From assembly GCA_034530875.2 (NCBI GenBank), contig JAVRCJ020000012.1:128001-192000 (forward strand): a stretch of DNA of 64,000 bases. Reading direction: 5' to 3'. The notes under the pieces are model-generated. The model made no database searches, was not told the DNA's origin, and saw nothing but the letters and a program-made list of their open reading frames with translations. The translations under genes were made by a program, and so were the position numbers. This DNA is from Nostoc sp. DedSLP01 (GTDB taxonomy: Bacteria > Cyanobacteriota > Cyanobacteriia > Cyanobacteriales > Nostocaceae). The stretch's first letter is position 1. Each line of letters begins with the position of its first letter. Below are positions 1 through 64,000 of this stretch, piece after piece.

Positions 1-143
1 ATACTAGGCGAACATCAACGCGAATATGTTCTTTGTGCCCTTTGCGGTAGCCTGTGGCAAGCCACTTTGCGTCTACGTTTTTTCATTATTTGATGCGTAA
101 GTTCTAACAATACAAAGTAAAAAATTTAACTAGCCAAAGCACT

Positions 144-1052
144 ATGCCGTCACCTGATTCCTCTGCTTCAAATGTAGCAACTACTGCTCTACAAGGTATT
201 CCATTCTCGTCTTTGATTGGGGCACCGTTAAACGCAGCTATTGAAGCCCAAGCTAAGGCAGCTAAATCAACAGTAGATTTTATCAACGCTGTTGGTTTAA
301 CCGGGCCGGAACATGACCGTCGTCCGATTCAAGTTGAGTTTCTGTACTATGCCAATGGCAGAGAAACCAAACTCGTAGTTCCTTTGCTGACGATTGTCCC
401 AATTCCTTACCTAGCCATCGATGAATTAGATATCCGCTTTAAAGCAAACATTAAAGCTGAAGCATCAACATATCAAGAGGATAATTCTTCAACTGAAGAT
501 AGCTCGAAAAAAGAAATTGGTGGAGGCGTAGGTTGGGGGCCTTGGAGGGCAAAAGCTAACTTTAACGCTAATTATTCTAGTAAAAAAGATTCTAAGGCAA
601 CCCAGCAATCGAAGTACTCTGTTGAATACACTATGGATGTTCACGTTCATGCAGGGCAAGAAGATATGCCTGCTGGACTGGCGAAAGTTCTCGGTATTTT
701 GGAACAGAGTATCGCACCAACACAGGCATATACGACTATTCACTTCACAAAAGATCAAATTAAAATCGATGTCAAGAACAATAAAAATTACAAATTGATA
801 GGTACAGCTTATGATGACCAAGGCCGTGTACTAAAAGATACAGAGGTCAAGCTATTAAAGCCGCAATTACAAGCAGGGTATGGGGAAATTTCAGATCCGG
901 CTCCCGTCAAAACTGATGAAAATGGTGAATTCGTATTGTCGTTTGACTATACAAAACCTTCAGCACTACCTACTCAACCTGCGGAACCAGTAAACTTAGA
1001 GGTTAGTGCTGGTCATGCTAAGAAAACTATCAAGGCCTTAATTTCTGAGTGA
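144..1052 (+). CDS. DUF2589-family protein with a C-terminal Ig-like (Big_1/invasin-like) domain
   Basis: N-terminal 'IPFSSLIGAPLNAAIEAQAKAAKSTVDFINAVG', 'VPLLTIVPIPYLAID' and 'MDVHVHAGQEDMPAGLAKVLGIL' match the DUF2589 pattern. The last ~110 aa ('GTAYDDQGRVLKDTEV...VKTDENGEF') look like a bacterial Ig-like fold. Confidence 0.8.
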   Translation: MPSPDSSASNVATTALQGIPFSSLIGAPLNAAIEAQAKAAKSTVDFINAVGLTGPEHDRRPIQVEFLYYANGRETKLVVPLLTIVPIPYLAIDELDIRFKANIKAEASTYQEDNSSTEDSSKKEIGGGVGWGPWRAKANFNANYSSKKDSKATQQSKYSVEYTMDVHVHAGQEDMPAGLAKVLGILEQSIAPTQAYTTIHFTKDQIKIDVKNNKNYKLIGTAYDDQGRVLKDTEVKLLKPQLQAGYGEISDPAPVKTDENGEFVLSFDYTKPSALPTQPAEPVNLEVSAGHAKKTIKALISE

Positions 1053-1433
1053 GATTGAATAACTTGCAACTTAAGGCATTGCAGGGATGGGTGATGCTGG
1101 TAAATCCTAAACATTGCTCCTTTTCACCCTAGACTAAAAGGATATGGGGATGGAAAACCATAGTTATTTCATCCCCACGATGAGCAATCCCTACAAGCCA
1201 AATAACAAGATAAGTAGCAATATATTTAACTATTCAATCTCACTCGATAAGTAGAAAGCTGCTTATATATTTGGCTTTTTATCCAGCCATTGTTTTAGGC
1301 TTGTAATCGATTTCAACAAGTAAGTTTCAATCTTCAATACGTTTGTATATCAATACAAAAAATTACTAATTCTATCTATGATTAGTGAGACAAACAATAA
1401 TTACAGGTTTCAAAAAATTGGAGATGTTAATAA

Positions 1434-2369
1434 ATGCTACTAAATCAACTTGTTTCTGCAATTCTTAATGATTTAACTAGGGCGCAAGACTTGGCAAATG
1501 AATATTCTAGCCAACTGAGTCGAAAGTACAACAAGTACCAATCTGAGAAAGATAATTTATTAGATAATTATCAAGTTCCATCAGGAATATTGCATGAAAT
1601 TGAACTCGATTTAAAGTTTGCGATCGAAACATTAAGTCAAAATAAGCTAACATTTGATTTAGATAATATAGGAACATACGATAACTGTGAGAGATTAGCT
1701 AAAGAGATAATCACCGAAGCCAAAACAGAAATCAAAGAGCTTATTAATCATATCGGAGTACCTCAAAGCTCTTCAGAGACTACTGTATCTCTATCTAGCC
1801 TGCCTACATTAACATCTAGAGAGCAATCACAATCATCAGACCCTCAAGACGAACGGCAACAGGCGATTAAATTTTGGCACGGCTTAAAAACTCAACTTGA
1901 AGAAAAAGAATATATTCAATTTTATATTACAAAGCTAACAGAATTTATTTTCCATGAAGGAAAAAACGAATTTTCACGAAGTAAGAAGTGGATAAGTGAA
2001 ACGGATCTTAAAGATATTATCTATGAAGCTCTTTATGAATTAGTAATAGATAATGATGATTTTAGCTATCTTCTTAAAACAACAAAAGAAGCTTTTAACA
2101 AAACAGATGAAGAGATAGAACAATGGAATATTCATTTGGCAACTAAATTTCATGAAATAGCAAAAAAATATAGTACAAGTCCAGCTAGTAAATCATTATT
2201 AGTTCAATTATCCGGAATTCCAAATACAGAAATTATTGTTGCCCCTAGTGTTTTGAAAGATATTCCAATTGAGATGATTTCAACACTTAAAATTAAGGCC
2301 GGATTGCAGAGCTATCGATGGATAATAGGCGAAGGTGGGACACAAAATCTACAGAAAGTAAAAGATTAA
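1434..2369 (+). CDS. Hypothetical protein, probable divergent DUF2589-like subunit with a large helical insert
   Basis: 311-aa ORF preceded by GGAG. The N-terminal helix 'LNQLVSAILNDLTRAQDLANEYS' and 'YQVPSGILHEIELDLKFAI' parallel the helix + VP + beta-strand layout of its neighbours. Confidence 0.6.
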   Translation: MLLNQLVSAILNDLTRAQDLANEYSSQLSRKYNKYQSEKDNLLDNYQVPSGILHEIELDLKFAIETLSQNKLTFDLDNIGTYDNCERLAKEIITEAKTEIKELINHIGVPQSSSETTVSLSSLPTLTSREQSQSSDPQDERQQAIKFWHGLKTQLEEKEYIQFYITKLTEFIFHEGKNEFSRSKKWISETDLKDIIYEALYELVIDNDDFSYLLKTTKEAFNKTDEEIEQWNIHLATKFHEIAKKYSTSPASKSLLVQLSGIPNTEIIVAPSVLKDIPIEMISTLKIKAGLQSYRWIIGEGGTQNLQKVKD

Positions 2370-2491
2370 AAATAGGGAAAGCTATCTAAAGATACTTTCG
2401 TATATTTCTTTTAATGGAGTTTGCAAAAATCATTTAGAGAAATATACAGAAATAGTGAGAGTTTTATTTATTAGAAAAAAGACAGGAGATT

Positions 2492-3148
2492 ATGCCACTA
2501 GAAGAAGATAAAGTTATTAGTTTCCAAAAATTGCTTGCTGAACCTCTCATTGCGACTATGCACGCAGATTTTGAAGCTGGCATCCAGTTTGTAGAGTTTT
2601 TCCAAAAATATGGGCTAGAAGAGGTGGATGATAATACCGAAGAAGAAGACACACAAGGGAATACCCAAAAAAAACTAAGCTTTAAAATGGTGACATTTTG
2701 CTATCGCCAAGGAGACCAAAAATACAGTGTACAAGTACCGCTACTATCACTAATTCCACTACCACTACTACAGATTGATACTGCTGAGTTTGAGTTTAAC
2801 ATTCGGATATTTACTGAAGTTGCTAACCCAAATCAGCCATCTTACAACCCTGAAAAAAGTGGAACGAATGACAAAAGTAGTCAAAGTGAATATGGCAAAT
2901 ATGAAGGTATGAAGGCAAGGTTAGCCCCTACAACAGTTAAGGGGGAAGATGGCAAACCAATACAATCAGTCGATTCAAACATGAAGGTGACTGTGAAAAT
3001 GAAGCAAGCGGATTTACCAGTAGGGATGATCCGATTAATGAGGGTATTTGAAAATAGTACCAACATTATCCCGGACAATAAGCCAATAAAAAAACAAGGT
3101 CAGATAAAAGACAGCGAAAGAGAGGAAAAAGTGGAAACAGCCACATAA
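2492..3148 (+). CDS. DUF2589-family protein (second paralogue)
   Basis: AGGAG RBS; motifs 'FQKLLAEPLIATMHAD...FVEFFQKYG', 'VQVPLLSLIPLPLLQIDTAEFEFNI', 'MKVTVKMKQADLPVGMIRLM'. Confidence 0.8.
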   Translation: MPLEEDKVISFQKLLAEPLIATMHADFEAGIQFVEFFQKYGLEEVDDNTEEEDTQGNTQKKLSFKMVTFCYRQGDQKYSVQVPLLSLIPLPLLQIDTAEFEFNIRIFTEVANPNQPSYNPEKSGTNDKSSQSEYGKYEGMKARLAPTTVKGEDGKPIQSVDSNMKVTVKMKQADLPVGMIRLMRVFENSTNIIPDNKPIKKQGQIKDSEREEKVETAT

Positions 3149-3207
3149 AAAGATAAATACATCTCTGTCGAATTAGAACCCAATAAAAAATAAAGGAAAA
3201 AAAGAAA

Positions 3208-3456
3208 ATGAGAAATAGAGAAGTTAAGCAAGGAAATCAAGGACAACAACGCACCCCAGGAATGCCATGTCCAGAGTGCGGCTTTCAAATTGAAATGTCG
3301 ATATATAGTTTACTGACTCAGGCTGAGTTCAAGTGTCCGGGATGCTTGTTGACATTAAGTATGGATAGGGAAGTATCGAGACCAGCGTTAGAACTCCTGC
3401 AAAAGGTAAACACTCAGATGGAGACTATGGATAAGCACAAGAGGTTTGAGAGGTAG
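3208..3456 (+). CDS. Small Zn-ribbon protein (CxxC...CxxC)
   Basis: CPEC and CPGC pairs followed by a C-terminal helix; co-directional with the DUF2589 genes. Confidence 0.75.
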   Translation: MRNREVKQGNQGQQRTPGMPCPECGFQIEMSIYSLLTQAEFKCPGCLLTLSMDREVSRPALELLQKVNTQMETMDKHKRFER

Positions 3457-3590
3457 CGCCGAGCAAATCATCAGACTCAGGGTAAAAAAGAATTAGCCTC
3501 AAAGGAAGTGATGTGTAGGATTACTCAAACAAATGTATTAAATTTCCGGGTGACGAGAACAGGTAAAGAGAATAAAAGGAGAAAAAACGT

Positions 3591-4169
3591 ATGTATATCA
3601 AAACGACAAAGATGTCAGCAGCAGAAGAAAAATTTGAGAAATTCAGGTACGAACTTTTAATTCAGAAGGAAGACGAACCGTATAGTGAGTTAGGTTATAT
3701 ATTGCTCTATCGAGGCTGTAACAGTGATGCTCAATATGAGGGAATAATCAATGAAAGCACGGCGGGAGGTATGAAAAAATCGCAAGAAGTGAGTAACAAA
3801 AACGTTGAGGAACTGAAGTGTAAGTATGGAGATCAAAAATACAGCCGACCATCGACAGAACAAGCCAAAAGGTATGTGGCAGGTAACTTTGGTGCAGAAG
3901 CTGTGCCAGCTCAAATACCGGGAATGCTACATAAGGATGCGCTAAAATTTTGTGGAGATATAGTAGAGTACTCATGGGACAAAAAAACAGCGCAAAGTTT
4001 TGGACTCAGAGGTGGACTAGTTTGTGTGAAGGTTCACATAAGTCATTTAAAGTGGGGATCTGAGGCGGAATGTGGGATGGTGATGTATAGTGACGTAAAA
4101 GTGGAAGTACATCTGTCTGAGTGCCTCAAGCGTGAGAAACTCAGCAAAAGCCTAGGCATATCAAGCTGA
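3591..4169 (+). CDS. Hypothetical protein with ADP-ribosyltransferase-like (R-S-E) motif arrangement
   Basis: AAGGAG RBS; 'LLYRG', 'VEYSWDKKTAQSFG' and 'GSEAECG' occur in the order typical of R-S-E ARTs. Recalled similarity to DUF4765-type domains is unverified. Confidence 0.55.
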   Translation: MYIKTTKMSAAEEKFEKFRYELLIQKEDEPYSELGYILLYRGCNSDAQYEGIINESTAGGMKKSQEVSNKNVEELKCKYGDQKYSRPSTEQAKRYVAGNFGAEAVPAQIPGMLHKDALKFCGDIVEYSWDKKTAQSFGLRGGLVCVKVHISHLKWGSEAECGMVMYSDVKVEVHLSECLKREKLSKSLGISS

Positions 4170-4300
4170 GAAATGGGCTCCACAAAAAGCTCGACTTTCT
4201 TTAGTAAAATCCCCAACTCCGACGCTAAAAACCAATACCCCAGAAAATTAAAGTCCTGTGATATACACACAATAAAGGTGTTATCCGGATGCTTTTCCAC
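4160..4300 (-). pseudogene. Reverse transcriptase C-terminal fragment (degenerate)
   Basis: Translation VEKHPDNTFIVCISQDFNFLGYWF...VELFVEPISQL resembles the RT motif 'KHPDKTFIGRISRGFDFLGY'. No YxDD core or N-terminal RT region is present. Confidence 0.65.
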
Positions 4301-4731
4301 TACGAATATTACAACTTTGGCAACTCTAGCTGGCGTGAAGCAGAGTTATGCACTAGGGTATCGACAATACAAAGCGTACAAGTTGCCCAACGATCGCCCC
4401 ATAACCTAATCCACATCATCAAGGCGATCGCATCGCAGCTCCTCTTCTTTGATTACGGCAAGTGCGTTAGCATCAGCATAGTGTACATTCACTAGATTAT
4501 CGACTAAAAAACTGACCTCGTTACTCGATCGCAGACAAAGCTTGCGTAAATTGCTACGTACCCGTTAAATTACTTATGTGATGTAAAGCGATCGCTCCTG
4601 GTTAATTAAAATCAAAAAGTGTAGGGGATTCGCTAAGCGATCGGGCTTTGAGAAAATAAAAAGTAATTTTTAGTGATTTCTAGGAAACTAGTAAATAACT
4701 ATATGATGAATAACTTCCAGGAGGAGCGTTA

Positions 4732-6015
4732 GTGAGCTTACAAACTCTAGTTGAACAAACCGCCATCTCCCCAGATTCAGGGTCTCTAACATCTAGTCCT
4801 TTTGATACAGATAGCTTTAATCAAGCTGTGATGTCTACTTATGGGCGCTTTCCCTTAGCGCTAGAACGGGGTGCTGGGTGTCGCGTTTGGGATACACAGG
4901 GGCGCGAATATTTGGATTTTGTGGCAGGAATTGCCACTTGCACTTTAGGACATGCCCACCCAGCGATGGTGGAAGCGGTGACGCGGCAAATTCAAAAGCT
5001 GCACCATGTCTCTAATTTGTACTACATTCCCGAACAAGGTGAATTGGCAAAATGGATAATTGACCATTCCTGTGCCGATCGCGTATTTTTCTGCAACTCT
5101 GGAGCTGAAGCTAACGAAGCAGCAATTAAATTAGCCCGAAAATATGCCCACACAGTATTAGACATTGAAAAACCAATTATTTTAACCGCCAATGCCAGTT
5201 TCCACGGCCGGACTTTGGCGACGATTACCGCTACGGGACAACCGAAGTATCAAAAGCACTTCGATCCTTTGATGCCTGGGTTCCACTACGTAAATTACAA
5301 CGATATTAACTCCGTAGAAGTCGCCATTAGCGAGTTAGATGAAGGCGATTATCGCGTAGCAGCGATTTTGATTGAGCCTTTGCAAGGAGAAGGCGGCGTG
5401 CGTCCGGGAGACGTTGCTTATTTCAAAAAGCTACGGGAGATTTGCGACGAAACCGGGATTTTGCTGATTTTTGATGAAGTGCAAGTCGGTATGGGTCGCA
5501 GCGGTCACTTTTGGGGTTACGAACATCTCGGCGTAGAACCGGATATTTTCACCAGCGCTAAAGGCTTGGGTGGCGGTATCCCCATCGGTGCGATGATGAG
5601 CAAAAAATTCTGTGACGTTTTTCAACCAGGAGAACATGCGAGTACTTTTGGTGGCAATCCTTTTGCCTGTGGCGTAGCGCTGAGTGTTTGCCAAACATTA
5701 GAGCGAGAAAATATCTTGCAGAATGTCCAAGACAGAGGCGAACAGTTACGAAGTGGATTAAAAGCGATCGCTGCGAAATATCCCCATCACATCAGTGAAG
5801 TCCGGGGTTGGGGTTTAATTAACGGTTTGGAATTGCGGTCTGAAATTGCCCTCACCGCAGCTGATGTCGTTAATGCTGCTATAAATGAGGGTTTACTGCT
5901 GGTACCAGCCGGGCCAAAAGTTATCCGCTTTGTACCACCGTTGATTGTCACAGAAGCCGAAGTCAACACTGCTTTAGAGGTTCTGGACAAAGCACTTGCG
6001 ATCGCCACAAAATAG
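4732..6015 (+). CDS. argD: Acetylornithine aminotransferase
   Basis: Class III PLP aminotransferase motifs (FCNSGAEANEAAIKLAR, FHGRT, FDEVQVGMGRSG, SAKGLGGG, HASTFGGNP); GGAGGAG RBS before GTG. Confidence 0.95.
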   Translation: MSLQTLVEQTAISPDSGSLTSSPFDTDSFNQAVMSTYGRFPLALERGAGCRVWDTQGREYLDFVAGIATCTLGHAHPAMVEAVTRQIQKLHHVSNLYYIPEQGELAKWIIDHSCADRVFFCNSGAEANEAAIKLARKYAHTVLDIEKPIILTANASFHGRTLATITATGQPKYQKHFDPLMPGFHYVNYNDINSVEVAISELDEGDYRVAAILIEPLQGEGGVRPGDVAYFKKLREICDETGILLIFDEVQVGMGRSGHFWGYEHLGVEPDIFTSAKGLGGGIPIGAMMSKKFCDVFQPGEHASTFGGNPFACGVALSVCQTLERENILQNVQDRGEQLRSGLKAIAAKYPHHISEVRGWGLINGLELRSEIALTAADVVNAAINEGLLLVPAGPKVIRFVPPLIVTEAEVNTALEVLDKALAIATK

Positions 6016-6075
6016 GCGAGCTATATAATCTAATGCTTCTTACTTTGATACAACACATTAGCTGCTGTTGTGTTT

Positions 6076-6118
6076 GTCAACTACCTACACCTACTCCAAT
6101 AGGAGAGGTGTAGGCTTC
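6076..6118. repeat. Hairpin resembling an IS200/IS605-type element end
   Basis: gtcaacta-cctacacct-actcc-aata-ggag-aggtgtagg-cttc: a long stem flanked by GTCAACTACC...GGCTTC. Confidence 0.4.
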
Positions 6119-6155
6119 TAGTTTTATCGCAGTCATGGCTAACAACTTGAAGAAA

Positions 6156-6314
6156 AATTCAGAAGTCAGAATTAATTAGTGGGGGATTCAGAGGAACCAC
6201 TAATTTTTGCACCTAATTTTTAATTTGCTAGGGGTGCAAAAACGCCGTTTATTCATCCACCAGTCGTACAAAATACCCAACTAACTGAATTCTGAATCCT
6301 GACTTCTGAATTCT
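6156..6314. repeat. MITE-like element with heptamer-based inverted termini
   Basis: aattcagaagtcagaatt ... aattctgaatcctgacttctgaatt inverted ends, with an internal hairpin tttgcacc/ggtgcaaa. Confidence 0.5.
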
Positions 6315-6327
6315 GTTTTGATAACAT

Positions 6328-6675
6328 TCACTGTTGTTGTCTCATTTGCTGTTGAAGTTTCAATATATCCATTTCCCGTCTTTGTTGTCTTACTTGGTCT
6401 ATTTGAAATTGTCCCAACGGTTGTTGTCTTAGTTTATTTTGTTGGCGGAATTGTTCAATCCGCTGTTGTTGTTGTAGATGAAATGTATCTTGCCGCCGCC
6501 GAAATTGTTCCCACAGTTTTTGAGAAGATGGTTTTTGTGACAACTGTTTATTTTGTTGTTCTTGGTTTTGAAGTATTGTCTCTTTAATGCTTGCTTGCAC
6601 GGGAGAATAGTTAGCTAAACCTATCGTTAGGATAGTGAGTATTAGCGCTGGTTTAACTATCAATGAATTCTTCAT
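6328..6675 (-). CDS. Gln-rich secreted hypothetical protein
   Basis: Signal peptide (MKNSLIVKPALILTILTIGLANYSPVQA) followed by a Q/R-rich low-complexity helix. Start moved to the ATG at 6675. Confidence 0.7.
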   Translation of the reverse strand: MKNSLIVKPALILTILTIGLANYSPVQASIKETILQNQEQQNKQLSQKPSSQKLWEQFRRRQDTFHLQQQQRIEQFRQQNKLRQQPLGQFQIDQVRQQRREMDILKLQQQMRQQQ

Positions 6676-7130
6676 AGAGTTTTTCCAGGTGTTTGATAAC
6701 AATGTGCTGCTGAATTTAAATATTAATTAAAATTTTGTCGGTAAATAACTGCTCTCTATCTTCATTTTAGCAAATCAGGCAGAAGTGAAAATTTAAAATG
6801 CAAGATACAGAAAAATAGTCAAAAACTTCTTCATTATTGTTATGAGATAGATTATAATAACCTATCTATTTGTTTATTAAAAAACAACCATCATCAGGGT
6901 GATATTTCCTAAACTTAGTAGACTGAAAAGTTCTGCAATCGCTGTACGATGGATACATACTCATCTCGCTATTGTCTAAAAATCGTATTATTTGATACCT
7001 TATTTGAGGAATCTCGTCAAAAAATTCGGCGCTGTATAATTGCGGCCCTTGATTTGTGGATAAAATACCACAGTTAGGCGTTGATATCCTGCAATAGATA
7101 ACTTTTACCTCATGACTGGAGAGCAAAATC

Positions 7131-7769
7131 TTGGGAATAGAACTACGCAGCTTCGTGTTTCTCGACAGCTTGCAACCTCAACATGCAGCATATATGGGAA
7201 CAGTAGCCCAAGGTTTCCTACCGTTACCAGGAGATACATCGCTGTGGATTGAAATCTCACCTGGCATCGAAATTAATAAAATTACTGATGTCGCCTTGAA
7301 AGCAGCTTCTGTACGTCCGGGAGTACAAGTAGTCGAACGCTTGTATGGTCTATTAGAAGTGCATTCTGCTTCCCAAGGCGAAACCAGAGCTGCTGGTCAA
7401 GCGATTTTGGCAACACTAGGAGTCCGAAGAGAGGAATGTCTCAAACCGCGTGTTGTTTCTAGCCAAATTATCCGTAACATCGATGCTTACCAAACACAAC
7501 TGATTAATCGCACGCGCCGGGGACAGCTTTTATTAGCAGGGCAAACGCTATATGTATTAGAAGTAGAGCCTGCTGCTTACGCGGCTTTAGCTGCCAATGA
7601 AGCAGAAAAATCCGCAGCGATTAACATTCTGGAAGTACAAGCTGTAGGCAGTTTTGGACGGCTTTACTTAGGTGGCGAAGAACGAGATATTCTAGCAGGT
7701 GCGGCCGGAGCGTTAACGGCTATTGAAAGCGTACCTGGTCGAAATCCTCACACTGGACGTCAGGAATAA
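7131..7769 (+). CDS. ccmP: Tandem-BMC-domain carboxysome shell protein CcmP
   Basis: 212 aa beginning [26 protein letters not shown], with '[12 protein letters not shown]' and '[11 protein letters not shown]', as in cyanobacterial CcmP. Confidence 0.85.
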
Positions 7770-7779
7770 AGGAGAGAAA

Positions 7780-8586
7780 ATGGCAAATCGAGAGCATCTG
7801 GTTTTGCTCAAAACAGGTGCAGTTACATGGACTGAGTGGAGAAAGCAAAATCCCCAAATTCAACCAGACCTTAGCGCTGCAAATCTGGAAGGCGATAACC
7901 TCAGAGGTGCACAACTCCAGGGGACAAATTTGAGCAAGGTAGATTTAGCTAATGCTTTACTTGTGCGGGCAAACCTCAGCGGTGCCGAACTCAGTGGTGC
8001 AAACCTCCACAAAGCCTTGTTGATTGAAGCTAATCTCAGTGGTGCAAATCTCAGCATTGCTAACTTGAGTGATGCCATACTCTCACAAGCAGATTTGAGC
8101 GATGCTAATTTGATTGGTGCTGACTTGAGTCAGACAAATCTTAGAGATGCTACGATCGCTAATGCTAATCTCATTGGTACTGACTTAAAGAGCGCCAACT
8201 TGAGAGATGCAGATTTAAATGGAGCCAAACTGATCCGCGCTAACCTCTGTTTTGCTAACCTCATTGAAGCTAACTTGATTGGCGCTGATTTGAGCGAGAG
8301 CAGCTTATACGATGCGGAAATGTTGGGAGCATATCTTTACAAAACTGACTTTTATAAAGCTAATTTGACCAAGGCTCACTTGAGTGGTGCATATCTGTTA
8401 TATGCAAACTTGAATGAAGCTGATTTGAGCCAAGCTGATTTGAGTTGGACTAACCTAAGACGAGCGAATTTAGCAGGGGCTAATCTGAGAAAAGCCAACC
8501 TCAGAGGAGCTGACCTCAGAGGAGCCAATCTCAGCGGCGTCAATTTTCAAGAAGCAATTATGCCAGATTCTTCAAAGCACGATTAG
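7780..8586 (+). CDS. Pentapeptide repeat protein
   Basis: Continuous A(N/D)LxX pentapeptide repeats. ATG at 7780 follows AAGGAG immediately after ccmP. Confidence 0.92.
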   Translation: MANREHLVLLKTGAVTWTEWRKQNPQIQPDLSAANLEGDNLRGAQLQGTNLSKVDLANALLVRANLSGAELSGANLHKALLIEANLSGANLSIANLSDAILSQADLSDANLIGADLSQTNLRDATIANANLIGTDLKSANLRDADLNGAKLIRANLCFANLIEANLIGADLSESSLYDAEMLGAYLYKTDFYKANLTKAHLSGAYLLYANLNEADLSQADLSWTNLRRANLAGANLRKANLRGADLRGANLSGVNFQEAIMPDSSKHD

Positions 8587-9288
8587 TCAATAAAATACAG
8601 CACAATTCAGTATTATTTAACTCCAACAGTCTTTATATTAAAGACTTTTATTTAATTGTCTAAAAAACTTGCTTTCAATTTAAAATCCCTGATATTTTAC
8701 TTTATGCAGACGCGAGTAATTGCGTCTCTAATAACGTAAATTTAAGTTGAAAAATAAAATCGGATTGCTATAACTGGCTTTAAAATTAGAGTTTGTATTT
8801 AATCGCTAGCCAAAAATGTAGTGTAAATTATACTCGAAACTTTTGGGTGCGATCGCCGATTTAGAGTCTAGAATTATTGATTTTTATATTATTGACAACT
8901 ATCTAAGGAGTGAAAAATCCTCATCAAATTACAACCATTAGTTAGTTGTATAATTTAGCTAATAGCTCGAGAATATTACTTGTATCGCCCGCATACATTT
9001 TCCTTTATTGAATATTAATAAATATGATGATGCATCAAGTTAGGTCGTATTAACTCTTTTCAGCAATTATAAAGGCACGGCTACTAAAAGCCAATTAATA
9101 TACTCGATAAACGCGATTATACGCACGAGCCGATCTTGATTTTCAACACCTGTCTTTACGATCGAAATATCTCTTTTAATTATTAGTGTTCTCTGCGAGT
9201 CTGGAACACTCGGATAAAAAGTAGAATTTTTGGTAAAATTTTTGCCTTTTGCCCCGTTCAGTAAATTTTTTTCCTGGAGGATATTGTC

Positions 9289-11031
9289 ATGTCTAGTTTT
9301 TTTCCTTGGTCGTCACTAAGAGTTGCTTTGCTAGTTCTGGGAATGACAACTGCCACAGTCACTCCCATCGCGATTTCTACACCAGCTTTATCTCAAAATA
9401 CCGTTCCAGGTAGCACTCCATCTGATACTCCATCTGTAACGCCATCTCCATCTGGAACACCATCCCCATCTGCAACACCATCAGCGCCAACTTCAACAGT
9501 TAATTTGTCAGACGTTACTTCAGATTACTGGGCGCGTCCATTTATTCAAGCACTAGCTGACAATAATGTAATTACTGGCTTTCCTGATGGCAGCTTTAGA
9601 CCAAATCAATCAGTAACACGTGCTGAATTTGCTGCCTTAATTCAAAAAGCTTTCGGTAACCAAAATCGAGTCCGCCAATTAAGCCCAGGTGGATTTAGTG
9701 ATGTTCCTGCTGGCTACTGGGCAGCTGCGGCAATTCAGAACGCCTACGAAATTGGGTTCTTGTCGGGTTATCCTGGAAATGTATTTAGACCAAATCAACA
9801 AATACCTAAAGTAGAAGCGATCGTTGCTATCAGCAATGGCTTGGGTTTATCTGGTGGCGATGCAAATACTCTTAACACTTCCTATAACGACGCCTCAGCT
9901 ATCCCGAATTATGCCGTCAACAGCGTGGCAGCAGCAACCCAAGCCAATCTTGTAGTTAACTACCCAGATGTCAAACAACTAAATCCCCAACAACCTCTAA
10001 CTCGCGCTGAAGCAGCAGCAATCTTATATCAAGCTTTAGTAAAGCAGGGACGACTGCAACCCGTTGCTAGCAACCTTCCAGCTGCTCAGTATATTGTTGG
10101 TGGAGTCGGTAGTACTCAAACAGGTAACGATATTGTTTCTCTGGCTGCATCCAGTAATTCTTTTACAACTTTAACTACTTTATTAAAAACAGCCGGTTTA
10201 GCCGAGACTCTTCAACAACCAGGTCCTTATACAGTTTTTGCTCCTACAGATGAAGCATTTGCTGCTTTACCCGCTTCTACTCTAGAACAGTTGCAGCAAC
10301 CCCAGAACAGAGAAGCATTAGTTAAGATTTTGAGTTATCACGTAGTTCCTGGCGCGGTAACTGCTAGTCAACTCACCTCTGGCGAACTGAAAACTTTTGA
10401 AGAAAGACCAGTAAATATTCAAGTCGATCGCGCTAACAATCAAGTCGCAGTCAATAATGCTAGAGTCATCCAAGCGGATGTTCCAGCCAGCAACGGTGTT
10501 ATCCATGCAATCAACCAAGTTCTAATTCCGCCAGATATCAACATCAGTCAGTTAAACCAGCAACCCCAAGAAGGTGGCAATGCTAATGGTGGAACTGGTG
10601 TAGATGTGGGTAGAGCTACTCGTGGTGGCAGAAGCTATATCGGTGTTGCTGGTAACATTGGTTTAAGCGGCAACGATACAGCTTTGAGCGAAGGTAACTT
10701 TACAGTCATCAGCAAACTTGGCTTGACAAACTACCTCTCAGTACGACCATCCGTGCTGTTTGGGGACGATACAATCTTTCTAGTTCCCCTAACTTACGAT
10801 TTCACTCCACGCGCAGCAGCTAGCGTAGGCGAACGCACATTAAGTATAGCCCCTTACATAGGTGCAGGCGTAGCCATTGAAGCTAATCTGGACACTGATT
10901 TTGGATTATTGCTAACTGGTGGTGTAGACGTTCCTCTAGGTTCTCGATTCACAGTTACAGGCGCTGTCAATGCTGCTTTTATGGATTCAACTGATGTCGG
11001 ATTGCTACTAGGTGTTGGCTACAACTTCTAA
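9289..11031 (+). CDS. S-layer homology (SLH) + fasciclin (FAS1) + C-terminal outer-membrane beta-barrel protein
   Basis: Signal peptide and Pro/Ser/Thr linker; SLH repeats (DVTSDYWARPFI...GFPDGSFRPNQSVTRAEFA); FAS1 motifs (YTVFAPTDEAF, YHVVPG, NGVIHAIN); C-terminal alternating strands ending GYNF. Confidence 0.88.
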   Translation: MSSFFPWSSLRVALLVLGMTTATVTPIAISTPALSQNTVPGSTPSDTPSVTPSPSGTPSPSATPSAPTSTVNLSDVTSDYWARPFIQALADNNVITGFPDGSFRPNQSVTRAEFAALIQKAFGNQNRVRQLSPGGFSDVPAGYWAAAAIQNAYEIGFLSGYPGNVFRPNQQIPKVEAIVAISNGLGLSGGDANTLNTSYNDASAIPNYAVNSVAAATQANLVVNYPDVKQLNPQQPLTRAEAAAILYQALVKQGRLQPVASNLPAAQYIVGGVGSTQTGNDIVSLAASSNSFTTLTTLLKTAGLAETLQQPGPYTVFAPTDEAFAALPASTLEQLQQPQNREALVKILSYHVVPGAVTASQLTSGELKTFEERPVNIQVDRANNQVAVNNARVIQADVPASNGVIHAINQVLIPPDINISQLNQQPQEGGNANGGTGVDVGRATRGGRSYIGVAGNIGLSGNDTALSEGNFTVISKLGLTNYLSVRPSVLFGDDTIFLVPLTYDFTPRAAASVGERTLSIAPYIGAGVAIEANLDTDFGLLLTGGVDVPLGSRFTVTGAVNAAFMDSTDVGLLLGVGYNF

Positions 11032-11044
11032 GTATTACTGATAT

Positions 11045-11071
11045 GGGCGCCCCTAAAAGGGCGCACTTTTT
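11045..11071 (+). terminator. Probable intrinsic terminator
   Basis: gcgccc-ctaaaa-gggcgc followed by acttttt, just after the stop codon. Confidence 0.6.
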
Positions 11072-11263
11072 GATTGTGCAAAAATTAGACAAATACATTA
11101 GACCTGCCACAAAAATCCAATTATCGAGGCAGGTCTTTTGATATTACAAACAGACTACACATTACATCAACGAAACTAAACTCCGTTGGTAAGTAGACGG
11201 ACATAATTCAATGTAAAATCCAAAGCAGTAAAACATTTTACTGTTGAGGGTTTTACCTTCTGG

Positions 11264-11383
11264 AGGCAGCGCGTTGCGGTGAGGGAATCGCAGTTTTGGC
11301 GGTTTCCGGCGATTGCGTTAGCGAGTTTTCGAGCGTCACTCCCGAACCCGAAGGGGGGTTTCCTCCGTTGTAGCGACTGCCGT
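11264..11383 (-). repeat. Small dispersed repeat interrupted by a second inserted element
   Basis: Outer halves match the 'gccag..gctacaacgg...ccgcaacgc.ctg.ct' repeat also seen at 22403 and 27164; about 75 nt of other sequence lies between the halves. Confidence 0.65.
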
Positions 11384-11430
11384 CCTTTTGCCTTTTGCCT
11401 CCTGCCTTCTCTTTAGAAATTGTCAAAAAA

Positions 11431-11808
11431 TTATTTTGAACAAGATTTACTGTTAGTGGGTGAATATTCAGGACAATTCTTAGCTTCTTCAGTGAGAACG
11501 AGAGAAGGTTGGACTGCACATTTGAGATAGTTATTGTTTGAATAAAATTGACAGTTTTTACAAGGAACTTTGTGTGGAGTCCTGATGGGAAAAACCATCT
11601 TGTAATCTAAAAATGACCGGATTTTTTGTATAACTATCAAAAAACCTAGCCAACCGATAATAAACCCAAGGGGCGATAAAGATACAGCTATATCGGGAAT
11701 AGTCAATTGATTGCTTGGTGCTTGCTCCTTTTTAATTTCATTCTGAATGACTGGATGTAAATTTCTATTTACTGCTACAGTTTCTGGCAGGATTTTATTT
11801 TCATACAT
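11431..11808 (-). CDS. Small membrane-anchored Cys-rich hypothetical protein
   Basis: One TM helix followed by VPCKNC...YLKCAVQP...NCPEY, a four-Cys motif common in cyanobacterial hypotheticals. Confidence 0.75.
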   Translation of the reverse strand: MYENKILPETVAVNRNLHPVIQNEIKKEQAPSNQLTIPDIAVSLSPLGFIIGWLGFLIVIQKIRSFLDYKMVFPIRTPHKVPCKNCQFYSNNNYLKCAVQPSLVLTEEAKNCPEYSPTNSKSCSK

Positions 11809-13242
11809 ATTATTTACCTTTCATTATTGTTTTGAATGCCTTAATTTTTTTGAAATTGTGGCTTATTAACCTTTGATGGTAGAGAGAAACCCCCGGATTT
11901 AACCGTCAAATTAATCCTGAATCCCTCTTGAAAGCCTTGATACCCGTGTCTTGTCGCAAAGCGTTTGCACTGGAAACTAGTGCTTTGACTTTTTAGCGTG
12001 CCAACTCTCTCTAAACGAGACGTTGTGCGGAAGTTGACGGTACGGATAGTGCAGCTAAAGTGTCGGGAGCAAGCGCCAGAAACTCGGCTAAAGGCTATGC
12101 AGGTGTCTATATTTAGTCAGGAAACCCGCCCAAGCAGCTAGCTGAACTTTTGTCTCCGACATGCTACGCGTAGCTTGCTTCTCCATAGGAGTACGCAAAA
12201 TCAACATCCAAAATTGTTTGGGTTATAAATTATTACTTGCAAAATCCTCCACTTTCTGGGTCTTAAAGATTTAGATATAAAAAATTAGGTAAGTAACAGT
12301 GTTGATAGATTAGACCCGTTTCGGTGTATTTTAATTAACTTAAAAATAATACACAGCTTTAAGTACATCAGATTAAACTTAAAATGCAGGATTTACAAAG
12401 TATTAATTATAGGTTTACCAAAATAATATTTCAGCCATATCTGTCAAGAGTTTTGCTTATATCTTGTAAAGATATATCTAAGGGAATAAATTATATAAGT
12501 TAATAAAAATTTTATGTTTTATGTTATTTTTTATAAAAAAATATGTTTGAGTTTGTTGGCGATCGCACTTCAATCAAAAAAAATGTAATATTAATTACTA
12601 AGCAGTTGTATACCAAGTAGAATTATACATTTGTTTAAATAATTACTTGCACAAAGAATTATATTTAAAATTCATTTGATTTGGTTAATTACCACTATCA
12701 GTTTTTGATTATCGATAAATTACCTTTGACTAGAGAAATTTGTGGGTTTAACAAAGCAGCGATCGCTATTCCTATTTTCACAATATTAAATACAATTTTG
12801 CTAACAATATTAGTTTATTTACTTTTACTTAAATTCTCCTTACTCTTAAATTATTCTTCTTTATTTTGAATGCAATTATTTTTTAATTGGCATCTTATTT
12901 ACTGGAGAGCATTCACTGAAGCTGAGGTTTTTAGAGTGCGTCTAGTGGCTCAATTGCTTTGGTAATTATGAATTCTGTTCTATGGGATATCGTAGCTAAA
13001 ATTACCTAAAATTTTAGGTAATTTTGAATATTTTAATACAAAAAGTTAAGTTTTAAGACAATCAATCAGCTAGTACATGCTTGATTTACAAATGCTCTGG
13101 ATCGTAGTAATAGACGTCTTAATGATAAAGCGAAATTTTTTTGCTCAGTAATTACGCAGATATGATATAAGACATATTATCTCCATTGATTGGAGCGTAA
13201 AAAACACTCAATCATGAGATTACAAATTACTAAATATTAATT

Positions 13243-14106
13243 TTGAGGCAACAATTGATGATAAGGTTTTGGCGAAAAACAAGAATCTTTGTTTTCACAA
13301 CAATTGTGCTGGCAATTCTGCTAATTTCTCACAATCTAGTACCCAAAGTTGAAGCACAACCTCCGATAACAGTAGCAGCAAATAACTTGCTTGAGCCACA
13401 AGCTGCAACACCACCAGTAGATGACTCGCGTGTTGCTGTAACTTATAGATCGCTACTGAATGTAGCTTCTCCTAATAGGTCGCTCAGTGCTTCTCCTGCG
13501 GTACTACCACCATTGCCTTATAGTTATGGTGGACTAACAAAAGCGATTGATATGGAGACAATGAAATTGCATCATGACGCACACCATGCTGCTTACGTCA
13601 ACAACTTAAATGATGCATTGAAGCAATATCCATATTTACAAAGAAGAAGTGTCGAGCAATTATTATTGAATTTGGACCTGGTACCTGAAAGTATTCGGAC
13701 AAAAGTACGTAATAATGCTGGCGGTCACCTCAACCATACAATTTTTTGGCAATTGATGAGTCCCCAAGGTGGCGGACAACCAACAGGAGGACTAGCTCAA
13801 GAAATTAACAAAACTTTTGGCAGTTTCAATGCCTTTAAAAAAGAGTTTGAAGCAGCTGGTGCAGCTCGCTTCGGTAGTGGATGGGTTTGGCTAGTACGTA
13901 ACCGCCAAAATCAACTCCAGATTGTCAGTACACCCAATCAGGATAGCCCGATTATGGACGGTTCCTACCCAATTATGGGTAATGATGTCTGGGAACACGC
14001 TTATTACTTGAAATATCGCAACCGTCGTGCAGAATATTTAAGTAATTGGTGGAATGTAGTCAACTGGCCGCAGATTCACAGACGATGGCAAGATTCATTA
14101 CAATAG
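13243..14106 (+). CDS. sodA: Mn superoxide dismutase with N-terminal membrane-targeting extension
   Basis: [32 protein letters not shown] (GGH favours Mn), FGSGWVWL and DVWEHAYY; hydrophobic leader. Confidence 0.9.
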
Positions 14107-14357
14107 TCAACATAATTTTGAGCGATCGCTACTAAGGCTTAATAAGGGTAAGGTATTGCTTATAGGTGTCAACTTGCAGCAAGGAACAGGCAATAGGATT
14201 GATTTCAAGCATCACTATGTTATTGATGAAAAAATAAAATATTTGGAACCAGATGGCACAAACCACAAAGTTTCAATACGTCGTTACATAGATCCCCTCA
14301 TTTGAATTTTGGGGATTTTTTCATTGCCTATTACCTGTTCCCTTTGAATGCCAATAA

Positions 14358-15656
14358 TTACCAACTACGAAGTTTTAAAGCTCGTTTTTTGTAACGGAGT
14401 AGGCACAGTACAATAATTAGCAATACAAAGGCTTTGGTCGTGGATGGTTCCACAACTTTCTTTACTTCTGTATGGGTTTGATGAGTAACACTACAGGGAA
14501 TTTCAATAATCTGCGTGCGATCTAAACCGTTACTGTTATTGGGAGTCAAATCGCATTCTCTATTGCTGTTGAGAGACAACGGTGTAGATGTTGAAGAAGC
14601 AATAGATGATTGACTAGCAGAACTATCACCATCCAATAGTAGAAGCAAAATTAAACCAAGACCCCCGGCTGCGATTATTGGCCAGAGTGGGAAGGAATCA
14701 GAACTATCTTGTACCAAGACATCTCCCTCAGAGCCAGCAAATGTATCCAGGCTTAGTGTTTCACCTGTCAATACTGCTGGACTCTCACCCAGCAGCATAT
14801 CACCTGCCATATCTTCTCCCAAGAGCTGATTCAATTCTTGTGCAATGGCGTTATTCGGACGTCCGAATTCCCCACCGTCTTCGGAGTATGGAAAGGATAA
14901 TACTTCAAAAATCCTATTTTGGAGTTGGTTATAATCTCCAGAATTTAAGGCATTCAACCCTGTAGATATCTTATTTAAATAAAAATTCGTCATCTCTGGC
15001 GACAGACCCAGAGACTCAATCTGCTGCTTAATATTGGGAATTTTTGAGACTTCTTCAAACAGCAGCCGTCCGTATGAAAATTTTAAGTTTAGTAATCCAT
15101 TACGCAGGCTCAGAGAGTTATTAACTCCTGAGTATGGTGCCCAGTAGAACTGCTTGGTTACAAGTCCGAGTCCTTGTACTGGGTTACGGCCAAAATCTTG
15201 TCCGAGAAGGTATTGAGAACCATCCATGATTGTGGAAGATGGATTTTTCCAGAATGAGGCAAACGGCACCGCAGAGAGATTGGGATTGTTACCGTAAAAC
15301 TTGGCAAAATTCTGAAAGTTTTTCTCCCCTCCAGCTGCTCGTATCAGGAGATTCTGAGAACTAGTTCCACCGTTTAGTTCGAGTAATCGCTGGATAACCG
15401 TTCCCGTTTTATTGCAAGTCAAGCCAAATCCGACATCACATCCAGGAATTACTCGCATCTGGCTGAGATTCTGGTTATGGATTTGGTATTGGAGATACTC
15501 ATATTCGAGTCCTGGTTGAATACCATAGCGGCCGATATTTAGCTGTGCAAAAGCAGACTGACAGATAGTGAGTACTACTGCAACAGATGAAAATGCGATC
15601 GTTGCGAAGCGAACTGCATTCAGCATTGCACTTCTTTGAATAGTTGATTTAGGCAA
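14358..15656 (-). CDS. Exported protein with a PEP-CTERM-like C-terminal sorting segment
   Basis: Signal peptide ending AFA; C-terminus 'VVEPSTTKAFVLLIIVLCLLRYKKR'. Start placed at TTG 15656, 6 nt after GGAGG. Confidence 0.65.
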   Translation of the reverse strand: MPKSTIQRSAMLNAVRFATIAFSSVAVVLTICQSAFAQLNIGRYGIQPGLEYEYLQYQIHNQNLSQMRVIPGCDVGFGLTCNKTGTVIQRLLELNGGTSSQNLLIRAAGGEKNFQNFAKFYGNNPNLSAVPFASFWKNPSSTIMDGSQYLLGQDFGRNPVQGLGLVTKQFYWAPYSGVNNSLSLRNGLLNLKFSYGRLLFEEVSKIPNIKQQIESLGLSPEMTNFYLNKISTGLNALNSGDYNQLQNRIFEVLSFPYSEDGGEFGRPNNAIAQELNQLLGEDMAGDMLLGESPAVLTGETLSLDTFAGSEGDVLVQDSSDSFPLWPIIAAGGLGLILLLLLDGDSSASQSSIASSTSTPLSLNSNRECDLTPNNSNGLDRTQIIEIPCSVTHQTHTEVKKVVEPSTTKAFVLLIIVLCLLRYKKRALKLRSW

Positions 15657-15751
15657 GATATACCTCCACTGGGGACTGGCTGGGGATTGAGGACTGGGGT
15701 GAGGAGTTAGGAAGTTTTTTGCTGCTGTTTTGCTTGTTCTGTGTCCCGACT

Positions 15752-16393
15752 TCAACTTTGAGGTAAATCAATATTGATTGTGATTCCGGTACCTTTGAGA
15801 TTTCCTGATGAGAGTGTGTGATACAAGATCAATGCTCGATTTGGTTGGTCAAAGAGAAAGCCACGACGCGTGGGTTTAATCTTCCCTTGTTGAACTAGGG
15901 AAACGAAGGTTTCTAAATATCTACGTATACTTTGACGGTTCTCTTGATTCGGATTTATATGGCGCTCAATCACCATCATGAAGAAGTCCAAACTACGATT
16001 TTCCTGACCTTGAATTAGACTACCTCCATCTAGAAAAGAACTTGCTATCAGCCTGTTATTAACTTGTTTAACTTTAAATAGAGTAAAATAACGCCCTTCT
16101 TGTTTAGGATCGTTGGCATAACAGACCCAGGAACCTTCTTGATTCTGTGTAAAACCCTGTTCGGCAAGGTAAGAAAGCAAAGAATTATTTACCTTGGTTT
16201 GTGGTGGAGGTAATAAGTCTTCAATGGGATCTAAAGAACAAATCCTTTGGGTTATTCTCTGCTGAGGCACAGCATAAGTCTGTTGGTTATATAGGCGTAT
16301 AGGCTTGTCATCAGACAATGCAATATTAGACATTGCAGCCAACGCAGATACTTGAAAAATAAATGCTCCAAACAAACGAAAAATAGTATTCAT
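15752..16393 (-). CDS. Exported hypothetical protein
   Basis: 213-aa ORF with an N-terminal signal peptide; co-directional with the downstream PEP-CTERM-like gene. Confidence 0.75.
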   Translation of the reverse strand: MNTIFRLFGAFIFQVSALAAMSNIALSDDKPIRLYNQQTYAVPQQRITQRICSLDPIEDLLPPPQTKVNNSLLSYLAEQGFTQNQEGSWVCYANDPKQEGRYFTLFKVKQVNNRLIASSFLDGGSLIQGQENRSLDFFMMVIERHINPNQENRQSIRRYLETFVSLVQQGKIKPTRRGFLFDQPNRALILYHTLSSGNLKGTGITINIDLPQS

Positions 16394-16725
16394 CTTTTAC
16401 CTGTTACTTTTGGTTGCGTTATCAAGAATCAAGTCGTTTCTAAATCAGGATTGCTATAGTAGCTTTGAATTAGTTGCTAAATTTTAAGCATTTGCCTCAT
16501 CCAGCCAAGATTAGGCTAGATTTTCACCGTAGATTTCCAGTTCATAAAGTACATACACTATCTAAGTGCGATAGTTAGGCTGAGTGCCGCAAGACACAGC
16601 TGATTCTGATGCCTTAACGCAGCTTTGTTTGCTCTGCCCTTCAAATCTGCTGTATTAAACTTATCCAACGGTTACAAAAACAACTATCGCATTTGTTTTC
16701 TGGAATCGCCATAGCATTTTGAGGC

Positions 16726-16785
16726 ATTAGTCATTGGTCATTATTCATTAGTACCAATGGCTAATGACTAATAACTAATGACTAA
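16726..16785. repeat. STRR-type heptamer repeats in inverted arrangement
   Basis: cattagt/cattggt repeats facing ctaatga/ctaataa repeats. Confidence 0.6.
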
Positions 16786-17629
16786 AACAACATTTTTTTG
16801 ACAAGACCAAGTTTGCTTTTCGGTATTTTTTTACATGCGAAAAACAACTGACCCATTGCCAATTTTTTATATCTAAAATCTAAATTTCTGCCATTTTAAG
16901 AAGGCATTTTGATATACCTTCTTCTTCGTAATGTTTACTAAAAAATGGCTCGATTGAAGAATTAATAGCTTATATAACTATAATTATAAAAGCTACAAGC
17001 TTTGTACAGTAAGGGTTTTACTGAGATTTTGGTAAATTAAATAATGTTTTGTTTTTTTAGAGGTAGCACACCTAACTAGCTGTTTCAGCATGTTTGCAAT
17101 TGAATGTATAAAATCATATCTCTTGACAGTAAAATGATATTACCATGAGCTTGAGATGCGCAACACTTTTGTGGACAGTTGTCAAAGTTGTACATAGTAG
17201 ATCGTTACTACCAAATTTATTAAATTTTATGGCAAATACCTGAAATAAAAAATCAATTGACTCACACGCGCTTAGTATTTTAAAATCTGGTACTATTATT
17301 ATTTATTACAGTATATAAATGTGTTAAATATTACGTTAAGTTTAGTTACGTACGGTTAATTAATATATTGCGATCGCTCGATAAGGCTAGGTATGTAAAT
17401 TTTCAGTTGCAGGCGATCTCAACAAATTTCTTTTTACTTGTTCGCTGTTCTCTATTTCCTCTGTCTAGAAGTAATTTACATATTGTTATGGCAAAATGTA
17501 TGTCGTTAAATTTACTCTATAGATAGAGGAATGCCCAAAGCAAAGCTGATAATATTATATTAAGTAAGTGGGTAACTTTTTTGCCTAAAGTTATAAGATT
17601 AACTCAGTATTGTTACCAGCTTTGGCAAT

Positions 17630-18058
17630 ATGAATGCGGAATTTTTTTACAGGATTCCTTTAATACCTTTAACATTGCTCTGGCTAGCTTATGCTTTCCT
17701 GGGATGGTATCTTGCGGCTAATCATATTATTTGGTTAGTAGGAGCTTGTGTAGTTGCCATAGTTATAGCTGTAACTCGGAGAAGTATTGCTTGGTTAGAG
17801 CGTTTAGTTGAATTTGGTTCTAAAACCTTAGTCGTCATTTTATTTTTAAGCATATCAATTGCTTTAATAGCAACTTGGTCATTATTATTTAGTCTATTTC
17901 TGATACCATTAGCAACTACTCTTTTAGCTGATTTAGAAATGCGTTTTGCTGGTTTCAACAAACTAGATTCATTTTGGGTGTTAACATTGCTTGCAGTATT
18001 TGGTTTGCTCGTGGGTGAAATAATAGATATTCTATTTTTTCCGAGTATTAGATATTAA
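17630..18058 (+). CDS. Integral membrane hypothetical protein
   Basis: 142 aa, mostly hydrophobic helices. Confidence 0.75.
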   Translation: MNAEFFYRIPLIPLTLLWLAYAFLGWYLAANHIIWLVGACVVAIVIAVTRRSIAWLERLVEFGSKTLVVILFLSISIALIATWSLLFSLFLIPLATTLLADLEMRFAGFNKLDSFWVLTLLAVFGLLVGEIIDILFFPSIRY

Positions 18059-18250
18059 AAGAGAACTCAGAATTCCGAATTCAGTAATGCCCAAATGCGT
18101 GATTTGAAGTGATTCACTAGTGGCGTAGCAAGGCTAACGCGCCTGTAATTACTGAAGTTATATCATGTCCGGCTAATTATTTAATGATTACCGCATCTTT
18201 AGCAACATCCCAAAAGCATCTTCTCCCCTGCCCCCTGCCCCCTACCTTCT

Positions 18251-18982
18251 TCAATGCTGCTTTTTGGGCTGATTTGGTCGTTGTTTGATAGAAGGATTTG
18301 GGGATGGAGAATTTTGGACTGCTGGTTGCTTGGTCGCGTTTAATTCTTCTTGTAACATTTTCTGATAAATCTTAGGTAAAGAGTTACTAATAGAATTAGT
18401 TTCTATGCCATATCCCAAACTTGTCCAAGTGGGAGAAAGTAAGCGTAAAACATCATTTAATTTTCCCTGACGCAAAAGTTGAGAAATATCTGTTCCCCAA
18501 ACTTTTGGATCTTTTAACCAACGATAAACTACTAAGTCTTGATACTCTGCTTCAAAACTATAGTTAGTCCAAAACATCAACCGCATTGGTTTGGGATGGT
18601 AGCGAGGCGCTATACGGTACCACGTAGTATTAATTATTTGATATCTTCCAGCAGCAGTAGAACAATTACCTGTGTTAGGGCCTGTAATAATTGTGACGCA
18701 TATCTCAGGATGTCGGCTGAGGTCGCTGACTTGTTGTCCGCCATACAACAGAGAATAGGGACGGTTGCCATTTGCCTCACTTGCGGAGATGGTTCGCATT
18801 AAAGCGCGGATATAAGGGTCGCCTTGTTTCATCACCAAAGGTGGCTGTTTAACTTCAAAGATCGGATCGGAAGGCGATCGCAATTCTCCTTGAATATACC
18901 ACTGGAACAAATACACAAAGCCGAGAAGCGCTGCTATTGGCCCAATAAGTTTTTCAACGCCTTTGAATTCAATGCCTTTCAG
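18251..18982 (-). CDS. Lambda-lysozyme-like muramidase / lytic transglycosylase, probably N-terminally anchored
   Basis: 'RALMRTISASEANG...YSLLYGG...STAAGRYQI...WTSL' motifs. The frame stays open upstream to a CTG at 18982 preceded by AAGGAG. Confidence 0.8.
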   Translation of the reverse strand: MKGIEFKGVEKLIGPIAALLGFVYLFQWYIQGELRSPSDPIFEVKQPPLVMKQGDPYIRALMRTISASEANGNRPYSLLYGGQQVSDLSRHPEICVTIITGPNTGNCSTAAGRYQIINTTWYRIAPRYHPKPMRLMFWTNYSFEAEYQDLVVYRWLKDPKVWGTDISQLLRQGKLNDVLRLLSPTWTSLGYGIETNSISNSLPKIYQKMLQEELNATKQPAVQNSPSPNPSIKQRPNQPKKQH

Positions 18983-19064
18983 AGTCCGACTCCTTCTTAT
19001 TCGCTTTCTTAGCTAACAAAAATTACCGACGAACTCATTGTGACAAAGTTCACGTTTGTTGTCA

Positions 19065-19105
19065 GTTAACTGTTGGCTGTTGACAATCAACAGCCAACAG
19101 TTAAC
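19065..19105. terminator. Long palindrome, probable terminator downstream of the RTX gene
   Basis: gttaactgttggctgttga-caa-tcaacagccaacagttaac. Confidence 0.6.
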
Positions 19106-19132
19106 GATTATAGCGATGGGAGCTAATCGAGA

Positions 19133-21469
19133 TTAAACAACGACAAAATTATCTTTGTTTAATGTCACTTCACCAAAGAACTGTGCAAGTTGTACCTGAG
19201 TAAACCCACCGGCACTGCCATCACGGTCAAAGTATAACGCACCTGTACTAGCGTTATAGATAAATCTCTGAGCGCTCGTTGTTGCAGATGTTCCCAGGGT
19301 AAACTGATTAGCTGCAAGCGAACCTATTGATAACCCTCCACCAAAACCAGCAGCCGATACCTGAATCTTTTCGTTAGTCGGGTTAAAGTTATAAATGCGA
19401 TCGCTACCTTCATTGAAACTATTGAAAACAAAGGTATCAATACCAGTTCCTCCATAAAGGGTATCATCACCGTTGCCACCTATGAGGACGTTCTTACCAG
19501 AGGCGAAATCGGCATTGATGTAATCATTACCATTGCCACCATCGAGGGTGTTATTTCCTGAGGTAGTAGAGCCGGACATCTCGTAAACATACTCCTCAAC
19601 TGAGGCAGAGAGATAATCATTGCCGTCCCCTCCAGAGAGAAGGTTATCGCCTGTTGAGAAAATAACACTCAAGTGATCGTTGCCAGTACCACCGTTGAGG
19701 GTATTATTACCGGAGGTAGTATAGGTAGAGACAGAAGCTGGATAATCATAAGTAAAAGCGGTAAAAGCAAAAACAGAATCATCGCCATCGCCACCATTGA
19801 GTAGGTTATCGCCTGTTGACGAATTGGCATCCAAGGTATCGTTACCAGCACCACCATTGAGGGTATTATCGCCATCTGAAAAGATAACAAATAATTCATC
19901 GCTACCAATACCACCAACAAGAGAGTTATTGCCAGTAACATCAGTGAGCTGGTCATCCCCCACACCACCAATGAGAGTATCGCTTCCCGCACCGCCTCTC
20001 AAAAGGTCGTCGCCACTTAGCCCATCGATTTTGTCATTACCCCCTTGACCATTGATGACATCATCTGAAGCGTCAAAGCCGTTAACATTGTTGTTCAGGG
20101 CGTTAAGGAAGGTGACTGTGTTCTTGTTGGAGAGGGTGCTTTGGGTGGAGTTGGCATCAAAAACATCAAAGCTGTCCGTGATGCTGCTTTGCCCATAAAA
20201 CAGAATATTGCCGACCTGGGGTGAATTGTCTAGGTTTTCCAGGGCAAAGTTTTGCAGGATTACTTTATCCTTCTGGAAAGCCCCAAAGGTGATTTCTAAG
20301 TTGTTACCATTTTGAGTTAATTGCAGATTTCTTGCAGTTTGCTCAGATCCTCTAAATTGCAAGGTATCCAACGAGCCGAGGGTTGCAGCTGATGGGTTTG
20401 AGCCTTTACCAATACCACCGAAATCGGTAATAGTAGTAACAGTGCTTGTAAAACCAAAACCCAGAACAAATTTATCCTTGCCGCCGCCACCAGTTAATAT
20501 TTTATTTTTGTCACTCCAGAAAAAATTGTCCGATTCACTATAGAAAATATCGTTACCAGCGCCACCGTTGAGGGTGCTATTACCCGTAGCGCCAGAGGCA
20601 CTAAGAGTATCATTACCATCGCCTCCAAGCAGTAGGTTATCGCTTGATGAATAGTCAATATTTAAGTAATCATCACCAGCACCACTATTGAGGGTGTTAT
20701 TACCCTTAGCGGCAAAGGCACTGAGAGTATCATTACCATCGCCACCAACGAGACTATCGCTCCCGTCACCAGCAACGAGAGTATCATTCCCCGCACCACC
20801 AATGAGAGTGTCATTCCCTGCACCACCACGCAGCAGGTCGTTGCCACTTAACCCATCGATTTTGTCATTACCCCCTTGAGCATTGATGACATCATTTGAG
20901 TTGTCAAAGCCAATAATATTGTTATTCAGGTCGTTAAAGAAGGTGACTGTATTCTTACGGGACGGCTTTTGTTGGGTAGATTTGGCATCGAGAACATCAA
21001 ACCTGTCGGTAATGCTGGTTTGTCCGTTAAACAGGATATTGCCTACCGTTGACAGGTTATCTAGGTTTTCTAGAGTAAAGTTTTGCAGGATAATTTTGCC
21101 GGAATCTACCCCTTCAAAGCTAATTTCCAGATTTTTACCATTCTGGGCGAGTAGCAGATTTTGAGCAGTTAAGTTACTGCCTTGAAATATCAGGGTATCA
21201 ACTTCGGCAATGACTGCTGCCAAAGGATTTAAGGCTTTACCTACGCCACGAAAGTCTGTGATGATATTAGTCTGGCTGAAGTTGAAAAACGATGAGTTGT
21301 AAACAAATTTATCCTTACCACCGCCACCAGTTAGAGTATCCTGAGCTTGATAAGATTCGGTGTAGTTGTAAGGTGCGATCGTATCGTTCCCGGCCTTACC
21401 GTTAATTTTGTCGGCCTCGGAGGTGCCCACAAGGGTATCATTACCGTTGGTTCCAGTGATATTTGCCAT
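19133..21469 (-). CDS. RTX/hemolysin-type calcium-binding repeat protein
   Basis: Many GGxGxDxL nonapeptides, an internal duplicated module, and a C-terminal 'FIYNASTGALYFDRDG' typical of type I secreted proteins. Confidence 0.9.
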   Translation of the reverse strand: MANITGTNGNDTLVGTSEADKINGKAGNDTIAPYNYTESYQAQDTLTGGGGKDKFVYNSSFFNFSQTNIITDFRGVGKALNPLAAVIAEVDTLIFQGSNLTAQNLLLAQNGKNLEISFEGVDSGKIILQNFTLENLDNLSTVGNILFNGQTSITDRFDVLDAKSTQQKPSRKNTVTFFNDLNNNIIGFDNSNDVINAQGGNDKIDGLSGNDLLRGGAGNDTLIGGAGNDTLVAGDGSDSLVGGDGNDTLSAFAAKGNNTLNSGAGDDYLNIDYSSSDNLLLGGDGNDTLSASGATGNSTLNGGAGNDIFYSESDNFFWSDKNKILTGGGGKDKFVLGFGFTSTVTTITDFGGIGKGSNPSAATLGSLDTLQFRGSEQTARNLQLTQNGNNLEITFGAFQKDKVILQNFALENLDNSPQVGNILFYGQSSITDSFDVFDANSTQSTLSNKNTVTFLNALNNNVNGFDASDDVINGQGGNDKIDGLSGDDLLRGGAGSDTLIGGVGDDQLTDVTGNNSLVGGIGSDELFVIFSDGDNTLNGGAGNDTLDANSSTGDNLLNGGDGDDSVFAFTAFTYDYPASVSTYTTSGNNTLNGGTGNDHLSVIFSTGDNLLSGGDGNDYLSASVEEYVYEMSGSTTSGNNTLDGGNGNDYINADFASGKNVLIGGNGDDTLYGGTGIDTFVFNSFNEGSDRIYNFNPTNEKIQVSAAGFGGGLSIGSLAANQFTLGTSATTSAQRFIYNASTGALYFDRDGSAGGFTQVQLAQFFGEVTLNKDNFVVV

Positions 21470-22096
21470 AACTTTTACTTACTTGAATTGGTATTTGGTT
21501 TAATTTTCAGTTCTCAGTTTCTAATTAGTGCTATTTGAGGGAATCAAGAATTCACCACAAGTTGAAGGTTGAGGAATATTTAAATCTCACCCTTGAGGAT
21601 TAGCAATTTTTTGGAGAATGACTTTTTGATTGCTTGAGAAATATTACTAATGCAAGTTTTTGGGAATATCTAAGTCTTAGGCACTGTACAAATTTACAAC
21701 GTTTGCATTGAGCAAATAAGTCGTTTTCGGCTTTTTTTCACCATCTTTTGATTAGTCAAAAATGGACAAAAGCATCGAATAATTAGCTCGAATGTTTTAA
21801 AGCCACACTAGAGCGTTTGGCTTTTGCCAGTGTCTAAGCCTTACTAACTTGAAAATAGGGAACACTTCACTGTTGATAAGAAAAGATATCCTGATATCCC
21901 ACAGTGGGAATATTATCTGTAAGTATATATATTGATAATGCAGAATATCTAAATAACCTAACAGTAATCATATACTACATATCAATTTGGATGTCTATGT
22001 TGCAACAGACATCTTTGCATATTCTTTATATTCTTTCCCAAGTAATGTATATATTAAATCTGAATTTGATTTGTTCTTTACAATTTTAGATTTTAT

Positions 22097-22229
22097 ATAT
22101 AGAAATCCGGTTTGATTTGGAGAATTTATTTGTGTAAACAGGGAGTAGGGAATGGGGAGTAGGGAGTAGGACAGAAGCCTTGTCTGGATGTACTGATTTT
22201 TTTCACGCAATCAAATGTGAGTTCTATAA
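22097..22229. mobile_element. MITE-like element, copy A
   Basis: Ends tatagaaatccggtttgattt ... aatcaaatgtgagttctata; closely related to 23731-23860; contains agggagt heptamers. Confidence 0.6.
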
Positions 22230-22493
22230 GATTCATATTTGATTTGGTGAAATACACGTAGGGAGTCAGTCGTGTGGGCGGGTTTTCCGACTTGAACGTT
22301 AGCGAAGCGGTAGCGACGGAGGAGCGTCACTGGCATTGCGTTACGCCTGAGGGTACGGCATCAGTTAACGATTTAGGTGCGTTAGGCTATGCCATAACAC
22401 AACGCCAGTTGCTACAACGGAGGTAACCTCCGCAACGCACTGGCTCCCCTACAGATACTTAAATTTTTTCAGAAATCAAATCGGATTCCTATA
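22226..22493. mobile_element. MITE-like element of the same terminal-repeat family, carrying nested small repeats
   Basis: Ends tataagattcatatttgattt ... aaatcaaatcggattcctata; includes the dispersed repeat at 22403-22445. Confidence 0.55.
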
Positions 22494-22529
22494 TCGGGTA
22501 AGAAGGAATTGTTGGTCAAGTTGAAAAGT

Positions 22530-23114
22530 TTAATTGAGTTTCAGCAATATTTTTGTTAAGCCAGCGCCTAACTGTTCGATAGATTCTTGCTGTTTGGGAT
22601 CTTTTAATGTGCCATCAGGGTTGAAGGCTTCATAAGCTTTGGATATGGCTATTTGGTCGGGAAGCACCAAAACTTTAATATTTCCCAAAATAGAACGCAG
22701 GTGAACCAACCCCCGCAAACCACCAAGGCCGCCTGGGGAAGCGCTCATAATTGTAGCAACTTTACCTGCAAAAGCAGTCAAGGCCAAAGGAGCTTCATTT
22801 GGAGATGGGCGAGATGCCCAATCAATGGCGTTCTTTAAAACTGCTGTGAGCGAACTGTTATACTCAGGCGAAGCAATCAGAAATCCTTGATGAGAAATCA
22901 TTAAATCTTTTAATGTGCGGGCATTGGCGGGTAGTCCTTCTTGAGCTTCTAAATCTTCATCAAACAGAGGTAAGGGCAAATCGCGTAAGTCTAAATAAGT
23001 CACTTCGGCGCCTGCTGCTTTAGCACCAGCTGCCGCAATTTTTACTAATTTTTTGTTGTAAGAATCTATACGGGTGCTACCCGCAAAGGCTAGGATTTTA
23101 GGTGTAGATGCCAT
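22530..23114 (-). CDS. NAD(P)H-dependent FMN reductase
   Basis: GSTRIDSYN, ASPEYNSS, LKNAIDWASR and SASPGGLGGLR flavodoxin-like motifs. Confidence 0.92.
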   Translation of the reverse strand: MASTPKILAFAGSTRIDSYNKKLVKIAAAGAKAAGAEVTYLDLRDLPLPLFDEDLEAQEGLPANARTLKDLMISHQGFLIASPEYNSSLTAVLKNAIDWASRPSPNEAPLALTAFAGKVATIMSASPGGLGGLRGLVHLRSILGNIKVLVLPDQIAISKAYEAFNPDGTLKDPKQQESIEQLGAGLTKILLKLN

Positions 23115-23236
23115 AAGTATCAGTTATTAGTTATCGATTACTAGTGTTTACTGATGACTGTTCGCTAGTTTAGCTGCATTATCCTGTTTTCAGGCGATCG
23201 CTTTTTCATACCTTTAGGTTTTCTTTACACATTATT

Positions 23237-23725
23237 ATGGCGAATTGGTCAGATTCTTATCTCGGCAAGTTGCGGCAAGTTGTTGGCAACCGCCTACTGA
23301 TGTTATGTGGTACGCGGGTGATTGTGGAGGATGATTTGGGGCGCGTTCTGTTGCAAAAGCGAAGTGATTTCAAACTTTGGGGACTACCTGGTGGCTGTCC
23401 TGAAGAAGGCGAATCTATCGAACAATGTGGGGTAAGAGAAGTGTTTGAAGAAACAGGTTTAACAGTTAAGCGTTTGCAAGCTGTGGCATTTTCTTCTAAC
23501 CCAGAGTTTGAAACTGTAACTTATCCTAACGGCGATCGCGTGCAAAACTTCATTTTGATTTTGCGAGCTATTGAATGGGAAGGTAGCTTAGCTTGTCTAG
23601 ATGGAGAATCTTTGGCGTTAGAATTTTTTGATTTGGCGAATTTGCCTACATTAATGCCAAACGATCGCCCCGTTTTGCAAAACTTTCAGGAATACAAGAA
23701 AACTGGCGAATTTCTGTTATTTTAA
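23237..23725 (+). CDS. NUDIX hydrolase
   Basis: Nudix box GGCPEEGESIEQCGVREVFEETGL. Confidence 0.92.
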   Translation: MANWSDSYLGKLRQVVGNRLLMLCGTRVIVEDDLGRVLLQKRSDFKLWGLPGGCPEEGESIEQCGVREVFEETGLTVKRLQAVAFSSNPEFETVTYPNGDRVQNFILILRAIEWEGSLACLDGESLALEFFDLANLPTLMPNDRPVLQNFQEYKKTGEFLLF

Positions 23726-23730
23726 AAATC

Positions 23731-23860
23731 TATATAAATTTGGTTTGATTACTGAAATTATTTGTGTAGGCAGGGAGTAGGGAATGGGGAGTAGGGAGTG
23801 GAAAAGAAGCCTTGTTTGGGCGTACTGATGCTTTTTCACCAAATCAAATATGAGTCCTAT
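23731..23860. mobile_element. MITE-like element, copy B
   Basis: Aligns along its length with 22097-22229 (ggtttgatt...tgtgta...cagggagtagggaatggggagtagggagt...agaagccttgt...gtactgat...aatcaaat.tgagt.ctat). Confidence 0.6.
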
Positions 23861-23874
23861 GGTCGGCTTCCTCA

Positions 23875-24000
23875 CCCGCCTAGAATTAAAGTTCAAGGCT
23901 AATAGCTCAAGTCTACTTCAGTAGACTAAAAACTTTTAAAAAAATTGAGTCATCTTTAGATGACTTTTGCTATGAGCAAGGAACTTCAGTTCTTTGCGGG
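23875..24000. repeat. Multi-hairpin palindromic dispersed element
   Basis: Termini cccgc...gcggg; internal hairpins agtctac/gtagact, agtcatc/gatgact and gaact/agttc. Confidence 0.5.
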
Positions 24001-24069
24001 ACATCGGTTTTACGTTAAGTTGACACCAATGAAAGATGTACTACCTTACTATGATTTATTTTTCAAAAG

Positions 24070-25050
24070 TCAAATCTTTTGTTTGGTCTTTTCCAACAAC
24101 TTAACGCTGGCGTAGATGGCGTCAATATGAGGTGTGGGAATTTGAGTGAGTTTTCCCAATTCTTGAACTGCGCCGACAATTGCATCTATCTCCGTGGGGC
24201 GTCCGGCTTCAATATCTTGTAACATCGAGGTTTTATGAGCGCCGACGTTTTCTGCTCCATTAATTCGCTGTTCCAAAGTAATGCCAAATTTTATACCCAA
24301 TTTTTCAGCGATCGCCTGGGCTTCAGTCATCATTTGCCGCGCTAGTTCGCGGGTGAGAGGATAGCGACAAATATCTTCTAAAGTCGCACCAGTCAAGGCA
24401 CTAATGGGATTAAACGCTACATTTCCCCACAATTTAATCCAGATTTCAGTGCGAATTTGATTGCGGATTGGGGCTTTAAATCCAGCTTGTTTGAGAGTTT
24501 GGGCTAATAGTTGGATGCGATCGCTTTTACTTCCATCGATTTCACCAAGAGTAAAGCGATCGCCTTCAATATGCCTAATGACACCTGGTTCAACTATTTC
24601 AGTTGCCGGGTAAACAACGCAACCAATAGCGCGGTCAACACTGATACCAGCTTCCACGGTTCCCTCTGGGTCAACAGATTGAATGCGCGTTCCTTCATAG
24701 TCGCCGCCATGCCGCCGAAAGTACCACCAGGGAATACCATTTTGGGCTGTGACTACCATTGTCTCAGAGTTGTAGAGGGCAGCCAGAGAAGGTGCGATCG
24801 CTGGGACGCTATGAGCTTTCACAGTTAAAATTACTACATCCTGTTGTCCTGCTTCCTGGATATTACTACTTGCCAAAGCTGGAATAGCAATTTGGTTAGA
24901 ACCGTCTGCCCCGATCAGTTTCAGACCATTTTCTTTAATTGCTTCCAGATGAGAACCACGAGCAATCAGCGTCACTGTTTCACCAGCCAGTGCTAATTTT
25001 GCTCCTAGATATCCACCGATGGCGCCTGCACCAACAATACAAATTTTCAT
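24070..25050 (-). CDS. 2-dehydropantoate 2-reductase family (PanE/ApbA-like)
   Basis: GAGAIG Rossmann motif, AQNGIPWW, WIKLWGN and KTSMLQDIEAGRPTEID. Confidence 0.88.
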   Translation of the reverse strand: MKICIVGAGAIGGYLGAKLALAGETVTLIARGSHLEAIKENGLKLIGADGSNQIAIPALASSNIQEAGQQDVVILTVKAHSVPAIAPSLAALYNSETMVVTAQNGIPWWYFRRHGGDYEGTRIQSVDPEGTVEAGISVDRAIGCVVYPATEIVEPGVIRHIEGDRFTLGEIDGSKSDRIQLLAQTLKQAGFKAPIRNQIRTEIWIKLWGNVAFNPISALTGATLEDICRYPLTRELARQMMTEAQAIAEKLGIKFGITLEQRINGAENVGAHKTSMLQDIEAGRPTEIDAIVGAVQELGKLTQIPTPHIDAIYASVKLLEKTKQKI

Positions 25051-25388
25051 TTTCTCAAAAGAATATCGTTTATCGAAACAATCGGGTCTAAAACCGTACT
25101 TCGTCCAAAGTTTTTCGAATAGGGTATAAATCCTCGTTACAAAAACGGCCTCCTGCCTTCGTTAACACTATTACTAACAGGAGCATACTTACTTAATAAG
25201 TACTATTGCTAAAACTTGCCTCAGAACTTGATTTTACCGAAAATAGGAGGAATTTGGGTTGACACTAACAGGGGCTAGATGCATTAAATGCATTCGCCCA
25301 AAATCTCAATCAATCTGAGTTAGACCAAGCTTCTATTTGGGCAAACTAATTGAAATAAATCAGCTGATTTCACAAGAGTCGATCGAAC

Positions 25389-28300
25389 ATGAATACAGCA
25401 ATTGAGCCAATCGCCAAGCTTCTAAACTATGATATTACCGAGGAACTTTATACAAGCTTTAGAACGCTGGTTTACCGCGCAATTCGAGAAGACGATCGGC
25501 TGCCGGTGATTATTAAAGTGCTTCACCAGGAGTATCCCACCTTCAGCGAACTCCTCCAGTTCCGCAATCAGTATACTATTGCCAAAAATCTCGACCTCCC
25601 AAGTATTGTTCGCCCCTACAGTTTAGAACCCTACCGCAATAGCTATGCTTTGGTAATGGAGGATTTCGGCGGTATCTCCCTGAGAGAATGGATGAAGACA
25701 GCAATGGAGGGTAATCCAGATTACTTGGGATTTTTAGATATTGCGATCGCTTTGAGTGAAATTTTGGATGGACTTTATCGCCATCGGGTAATCCACAAAG
25801 ACATCAAGCCTGCGAACATTCTCATCAATCCACAGACTAAGGAAGTCAAATTAATAGATTTTAGTATTGCTTCGCTTTTGCCTAGAGAAAGCCAAGAAAT
25901 TCAAAATCCCAATGTCCTAGAAGGTACTTTGGTTTACCTTTCCCCCGAACAAACCGGACGGATGAATCGCTCAATTGATTACCGCAGCGATTACTATTCG
26001 CTAGGGATTACATTTTATGAATTGCTAACTGGACAGCTACCTTTTGAATCTAACGATCTGATGGAGTTGGTTCACTGTCACATTGCCAAGCAACCGCCTA
26101 TATTGGGCAGTGGACAGGGGGGAGAGATTCCTCAAGCTTTGTGCGATATTGTGATGAAACTGATGGCGAAAAATGCCGAACAGCGCTATCAGAGTGCATT
26201 AGGGCTGAAACACGATTTAGAAGTTTGTCGGCGTCAGCTGATAGAAACTGGGCAAATTGAAACATTTGAATTAGGTAAGCGGGATATTTGCGATCGCTTT
26301 ATTATTCCGGAAAAACTCTACGGTCGCCAAGCTGAAGTTGAAACTTTACTCGATGGGTTTGAGAGAGTCAGCCAAGGTAACACTGAAATTATGCTGGTGG
26401 CGGGCTTTTCTGGAATTGGCAAAACTGCTGTGGTTAATGAAGTCCACAAGCCAATTGTCCGCCAACGGGGTTATTTTATTAAAGGTAAATTTGACCAGTT
26501 CCAGCGCAACATCCCTTTCTCTGCTTTTGTGCAAGCCTTTCGAGACTTGATGACACAACTTTTGAGTGAAAGTGACGCCCAACTCGAACAGTGGAAATCC
26601 AAGGTTCTCAAAGCCTTGGGTGAAAACGGACAAGTGATGATTGAGGTAATTCCAGAACTGGAAAGTCTGATTGGCAAACAGCCTCCAGCGCCAGAACTCT
26701 CAGCAAGTGCAGCCCAAAATCGCTTCAATTTGCTGTTCTTAAAGTTCACCCAAGTGTTCGCTGCACCAGAACATCCGTTGGTAATTTTCATTGATGACCT
26801 GCAATGGGCGGATTCTGCTTCTTTAAAGTTAATGCAGTTGTTGATGAGCGAAGCTGAAATTGGCTATTTACTGTTAATTGGTGCGTATCGGGATAACGAA
26901 GTCAATCCCGCACATCCGCTGTTACTGACTTTAGATGAAATTCAAAAGATAGGCGCTACAGTCAATACAATTACTTTAGCTGCTCTCGAGCGACTGTCCG
27001 TCAATCATTTGGTTGCAGACACTTTGAGTTGTTCTTTAGAATTGGCAGCACCATTGGCAGACTTGGTATTAGCCAAAACTAAAGGTAATCCTTTCTTCTG
27101 CACGCAATTTCTCAAAGCGTTACATCAAGACCGATTAATTACCTTTAACCCCTCTCAGTCCCACGCCAGTTGCTACAACGGGGGAGACCCCCGCAAAGCA
27201 CTGGCTCCCCTTGGTAAGGGGGGAAGTCCAGGGGGGTGGGAATGCGATCTGGTTCAGGTGCGATCGCTTGCTCTCAGTGATGATGTCGTAGAGTTTATGG
27301 CAATTCAATTACAAAAGTTGCCAAAGCAAACTCAAGAAGTTTTGAAATTAGCCGCTTGTGTCGGCAACCAATTTGATTTGACGACATTGGCGATCGTTCA
27401 TGAAAAATCAGAGGTAGAAACAGCCGCAACTTTTTGGAAAGCCGTGCAAGATGGGTTAATTATTCCCATCAATGAGGTGTACAAATTCTACCAAGAAGAA
27501 TCTGAATTCAAAACTCAAAATTCAAAAACTCGCATTCACAATTATGCTAATTGTTCTTACAAATTTCTCCACGATCGCGTCCAGCAAGCGGCTTATTCGC
27601 TAATTCCTGAATCTCAAAAGCAAGCTACTCATTTAAAAATTGGTCAGTTGTTATTAAAAAGCACGCCAATTGAAGCAATTGAAGCCAATATTTTTGATAT
27701 TGTTAATCAGTTAAATCAGGGAATTGACATTATCGAAGAACAATCTCAAAGATACGAACTGGCTGAACTGAATTTAATTGCAGGCAAAAAAGCAAAAGCT
27801 TCTACTGCTTATAAGGCAGCGGTAAAATATTTCACTTTAGGTCGAGAATTGCTAACAGCAGACAGTTGGGATACTCATTATCAACTTACCTTCAAATTAT
27901 ATAGAGAAGCTGGAGAATGTGAATATTTAATTGGTAATTTTAACCAAACAGAAAAACTATTTGAAATTGCTTTAGAACGCAGTCAAGATAAATTCCACCA
28001 GGCAGAGATCTACGGTATTCAGATGTACCTGAAAATGACTCAGGGTGAAAATATCGAAGCTGGCTTCACCTGCGGTCTTAAAGGTTTGAGCATCATGGGG
28101 ATGGATCTACCTGTTACTGCCCAAGAACAGGAAGCTGCCATTGAAACTCAACTTAAAGAATTAAAAGCTAAACTCTTAGGGATTCGTCCGGCAGATTTAT
28201 TTGATTTGCCTGATATGACAGATCCAATAAAAAAGGTTTGCATGAGTCTTTTAGCTGACCTTTGGGCAGCTGCTTACATGGGAGGACATCAAAACCTGAG

Positions 28301-31300
28301 TTCTCTGATTCCTCTATTAATGATTAATCTATCCTTGAGTTATGGTAATGCCGAAAGCTCTGGTTTTGCCTACTGTTTGTATGGAATGAGTCTAGCAAAC
28401 CAAGGAGATTATCAAACTGCATATCAGTTTGGTAAGTTAGCAATGAAACTCGATCGCCACTTCAATAGCACTCAATTTATTCCCAAGACTAATAATATTT
28501 TTGCACACACAGTTAATCCATATAACCAACATCTAAAAACTAATTTACCGATATCTGGTCAATCATTCCAAGTAGCTCAAGAAACTGGTAATTTGGTGTT
28601 TGGTGTTTGGGCTGTTTCATTTTATATTTGGGCGATGTTAATTAAAGGCGATCGCCTATCAGATGTATATACCGAAACTGAGAAATATCTCAGTTACGTC
28701 CAACAAGTTAATGATGCCAATATGCTGTATGCATTTAGTTTACAGCGGCAGTTTTTACTGAGCTTACAAGGCATCTCTAAAAATACCGATTTCTTAGATA
28801 ATCACAATGACCGAGATATTCCTTATATAGAAGTTTGGAGACAAAAGCATAACTTTGAACATGGAATTAATTGGTACTGTTTTCTGAAAATCCAATTATC
28901 CTACCTTTATGGCCGCTATACCGATGCACTGGATGCGGCACAAGAAGCTCAAGAAACTCTCCCTGCTAATTCTGGTTTCTTCCCAATTATTCAATATCAT
29001 TTCTATTATCCACTCGCTTTAGCAGCAGTTTATCCCAATGCGACATCAAATGAGAAAAAGCAGTATTGGGAAATTATGCAACAACAACAACAAATTCAGA
29101 AAAATTGGGCGCATAATTGCCCAAAAAACTTTCTGCATAGATATCTTTTATTATCTGCGGAAATGGCCAGAATTTCTGGCAAGTATATGAACGCAATTGA
29201 ATTATACGATTGCGCCATTGCCAAAGCTAAGAAAAACGAATACATCAACGAAGAAGCACTTGCTAACGAACTGGCAGCTAAGTTTTATTTAGAGTGGGGT
29301 AAAGAACGTATTGCCCAAGAGTATTTGATTAACGCTTATTATTGCTACGCTCGTTGGGATGCTAAAGCTAAAATTGATGACTTAGAACAGCGCTATCCCC
29401 AATTGTTAGCTCCGATTTTACAACAAACGCGCTCGCCCTTCGTACCCAGTCAAACAATAACTCCGGCTGATAGCTTGGGCTTGACTACCTTGCATCCAAG
29501 CATGAGCCAATCAGCAACATCTAGCAGTAATGTCTCGCTCATGCTAGACATGACAAGCGTTCTCAAAGCTTCTCAGACTCTCTCAAGTGAAATTGAACTA
29601 GAAAAATTACTCAGTAAACTACTTAAAGTAGCAATAGAAAATGCCGGAGCAGATAAATGTGCGTTGTTACTGCTCAAAGAAGATAAGTTAGTTGTTGAGG
29701 CGACTGCTGAAGTCGGGCAGCAATCAACAGTTCTCCAATCCATTCCCCTTGAAGAAAGCACAGACGTACCTCGTAGCCTGATTTACGCCGTCAAACGCAA
29801 CCTCAAACCTACAGTCATTGTTGATATAGCTATGTATGCGACGCTAATTGCCGATCCTTATATTATGCGTCAGCAACCCAAAAGCTTACTCTGTATGCCA
29901 ATTTTGCACCAAACTAAACTATTGGGGATTTTGTATTTAGAGAACAATCTGGCTACCGGGGCGTTTACTAGCGATCGCGTGGAAATCTTGAATCTATTAT
30001 GTACTCAAGTTGCAATCTCCTTAGAAAATGCTCGACTGTATCAACAGGCACAAACTACTTTAAAAAACCTTGGGCAAACCGAAGAATTTTTACGGTTAAT
30101 TATTGATAATATTCCCCAGTGTGTTTTCTGGAAAGACCGCAATAGCCTTTATTTAGGCTGTAATCGCAACTTTGCCGAGGCTTCGGGTGTAAAAACCCCT
30201 GAAAATGTTGTCGGTAAAACTGACTACGAGCTTTCTTGGACTCGTGAAGAGTCGGATTGGTATGTAAAATGCGATCGCCGGGTAATGGAGTCCGGACAAG
30301 CTGAACTCAACATTATTGAAACATTACAGCAACCAGACGGAAAACAAATCTGGATAAATACAAGCAAAATTCCGCTACGAGATAAAGATGGAAATGTTTT
30401 TGGCATCCTGGGCACGAGTGAAGATATCACTGCACGCCAGGAAGCAGAACATTTACTACAACAGCAAAAACAACAATTAGAACAAGCATTCCAAGAACTC
30501 CAAAGGATACAATTGCAATTAGTACAAAGTGAAAAAATGTCTGCCTTGGGAAATTTGGTAGCAGGTGTAGCTCATGAAATTAACAATCCCATTGGCTTTA
30601 TAGCAGGTAACATTGAACCAGCTAAAGATTATGTCAAAGATTTGTTTGGGTTAATTAATCTTTACCAAGAAAAATTTCCTCGTCCCGGTTCAGAAATTGA
30701 AGACGAAATCCATGCGATGGATTTAAATTATTTACGCGAAGATTTGCCTAAATTGCTGGATTCGATGAAATTGGGTGTTAGCCGTATTCGCGGTATCAGC
30801 AACAGTCTGCGAACCTTCTCTAGAGCAGATCAAGATTACAAAGTGCCCTTTGATATTCATGAAGGTATTGATAGCACTATTTTGATTTTGAGGCATCGTT
30901 TAAAAGCTAACGAAAACCGTCCCGGGATTGAAATAATTAAAGATTACGGCCAATTACCTTTAGTGGAATGCTTTGCCGGACAGCTAAATCAAGTGTTTAT
31001 GAACTTGTTAGCAAATGCCATTGATGCGCTTGAAGAATACAATTCCGGGCGGAGTTTAGAAGAAATTCTCGCTAACCCCAATTACATTAAGATTCAAACT
31101 GATATCGACGAATCAGGTAATAATGTTTTCATTAAGATTGCTGATAATGGCGTGGGAATGTCACCGGAGGTTCAGCAAAAAGTATTCGACCATCTTTTTA
31201 CTACTAAACCAGTAGGCAAAGGTACTGGATTGGGATTAGCGATCGCTCGTCAAATTATAGTAGAAGGACATGGCGGTTCGCTCTCGTGTACTTCCGAATA

Positions 31301-31349
31301 CGGACGAGGTACAGAGTTTGTCATTAAAATTTCTACTCAACAAAGTTAG
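25389..31349 (+). CDS. Hybrid Ser/Thr kinase - AAA ATPase - GAF - PAS - histidine kinase (HstK-like)
   Basis: HKDIKPAN/DFS kinase; Walker A GFSGIGKT and IFIDDLQW; GAF (GILYLENN); PAS; H-box AHEINNP; G-box GKGTGLGL. Confidence 0.93.
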   Translation: MNTAIEPIAKLLNYDITEELYTSFRTLVYRAIREDDRLPVIIKVLHQEYPTFSELLQFRNQYTIAKNLDLPSIVRPYSLEPYRNSYALVMEDFGGISLREWMKTAMEGNPDYLGFLDIAIALSEILDGLYRHRVIHKDIKPANILINPQTKEVKLIDFSIASLLPRESQEIQNPNVLEGTLVYLSPEQTGRMNRSIDYRSDYYSLGITFYELLTGQLPFESNDLMELVHCHIAKQPPILGSGQGGEIPQALCDIVMKLMAKNAEQRYQSALGLKHDLEVCRRQLIETGQIETFELGKRDICDRFIIPEKLYGRQAEVETLLDGFERVSQGNTEIMLVAGFSGIGKTAVVNEVHKPIVRQRGYFIKGKFDQFQRNIPFSAFVQAFRDLMTQLLSESDAQLEQWKSKVLKALGENGQVMIEVIPELESLIGKQPPAPELSASAAQNRFNLLFLKFTQVFAAPEHPLVIFIDDLQWADSASLKLMQLLMSEAEIGYLLLIGAYRDNEVNPAHPLLLTLDEIQKIGATVNTITLAALERLSVNHLVADTLSCSLELAAPLADLVLAKTKGNPFFCTQFLKALHQDRLITFNPSQSHASCYNGGDPRKALAPLGKGGSPGGWECDLVQVRSLALSDDVVEFMAIQLQKLPKQTQEVLKLAACVGNQFDLTTLAIVHEKSEVETAATFWKAVQDGLIIPINEVYKFYQEESEFKTQNSKTRIHNYANCSYKFLHDRVQQAAYSLIPESQKQATHLKIGQLLLKSTPIEAIEANIFDIVNQLNQGIDIIEEQSQRYELAELNLIAGKKAKASTAYKAAVKYFTLGRELLTADSWDTHYQLTFKLYREAGECEYLIGNFNQTEKLFEIALERSQDKFHQAEIYGIQMYLKMTQGENIEAGFTCGLKGLSIMGMDLPVTAQEQEAAIETQLKELKAKLLGIRPADLFDLPDMTDPIKKVCMSLLADLWAAAYMGGHQNLSSLIPLLMINLSLSYGNAESSGFAYCLYGMSLANQGDYQTAYQFGKLAMKLDRHFNSTQFIPKTNNIFAHTVNPYNQHLKTNLPISGQSFQVAQETGNLVFGVWAVSFYIWAMLIKGDRLSDVYTETEKYLSYVQQVNDANMLYAFSLQRQFLLSLQGISKNTDFLDNHNDRDIPYIEVWRQKHNFEHGINWYCFLKIQLSYLYGRYTDALDAAQEAQETLPANSGFFPIIQYHFYYPLALAAVYPNATSNEKKQYWEIMQQQQQIQKNWAHNCPKNFLHRYLLLSAEMARISGKYMNAIELYDCAIAKAKKNEYINEEALANELAAKFYLEWGKERIAQEYLINAYYCYARWDAKAKIDDLEQRYPQLLAPILQQTRSPFVPSQTITPADSLGLTTLHPSMSQSATSSSNVSLMLDMTSVLKASQTLSSEIELEKLLSKLLKVAIENAGADKCALLLLKEDKLVVEATAEVGQQSTVLQSIPLEESTDVPRSLIYAVKRNLKPTVIVDIAMYATLIADPYIMRQQPKSLLCMPILHQTKLLGILYLENNLATGAFTSDRVEILNLLCTQVAISLENARLYQQAQTTLKNLGQTEEFLRLIIDNIPQCVFWKDRNSLYLGCNRNFAEASGVKTPENVVGKTDYELSWTREESDWYVKCDRRVMESGQAELNIIETLQQPDGKQIWINTSKIPLRDKDGNVFGILGTSEDITARQEAEHLLQQQKQQLEQAFQELQRIQLQLVQSEKMSALGNLVAGVAHEINNPIGFIAGNIEPAKDYVKDLFGLINLYQEKFPRPGSEIEDEIHAMDLNYLREDLPKLLDSMKLGVSRIRGISNSLRTFSRADQDYKVPFDIHEGIDSTILILRHRLKANENRPGIEIIKDYGQLPLVECFAGQLNQVFMNLLANAIDALEEYNSGRSLEEILANPNYIKIQTDIDESGNNVFIKIADNGVGMSPEVQQKVFDHLFTTKPVGKGTGLGLAIARQIIVEGHGGSLSCTSEYGRGTEFVIKISTQQS
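27149..27236. repeat. Nested small dispersed repeats inserted in frame inside the kinase CDS
   Basis: 27164-27206 is nearly identical to intergenic 22403-22445 and sits inside a C-rich/G-rich palindromic repeat. Confidence 0.75.
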
Positions 31350-31595
31350 AGCAGAATACACTGTTTATAAAACTCTATCCATCAAGCGAAAAGTTACAGT
31401 ACCGAAATTCCAAGATGGCTTTGCTATCGCTAGGTTACTAAACTTTTCAAGACACGGATAGAGTTTTAATTAGCAATAATATTCAAATTTATTTAGTCCA
31501 AAAAATTTAATTTTTAAAGTTACTATTAAATTGCATTTTTTAGTAATTATTTTAATTTATTAATTGTATTTTTTTAACTATAGTAAGGAGAGCCA

Positions 31596-33503
31596 ATGAG
31601 GATATTTAAATCATGGAAATATTGGTTGAAAAGAAACCAGAAAAAGTATGCAAAAACTGCTAAAGAATACTACTCGCGAAATCTATTATTAGTATCGCTT
31701 GTGTTAATACTCTCAATTAGTATTAGCGCTACCGCGATTACTAGTTACAAGTTTGTTAAAGGATTATTGCTCGACAGCCTCAAACAACAAGCACTGTTAA
31801 AAGCACAACAAGGTGAGGATGATATTGATAACTGGTTAGCCATTCGTAAGACAGAAATTAAGACTTTGGCTAATTCTGTTGTAGTGCGATCGCTAGATTG
31901 GTCATTGATGGAACCTTACTTGCAGTCGGAGTTGAAGCGCCTGCAAACTTTTTTGCTTATGGCGTTGGCTACACCAGATGCCACCTTAATGAATACTCAA
32001 GGAAGCCGTCTTAATGTTGAAGACCGAGAATTTTTTCAGCGGAGTATAAAAGGTGAAACGATAGCAGCCGATCCAATTATTGGACGCACAACCAATCAGT
32101 TACAGATTCAAATTAGTTCGCCAATTCCTGACAAAACAGGGACAAAGCCAGCAGGCGTACTAATGGGAGGAATTCCGATTAACCGAGTAATTCAGGTAGT
32201 CAACAATTTACATCAAGGTAAGGGTAGCTATGCTTTTGCCCTCAATTCTCAAGGAGTTCCCATCGTCCATCCCGACACGCAACTCATCGGCACGCCCGAA
32301 AGAGCTGCTCAGAGTTTCCTTAATTCTCCCAATCCCAGATTAGCTGCAATTGCTCGACGAATGGTGGCTAAAAAAACAAATATTGAATTAGCTCAAATAG
32401 ATGGCAAGTGGAACTATGTTGCTTATACTCCGCTGAGAGAGGCAAATTGGTCGATCGCTTTGATTGTGCCACAAGAAAATATTGAATCGCCATTGCAAGC
32501 GTTGAATATCTTGGCTACGGTTCTGGGAGGATTGCTAGTGGTTGGTTTGATTAGTGCATGGCGCCAGTTGCAACTATATGAAGAGATTCGGGAACGAGCC
32601 TTAATTTCCAGCCAGCAGGCGCAGCAACTCAGTAAAACCCTCAGAGAATTGCAAAATACCCAAGCTCAACTCATCCACACCGAAAAAATGTCTAGCTTGG
32701 GACAAATGGTTGCTGGAGTGGCACACGAAATCAATAATCCTGCGAATTTTATTCATGCTAACCTCAACCATGCCAGCGAATACACCCAAGATATCCTTGA
32801 TTTGCTCAAGCTTTACCAACAAACCTATCCAAATCCGACACCAGAAATTAGCGATCGCGCCCAAGACCTTGATATTGAGTTTCTAGCAGAAGATTTACCC
32901 AAACTAATTACATCGATGGAAGTGGGAACCAAGCGCATTCGTCAAATTGTGCTGTCTCTGCGTAATTTTTCCCGCCTCGACGAAGCAGACATGAAATTAG
33001 TAGATATCCATGAAGGATTAGACAACACTCTCATGGTTCTCAACCATCGCCTGACAGCTACAACCGAACGCCCAGAAATTCAAATTATTAAGAAATACGG
33101 CAATTTACCCCAAGTAGAATGTTATGCAGGACAACTCAATCAAGTATTTATGAATGTGCTGGTCAATGCCATCGATGCATTAGAAACAGCTAGCGAAGAA
33201 CGCAATTTAGAGGAACTAAAAAATAATCCCAATCATATTAGGATTCAAACCCAAATCGATAAGTCAAATCATAACGCGATCGTTCAAATTTACGATAATG
33301 GTATTGGGATGACAGAGGATGTCAAACAACGGGTATTTGACCACATGTTTACTACTAAACCTGTAGGTAAAGGAATTGGTTTAGGAATGGCGATCGCTTA
33401 TCAAATTGTCGTAGAAAAACATGCAGGAAGTATTGAAGTTGATTCTATTCCAGGACGCGAGACAGAATTTACAATTCGTATTCCTTTAACAAGTAAAAAG
33501 TAA
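31596..33503 (+). CDS. Cache-domain membrane sensor histidine kinase
   Basis: Two TM helices around a dCache-like domain (YAFALNSQG..IVHPD, YTPL..ANWSIALIVP); AHEINNP; HATPase domain. Confidence 0.9.
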   Translation: MRIFKSWKYWLKRNQKKYAKTAKEYYSRNLLLVSLVLILSISISATAITSYKFVKGLLLDSLKQQALLKAQQGEDDIDNWLAIRKTEIKTLANSVVVRSLDWSLMEPYLQSELKRLQTFLLMALATPDATLMNTQGSRLNVEDREFFQRSIKGETIAADPIIGRTTNQLQIQISSPIPDKTGTKPAGVLMGGIPINRVIQVVNNLHQGKGSYAFALNSQGVPIVHPDTQLIGTPERAAQSFLNSPNPRLAAIARRMVAKKTNIELAQIDGKWNYVAYTPLREANWSIALIVPQENIESPLQALNILATVLGGLLVVGLISAWRQLQLYEEIRERALISSQQAQQLSKTLRELQNTQAQLIHTEKMSSLGQMVAGVAHEINNPANFIHANLNHASEYTQDILDLLKLYQQTYPNPTPEISDRAQDLDIEFLAEDLPKLITSMEVGTKRIRQIVLSLRNFSRLDEADMKLVDIHEGLDNTLMVLNHRLTATTERPEIQIIKKYGNLPQVECYAGQLNQVFMNVLVNAIDALETASEERNLEELKNNPNHIRIQTQIDKSNHNAIVQIYDNGIGMTEDVKQRVFDHMFTTKPVGKGIGLGMAIAYQIVVEKHAGSIEVDSIPGRETEFTIRIPLTSKK

Positions 33504-33704
33504 TTTTTCATCTCAAATCTCAAAATGTTACGTTCCCCGGCAACATAGCATTCTCCCTTTCGATAAGGTAGGTACACCAAACTTGGCATTCCTATAAATT
33601 TCTATATCTCATGTAATTGGCAAGCGTTATATACTTGAAGAAAGTTGATTTATAATTTGCATCTGCTCTACATAACAGCTAAGACATCAACTCTTTGAGG
33701 TGAT

Positions 33705-34343
33705 ATGCTTTTAAAACTGCAACAAATTGTTGTTAAACCCGGTCAACAAATGTTACTCCAAGATATTAGTTGGCAGCAGTTAGAAAATATTTTAGAAGAA
33801 ATGGGAGAAAGGCGTGCTGCACGCATTTCTTATAGTGATGGTTGGTTAGAAATTATGGTTCCTCTACCAGAACACGAAAAAGATAAAGAAAGTATTGGTG
33901 AGTTAGTAAGAATTTTATTAGACAAACTCGAAATTGATTTTGAACCTTTTGGTTCTACAACACTTAAAAATGAGCGAATGCGCCAAGCAGTAGAACCAGA
34001 TACTAGTTTTTATATTCAAAATCAAGCTGCTGTAATTGGCAAAAATCGTATAGATTTAAATATCGATCCGCCCCCAGATTTAGCAATTGAAATTGATATT
34101 ACTTCCCGCACTCGATTTGATAATTATGCAATTTTGGGAGTTCCTGAACTGTGGCGACATACACGACAAGGTTTAGAAATTTCCTTATTAAAAGATGGAA
34201 AGTATATCAAATCTGAATCTAGCCCTAATTTTCCCGATATCCCAATTATTCAATTAGTGAATGAATATGTGCAGCAGTGTTTAACAATTGGCAGAAGTCA
34301 AGCTATGCGTAATTTTAGAAATTGGGTTAAAGATAATTTATAG
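33705..34343 (+). CDS. Uma2 family endonuclease (DUF820)
   Basis: ISWQQLE, LEIMVPLPEHE, EPD, PPDLAIEIDITS and LGVPELW. Confidence 0.9.
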   Translation: MLLKLQQIVVKPGQQMLLQDISWQQLENILEEMGERRAARISYSDGWLEIMVPLPEHEKDKESIGELVRILLDKLEIDFEPFGSTTLKNERMRQAVEPDTSFYIQNQAAVIGKNRIDLNIDPPPDLAIEIDITSRTRFDNYAILGVPELWRHTRQGLEISLLKDGKYIKSESSPNFPDIPIIQLVNEYVQQCLTIGRSQAMRNFRNWVKDNL

Positions 34344-34389
34344 GCATTTTGAATTATTATTCAACGCTTTTTGAAAAAGGCGATCGCTC

Positions 34390-35175
34390 ATGACTACCGA
34401 AAACAACCCAACAACCATTGTAGACTGGGAACACCCCACACCACCTACAGATTTAATTTTTGATGACGGAGAACCCTTGGAATCAAATCGCCACCGTATT
34501 GCGATGAATGTCCTGATTCGATCATTGCAACAAGCTTGGGGCGATCGCAATGATTTCTTCACTGGCGGGAACATGTTTATTTATTACAGTAGCGCCCAGG
34601 TTCGTAACCAAGATTTCCGCGGCCCCGATTTTTTTGTTGTCCTCAATGTCGATGGGACTAATTCTCGCCAAGGTTGGGTAGTGTGGGAAGAAAACGGTCG
34701 TTATCCTGATGTAATTGTAGAATTAATGTCACCATCAACAGCCAAAATAGATAAGACTGTTAAGAAAGACCTTTACGAACAAACTTTTCATACTTCAGAT
34801 TATTTTGTCTACGATCCCTTTGACCCAACTTCTTTGCAAGGGTGGCATTTAGATGGTAATCAGCAATATCAATCTTTGACACCGAATGAACGTGGTTGGC
34901 TGTGGTGTCAAAAGTTAGGCTTATGGTTAGGTACTTGGGAAGAAACAATAGACAGAGAAACGGCGATATGGTTGCGGTTTTATGATGTGGCTGGCAATTT
35001 GATTTTGTTACCAGACGAAGCCGCAGTTGCACGGGCGGAAATTGCTGTTGCACAAGCACAAGCCGCAGTTGCACAAGCCGAAGCTGCTGGTGTACGAGAA
35101 GAAGCCGCAGCTGCAAAAGCGGCTCGTTTAGCAGCTAGATTAAGAGAGTTGGGTGAAAATCCAGATATATTGTGA
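34390..35175 (+). CDS. Uma2 family endonuclease with Ala-rich coiled-coil tail
   Basis: DDGEPLES..H, GPDFFVV, PDVIVELMSPST and YFVYDP; tail ends RLAARLRELGENP. Confidence 0.9.
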   Translation: MTTENNPTTIVDWEHPTPPTDLIFDDGEPLESNRHRIAMNVLIRSLQQAWGDRNDFFTGGNMFIYYSSAQVRNQDFRGPDFFVVLNVDGTNSRQGWVVWEENGRYPDVIVELMSPSTAKIDKTVKKDLYEQTFHTSDYFVYDPFDPTSLQGWHLDGNQQYQSLTPNERGWLWCQKLGLWLGTWEETIDRETAIWLRFYDVAGNLILLPDEAAVARAEIAVAQAQAAVAQAEAAGVREEAAAAKAARLAARLRELGENPDIL

Positions 35176-35274
35176 GTAATTTTGGCTTTTTTGATTTGAA
35201 CTAATACCACAAGTGCCAAGTGTGTGAATTTTTGTGAGTTTTTTGGCGATACCTGGGTTGGGCTAGGTCATCTG

Positions 35275-35526
35275 TTAATTTCTCGCTGTGGGATTTGCTT
35301 GTAACCAGTTAAGTAAATCCTCAATCGCTGTAAAATCTAATAAAGCCTCTGCCAGTGCTTCTAGCTGCTCTAGAGATAGAGCTTGAATGCGCGCTCGAAC
35401 TTCTTCTGGGAACACTCCTACCCGTCTTTGTAGTTGCCGTAGCACAAGAGTTTGCTCACCTTCCTGTTTGCCTTCTTCCTTCCCACGCTCGTAACCAATG
35501 CGTTCGCCTGTGGTAATGTAGCTCAT
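35275..35526 (-). CDS. Putative intragenic small protein (RpnS-like antitoxin), 83 aa
   Basis: In-frame ATG (MSYITTGERIG...) preceded 6 nt upstream by AGGAG. Confidence 0.5.
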   Translation of the reverse strand: MSYITTGERIGYERGKEEGKQEGEQTLVLRQLQRRVGVFPEEVRARIQALSLEQLEALAEALLDFTAIEDLLNWLQANPTARN

Positions 35527-36249
35527 GGTCTGCTCCTGCTCAAATTGTTTAAACTCTTGCCAAAATTCTGCTTCTAAGGCTTTTGGTAAAATCATAACCC
35601 AATCAATAAATCGATACAGGTTACGAATATCTGTTTCTGGCAAGCCTAATTCATACAAACGCCGAATCAAACTAAATTTCCAAGTTTTACGTTCTCCAAG
35701 TTTTTTAGTTGTCTGTTGCGTTTTCAAATGCGCCATTACTACTGTTGCAAATGGGTTGTCGCTGGCTTCTAATTCTTGCCAACGGTTTTGATAATCTAAA
35801 AGCTTTACGATGCCAAATTGAAAGTTAAGCCTGGTATTAGGGTAACTATAACTATATTGGTTTGGTCGCCATGTCGGATCGGCATCGCACAAAATCGCCA
35901 AACTTATGGCAGGTTTACCAAATCTATCAAAAATTCGTAGGTTATAAGAAAACATTCTTTCGCTAAAAGTGTCTTCTGATGTGGCTTGAATTTCTACATG
36001 GATTAATAGCCAAATTTCTTGTCCTTGAGTTTGCCAAACTTTGACTAATTTATCTGCATATCGCCGACCAACTTCTGCTTCGCGGGCAATTTGTTGAAAT
36101 TCCTTATCGAGAAATTCGTGAGGACGTTGCCAATTAATTAATGCTGCTGTTTCAGGAAAGAAAAATCGCATTGCTTGAGGAAAGTAAGCTTCTAAAATCT
36201 CTTTCCAGGGGCTATCGTTGTCTGCTCTTTCTAGTTTTGACGAATTCAT
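35275..36249 (-). CDS. Rpn/YadD-like PD-(D/E)XK nuclease with C-terminal DUF4351-like domain
   Basis: DSPWKEILE, FLDKEF, RYADKLVKV, LIHVEIQ and ERMFSYN; C-terminal 'LSLEQLEALAEALLDF...DLLNWL'. Confidence 0.85.
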   Translation of the reverse strand: MNSSKLERADNDSPWKEILEAYFPQAMRFFFPETAALINWQRPHEFLDKEFQQIAREAEVGRRYADKLVKVWQTQGQEIWLLIHVEIQATSEDTFSERMFSYNLRIFDRFGKPAISLAILCDADPTWRPNQYSYSYPNTRLNFQFGIVKLLDYQNRWQELEASDNPFATVVMAHLKTQQTTKKLGERKTWKFSLIRRLYELGLPETDIRNLYRFIDWVMILPKALEAEFWQEFKQFEQEQTMSYITTGERIGYERGKEEGKQEGEQTLVLRQLQRRVGVFPEEVRARIQALSLEQLEALAEALLDFTAIEDLLNWLQANPTARN

Positions 36250-36533
36250 ACTGGCGATGGTAATCAGCAATTATCAAAAAATTAATTATCAGAACTAATC
36301 CCACAAATGCCTACTGTATAAATTGTTTTTTTCGTTTTTTAGCGATACCTGCACATTGAGGTTTTAAAAGACGAAGGTCGGACTGTTTTAATTGAATTAG
36401 ACGTCATATCGCCTATGTAAATTTCCGGAAATTTCTTCAAGATTTTTACAAAAACTCGTAATAATCAGTAGAAGCAGGAGCCATCGCTCTCAAAAATAGC
36501 TGCAAAATCAAAATTTACCCAATTCCCAAGCCG

Positions 36534-37316
36534 CTAACTCGAAGCGCTGGTATAAAACCGCAACGCAAACCGCCAAAACCAAGTAGAAAACAAAAATAAT
36601 ACTGCTGCTAATCCTCCCGCACCTATTAACCAGGTAATTTCAGTTCGACCTAGCATCGCTTGGGCTGGTATTGTAGTTAAAAAAGTCACTGGTACGATAA
36701 ACGTGAAGAAAAAGCGATACATAGTTGGATAAGCTGTAATTGGATATCTTCCTGCTTCTAATAAACTACGTAATACTTCAGTGACATTGTATATTTTTAC
36801 AAACCAAATAGTCATGGAGCCAAGTATAAACCACAGGCTATATAGGATCGCCAAGCCAAAAAATAACGGTACTAAACTGAGTAGATATTTATCTATTCCT
36901 ATGCTGAGACGTTGACCTGCATAGCCAATGATGATGCAGCCAAAAATTAAATCCGGTAGTCCCCAAGGTGAAATGGTGTGCGTGGAAAGCCAAAACTGAC
37001 TGCGAATAGGTTTCAATAATATAAAATCAAGAGTACCTTCTCGGACATGGTGAACAATGTTATTCAAGTTAGGTGCGAGAAAGGTAGCAGAAAACCCTTG
37101 CAATAAAGTAAAAATTCCTAAAACTACTAAAGCTGCTTCCCATGACCAGCCAGCAAAGGTGTAGCCGGTACGGTAAAACAAAAATAGCCCAAAGACGCTG
37201 CCAACAAGATTTCCCAAGCTGCTGAGGGTAGCTATGAGAAAATTAATGCGATATTCCAACTCAGCTGCGATGGACGTACTCCAAAATAGTCTTAATACTT
37301 TCCAATATCTTTGCAT
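36534..37316 (-). CDS. ABC-2 type transporter permease (DUF990-like)
   Basis: 'ELEYRINF', 'VREGTLDFILLKP', 'GRYPITAYP' and C-terminal 'YTSASS'; about six TM helices. Confidence 0.88.
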   Translation of the reverse strand: MQRYWKVLRLFWSTSIAAELEYRINFLIATLSSLGNLVGSVFGLFLFYRTGYTFAGWSWEAALVVLGIFTLLQGFSATFLAPNLNNIVHHVREGTLDFILLKPIRSQFWLSTHTISPWGLPDLIFGCIIIGYAGQRLSIGIDKYLLSLVPLFFGLAILYSLWFILGSMTIWFVKIYNVTEVLRSLLEAGRYPITAYPTMYRFFFTFIVPVTFLTTIPAQAMLGRTEITWLIGAGGLAAVLFLFSTWFWRFALRFYTSASS

Positions 37317-37449
37317 CTTGCATCCTTTAAGTGATATCGACTAGAAAATAACAAAAGAACTTTACAAAAATTTAATATTACTTTTTATTCTATAAAATTG
37401 CTGAACGTTAAGATGTTGTGGATCTATATATTCAAAGCTCAGAAATTTT

Positions 37450-38061
37450 ATGCATCTGGATTTACAAGAACTGATTCGATCGCTTGGTTACTTTGGCGTG
37501 TGGGCAATTATCTTTGCTGAATCTGGCTTGTTAATTGGTTTTTTCCTGCCTGGGGATAGTTTATTATTCACTGCTGGATTTCTCGCATCTGTTCCTACAT
37601 CAGAACTTAACATTTGGGTTTTGATTTTTGGTGCTTTTGTTTGTGCAGTCATTGGCGATAATGTTGGCTATGCTACAGGACACAGATTTGGCAGAAAATT
37701 ATTTCAAAAAGAAGATTCATGGTTGTTTCACAAAAAACATTTGGAAAAAACCCAGAATTTTTATGAGAAACATGGCAAAAAAACAATTGTTTTGGCGCGG
37801 TTTACACCAATTATTCGGACTTTTGCGCCGATTGTAGCAGGTATTGGTGCTATGCATTATCGAACATTTATGTCTTATAACTTAATCGGTGGCTTTCTTT
37901 GGACATTTGGAATCACTCTATTAGGGTTTTTCTTAGGAAAATCCTTACCTGCCGAACAGGTAGATAAATATTTGTTACCAATTATTGGATTAATTATAGT
38001 TATTTCCTTAGCACCATCAATTATTCATCTTATCCAAGAAAATAGAGCTAGCAAACGTTGA
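37450..38061 (+). CDS. dedA: DedA family membrane protein
   Basis: FAESGLLIGFFLPGDSLLFTAG, GDNVGY and ARFTPIIRTFAP. Confidence 0.9.
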   Translation: MHLDLQELIRSLGYFGVWAIIFAESGLLIGFFLPGDSLLFTAGFLASVPTSELNIWVLIFGAFVCAVIGDNVGYATGHRFGRKLFQKEDSWLFHKKHLEKTQNFYEKHGKKTIVLARFTPIIRTFAPIVAGIGAMHYRTFMSYNLIGGFLWTFGITLLGFFLGKSLPAEQVDKYLLPIIGLIIVISLAPSIIHLIQENRASKR

Positions 38062-38149
38062 AAATATGTAGAATTGAGAATTTAGGAGTCAGAAGTTAGA
38101 TTCAAAATTAAAGGAAGCGTTTGGGTTTTTATACTACTGGCAAAATTCT

Positions 38150-38671
38150 ATGAATCTCTTAAACATCAACCTCTACTTATTTCTAGAAAATCTGATTTTT
38201 TTCGTAATTGCTACACTTTTCATTCTGGTTGTTTCCTGGGGCTGGAAAAACACGAAGGTCTATACTTTGCCTTTACCGTTTCCTGATTGGTATAAAATCT
38301 GGTTTGGCTCAATACAAGTATTAGGAATAGTATTGCCGTTAATAGTAATGCTATTGTGGGGTGTATGGTGGGGCGATCGCACCGTGTTAACTGTGCTTGG
38401 TTGGTATTCTATCGTATTAGTGTTGCAAATCATTTCTGAGACACTAGCTCTGAGAAAGTTGCAAAATGTAGTGTGGGTGATGGTTCCTTACATATACTTA
38501 CCGTACCGTTTCTGGCAATTATATGAGAGTTTAACAATTTTAGGATCTCAAACGAAATTGCTGTGGGTGCGATATTTGCTAATTTTTCTGTTGGTGCTGT
38601 GGATTATCAATTACCTTATAGACGTATCTCAATTACCACGCCTGTTTCGCTGGGAAATCGAGGAGAAATAA
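38150..38671 (+). CDS. Integral membrane hypothetical protein
   Basis: 173 aa with 4-5 hydrophobic helices. Confidence 0.75.
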   Translation: MNLLNINLYLFLENLIFFVIATLFILVVSWGWKNTKVYTLPLPFPDWYKIWFGSIQVLGIVLPLIVMLLWGVWWGDRTVLTVLGWYSIVLVLQIISETLALRKLQNVVWVMVPYIYLPYRFWQLYESLTILGSQTKLLWVRYLLIFLLVLWIINYLIDVSQLPRLFRWEIEEK

Positions 38672-38685
38672 ACATGAGGGGAACC

Positions 38686-38828
38686 AGGGAGTGTGGGAGG
38701 TGTGGGAGGTGTGGGGGGTGTGGGAGGTATGGGAGGATGGGGAAGAAATCTTTCCTCCCTCTCTCCCCACACTCCCCACACTTCCTCATGTCCCCCTCTC
38801 TCCCCATCTCCCCACCTCCCGACTCCCT
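38686..38828. repeat. G-rich/C-rich short tandem repeats in inverted arrangement
   Basis: (gtgtgggag)-like 9-mers followed by complementary ctccccaca-like units. Confidence 0.75.
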
Positions 38829-38898
38829 TTCCAGCGGTCAGAAACTCTCAAAACCTGATAGCGTCAAACAAAGGAAAATATCTTCTGGACGTTAGAGT

Positions 38899-40638
38899 TT
38901 GAAAACGCCTTTTAATTACAAGCTACTGCTACCTTATATCCGACCTCAGTGGCGAACTATCACTAAGGGATTTATTGGCGTTTTTGGTTACGTACTGGGA
39001 ACATTAGTCTTAATTAATCTTGCTGGCAAATTGGCAATTCCCTTCGGACAAGGTAATGTAGTAGCGATCGTCCAAATCACTGGGATCTGTGCCTTAATCT
39101 TTCTTGTGAGAAGCTTGTTTGAGTCTTTACAAGATATGTACATGGCGAAAGCTGCTTTAAAAGTTGCTTTTCATCTCCGTCAAGAAGTCTACACGCATCT
39201 TCAAAAGCTAAATCTCAGTTATTTTGAAACGGCAAAAGCTGGTGATTTATCTTACCGCCTCACGGAAGATGTTGACCGAGTTGGTGAACTGGTAAATAAA
39301 ATTTTTCACGATTTTATTCCCTCTGTTTTGCAGTTGCTAGCAATTCTGATTTATATGATTTATCTGAATTGGCAACTGACACTAGTAACTGCCATAATTG
39401 CACCACCAATAGCTATTTTAATCAGTTGGTTTGGTGAAAGGTTAAGCAAGTATTCTCTGAAAACTCCAAATCAGGTGTCTGGTTTATCTGCGATTTTCTC
39501 GGAAGTGATTAATGGTATTCGTTTGGTACAAGCTTTTGCAGCAGAAAACTACGAAATTGCCCGCTTTGGCTACGAAGCAGAACGCAGTCTGAAAGCAAAA
39601 TATTCAGGACAGCGTTTAAAAGTAATTCGCGTTCCTATTGTGGGATTTTTGGAAGTCTCCACTGTATTATCTTTGCTTTTAGTGGGAGCGTGGCAAATTT
39701 CTCAAGACAATTTAACAGTAGCTAATTTTTTCAGTTATCTGGCGGCAGTGGTGCTGTTAATTGACCCCATTAGTCATATAACTAAGAACTACAATAAATT
39801 TAGGCAGCGCGAAGTATCTATTAGCCGGGTTTTTGAGTTGATGGCAATTCAACCGACAGCGATAGAAAAGTCTTATGCTATCGCTCTACCTCCAGTCAAA
39901 GGTGGAATAGAATATTGTGATGTTGCTTTGGGCTATCAACCAGGCGAACCCATATTAAAAGATATCACTTTATCGGTCTTGCCCGGTGAAGCGATCGCTC
40001 TTGTGGGTAATTCTCATACTGCTAAAACCGTATTTGTGAATCTCTTACCCCGCTTGTACGATCCTGAAGCTGGTCAAATCTTAATTGACGGATTTGATAT
40101 TCGCAATGTTAAGTTAAATAGTCTACGGCGACAAATTGGTATTATTCCCCAAGAAACCATTATGTTTTCTGGGACAATTGCCCAAAATATCGCTTTTGGG
40201 CAAGACTTTTTCGATATCGAAGCAGTGAAAGCAGCCGCGAAAATTGCTAATGCCCATGAATTTATTAGTGCATTACCAGAAGATTATCGTACTTGGGTGG
40301 GCGAACGTGGGGTAAACTTATCACTAGGACAAAGACAAAGAATTGCGATCGCTCGTGCTGCTCTCCTCAAACCAAAAATTTTGATTCTCGATGAAGCCAC
40401 ATCTGCATTAGATTCCGAGTCTGAAACTTTGGTACAGGAAGCTTTAGAAAGACTGATGAAAAACCGAACAGTGTTTGTTATTGCTCATCGTTTATCAACA
40501 GTTAAAAGGTGCGATCGTATTTTAGTTCTCGAAGAAGGACAAATTATCGAATCAGGAACCCACGAAGAATTATTAGCTTTAGAAGGTCGCTATGCCCAAT
40601 TTTATGTTCAACAATTGATAACAGAGAACAGGCAATAA
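38899..40638 (+). CDS. MsbA-like ABC exporter (TMD+NBD) with degenerate Walker A and signature motifs
   Basis: N-terminal TMD; NBD has GNSHTAKT (Walker A position), LSLGQ (signature), ILILDEATSALD and IAHR. Confidence 0.85.
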   Translation: MKTPFNYKLLLPYIRPQWRTITKGFIGVFGYVLGTLVLINLAGKLAIPFGQGNVVAIVQITGICALIFLVRSLFESLQDMYMAKAALKVAFHLRQEVYTHLQKLNLSYFETAKAGDLSYRLTEDVDRVGELVNKIFHDFIPSVLQLLAILIYMIYLNWQLTLVTAIIAPPIAILISWFGERLSKYSLKTPNQVSGLSAIFSEVINGIRLVQAFAAENYEIARFGYEAERSLKAKYSGQRLKVIRVPIVGFLEVSTVLSLLLVGAWQISQDNLTVANFFSYLAAVVLLIDPISHITKNYNKFRQREVSISRVFELMAIQPTAIEKSYAIALPPVKGGIEYCDVALGYQPGEPILKDITLSVLPGEAIALVGNSHTAKTVFVNLLPRLYDPEAGQILIDGFDIRNVKLNSLRRQIGIIPQETIMFSGTIAQNIAFGQDFFDIEAVKAAAKIANAHEFISALPEDYRTWVGERGVNLSLGQRQRIAIARAALLKPKILILDEATSALDSESETLVQEALERLMKNRTVFVIAHRLSTVKRCDRILVLEEGQIIESGTHEELLALEGRYAQFYVQQLITENRQ

Positions 40639-40911
40639 GTGGCTTCCAAGAAATAAAATTAAAAGCGAAAAATTTAGTCTTTGAGATATCAAATCAAATC
40701 CGGCTAATTATACCAATTTGAAAAAAGAATATGACAGACGTTAGGGGCGCAAAGCTTTGCGTCCTACAGATTTTTGATGTCTAGCAAAGAATATTTGAAA
40801 TGGTATTTAAATACGTATTTTTTATGTAGCACTTTTTATAAGTGTGCTATAAATGTATCGTTAGTCGGTTTAAGCGACTAAGTTTATGCTTTTTTTAAGT
40901 CCCTAATATCT

Positions 40912-42150
40912 ATGAAAAATAACTTCACACAATATCTTTTGATCGGCATACTATTAGCAAGTTTTATCTCTTGTTTATTAACAAAAAATATTGAGATATT
41001 TTTAAGCATTTTGTGGATTGTAATTTATATTCTCATCTTTTGTGGATTTACTTATATTGATACTATTATTCATGAATTTGGCCATGCGATCGCAGGTTGG
41101 ATTGTCAACATTCCCATCAAAAAAATTACCATCGGCTTCGGACACAATATTTTTAAATATAAATTCAATGAAACAACTATACTGATTAACCAAGGACTAC
41201 AAGGTGGTTTAACTTATCCTGGAACATTTTCCCCTGATTTCTTACGACTACGCTATTTTTTCTTCACCTTAGGGGGAGTCGCATTGCAGATGGTAGCAAT
41301 GGCATTGGTCATGGTTATTATTTCAGCGATAAAAAGTATTTATCCACTAGCTTTAAACAATACTTCTCTATTTTTGACAATAGTAAATATTTTTTTATTT
41401 TCTAATTTTGTTTTGATTCTTTTTAACCTGCTACCCTTCAAGGTAAATATGATGGGAGTTTCCATGCCTAACGATGGCTTACAGCTTCTAACCATATTTT
41501 TCATGAATCAACAGAAGATCCAAGAAATTTTATTGTCCGGTAAGATTATAGAAGGAATGGAATATCTAGAAGAAAAAAACTTTCAAAAAGCCGAATTAAT
41601 TTTTCGCGAATGTATTGTTAATTACTCTACATATTTAGTTCCTAAAATAAATCTTTCCGTGGCGTTAATCCGTCAACAAAAACTTGATGAGGCGATCGCA
41701 TTACTATCCAAACTTATAATAGAATCAGAAAAAAATCCATTGCAATTATTTATTTTTAATAATTTAGCTTGGAGTTATTTACTTAAAGGAGTGAATCAAC
41801 GAGAGTTTCTTAATTTAGCCGATGATTATTCTGCACAAGCGATTAAGCTCAATAATCAACATATTTATGTTGTTGGTACAAGAGCCTGTGTGTTAATTGA
41901 AATTGGAAAGGTTGATGAAGGCATTAACCTTTTAAAAGGTCGCATTAGTCTTAATCAAGCTATTAATGAGGCTACAAACTCGGTGATTGGCTTTTTATAT
42001 TTAGCCTATGCTTATTATCTCAAAGGTAATCAACAACAATCTCAAAAATATTGGCAAAAAATCAACAATAATGAAGATTTGAAATCCAGCGAATATAGGC
42101 TATTATTTGACCATATTTTAGATAAAACGAATTACTTTACAATGCTATAG
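40912..42150 (+). CDS. M50 (site-2) membrane metalloprotease fused to TPR repeats
   Basis: HEFGH, NLLP...NDG and C-terminal TPR-like helices (NNLAWSYL, GTRACVLIEIG). Confidence 0.8.
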   Translation: MKNNFTQYLLIGILLASFISCLLTKNIEIFLSILWIVIYILIFCGFTYIDTIIHEFGHAIAGWIVNIPIKKITIGFGHNIFKYKFNETTILINQGLQGGLTYPGTFSPDFLRLRYFFFTLGGVALQMVAMALVMVIISAIKSIYPLALNNTSLFLTIVNIFLFSNFVLILFNLLPFKVNMMGVSMPNDGLQLLTIFFMNQQKIQEILLSGKIIEGMEYLEEKNFQKAELIFRECIVNYSTYLVPKINLSVALIRQQKLDEAIALLSKLIIESEKNPLQLFIFNNLAWSYLLKGVNQREFLNLADDYSAQAIKLNNQHIYVVGTRACVLIEIGKVDEGINLLKGRISLNQAINEATNSVIGFLYLAYAYYLKGNQQQSQKYWQKINNNEDLKSSEYRLLFDHILDKTNYFTML

Positions 42151-42182
42151 ACATGATATTATTCTGAATTCAGAATTCCTGT

Positions 42183-43361
42183 TTATTGTTTTAACATCAT
42201 TTTTGCAAAAATAATTTCGTTCACAATATCCATCACATCATTGACTACATCTTCCGCTGTTGATGCATCGTTAATATATTGATTCACTGACTTAAATTTT
42301 TCCGGTGATATATTTCCCATTAATTTGCTATCCCAATTTTGCAGCATTTCGTCGAACACTTTTTTAGCATCGCCATTAGTACATACAATAGGAACCACGG
42401 GAATTTTTTCTTGTTTAGCACACAGATAAGTCTCATAAGTTCCACCAGCACCTCCCACGAGAATAACTAAATCTGAATGTCGCAAACAACCAAGCCATTC
42501 ATTAATGCCTGGTTCCGTGTATTCGACATTTCCACCTTTAAATACAGGTTGTTTTCCTTGGGGAACAATATGTGTTAACTTCTCAGTGAGACGTAAATTT
42601 TTCTGCGCGATTTTTTGTGCAAAATTATCAGCTACAACATAATCTACTCCCTCCCATCCACCTGTGATTAAGTTATAGTTAGATTCTGCTATTTTTTCCC
42701 CAAGTTTTTGAGCGCACCAATTGACTTCATTAGGAATATTAAAGCTTCCTGTGCCAGCAACTAAAATGCTCTTTTTACTTCTGAGTTGAACGGCATCATT
42801 TTGAATAGTAGTAGTAAGCTGATTAATAAATGCACTAAAGTTATTAATTGGATCGATGCTTAGTTTATCTGAAATAAAAAACATGAATTCATCAAAATTC
42901 AGAGAAATATCTATAATTTTTGCAGCAACATTATACATTGCTGAATTTTCATGAGAAGACAGTTCAGAACTGATGAGTTTCTCTGTTTTTTCTCTCTGTT
43001 CCTTCCAGTATTTTATATACTCGCTCTTTCCTTCTTTAGTATAAATATTGGCATCTTGCAAAACAACAGGAAAAACTTTTTGCTCGTAATCCTTGTGCTT
43101 CATGATTTCAACAGCTTCAAACATGCAGTATTCAGATCGCAAATATTTGTCGCTGACTACAATAATTACATAATTACCACGCCCGATTTCCTGCATGAAG
43201 TTTCTTATACTCTTACCGAGTGTCAAGTGGTTGCGATCTCGAATTAAGTTGTAACGTTCAGCAATAAGTACTTCACAAATCTTATCGACTAATTCTTCGC
43301 GCTGACTACCTAATTCACTGTTGTTATCTTTCCATGCATAGGATATATATATTTCATTCAT
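42183..43361 (-). CDS. TIR domain - SLOG domain fusion protein
   Basis: TIR: IYISYAW, IRDR, FMQEI, VIIVVSDKYLRSEYCMFE. SLOG: ILVAG, LGEKIA..NYNLITGGWEGVD, LVILVGGAGGTYETY and IPVVPI..TNG.A. Confidence 0.8.
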   Translation of the reverse strand: MNEIYISYAWKDNNSELGSQREELVDKICEVLIAERYNLIRDRNHLTLGKSIRNFMQEIGRGNYVIIVVSDKYLRSEYCMFEAVEIMKHKDYEQKVFPVVLQDANIYTKEGKSEYIKYWKEQREKTEKLISSELSSHENSAMYNVAAKIIDISLNFDEFMFFISDKLSIDPINNFSAFINQLTTTIQNDAVQLRSKKSILVAGTGSFNIPNEVNWCAQKLGEKIAESNYNLITGGWEGVDYVVADNFAQKIAQKNLRLTEKLTHIVPQGKQPVFKGGNVEYTEPGINEWLGCLRHSDLVILVGGAGGTYETYLCAKQEKIPVVPIVCTNGDAKKVFDEMLQNWDSKLMGNISPEKFKSVNQYINDASTAEDVVNDVMDIVNEIIFAKMMLKQ

Positions 43362-43621
43362 ATTTTTTAATATTTATAAAATTCCAAGTAATTACGCATT
43401 CAATTGTATATATAGAGACTTTGAATGGCAACGTCTGTAATTCGGAATTTCTAAATAAACAATATTTAACTTTGCTTGTGGGGTGGGCGTAAGAAAGGGC
43501 GGACAAGATGTCCACCCCGCAAGATTGGATAAATTATTTGTTGGTAATCCCTTAGATTATTAGTTATGAGAAGTACAGCAGTTTTAATTCTGTTGCTATG
43601 AAAAAAATAGCGTTGATTTGA

Positions 43622-45088
43622 CTATTGCCGAGATTGAATTCGCTGTACCAAATCATAAAAAGGTTGCCAATTATCTTCTTGAACGATTGGTTCCCAAATC
43701 GATTCAATTACAGGTCTTAACAATGCTGTTTTGGGATTATGGAAAGCTAGAGTTTGGGCGATTGTGTCTAGGCGATCGCCATCTAAATCGTTCAAGATTG
43801 TATGATATAATATACACCAGTCATCAAAAATTCCTGACGCTCCTGGTGCCGGCACAATATCAGAATTATTCATCACCAAAGCTGGTTCATCTCGCCATTT
43901 AGATGAAAATGTGCGAGCCATCTCATAAAAAAATTCGTGATAACCAACTTTGCTATTTGCCAAAAATTCAATTGTTAATTTCAAAAGTTCCTTTGCCTGG
44001 GGATTTGGTAAATCTACAAAACCCAATTTTTTCAGCATTAAACAATCGTATTCTGCCTGATAATACTCATTAAATTTTGATAATCCAGACTTCAAATCGT
44101 CTTTATGAATAAGCGCCTTGAAAGGTTCCTGGAGCAATTCTAAATTTAACTCGCAAACGCTTGGCTGATGAATATAACAATAGCGTCCGTAATAATCAAA
44201 GTATGCAGCTATAAAGTATGGGTTATAGTGAGGAATAAACGCATAAGGTCCGTAATCAAAACTCTCTCCCGTAATCGACATATTGTCAGTATTGAGAACT
44301 GCATGACAAAAACCCGCAGCCATCCACTGTGCTGCTAGTTCTGCCACTCTTTTAACTAATTCAGCATAAAATAAAGCATACTTATCTTCTTCATCTTCCA
44401 AGTGTTGATAGTATTCTTTGATTACGTGGTTTAACAGTTTTTTAATTAAATCTGGACGTTGCAAATAGTGCAAACGCTCAAAAGTACCAAAGCGAATATG
44501 AGAATTACTCATTCTCACCATTACAGACGAACGAGTGGGCGAAGGTTCATCTCCCCGCCACAGCGATAAACCTGTTTCAATCATGCTGAGACAGCGCGAA
44601 GTACGCACACCTAAGTGATGCAGTGCTTCCGCAGCTAAAACTTCCCGCACTCCACCTTTAAGCGTCAGTAAACCGTCGCCACCGCGAGAATAAGGCGTTC
44701 TCCCAGAACCTTTTGTACCAAAATCGTATAATTTACCATCAGTGCCGCGTACTTGTCCGTAGAGGAAGCCTCTACCATCACCTAATTGTGGATTATATTC
44801 ACCAAATTGATAGCCGTGGTAACGCATCGCCAAAAATGGTTGGCGTCCCTCAAATTTACCAAAAGCTGTGATGAAATCTTCATCTTTAACTAGTTGAGGA
44901 TCCAAACCTAAACGCGGTAATAGCGCATCGTTACGCCAACGCAAGATGTGTTCGGGAAATTCTTCTGCTGCAACCTCATCATAGTAGTCATCGCCTAGAG
45001 ATTCTAAGGCGCTTTCGTAGTTCAGGGAGAGAAAAGGATTACTAGAACTTTTGTCGTTTGAAGTTTGGGCCAGAGTCATTACAAGCAA
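43622..45088 (-). CDS. selO: Protein adenylyltransferase SelO/YdiU family
   Basis: [42 protein letters not shown] and DYGPY. Confidence 0.9.
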
Positions 45089-45165
45089 AACTTAATTGAT
45101 TCTTTCCTTTAATACTACCTCTGGCTTCAGCATCAGCATAGAGATATTCTCAATTACGAATTATC

Positions 45166-45741
45166 TTAAGATTTGGATTGTTGCCAATTAGGATTTATGA
45201 GACTTGTTAAAATATGATCTTCCCATTTTCCATTGATTAATAAATAATCTCTAGCGTATCCTTCAATCACAAAACCGAGTCTTTTAAGCACATTGCCGCT
45301 GCGACGATTGTGAGGCATATAATTAGCCATCACCCGGTGAAAATTTAACTCTTGAAAGAGATATTGAATAGCTGCTTGTAGCCCTTCTGTCATATATCCT
45401 TGACCTTGCATTGTTTCAGCGAGGCCATATCCTACGTAACAAAAATGAGCAACTCCTCGAACAAAATTACTAAAATTGATCGTCCCAATAATTACAGTGG
45501 GATTTTTTTTAGCAAAAATAAATAGCTTTAAGGATTGACCATTGAGAAATTCCAAAAAATTGTTCTCTATTTGATAGTACCAATACTCTTCAGTAAAAAA
45601 TCCATCAGCCCAACGAGGGTAGAAGGGAGTAAAATATGTTTTGTTCTCTGTAAAGTATTTGATAATTTCGGGTATATCTTCTTGAATCGCTGCTCGCAAT
45701 AATAGGCGATCGCTTTTAATTAATGGCAGTTCTAATTTCAT
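45166..45741 (-). CDS. rimJ: RimJ/RimL family GNAT N-acetyltransferase
   Basis: GQGYMTE, FHRVMANYMPHNRRSGNVLKRLGF and YLLINGKWEDH. Confidence 0.75.
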   Translation of the reverse strand: MKLELPLIKSDRLLLRAAIQEDIPEIIKYFTENKTYFTPFYPRWADGFFTEEYWYYQIENNFLEFLNGQSLKLFIFAKKNPTVIIGTINFSNFVRGVAHFCYVGYGLAETMQGQGYMTEGLQAAIQYLFQELNFHRVMANYMPHNRRSGNVLKRLGFVIEGYARDYLLINGKWEDHILTSLINPNWQQSKS

Positions 45742-46238
45742 ACACTAATTAAGTCTAGGTATATCTTTCAAGAAACATGGGGAAAGGGGAAAGGGGAAAG
45801 GGAAAAGGGGAAAGGGATTTAATTAATAATGTTGGTTTCTTTCGTAGTGGGTTGTGTACCGTCAGTGTATCTGCTTTTTAGAAAAATCTTTAGATTGTTG
45901 TAAATTCTCTCATATCTGCGGCTCAGTACATTAGTCAGATGAGTCATTGGCCATTAGACTTCTTACAGAAGTGGGAAAAGTGAAAATAGATAAACAAAAA
46001 GAATCTTCCCTTTTCCCCTTACCCCTTTCCCTTTTCCCATCTAACCTTTGAGTATTTATGCTCTGAATCTGCCATTCAAGCAAAATCTTGGTAAGCTGAT
46101 GTCTAAATATCTAGAGCTGAAGGATTGAAAGTTAATGGGTAATTGAGAACTTCAATAAAATTTCTTTGCCCAAAGGCTGTACTAGAGGAAATTCAATTCC
46201 TAGACAGCTCTCGATCAACTTAGTCTACAAGAAGGATA

Positions 46239-47249
46239 GTGATGTCGGGAATACGCTACGATTGGCAGGAATTAGAGATTCGGGCGATATACAATACGCC
46301 TTTGCTAGAGCTGATTTATCAAGCTGCTAGCGTGCATCGCCAATATCATGACCCAACAAAAATCCAAGTTTGTAAGCTTATATCTATTAAAACCGGAGGT
46401 TGTCCAGAAGATTGTAGCTACTGCGCCCAATCTTCGCGCTATCAAACAGAGGTAAAGCCGCAAGCACTTTTAGAAAAGGAAACGGTAGTTAGTATTGCTC
46501 AAAAAGCTAAAGAAACTGGTGTTAGCCGCATTTGTATGGGTGCTGCTTGGCGTCAGGTGCGGGATAACTCACAATTTGAGGAAGTCCTGGAAATGGTCAA
46601 GGATGTGACAGCAATGGGTTTGGAAGTATGCTGCACTCTAGGAATGTTGACACCAAATCAAGCCAAGCGATTAGAAGAAGCAGGACTTTACGCCTATAAC
46701 CATAACTTGGATACTTCCCAAGAATATTACAGCACAATTATTACCACAAGAACTTATAGCGATCGCCTCAACACAATTGAGAATGTCCGTCAAACCAACG
46801 TCACTGTATGTTCCGGCGGTATCCTGGGTTTGGGCGAAACTGTGGATGACCGCGTTGCGATGTTGCAAACTCTAGCAAATTTACAACCGCATCCAGAATC
46901 AGTGCCGATTAATATTCTCTCCCAAGTACCGGGGACACCTTTAGAAAATCAGCCTGATGTCCCCATTTGGGATGTTGTGCGTATGATTGCTACAGCCAGA
47001 ATTATCATGCCAGGTTCCGATGTGCGTCTGAGTGCTGGTAGGGCGAGACTTTCTCAAGTCGAACAAGCTTTGTGCTTTATGGCAGGAGCCAATTCTATCT
47101 TCTCCAGCGACGACAACAAAATGCTGACGGTGACAACTCCGTGTCCAGATTATGATAGCGATCGCGAAATGCTAAATTTACTCGGTTTACAAATGCGTCC
47201 ACCTTCCCAAAGACAGGAGAAACTGTCAACTCCAGCAGTTGTAGGATAA
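46239..47249 (+). CDS. bioB: Biotin synthase
   Basis: Radical [35 protein letters not shown] and RLSAGR. Confidence 0.96.
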
Positions 47250-47556
47250 ATCTCTTGTAGGATGGGCGTCTCGCCCGTCCTGAAACTAAAGGCAGGCTGG
47301 GAAGCCCGCCTCACAAGAATCTAAATTAAATTATCTTGGCAGTCCGCAGACCGAAAAACAGACCGAGAGCTATACCAAAGAATAAACCCAAGAACCCAAT
47401 GTAAGCTACAATTGCAAACATTTACTTTTCTCCACAATACTTCCTAAATCTATTGAATCATTAGATGTGGGACATTGGGCATAGGGTAAACCAGGCATTA
47501 ATGATGAATTATTCACCTTGCCCCGTTGCCATCTTGTGTTTGGATCGATATCTTTA

Positions 47557-47745
47557 CTAAGTGTTTTGTCTTTTTAATTCTTGTATCAATAATTGGCAGC
47601 GTTTACTAGCTTCTTTGGCTTGTCTCATTAGATTTTTACTTTGTTCCCGGTTAGTAATACTAATTTCAACCGCTTGTTGACTAAACTGTGCTGCTTGTTT
47701 ACCTAGTTCTTGAATGCGACTTTTTAATTGCTCAACAGTTTTCAT
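47557..47745 (-). CDS. Small coiled-coil hypothetical protein
   Basis: 62-aa helical ORF, translationally coupled (ATGA overlap) to the upstream frame. Confidence 0.6.
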   Translation of the reverse strand: MKTVEQLKSRIQELGKQAAQFSQQAVEISITNREQSKNLMRQAKEASKRCQLLIQELKRQNT

Positions 47746-47942
47746 TCGCTCTCCAGTTCAGAAATCAAGGTATCTATATTTTCAGCTTCTTCATAAATTT
47801 TATCTGCTCTACTCTGAAGTAAACTAGCATCGTCAAAATCATCGTTTTGAAGTGCTAGATCTGCGGCTGCATACAATTGTGCTGCTATCTACTGTAACTC
47901 TATATACACTCTGGACAAAATAGTAAATGTTTCTGCTTTCAT
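47742..47942 (-). pseudogene. Small acidic helical ORF interrupted by an in-frame TAG
   Basis: MKAETFTILSRVYIELQ*IAAQLYAAADLALQNDDFDDASLLQSRADKIYEEAENIDTLISELESE; TAG at 47889-47891. Confidence 0.55.
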
Positions 47943-48028
47943 TTTTCCCTTATATTATTTAGATACCCGCTTCAATTTGCCAGATTGCGATAGAATACAC
48001 CCCACGGGCGCTAGTTTGGGGTTGGGCA

Positions 48029-49120
48029 ATGACTTCTGTAATTAATGTAAATTTACCTGAGCAGTCTTATGAGATTGCGATCGCACCTTCGAGTTTAGAT
48101 AAACTCGGCCAACACATGGCCAGTCTGAAGCTAGGTAAGAAGGTACTGCTGGTTTCTAATCCAACTATTTTTAAGCATTTTGGCGAAAGAGCGATCGCAT
48201 CCCTAAAATCTGCGGGGTTTGATGTTGCTAGCTGCACTCTACCACCTGGGGAACGCTATAAAACCCTCAACTCCATCCAAAAACTCTACGATGTCGCCTT
48301 GGAAAACCGCCTAGAACGTTCTTCTACTATGGTGGCTTTGGGGGGAGGTGTAATTGGCGATATGACTGGGTTTGCTGCTGCAACCTGGCTGCGGGGGATT
48401 AATGTAGTACAAGTGCCTACCTCTTTGTTGGCAATGGTAGATTCGGCAATTGGTGGTAAAACTGGCGTCAATCATCCCCACGGGAAAAACTTAATTGGGG
48501 CATTCCATCAACCACGCTTAGTTTCGATCGACCCAGAAGTTTTGAAAACTCTTCCGGTGCGGGAGTTTCGGGCAGGAATGGCAGAAGTGATAAAATACGG
48601 CGTAATCTGGGATGCAGAATTGTTTGCCCAGTTGGAAGCAAGCAAACGCCTCGACCAACTCCGCTATGTCAAACCTGAATTAGTAAACAGCATCATCACG
48701 CGTTCTTGTCAAGCGAAGGCGGATGTTGTCAGCAAAGATGAAAAAGAAGGTGGATTACGCGCAATTCTCAACTACGGACATACCATCGGTCATGCAGTCG
48801 AGAGTTTGACTGGTTATCGAAGCGTGAATCATGGTGAAGCAGTGGCAATTGGTATGGTAGCGGCTGGGCAAATTGCTGTGGAATTGGGAATGTGGCAAAA
48901 GGAAGACGTGGAACGTCAAAACGCTTTAATTGAAAAAACAGGTTTACCGACGAAGTTACCAGCTGGGGTAGATATTGAAGCAATTATTGATGCGTTGCAG
49001 TTAGATAAAAAAGTCAAAGCGGGGAAAGTGCGATTTATTTTGCCAACGCAAATTGGTGTGGTGACGATTACTGATGAAGTGCCATCAGATGTTATTCGAC
49101 AAGTTTTGCAGGGGATTTGA
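48029..49120 (+). CDS. aroB: 3-dehydroquinate synthase
   Basis: [40 protein letters not shown] and [12 protein letters not shown]. Confidence 0.96.
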
Positions 49121-49122
49121 TG

Positions 49123-49216
49123 CGTTGCTGATTTAATGTATGAAAACGATTGTGCGTGATTTTAAAGAGACGTTGGATTGCAACGTCTCTGGATTAATAG
49201 GGCAATTCAGCAACGC
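49123..49216. repeat. Small inverted-repeat element with an embedded palindrome
   Basis: gcgttgctga ... tcagcaacgc ends; internal agagacgttg-gattg-caacgtctct. Confidence 0.55.
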
Positions 49217-49230
49217 TGAAGCGTATTGTA

Positions 49231-50934
49231 TTATAAATTAGTTGGTATCGTCTTAAATTTATTGGCTGAACCTAATGAGTAATCTTCTAATTTAAAATCA
49301 GCAAAAGGCTTCTTTTTTAATCTATTACGTAGCGCTTCATCTACAATTACACCTGTGGATTCTTTTTTGACGCCAATAATTATAATACTTCTTTGATATG
49401 CAGTTAAATTTTGAGGTTTTTGACAATTAGTCCGTTGAAATTGACCTAAATTTAATAAACGGTAGCCTTTAACGCTTGGTTGATTAATAAATAATTTCTT
49501 AATTAAAATTTGTGTTTGTATGGCTCGTTCTAAAGCTATACTTTGTTGAAATTTGATATTACCTTTACAAGAAGCTGTACCCACAGAGATAATCTCATTA
49601 GGGTTTTCCATAATATTTTGGATAGCTTCTCGTTCTAAGTTCAACTTTAAAAGATTAAGGCTAATAATTTCATCATGATGTTGAACTTGAAAAGTGCTAC
49701 CTCTAACCCACTTATATTGTAGTGATAAAACAGCTATATTAAATTTGGCAATTCTACCCTGACTATCTCTACCTTCTTTATAAGTAAAATAATCAATATT
49801 ACCTTTTTTTTCTGGAAGTTGCCCATAATTGGGTATCCAAGAAATTTTTGATGTCTGCGTCGCTAGAACTATGATAGTAAGCAACCCTAAAGCTACTAGG
49901 AGGGCAGTAAAAATACCAAGTAACGGGATTTTTTCTATCTGATTATTTGAATCGAATAAAGTTTGAGTAATTGGTGGTGAAGGCTCCGATTCAAAATTCT
50001 TTTCAACATTGACAGTTGAAATGTTCGGTTTTGTTAGTTGATTTTCAACTTCTTCTATATGCTGCAAAATTTCTTGGGCATTAGTAGGACGTTGTGCGAC
50101 ATCCAGCGCCATCAGCCAATCAATTAAATTTAATAGTAAAGGTGAAATATCGATCGCATGATTTTGCCAGCGCAACAAATTGTGGTGGACATCATACATA
50201 TCTAAAGGATGTTTTCCCGTCAGCAAAAAGACAAAAGTTCGTCCTAAAGCAAAGAAATCTGATTGTGGTACAGCTTCACCATTCATTTGTTCGGGGGCAC
50301 TGTAACCAGATGACATTAGTGCTGTCATTTTATGACTATTGCTCGGTTCCTCTGGGTAGATTTTGACGATTTTATTAGCGGTACCAAAATCAATGATTAC
50401 TAATTGCCCATCAGGTTTAATCATGATATTGGATGGCTTAATATCTCGATGCAGATATTGTTTGCTATGGACTAAATCCACAATTTCTGTTAGCTGTTTT
50501 AACCAGGCGATCGCTTGTTGTTGGGAAATAGCCCCATTGCCCCGTTCAAACCATTCTTGTAAGTTGTACCCCTCGATTTTTTCCATTGCAATGCAATGCA
50601 ACGCTAAACCATTTCGCGTTTGATATTGGAAGTAACTATCCTCCTTGGGAATACCAGGATGCTTGAGTTTTAGCAGCACAGTAAACTCTTGCTGAAATAG
50701 TTCTACTGCTTGGGGATTGCTTGATAAATCTTCTTTAAGAACCTTGAGAATTTTGGGCGTATTTTGTTCGTAACCCTCATAAACTCTACTAAAACCTGAT
50801 TTGTCGCTCAGCAGAGATTTCACTCGATAACGCCCTAGTAATTCCAGGTGAGAACCACAACTTTGACAAAAACGGTTTTGATGATTATTTGGGTGATTTG
50901 GTTTAGGGCAAAGCGGATTGATACAAAGGCTCAT
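49231..50934 (-). CDS. Ser/Thr protein kinase with 4-Cys prefix, TM helix and extracytoplasmic domain
   Basis: Start MSLCINPLC...FCQSCG at 50934; HRDIKPSN, DFG and APE; one TM helix. Confidence 0.9.
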   Translation of the reverse strand: MSLCINPLCPKPNHPNNHQNRFCQSCGSHLELLGRYRVKSLLSDKSGFSRVYEGYEQNTPKILKVLKEDLSSNPQAVELFQQEFTVLLKLKHPGIPKEDSYFQYQTRNGLALHCIAMEKIEGYNLQEWFERGNGAISQQQAIAWLKQLTEIVDLVHSKQYLHRDIKPSNIMIKPDGQLVIIDFGTANKIVKIYPEEPSNSHKMTALMSSGYSAPEQMNGEAVPQSDFFALGRTFVFLLTGKHPLDMYDVHHNLLRWQNHAIDISPLLLNLIDWLMALDVAQRPTNAQEILQHIEEVENQLTKPNISTVNVEKNFESEPSPPITQTLFDSNNQIEKIPLLGIFTALLVALGLLTIIVLATQTSKISWIPNYGQLPEKKGNIDYFTYKEGRDSQGRIAKFNIAVLSLQYKWVRGSTFQVQHHDEIISLNLLKLNLEREAIQNIMENPNEIISVGTASCKGNIKFQQSIALERAIQTQILIKKLFINQPSVKGYRLLNLGQFQRTNCQKPQNLTAYQRSIIIIGVKKESTGVIVDEALRNRLKKKPFADFKLEDYSLGSANKFKTIPTNL

Positions 50935-50939
50935 GAGTC

Positions 50940-51055
50940 GAGAGTGGGGAGTGGGGAGATGAGGGGGATGAGGGGGATGAGGGAGACGCAGGGACGCAGG
51001 GACGCGGAGAGTAATCAATGCCGTGTTTGGCCAATGCCCTATGCCCTATGCCCTT
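50940..51055. repeat. STRR-type short tandem repeats
   Basis: gagggggat, gggacgca and atgccct units. Confidence 0.65.
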
Positions 51056-51121
51056 AAACATCGCTCATCTTTATTCTTCTGTTTTTGTGGAATAATCCCG
51101 TTTAAATAATCATGAGATTTT

Positions 51122-51961
51122 TTATCTCTGTTCTGCTAAGAAAGCAGCTACAGTCTGGTTAAATGCCTCTGGTTGTGTCAAAAATGGCCAGTGATTGCCG
51201 GGAACTTGGCAAAGACGTAAGTTTTGCAGATAGGTTTTATAGGGTTGGATTTGCCAATTTTGGCGGTTAAGTCCTTGTTTTGGCTGGATGAAGAGGGTAG
51301 GGGTGTCAAGGGGAATGGTAAAACCAGGCACTTTTATTACTGCGTCAAAAATTCCGTCGCGGGCGGCAATAGTAAATTTGCTCCCCCAGCTACCATCGGG
51401 TTTTTGCTCGATTCCTGCTTGAAAGACTTGCTGCTGTAGAGGACTCCATCCTTGATATTGTTTTAATTGCCGTGCTTGTTGTTCTGCTTCTTCGCAACTA
51501 GCAAAGGGGCCCATGCTTTTGAGGAAAGGCAAGAAGCGATATAACATTGGAAAAGTTAGCGCAAAAACGCTAGGCATTTTCCAAATGAAAATAGGATCGA
51601 TTAAAATCATACTTCGTAAACGCTTTGGATTTTGTCTAGCCCAAATCACGGCTAATTTACCCGTCCAAGAGTGACTGACAACATGGGCAGAAGTCCATCC
51701 AAGACTATCCATGAGTGTTTCCAGGTCTGCGATCGCACTTTCAAAGCTATAATCTCTCTCTGGCTTACTACTTTCACCATGTCCGCGCATATCTGGCGCA
51801 ACTATGTGGTAATCTCGCGCCAAGTAATCTGCCAAATTAGACCACACAAGAGCGCAATCGCCTAAACCGTGTAACAAGAGTAAAGGCTCTTGACCTTGAT
51901 TCCACTCTAAATAAGAAAGTTGGATATCAGCTTTTGCTAAAGTTCGACGTATAGGCATCAT
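51122..51961 (-). CDS. Alpha/beta fold hydrolase
   Basis: LLHGLGD, PDMRGHGES, nucleophile elbow SHSWT and C-terminal His (GNHW). Confidence 0.9.
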   Translation of the reverse strand: MMPIRRTLAKADIQLSYLEWNQGQEPLLLLHGLGDCALVWSNLADYLARDYHIVAPDMRGHGESSKPERDYSFESAIADLETLMDSLGWTSAHVVSHSWTGKLAVIWARQNPKRLRSMILIDPIFIWKMPSVFALTFPMLYRFLPFLKSMGPFASCEEAEQQARQLKQYQGWSPLQQQVFQAGIEQKPDGSWGSKFTIAARDGIFDAVIKVPGFTIPLDTPTLFIQPKQGLNRQNWQIQPYKTYLQNLRLCQVPGNHWPFLTQPEAFNQTVAAFLAEQR

Positions 51962-52014
51962 TGCGCATCCATCCCTAGAGAGATATCTTTGCGTTTATAT
52001 CGTACTGTGAAATG

Positions 52015-52150
52015 AGGGGGGCAGGGGGCATGGGGCAGGGGAAAAGGTTAAAGGGAAAAGGGAAAAGGAATAAATATAATCTTTCCCCTTTCCCCCTTAC
52101 CCCAATCCCAATACCCCATTCCAATGCCCCATACCCAATACCCCATTCAG
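52015..52150. repeat. STRR-type heptamer repeats
   Basis: ggggca, gggaaaa/tttcccc and ccaatac/ccccatt units in inverted arrangement. Confidence 0.65.
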
Positions 52151-52261
52151 TTACCAATTACCACTTTGTGAGTCTGAGGATTGTACTAATTGACACGAAA
52201 TAATGACACTAATGAATGCCAAGATCGAAAGTAAAGATGCCCCAAGGATATTTAAAGTACT

Positions 52262-53794
52262 ATGCCAGAATTACACCAATCAATCGCTCAGCATTATCAC
52301 GAAAGAACTAAATACGATCCTGAAACTCTTGCTTTGAAAACTCAAAGGTTGGAGTGGGCTAAACAGCCAGTGCCTTTTAAGGAATACAAAATTGGCTCTA
52401 GTTACGATCTCAAACCTTATATCCAAGAAAAACCAGAGGCATTTGCTAATAATGCAGATGCTCAATGGTGGCGAAGACTGTCGCGGTTGCTGTTTCGCAG
52501 CTACGGACTAACGGCAAAAATGCCTTCTATGGGTAGTGCAGTGTATTTACGTGCTGCTCCCAGTGCTGGCGGGTTGTATCCTGCGGAAGTGTATTTGATC
52601 TCCCGTGGCACATCGTTATTGCCGCCAGGACTTTATAATTATCAGTCCCGGAATCATTCCTTGATGCATTATTGGGAAAGCGATGTTTGGCAAAGTCTGC
52701 AAGCAGCTTGCTTCTGGCATCCTTCCCTAGAAAATACGCAACTGGCAATTATTGTAACGGCGGTTTTCTATCGTTCTGCTTGGCGTTATGAAGACCGGGC
52801 TTATCGGCGAATTTTTCTGGATAGCGGCCACCTTTTAGGTAATATCGAGTTAGCTGGTGCGATCGCTGACTATCGTCCCCATTTAATCGGCGGTTTTGTA
52901 GATGAAGCTATAAACGATTTGCTTTATGTCGATCCGCAACAGGAAGGCGCGATCGCTATTCTACCTCTGGCAGATTTGTTAGATATCAATCAAAATCTTC
53001 CATTGGGATGCACTGCTTTACCTTCTGCCACTGAAACTATTTATCCCCAAATCCCTGATGGCGAACTGCTGTCATATTTCCATCAACACACCCAAATTCA
53101 ACCAGGCGTAACTGGCAAGCTCAATCTCCCAGTTATTAAACAAGAAAAATCTTTAGAGGATAAATACAATTTTCCTTTCTGTTTGAAAATTCCCACCAAC
53201 ACTACACCTATAAATTGGGGAGAAAACCTCTCAGAATTGGAAATCGCTATGCATAAGCGACGTTCTACCCGCGCTTACAATGGTGAGGATTTAACTTTCG
53301 ACGAACTTAAAAGTTTACTCGATTTCACCTATCAACCGCAAAATTATATCGACCAATCTTTAGATATTTCTCCAGATTACTTTGACCCGAATTTAATAGA
53401 AACGTTTATTGCTGTTTGCGGTGTCAAAGGACTGGAGTCTGGCTGTTATTATTACGCACCCAAAGCGCAAGAATTACGCCAAATTCGCTTTAAAAATTTC
53501 CGGCGAGAGTTACATTTTCTCTGCTTGGGACAAGAATTAGGACGAGATGCAGCAGCAGTGTTGTTTCATACAGCGGATCTTAAAGCTGCGATCGCTCAGT
53601 ATGGCGATCGCGTTTACCGTTACTTACACATGGATGCCGGTCATTTAGGACAACGCCTGAATTTAGCTGCAATGCACTTAAATATAGGCGTTAGCGGTAT
53701 CGGCGGATTCTTTGACGACCAGGTAAATGAAGTTTTAGGTATTCCTGCTGATGAAGCCGTTTTATATATTACTACATTTGGACGCCCAAGATAG
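52262..53794 (+). CDS. SagB/ThcOx-family tandem nitroreductase-fold dehydrogenase
   Basis: RAAPSAGGLYPAEVY, WRYEDRAYR, KRRSTRAY and YGDRVYRYLHMDAGH. Confidence 0.88.
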   Translation: MPELHQSIAQHYHERTKYDPETLALKTQRLEWAKQPVPFKEYKIGSSYDLKPYIQEKPEAFANNADAQWWRRLSRLLFRSYGLTAKMPSMGSAVYLRAAPSAGGLYPAEVYLISRGTSLLPPGLYNYQSRNHSLMHYWESDVWQSLQAACFWHPSLENTQLAIIVTAVFYRSAWRYEDRAYRRIFLDSGHLLGNIELAGAIADYRPHLIGGFVDEAINDLLYVDPQQEGAIAILPLADLLDINQNLPLGCTALPSATETIYPQIPDGELLSYFHQHTQIQPGVTGKLNLPVIKQEKSLEDKYNFPFCLKIPTNTTPINWGENLSELEIAMHKRRSTRAYNGEDLTFDELKSLLDFTYQPQNYIDQSLDISPDYFDPNLIETFIAVCGVKGLESGCYYYAPKAQELRQIRFKNFRRELHFLCLGQELGRDAAAVLFHTADLKAAIAQYGDRVYRYLHMDAGHLGQRLNLAAMHLNIGVSGIGGFFDDQVNEVLGIPADEAVLYITTFGRPR

Positions 53795-53809
53795 AACGAA
53801 CTGTTTCAA

Positions 53810-53849
53810 GCCAGAGGACACAGAGAAATCAGAAAATCTCTGTGTCTGG
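53810..53849 (+). terminator. Probable terminator hairpin
   Basis: gacacagaga...tctctgtgtc followed by a T-rich tract. Confidence 0.55.
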
Positions 53850-54250
53850 AGTTTGTTTTTCAATTGAGTCGCTAAACTTTTGGCGGCAAATATTTTTGTA
53901 GATAATTTTACTTTGATTTTTTAAGATGCTTAATACCCTGATAGTATCAATTTATGTTTTTGTAGCCTAAAAAACTATGTATTACGTACAGGGTACTGAT
54001 GAAGATTATTTATTTTTTAATACAACTTATTTAATTAATTGCAAAGCCTTATTGAAAATCAACTAAGATTAATATCTAAAAAAGATTTAAAAGGTAAATT
54101 ATAAACTTTTGAAAAAATTTATTTTAAAACTATTGCTATTAACTACAAAAGGCTAATTTCCTATTGCCTATTCGCGTAAAGTAAGTTGAAAACTTAAAAT
54201 CGATTGCTATATAAAAATTAAGTATAAAAAGTGTTTTTAGATAAAAATTA

Positions 54251-57055
54251 ATGCTATTTACTCAAAATGAAAGCCAACGGCTAGAAGTACTCAGTCAGTA
54301 TAAAATTTTAGATACACCTCCAGAAGAAATCTTTGATGGACTAGCTCAAATAGCTGCTAATTTTTGCGAAACACCAATCGCTTTGATTACTTTAATCGAT
54401 GAAAAACGCGAGTGGTTGAAGTCAAAAATAGGAGTAACTATATCAGAATTTCCTCGCAACCTTGCTTTTGGCAGTTACACGATATTGCAGAATGACATAT
54501 TAATTATTCAGGATACTTTGCAGGATGAAAGGTTTGCAACAAATCCTTTTGTAATATCAAATGATGGTTTCCGGTTCTATGCAGGGGTTCCCCTAGTTAC
54601 CTCTAATGGATTTGCATTAGGTACTCTTTGTGTCATTGATTTTATTGTGCGAAACTTGAATGTTAAGGAGCAAGTTGCTTTACAACAGTTAGCTAGACAA
54701 ATAATCATTTATTTAGAGTTACATCGGCAAAAAACTATAGATGAGAGTCAAAAAACTTTTAATTTGCTTTTTTCTAAAAATCCTAACCCTATGTGGGTGT
54801 TTGACGAAAATAATCTGCAATTTTTAGATGTAAATGAAGCTGCTATTGTTCGCTATGGATACTCGCGACAAGAATTTTTGCAAATGCAAATAACCGATAT
54901 TAGCTCTTCAGAAAATGTGTCTAGACTTTTAGAAGATTTAGCCCAAAAAAATTATAGTTTAGATTTGCACTTTTGCGGACAATGCCAACATCGTTGTCAA
55001 GACGGACAAATAATTGATGTTGAAATTTTTATCTGTGCAATAGATTACGAGAATAAAAAGGCTAGGTTAGTTAATATAAAAGATATTACAGAGCAGAAAC
55101 GATTAGAAAAAAATTTTGCAGAAATTGAAGCTAAAATTCGAGAATTTTATCAAGCAATTCCCGTTCCATTAATTATTTCGCGTCTGTCTGATGGTTTAAT
55201 ATTATATGCTAATCCAGAATTAGTTAAAATATTTAGTTTTTCGTTGAAAGATTTTATTAACAAAAAATATTTATTAGATTTATACTACGATCTAACTGAT
55301 TTAACTTTACTATTAGAAGTTTTAAATAGATATGGATTTATTCATAATTACGAGCTTAAATTGAAAAAAGAAGACGGTAGTTATTTTTGGGCGATCGCTT
55401 CACTACAATATTTAACTTTCAACAATCAAGCAGCTATATTAACAATATTATATGATATTACCGACCGCAAAAATATAGAAACAAAGCTTCAAGAACAAAA
55501 CGAATTTTTGCGGTTAATTTTTGAAAATATTCCGTTGATGATTGCACTCATTAATCATGATGGTAAACTCCAGTGGGTGAACCAAGAATGGGAAAGGGTT
55601 CTCGGCTGGAAGTTTCAAGATTTCCAAAATTTAGATCTGTTAGAAGCTCTATATCCTAATCCTGAATATCGTCAGTATGTGATTAAATTCATTCAGTCTG
55701 CACAACGGAATTGGGGTGACTTTAGAACTCAAGTAAAGAGTGGTCATTCACTATATACATCTTGGACTAATGTTAAACTGCCAAATGGTCAACTAATCGG
55801 TATCGGACAAGATATCACACAACGCAAGGAAACTGAATTTGCTTTCAAAGCTCAAGCTGAACGAGAGCAATTAATCCGAACCGTTGCTCAAAGGATTCGT
55901 CAATCTTTGAATCTTCAAGATATTCTCAATACAACAGTTCAACAAGTGCGAGATTTGCTGCAAGTTGAGCGAGTTATAGTTTATCAGTTTGACCAAAACA
56001 GGTTCGGCACAATTATGGCAGAATCAGTAGAGCCTGGATGGACAGTTTCTTTAGGCGTAGAGATTCATGATACTTGTTTTCAAACAGGCGCAGGAGTAGA
56101 GTATTATCAAGGACGCAAACGAGCGCTCGCTAATATTTATCAAGCTGAACTAACTGATTGCCATATTCGCTTATTAGAAAGGTTTGAGGTCAAAGCAAAC
56201 TTAGTCGTACCCATTTTACTAGAAGTAGGCTCTCAAAACCTTGGCTCTCACCTTTGGGGTTTACTAATTGCTCACCAATGTTCGCGGTTTCGTGAGTGGG
56301 AAGAAAATCAATTAGATTTGCTCGACCAAGTTACAGTACAATTAGCGATCGCTATTCAACAATCTACTATCTTTGAACAAGCTCAAACCGAACTTATTCA
56401 AAGACAAAAAGCCGAAATCAAGCTCAGAAGTGCTTTAGCAGAGAAAGAAGTTCTGTTAAAAGAAGTCCATCATCGAGTCAAAAATAATTTACAGATTGTC
56501 TCTAGCTTATTGCAACTCCAGTCTCACACACTTACAGATCCAGAAGTCATTAAAGTTCTTAGAGAAAGTCAAAACCGCATCGATTCAATCTCTTTAATTC
56601 ACAAGAATTTATACATTTCCGCTAATATTGGACAAATTGATGTTGGTGATTACATCCATAATTTGGCAACTAATTTATTAATTTCCTATCAAATAGTGCC
56701 TGGTAGAATTACTCTAGAAACTGACTTAGATTCAGTTAGTTTAAATCTTGACCAAGCTATTGCTTGTGGACTGGTAATTAACGAATTAATCTCTAATGCC
56801 CTGAAGCACGCTTTTCCTAACCAACAGCCAGGCACAATTCGTATTGCTTTACGAAATATTGATAATACTATCGAGATGATTATCCAAGACAATGGTGTTG
56901 GTTTACCAGATAATTTAGATTGGAGAAATACTGCTTCTTTGGGTCTCTCTTTAGTGTATGACTTAGTAACAGAACAACTTGAAGGTGAGATTACTCTAGA
57001 ACGCAATCGTGGAACAGTATTCAAAATCCAATTCCCACAGTTAACTTTGGATTAG
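54251..57055 (+). CDS. GAF-PAS(x3)-cyanobacteriochrome GAF (DXCF) - HisKA_2 histidine kinase
   Basis: N-terminal GAF (RFYAGVPL) and PAS repeats; second GAF has HDTCF and DCH bilin-binding cysteines; LLKEVHHRVKNNLQ. Confidence 0.88.
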   Translation: MLFTQNESQRLEVLSQYKILDTPPEEIFDGLAQIAANFCETPIALITLIDEKREWLKSKIGVTISEFPRNLAFGSYTILQNDILIIQDTLQDERFATNPFVISNDGFRFYAGVPLVTSNGFALGTLCVIDFIVRNLNVKEQVALQQLARQIIIYLELHRQKTIDESQKTFNLLFSKNPNPMWVFDENNLQFLDVNEAAIVRYGYSRQEFLQMQITDISSSENVSRLLEDLAQKNYSLDLHFCGQCQHRCQDGQIIDVEIFICAIDYENKKARLVNIKDITEQKRLEKNFAEIEAKIREFYQAIPVPLIISRLSDGLILYANPELVKIFSFSLKDFINKKYLLDLYYDLTDLTLLLEVLNRYGFIHNYELKLKKEDGSYFWAIASLQYLTFNNQAAILTILYDITDRKNIETKLQEQNEFLRLIFENIPLMIALINHDGKLQWVNQEWERVLGWKFQDFQNLDLLEALYPNPEYRQYVIKFIQSAQRNWGDFRTQVKSGHSLYTSWTNVKLPNGQLIGIGQDITQRKETEFAFKAQAEREQLIRTVAQRIRQSLNLQDILNTTVQQVRDLLQVERVIVYQFDQNRFGTIMAESVEPGWTVSLGVEIHDTCFQTGAGVEYYQGRKRALANIYQAELTDCHIRLLERFEVKANLVVPILLEVGSQNLGSHLWGLLIAHQCSRFREWEENQLDLLDQVTVQLAIAIQQSTIFEQAQTELIQRQKAEIKLRSALAEKEVLLKEVHHRVKNNLQIVSSLLQLQSHTLTDPEVIKVLRESQNRIDSISLIHKNLYISANIGQIDVGDYIHNLATNLLISYQIVPGRITLETDLDSVSLNLDQAIACGLVINELISNALKHAFPNQQPGTIRIALRNIDNTIEMIIQDNGVGLPDNLDWRNTASLGLSLVYDLVTEQLEGEITLERNRGTVFKIQFPQLTLD

Positions 57056-57065
57056 TAAATATCAA

Positions 57066-58577
57066 ATGGCTCAAGCTAGGATTTTAGTTGTTGAAGATGA
57101 AGTGATTGTGGCTAGAACTATTGCCCGCGAACTTAGTCAGCTAGGGTACATTGTCACCGGTACTGCATCCTCTGGAAAAGCTGCCATTGCAAAGGCATCA
57201 GAAACTCAACCAGAACTAGTACTAATGGATATTATCCTTAAAGGTGAGATGGACGGTATTGCCACAGCAGCACGTATTCGCGAACAGCTAGATGTTCCTG
57301 TAATTTTTCTAACTGCTTATGGCGACGATAATACTTTAGAACGAGCAAAAATTACCCAACCTTTCGGATACATTGTTAAACCATTTACGACAAAAGATTT
57401 AAAAATAGCTATTGAAATCGGTTTATTAAAACATCAGTTAGAGCGCGAACTACGAGAAAATAGAGACCGATTAGCAACTCTTTTAAACTCAATGAGTGAT
57501 GCTGTAATTGCCACCAACGAGCAAGGAATCGTGACATTCATGAACCCCGCAGCTGAAGCAATAACTGGATGGCAACAACAAGAGGCTTTAGGCAATGACG
57601 TGTCAAATATTTTTAAACTTGTCGATGAAATTACAGAAGCTAGCTTAGAAAACCCAGTTACAAAAGTTTTGCGGGAACAGCAGGTTGTTTATTTGAGGGA
57701 ATTTACATCTTTAATTACTAGACAGGGAAAAAGAGTTCCCATTGGCGATAGTGCTTCACCACTGAGGAGGGGGGCTGACCAACTTAATGGTGTAGTAGTT
57801 GTTTTTTGGGATCTTAGCGAAAGACGTCAAACCCAATTACTAGAACAAGCATTAGAAAAAGAGCAAGAACTCAACCGTCTGAAGTCTTTATTTATCTCCA
57901 CTGTATCTCATGAGTTCCGGAATCCTCTATCGGTTATTCAAACATCAGTAGAACTCATAGAACTCCAAGGATCGCGTTTGACAGATGCTAAAAGACGCAC
58001 CTATCTAAACCGCATTCAATCAGCCGTCCAATCCATGAATCAACTCATGGAAGAAGTACTATTCATGGGTCAGGCGGAAGCAGGAAAACTTACATACAAT
58101 CCTAGTTTAATTAACTTAGAACAATTCTGTAGAGAACTAATTGATGAGTTTTCTACTATTGCAAATAGCAGACATCAAATTATTTTTAGTTGTCATAGCG
58201 ATAACACAAACGCTGTGATGGATGAACGGCTCTTAGATTACATGTTAGGTAATTTACTCTCCAACGCAGTTAAATATTCTCCTAACGGTGGCAATATTCA
58301 ATTCGACCTAATATGCAACCATACAGATAAAGTAGCGATTTTTTATATTCAAGACCGAGGAATTGGTATTCTGCAAGCAGACCAAGCTAGACTTTTTGAA
58401 TCATTCTATCGAGGCTCAAATGTTCAATCTATTCAAGGCACGGGATTGGGTTTAGTCATCGTCAAAAAATGCGTTGAGGCTCACAAGGGCCAAATCAGTT
58501 TCACAAGTGAAGTTGGTGTCGGTACTACATTTACAGTAATCTTGCCTTTAAATCCCGAATCTTTATTGAATGAATAA
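57066..58577 (+). CDS. Hybrid response regulator - PAS - histidine kinase
   Basis: Receiver (VVEDE, LMDI, FLTAY, VKP), PAS, SHEFRNPL and GTGLGL; starts 10 nt after the upstream stop codon. Confidence 0.92.
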   Translation: MAQARILVVEDEVIVARTIARELSQLGYIVTGTASSGKAAIAKASETQPELVLMDIILKGEMDGIATAARIREQLDVPVIFLTAYGDDNTLERAKITQPFGYIVKPFTTKDLKIAIEIGLLKHQLERELRENRDRLATLLNSMSDAVIATNEQGIVTFMNPAAEAITGWQQQEALGNDVSNIFKLVDEITEASLENPVTKVLREQQVVYLREFTSLITRQGKRVPIGDSASPLRRGADQLNGVVVVFWDLSERRQTQLLEQALEKEQELNRLKSLFISTVSHEFRNPLSVIQTSVELIELQGSRLTDAKRRTYLNRIQSAVQSMNQLMEEVLFMGQAEAGKLTYNPSLINLEQFCRELIDEFSTIANSRHQIIFSCHSDNTNAVMDERLLDYMLGNLLSNAVKYSPNGGNIQFDLICNHTDKVAIFYIQDRGIGILQADQARLFESFYRGSNVQSIQGTGLGLVIVKKCVEAHKGQISFTSEVGVGTTFTVILPLNPESLLNE

Positions 58578-58873
58578 TCTCTAATTCGAGCAGAAGTCTG
58601 CACTAATCAGTTAGAAGCGATCGCAATTTTATACTACTAACTCATACGATCTCTTTTTGATTCGACCTTTGTGCAAAAACCTTCGTAGTCAGGACTTCTG
58701 TCCTGATTTTCTTTGCGTAGCGTCTAGTAGAGAAGACTAAAGTCGTCTTAGTTAGATTGGTAAATATTTAAGAACCTGTCCTAATTAGTTCTGATTTTAT
58801 TCACCACAAGATTATAAGCTAGAAATAAGCTTAGAGAAGATTATTTTGCGTTATTTTTAATAATATTTACTAT

Positions 58874-60583
58874 ATGGTTGAACTCAACAGTACAATCAAA
58901 TCTCGCAATACTCAACTACCCAAATGTCCCACAGGAATTCAGGGACTAGACGAAATCACTGAAGGGGGACTTCCCCAAGGGCGACCGACGTTAGTTTGTG
59001 GTTCTGCTGGTTGTGGTAAGACTTTGCTAGGGATGGAGTTTTTAGTTCGGGGTGCAACACAATATGGCGAAAGTGGAGTGTTCGTAGCCTTTGAAGAAAC
59101 TGCCGAAGAACTATCTCAAAACGTCACTTCGTTAGGATGGGATTTGGAGCAACTGGTGGCAGAAAATCTGCTCTCTATTGACTGTATTTATATTGACCCG
59201 ACGGAGATTCAAGAAACGGGTGAATACGACCTGGAAGGACTTTTCATTCGCTTGGGTTATGAGATCGACAAAATTAATGCCAAGCGGGTAGTCCTGGATA
59301 CAATTGAGGTGTTATTTTCTGGTTTCTCCAATGCTGCCATTGTGCGGGCAGAAATACGTCGTCTGTTTCGTTGGCTGAAAACCAAAGGTGTCACCGCCAT
59401 TATCACCGGAGAGCGCGGTGAAAATAGCCTGACTCGCCAAGGTATAGAGGAATACGTTTCCGATTGCGTCATTCGCTTGGATCGGCGAGTTGATGACGAA
59501 CTGTCTACTAGACGACTGCAAATTTTGAAATATCGGGGTTCTCAACATGGTAGTAATGAATACCCGTTCTTAATTGAAGAAAATGGTATTTCTGTCTTAC
59601 CAATTACCTCCATTGGGCTAAACCATAGCGTTTCTAGTGAGCGCATTCCCACTGGTATCCCGCGTCTGGATGCGATGCTGGGAGGACAGGGCTACTTTCG
59701 CGGTAGTAGTATTCTAATTACAGGGATGGCTGGCACGGGTAAAAGTACGATCGCGGCTTTTTTTGCCGCCGCCACCTGTCGTCGGCAAGAGCGATGTCTG
59801 TATCTGGCATTTGAAGAAGCACCGCAGCAAATTCTCCGCAATATGCGATCGCTGAGTCTAGATTTAGAGCCTTATATCCAACAGGAATTACTCCAAATTC
59901 GATCGTTGCGTCCAACTGCCTACAGTTTAGAACTACATCTGGTACAGATTCATCGTTGGTTAAATACCTTTAAGCCAACGACTATGATTATCGACCCCAT
60001 CACCAATTTCAGCTCCGCCGGCAATCTCATACAAGTAAAAGCCTTTTTGATGCGCTTGATTGACCATCTCAAGTCGCAACAGGTGACACTGTTGATGACC
60101 AATCTCATTTCTGGAGGCAGTCCTCTGGAAAATACAGAGATTGGCATCTCTTCCCTGATGGATACATGGCTAGAAGTGCGAGTAATTGAAAGCAACGGCG
60201 AACGCAATCGGCTCTTGCAAGCGATCAAATCTCGCGGGATGGAACACTCAAATCAGGTACGGGAATTCCGACTGACTTCTCAAGGGATCGAACTAATCGA
60301 TGTCTACTTGGGGCAGAACCAGGTTCTCACCGGAACGGCTCGAGCAATCCAGGAGTCAGCAGACAAACTCTCACGCCTGCGGCAACAGCAACAACTAGCC
60401 AACCGCCGACGGGAGTTAGAACAGCAAAGCCAAGCCATTCAGACTCAAATTGCAGCTTTACAAATGCAGATGGAAACTGGAAAAGCGGAACTCAATCATC
60501 TGATTCAGGAGGAAAATTTAGCTCGAGAAATGATGCTCCAGGATCGACAGACGATGGCGCAGCTACGTTGGGCTGATCGATAG
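58874..60583 (+). CDS. kaiC: KaiC-family double ATPase, KaiC2-like, with C-terminal coiled coil
   Basis: Two RecA-like domains (GSAGCGKT / GMAGTGKS, FEE in both); phosphosite region ISSLMD (Ser-Ser); about 70-aa heptad tail. Confidence 0.92.
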   Translation: MVELNSTIKSRNTQLPKCPTGIQGLDEITEGGLPQGRPTLVCGSAGCGKTLLGMEFLVRGATQYGESGVFVAFEETAEELSQNVTSLGWDLEQLVAENLLSIDCIYIDPTEIQETGEYDLEGLFIRLGYEIDKINAKRVVLDTIEVLFSGFSNAAIVRAEIRRLFRWLKTKGVTAIITGERGENSLTRQGIEEYVSDCVIRLDRRVDDELSTRRLQILKYRGSQHGSNEYPFLIEENGISVLPITSIGLNHSVSSERIPTGIPRLDAMLGGQGYFRGSSILITGMAGTGKSTIAAFFAAATCRRQERCLYLAFEEAPQQILRNMRSLSLDLEPYIQQELLQIRSLRPTAYSLELHLVQIHRWLNTFKPTTMIIDPITNFSSAGNLIQVKAFLMRLIDHLKSQQVTLLMTNLISGGSPLENTEIGISSLMDTWLEVRVIESNGERNRLLQAIKSRGMEHSNQVREFRLTSQGIELIDVYLGQNQVLTGTARAIQESADKLSRLRQQQQLANRRRELEQQSQAIQTQIAALQMQMETGKAELNHLIQEENLAREMMLQDRQTMAQLRWADR

Positions 60584-60624
60584 CGATTTAGCTACCGCCT
60601 TTGGCACACAGACAAATACCGATA

Positions 60625-60939
60625 ATGAATCAACACAACCAAATCAATCTACCTGGATCTGAGACATGGCAACTACGACTCTACGTTGCTGGACACACTC
60701 CAAAATCCGTGACCGCCTTTGCCAATCTCAAAAAGCTATGTGAGGAACACCTCCAAGGTCAATATGAAATTGAAGTCATTGATTTATTGCAGAATCCAGG
60801 TTTAGCAAAGCAAGATCAAATCTTGGCCATTCCCACCTTAGTTAGAAAACTGCCGCAGCCAATTCGGCAAATTATTGGAGATTTATCGAATCAAGAAAAA
60901 GTTTTGCTAGGACTCGACCTCAGAAAAATCGCGCCATAA
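60625..60939 (+). CDS. kaiB: KaiB family protein
   Basis: [32 protein letters not shown] and [15 protein letters not shown]. Confidence 0.92.
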
Positions 60940-60979
60940 ACAACCAGTCTGAATCATCGGCATTTAGGAGAAAAGCGTA

Positions 60980-61330
60980 ATGGTAAATGAATTGTCACAA
61001 GAGGACAGCGATGATATGACTGTAAATTTTGAGCAAGCGATCGCCAATCGCGATCGGCAACAGTACCGCCTGCGATTATATATTGCTGGCACGACTCCCC
61101 GTTCGATGCGAGCGCTAGAAACCCTAAAATTACTTTGTGAAACCCATTTACACGGACGATATGAGTTAGAGGTGATTGATGTTTACCAATCCTCTCAAAA
61201 GATGGGAGCAGATAATATTATCGCCATCCCCACTTTAGTGAAGCAACTACCCCTCCCCCTGCGACGGATTATCGGGGATCTTTCCAATATTGACAAAGTA
61301 TTACTGGGGTTAGACCTTGTGGCAAAATAA
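60980..61330 (+). CDS. kaiB: KaiB family protein (second copy)
   Basis: LRLYIAGTTPRS, YELEVIDV, IIAIPTLVKQLP and IIGDLS; AGGAG RBS. Confidence 0.9.
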   Translation: MVNELSQEDSDDMTVNFEQAIANRDRQQYRLRLYIAGTTPRSMRALETLKLLCETHLHGRYELEVIDVYQSSQKMGADNIIAIPTLVKQLPLPLRRIIGDLSNIDKVLLGLDLVAK

Positions 61331-61357
61331 ACTTTCCGAAATCTCCAGGGCAAACCA

Positions 61358-63871
61358 ATGGAAGATTGCAATAAATCCCGAACGGAACTATTAGCAGAAA
61401 TTCAAACATTGCGCGATCGCCTCAGCGCGAGTGAGGAAATGCTGCAAGCGATTCAGCATGGCGAAGTAGATGCACTTGTGATTTCTACCCCTGAAGGCGA
61501 AAGAATTTTTACCCTGCAAAGTGCTGACTATTCTTACCGATTGTTAGTAGAAGAAATGCAACAAGGGGCTGCGATCGTTTCTAGTGAAGGATTAATTTTA
61601 TACTGCAATAAAAGTTTGGCAAATTTATTGCAGCAACCTTTAGAGAAACTGATTGGTTCTGATTTTCAACGCTTAATTTATCCCCAAGATATTCCACTAT
61701 TTGAGGCAATAGTTCAGCAAGCAGCAAAGGGCGAACGCAATTCTGTGGAACTCTTCCTCAACTCTAGTAATGGTTTCGAGGTTTGTGTCTATTTATCCAT
61801 CAATCATCTCAACCTGGGTGAATCTGGGATTAATTGTATTGTTATTACCGATTTAACCGCACAAAAACGCCATGAAAAGACTCTTGCCGCAGAAAGGCTA
61901 GCGCGTTTAATTTTGGAACAAGCAGGAGAAGCGATTTTAGTCACAGACCAAAGCGGACAAATTATTCGTGCCAACCAGATTGCCTGTCAACTGTGGGGCG
62001 AAAATCTCCTGTTGCAACCCTTTGATACCCTATGCCCCCTTTATGTATGCCAGTCTAATTTTTCTGCGATCGCACCTCGGGACGCTAGAACTAATCTTGA
62101 GACTGATTCTGGCCTCAAAGTTCCTTTTGCAATTGCATCGGTAATACACGGCCAAAGTTATCAAGGACTGGAAGTAGAGTTTGAACGCCAGGATGGGCAA
62201 GTCTTTAATTTGGTTTTAAATGCCCGCCCCCTGACTGATAAGGACAACCACTTTCGCGGGGCAGTGGTAATTCTTACCGATATCACCCAACGCAAAGAAG
62301 TAGAGCAAGCTTTACAAGAGCGAGAACGCCTATTTGCAACCCTAGCAGAAGCTTCTCCCATTGTGATTTTTCGGTTCGATAATGCTAATAACTGTGTCTA
62401 TGTCAACGATCGCTGGAGCGAATTGACGGGTAGACCATCAAAGACAGCATTGGGAATGGGGTGGATGCGACCGCTGCATCCTGAAGATAGCGATCGCCTT
62501 GGCAAAGAATGGTTGCAATGGTGTCAGGACTGCCAAAATAGAGGGCTTTATCAGAACGAAGGTAGATGTATTCGTCCAGACGGTACGGTGGTTTGGTTTT
62601 ACGTCCAGTCTTTGCCTGAAGTTGACTCTAGGGGTACTACTGTTGGTTATATTGGCGTCCTGACCAATATCACATCAATCAAGCAGGCAGAAACTGACTT
62701 ACGGGAAAGCCAAATCCAACTTCAGCAACAACTGGCTGAAATTGAAGTTATCTACCAGTCAGCTCCCATTGGCTTAAACTTTTTAGACACCAACCTCCGC
62801 TTTATACGCATTAACCAGCGATTGGCAGAAATGAATGGGGTTCCGGCAGAAGCACATATCGGTCGCACAATGCGCGAGGTATTACCAGATTTGGGTGACG
62901 CTGCTGAAAAAGTGCTGCGTCCCATTCTCGAAAAGGGAGAGCCAGTGTTAAATGTAGAAATCACCGGGGAAACTCCAGCACAACCAGGAGTGCAGCGAAC
63001 CTGGTTAGAAAGCTTTTGGCCCTTAAAGAATGGCAATCAAATTATTGGCATCAATACTGTTTGTCAAGAAATCACCGAACGTAAGCGCATCGAAGCGGAA
63101 CGCCAATATACTCAGGAAGCCCTAAGACAGGCTAAAGAAGAGCTAGAAATCCGCGTTACAGAACGAACCGCCCAGTTACATCAAATCATTACCGAACTTC
63201 AACAAGCAGAAGAACACATCACAGCTTCTTTACAAGAAAAAGAGGTATTGCTCAAGGAAATTCATCATCGCGTCAAAAACAATCTCGGCATTGTCAGCAG
63301 CTTGCTACAGATGCAGATTCGCCGTACTCAAAACCCCCAAGCAAAGCTCGTTTTACAAGATAGCCACAACCGTATTACCTCCATCGCCTTAGTCCATGAA
63401 AAGCTATACCTTTCTGAAGACCTGGCTAATATTAATTTGGCTCTATACATCCGAGATTTAACAATTTCTCTATTTCATTCTTATAAAATTAGTTCCAATA
63501 AAATTCAACTCGATCTTCAGCTGGAAAATGCAACCTTAGATATTGAAACAATCATACCCTGTGGATTAATTATCAACGAGCTTATTTCTAACGCCTTAAA
63601 ACATGCTTTCCCTGGCGATCGCGAGGGTGAAATTCAGGTAAAGTTTTTCCAATCCAGCGAATCTATTGGTAATCTGTGCAGATCCAGTTCAACTCTGATT
63701 GTTAAAGATAATGGTATCGGTCTACCAAATAACATTAATCTTAACGAAGCTAAAACCTTGGGGCTGAACCTGATTTATGGTTTGGTCAAGCAGATTAACG
63801 CCACAATTGAGATTAACAGCCAACAGGGAACCGAATTCAAAATCTGCTTTGAAAAACTGACCCAAACTTAG
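61358..63871 (+). CDS. Multi-PAS HisKA_2 histidine kinase downstream of kaiB
   Basis: Four PAS-like domains, LLKEIHHRVKNNL, NELISNALKHAF and DNGIG. Confidence 0.9.
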   Translation: MEDCNKSRTELLAEIQTLRDRLSASEEMLQAIQHGEVDALVISTPEGERIFTLQSADYSYRLLVEEMQQGAAIVSSEGLILYCNKSLANLLQQPLEKLIGSDFQRLIYPQDIPLFEAIVQQAAKGERNSVELFLNSSNGFEVCVYLSINHLNLGESGINCIVITDLTAQKRHEKTLAAERLARLILEQAGEAILVTDQSGQIIRANQIACQLWGENLLLQPFDTLCPLYVCQSNFSAIAPRDARTNLETDSGLKVPFAIASVIHGQSYQGLEVEFERQDGQVFNLVLNARPLTDKDNHFRGAVVILTDITQRKEVEQALQERERLFATLAEASPIVIFRFDNANNCVYVNDRWSELTGRPSKTALGMGWMRPLHPEDSDRLGKEWLQWCQDCQNRGLYQNEGRCIRPDGTVVWFYVQSLPEVDSRGTTVGYIGVLTNITSIKQAETDLRESQIQLQQQLAEIEVIYQSAPIGLNFLDTNLRFIRINQRLAEMNGVPAEAHIGRTMREVLPDLGDAAEKVLRPILEKGEPVLNVEITGETPAQPGVQRTWLESFWPLKNGNQIIGINTVCQEITERKRIEAERQYTQEALRQAKEELEIRVTERTAQLHQIITELQQAEEHITASLQEKEVLLKEIHHRVKNNLGIVSSLLQMQIRRTQNPQAKLVLQDSHNRITSIALVHEKLYLSEDLANINLALYIRDLTISLFHSYKISSNKIQLDLQLENATLDIETIIPCGLIINELISNALKHAFPGDREGEIQVKFFQSSESIGNLCRSSSTLIVKDNGIGLPNNINLNEAKTLGLNLIYGLVKQINATIEINSQQGTEFKICFEKLTQT

Positions 63872-63937
63872 TCAAAATTATTGATTAGTTTAGGGTTTTC
63901 TTCCTGTTTCGACCAATTTTTCATCTTTGGTGTGGGC

Positions 63938-63993
63938 TGGGAAAAGGGAAAAAGTTTGAAATTACCCTTTTCCCTTTCTCCTTTCCCCTTTAA
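63938..63993. repeat. STRR-like gggaaaa/tttcccc inverted repeats
   Basis: Same unit family as 45780-45815, 45972-46038 and 52040-52097. Confidence 0.55.
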
Positions 63994-64000
63994 CCGAACC

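Follow-up and report, generated by a model that had tools for sequence, protein, structure and literature searches.

Beta-pore-forming toxins of the aerolysin/ETX-MTX2 type, and the B components of binary toxins, have stems rich in serine and threonine. Pepco proteins (Trypco1, PF19493; Trypco2, PF19631) form 9-10-mer barrels (10.1101/2025.11.14.688446). For Type 10 secretion in Yersinia entomophaga, release is reported to occur by lysis of a subpopulation (PMC10847048). For DUF2589 (PF11655), the searched literature holds passing mentions only and assigns no function, in agreement with the preliminary description of the present locus, and the InterPro name gave none. At 50% identity the family falls into about 1,700 clusters, with hosts that include gut Bacteroides, other bacteria such as cyanobacteria and proteobacteria, an archaeon, and viral contigs.

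We analyzed a DUF2589 locus (144-4169) in a stretch of 64,000 nucleotides of Nostoc DNA (the window). Its five ORFs are all genuine and, as had been claimed, co-directional:

144..1052, + strand, ORF1 (A), 302 aa: candidate pore subunit with a DUF2589 domain, an amphipathic beta-hairpin and a C-terminal Ig-like tail
201-710, + strand, DUF2589 domain of A (Pfam E 3.7e-27)
492..578, + strand, amphipathic hairpin of A at residues 117-145 (column profile of 132 sequences)
720..1049, + strand, Ig-like tail of A (Big_1 E 0.0032, below cut-off)
1434..2369, + strand, ORF2 (B), 311 aa: probable divergent DUF2589-like paralogue
2492..3148, + strand, ORF3 (C), 218 aa: DUF2589 paralogue whose variable loop is polar, without the membrane-type hairpin
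3208..3456, + strand, ORF4 (D), 82 aa: CxxC-CxxC zinc ribbon and C-terminal helix
3591..4169, + strand, ORF5 (E), 192 aa: singleton with a DUF4765/ART-like lead, in a variable slot after D
4174..4193, + strand, weak terminator-like hairpin directly 3′ of ORF5 (terminator scan)

The last of these is graded weak because seven terminator-like sites were found against 4.2 +/- 2.0 in shuffled sequence; a promoter scan of the locus stayed at chance level. A crude scan found a hydrophobic N-terminus in none of ORF1-5, consistent with the earlier statement that no signal peptide is obvious. Upstream of ORF1 lies an ECF sigma gene and nothing else of the system, and the genome has no other DUF2589, B or C paralogue, either there or elsewhere, so the suggestion of additional upstream components has to be dropped. 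The A-B spacer is unique in the genome, is conserved in one relative alone (L004) and has no Rfam match.

ORF1-4 are a rare but widespread accessory cassette, conserved in linkage and order. In a non-redundant set of 39 loci selected by means of A (no count includes L121-L132), A is followed by D in 38, by C in 36 and by B in 34, D being its most tightly linked partner, and a single order, A-B-C-D, recurs across several phyla. The preliminary description implied co-occurrence of all five genes in other genomes; this holds for ORF1-4, whereas ORF5 is a singleton. Carriage of DUF2589 is patchy (3/401 cyanobacteria, 7/389 Nostocaceae and 11/391 of a proteobacterial sample). Bacteroidota-type contigs have up to ten paralogues per locus, with varied tails and inserts, and these loci are kin and hence not independent in the counts. 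What the viral loci L122, L127, L128 and L130 share with A is limited to a short motif; L121 is a fragment of 60 aa.

Protein A matches DUF2589 with 96 bits against a cut-off of 23, and 1705 homologues were found. The peptide previously quoted as an extended hairpin is present in its translation, and across the family this segment has a conserved alternating hydrophobic/polar pattern, a Gly/aromatic tip and S/T-rich tracts on either side. Alternation exceeds the 95th percentile of each sequence's own shuffles in 81 of 131 sequences for one strand and in 103 of 130 for the other. The AF2 monomer model (pLDDT 71, pTM 0.56) leaves the hairpin unmodelled, with pLDDT under 50 at residues 109-131 and 138-155. 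The Ig-like tail, claimed earlier and here matched below cut-off, varies or is absent across the family, with Big_1 in 23/132 members. For A without DUF2589, the ESM Atlas score was only 0.76.

Three paralogues with a shared helix, 'VP' turn and strands had been proposed. DUF2589 is confirmed for ORF1 and for ORF3 (E 8.5e-15, 55.9 bits vs. a cut-off of 23; hhalign C vs. A, 99.8%), but ORF2 falls below the DUF2589 cut-off and has no Pfam match at E 1. Comparisons by hhalign gave 8.0% for A vs. B (E 0.0043, 63 columns) and 1.1% for C vs. B; A vs. a short natural B reached 58.6%, yet A vs. reversed C reached 42%. In the AF2 models (pLDDT 83 for B) the common layout is a long N-helix, Pro, a strand, an insert and two strands, and because of this helix-Pro-strand layout B is a probable, if weakly supported, third DUF2589-like paralogue despite the Pfam miss. 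At the position of A's hairpin, C has a polar loop in the alignment and B a helical insert, which in relatives is absent or is a crystallin-like domain. The CxxC-CxxC assignment of D is borne out by four Cys in 83/83 proteins, redundant copies included.

The amphipathic, transmembrane-length hairpin is thus conserved in A only. This supports the earlier pore idea, but for ORF1 only, and makes a barrel to which three subunits contribute equally unlikely. The up to ten paralogues of Bacteroidota-type loci, with their varied tails and inserts, would also suit a non-pore structural polymer or scaffold (a filament, shell or R-body accessory) that uses its paralogues to present different domains, and one Vibrio aquimaris DUF2589 pair does lie among RebB genes. 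Such a scaffold seems improbable, given that a bilayer-length amphipathic hairpin is kept by A alone, that the Vibrio pair and the reb genes run on opposite strands, and that RebB is found in 0/10 DUF2589-positive proteobacterial genomes, in 0/5 further ones and not in this genome (in the Vibrio record this profile detects 18). RebB occurred in 1/5 plasmid-collection records in the DUF2589 tests, and three genomes exceeded the RebB cut-off, none of them among the DUF2589 hits of the proteobacterial sample. Equating the DUF2589 pair with R-body HP2.1/HP2.2 (PMC3583457) was rejected as a general account, as it fits the one Vibrio case only.

Foldseek, proposed earlier as a check, matched no solved fold, either for the A core at E 0.001 against the PDB (hairpin unmodelled in the query) or for B. 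The best VIA hits had Z 3.4 for the A core and Z 6.6 for B, the latter on the helical insert only. PDB sequence searches were empty or trivial, and in BFVD two viral proteins without a name came up, at E 6e-7 and 1e-3. An A2C2 complex prediction, run without controls, gave ipSAE 0.15 and 0.01 against a mark of 0.32. NCBIfam, PADLOC and PHROGs gave nothing useful; the absence of any PADLOC match under E 0.03 lends no support to the defence role suggested at the outset. It weighs against a Pepco-like suicide pore in phage defence, with A as a latent barrel released by a trigger sensed via D or B, and ORF5 as a second effector. The amphipathic helix and barrel strands are similarly laid out in the two systems, and by eye the strand pattern of Trypco2 resembles A and B (hhalign to Trypco1/2 gave 0.2-5.8%, but even the Trypco1 vs. 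Trypco2 comparison that served as positive control failed, scoring 0.19%). No cognate protease adjoins the cassette at this locus, the nearest case being CHAT and C39 genes on the opposite strand beside one of the 39 cassettes, and a suicide pore would leave the wall hydrolase neighbours described below unexplained. We consider it even less probable than the scaffold.

The commonest partner of DUF2589 cassettes, overlooked by the preliminary description, is a leaderless peptidoglycan hydrolase. By hand tally, wall hydrolases of unrelated families adjoin 14/39 loci, and they adjoin 7/10 proteobacterial loci; they are of endolysin type (GH19, GH24, GH25, GH108, DUF3380, M15, amidase), and a hydrophobic N-terminus was found in 0/14 tested. 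In the other 25/39 loci the flanks examined contain no hydrolase. None is adjacent here or in the closest relatives (L004, L005, L008, L035), eight hydrolase queries had no match in this genome, and PF11860 had none here or in 14 controls, which makes a weak background. Single loci have Tle1, lipase_3, patatin, GDPD-like or SUKH genes nearby. Small genes around Bacteroidota-type cassettes encode a hydrophobic N-terminus in 7/18 cases, which fits what periplasmic immunity proteins would have.

These endolysin-type hydrolases fit self-lysis and antagonism equally. The main rival to the antagonism reading set out below is a holin substitute. Here B, C and D would control an A barrel lodged in the inner membrane of the producing cell itself, and through it a leaderless endolysin could get to the wall, resulting in lysis or in a T10SS-like release. 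Pfam scans of the flanks (mostly genes above 70-100 aa) found no holin or spanin family, stand-alone LytTR genes lie near 12/39 loci and Mor near one, and viral homologues exist. The lack of a hydrolase at this locus and in its closest relatives speaks against a holin substitute, and the Ig and crystallin-like appendages would better suit an outside target. On balance we regard it as unlikely.

ORF5 is tentatively an ART-like protein of the DUF4765 type. Its best match is the DUF4765 ART-like domain (CNF domain D4, EspN), known from toxins; the Pfam match is below cut-off (E 0.038, 12.4 bits vs. 27), and in the ESM Atlas features scored 0.92 (152/256 shared) and structure TM 0.50. The ART-like motifs reported earlier (R41, E126, E158-x-E160) therefore stand as a lead rather than as proof. 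An Arg and a Glu fall, when placed by eye, at positions like R599/E639 of CNFY, whose own DUF4765 domain showed no NAD binding (PMC7883292). Unlike the CNF and EspN domains, ORF5 stands alone at 192 aa, without a translocation or deamidase domain. It had no PDB sequence match and no BLAST similarity to an Arg-motif ORF of L189, and a PF15962 search matched nowhere in the genome.

The fetched loci, 5.8 billion proteins of comparable length and 400 cyanobacteria yielded no relative of ORF5, and in L008 and L035 an ordinary Uma2 gene fills the slot after D. ORF5, cast earlier as a cargo effector, is not a conserved member; it may be cargo or a passenger in a variable slot. Whatever the cassette does, the chances are nearly even that ORF5 is an orphan with no relation to it which ended up behind it, and that the Nostocales copy may be decaying; in a genome of the same genus, A is gone through a deletion that joined the sigma gene and the end of B. 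Here, however, all four core ORFs are intact, and ORF5 lies on the same strand with no terminator called in the ORF4-ORF5 interval. Its purine content is cassette-like (0.63 vs. a genome ORF 99th percentile of 0.576), and the 134-bp spacer before it has the same length as in L004, with 17/500 shuffles scoring as high.

Our preferred reading, for which we claim somewhat less than an even chance, is that A-B-C-D is an accessory beta-pore antagonism cassette with swappable cargo. A probably punches holes in bacterial membranes, as suggested by its conserved membrane-type hairpin and by the cell-wall-cutting enzymes often adjacent elsewhere. A would oligomerize and residues 117-145 would enter the target membrane as a beta-barrel; its stem would consist of the S/T-rich flanks, and a surface ligand would be bound through the Ig tail. 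B and C, keeping the assembly core without the hairpin, would join D in keeping A inactive inside the producer or in nucleating its assembly. Enzymes encoded by neighbours (wall hydrolases, phospholipases and here the ART-like protein) would act as swappable cargo delivered through or with the pore, and because signal peptides are missing, release would probably occur via lysis of part of the population.

We count in favor of antagonism the linkage and order, the patchy spread, the hairpin conservation, the Ig tails (23/132), the hydrolases (14/39 and 7/10), the phospholipase-type and SUKH neighbors, the hydrophobic N-termini (7/18), and the toxin-type domain and purine content of ORF5. Counted against it are the hairpin pLDDT under 50, the missing hydrolase here, in the closest relatives and in 25/39 loci, the kinship of Bacteroidota-type loci, the CNFY domain without NAD binding, and the fact that neither export machinery nor an immunity gene for ORF5 was seen. 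More broadly, and more doubtfully, DUF2589 cassettes could form an undescribed class of leaderless beta-pores in bacteria, archaea and phages, in which A, non-inserting paralogues and a zinc ribbon make a channel for swappable enzymes, giving a new way to deliver toxins or to export proteins without a holin. Should A be a pore, this would be a new membrane-breaching system, either an interbacterial weapon or a holin-free route for endolysins. The novelty lies in the gene system, which is undescribed, and the functions proposed for it are putative.

Compared with known families, the DUF2589 model covers ORF1 and ORF3, misses B, and lumps the hairpin-bearing A with C. Pepco is likewise a small leaderless protein with an amphipathic helix and barrel strands, but it is one 117-aa gene beside a protease, whereas the DUF2589 cassette has 2-10 paralogues, a zinc ribbon and Ig tails, and no protease. 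T10SS and phage-derived lysis cassettes such as that of Yersinia entomophaga (PMC10847048) also have toxin-like genes without leaders next to a wall hydrolase that likewise lacks one; DUF2589 genes are no described part of them, no holin or spanin family was seen in the scans around our cassettes, and the present locus has no hydrolase. Beta-pore-forming toxins differ from the DUF2589 cassette in that no sequence or fold match connects them and in that the cassette has no signal peptide and includes non-inserting paralogues and a zinc ribbon, but A resembles them in its alternating hairpin, its S/T-rich flanks and its Ig-like binding tail.

The first four of five forward-strand ORFs, found at window 144-4169 as the preliminary description had them, form a real, conserved and so far undescribed four-gene system, the cassette A-B-C-D (ORF1 to ORF4 in that order, D being the zinc-ribbon protein), of which A is a credible candidate for a pore subunit. 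With A as the query, loci were collected from GTDB genomes, metagenomes and viral contigs, so that A is present in all of them; 112 carried A, 77 had at least 4 kb downstream, and 39, this window included, were left at <90% identity. Co-occurrence of ORF1-4 was borne out across these 39 loci (D in 38/39, C in 36/39, B in 34/39, all three in 32/39), always in the order A-B-C-D, with B absent from some loci and with additional paralogues, up to ten genes, on Bacteroidota-type contigs. Named records place the hosts in cyanobacteria, Bacteroidota, Proteobacteria, Spirochaetes and Deltaproteobacteria. The DUF2589 family is nevertheless rare and patchy, occurring in 3/401 cyanobacteria and 7/389 genomes of Nostocaceae (this genome counted in both) and in 11/391 of a proteobacterial sample (seed genome counted); DUF2589-related genes are also reported in Archaeoglobus (PMC3949148).

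Three DUF2589 paralogues had been proposed. A and C score above the Pfam DUF2589 cut-off and B below it, leaving B a putative paralogue with weak profile support. The suggestion of more components upstream of the window failed: no further subunit lies there, the next gene being an ECF-type sigma factor, and this genome holds no other copy of A, B or C.

L001 13450-14421, upstream of the window: ECF-type sigma factor, ending ~720 bases before ORF1
Window 1146-1177: short inverted repeat in the A-B spacer

The sigma factor is a candidate regulator of the cassette; homologues also lie upstream in locus L184 and, separated by a TPR gene, in L005. The A-B spacer is unique within this genome and had no match in Rfam. 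An aminotransferase gene, read from its own sequence, follows ORF1-5, and the one Trypco1 gene of this genome lies on a different contig, with no linkage to the cassette (L156, G000:C1:345875-346219).

Several loci depart from this layout. In a same-genus genome (L184 6908-8131, reverse strand) a deletion took out A, so that the sigma gene now reads in frame into the end of B; C and D are retained, followed by a reverse-transcriptase-like ORF. The same family also has a second type of cassette (L187 2741-5674), made up of a C-like gene, A, a short B and an NlpC/P60-like protein (motif by eye) with an Ig tail. A DUF6734 domain terminates the expanded Bacteroidota cassettes or is fused to them (L018 14225-15079, L019 14177-15064, L029 15084-15926, L016 13287-15125), and phage ORFs of 150-160 aa at ~5760-6250 in L122, L127, L128 and L130 contain two copies of the A-type Pro motif and nothing else of the domain. 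Proteobacterial A/C pairs lacking the zinc ribbon are accompanied by a small unnamed family, alike by eye.

L228 8317-8583: 90-125 aa family member
L230 6186-6539: 90-125 aa family member
L231 7434-7712: 90-125 aa family member
L191 7893-8168: 90-125 aa family member
L193 7894-8178: 90-125 aa family member
L194 7610-7990: 90-125 aa family member

The A model (pLDDT 71, pTM 0.56) has a helix at 21-51, a small hairpin, a Pro motif, a strand at 95-107, an unmodelled stretch at 109-155, a strand at 158-170 and a helix. Across 132 sequences, hydrophobic and polar positions take turns over residues 119-144, about a Gly/aromatic tip, with S/T-rich tracts on both sides; one strand exceeded its own shuffles in 81/131 sequences and the other in 103/130. 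An amphipathic hairpin with S/T-rich flanks is a mark of beta-pore stems. Over the whole loop, alternation rose above shuffles in 62/132 A sequences vs 11/54 for C, whose loop is polar and variable. The B model (pLDDT 83) shows a helix (3-36), a Pro, a strand (55-68), a helical insert and strands at 264-268 and 282-290; relatives of B lack the insert or have a crystallin-like domain instead. Summed over the readings that give A a membrane barrel, such a barrel is probable, and assembly into a polymer that is not a pore is improbable. B, C and D may keep A inactive within the producing cell or seed its assembly.

A wall hydrolase lies within ~4.5 kb at 14/39 loci, a raw hand tally from Pfam and BLAST outputs in which kin loci are not independent (10 DUF3380, 2 lysozyme-M15, 1 GH19-like assigned by BLAST cluster, 1 M23). 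The tally spanned flanks of 50 bases to 8 kb and left out small genes, as well as an M15 gene at a distance of 3.8 kb from L071, a locus with A only. In a separate draw, 7/10 proteobacterial loci had one within ~3.5 kb, from five families and once on the opposite strand; single inheritance of such recurrent, unrelated families is hard to credit. These endolysin-type neighbours fit A as a holin substitute, a reading we consider somewhat unlikely. Hydrophobic N-termini were absent from 123/123 A copies and found in 0/14 hydrolases tested. No hydrolase adjoins the cassette at this locus or in its closest relatives. A defence pore of the Pepco type, whose protease is missing here, appears quite improbable.

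We tentatively prefer, at somewhat below even chances, a cassette that attacks other cells, because of the Ig tails, the effector-like and immunity-like neighbours, and its intactness here without a hydrolase. ORFs adjoining cassettes at L042 8721-9242, L039 4099-4587, L093 8686-9282 and L050 10239-10757 include two that are deaminase-like (Pfam E 0.03 and 7.6e-13) and two with a Ser/Thr-Gly-Cys motif like that of deamidases (by eye; no Pfam match). Stand-alone LytTR genes occur near 12/39 loci, and phospholipase-type genes and a SUKH gene near single loci. Between D and a muramidase lies a rapidly evolving family of 140-190 aa proteins that has no name and possibly comprises immunity proteins; 10 members were clustered, and the N-terminus is signal-like in some.

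L092 9581-10087: 140-190 aa family member
L047 9581-10057: 140-190 aa family member
L073 9371-9796: 140-190 aa family member
L117 9564-9980: 140-190 aa family member
L118 8977-9411: 140-190 aa family member

ORF5, in the slot after D, is optional to the four-gene system, and whether it is cargo or a passenger is nearly an even call. Its R41, E126 and E158-x-E160 sit, by eye, in what we take to be matching ART motif contexts, and both Pfam (E 0.038) and ESM Atlas (0.92; TM 0.50) point to DUF4765. This domain is described as ART-like, its catalytic positions being occupied by Arg and Glu, yet its NAD binding in the toxin CNFY was undetectable (PMC7883292). No relatives of ORF5 were found in the retrieved loci, the 5.8-billion set (similar lengths only, without fused forms) or 400 cyanobacteria, and close relatives carry unrelated genes in the slot. 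A shared strand, purine richness like that of ORF2-4, a preceding spacer equal in length to that of L004 and a terminator-like site only after ORF5 tie it weakly to the cassette. Other slot ORFs show ART-like motifs by eye, with no Pfam or BLAST support (L189 5235-6053, reverse strand; L005 11602-12267).

In the literature searched, with subscription journals mostly outside it, DUF2589 and its other names received two passing mentions only (PMC11402942, PMC3949148). A link to R-bodies, seen in one case, did not hold as a general rule: in Vibrio aquimaris (NZ_CP045351.1; L194 1700-10005) a DUF2589 pair lies amid oppositely oriented RebB genes, in the vicinity of an eCIS-core gene, an AAA ATPase gene, two PatG-domain genes and one DUF3380-like gene. 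The literature covered also included PMC3583457, PMC13430693 and PMC13689365. The cassette was assigned neither to the Pepco systems (10.1101/2025.11.14.688446) nor to the type 10 secretion cassettes (PMC10847048) nor to any known pore-toxin family.
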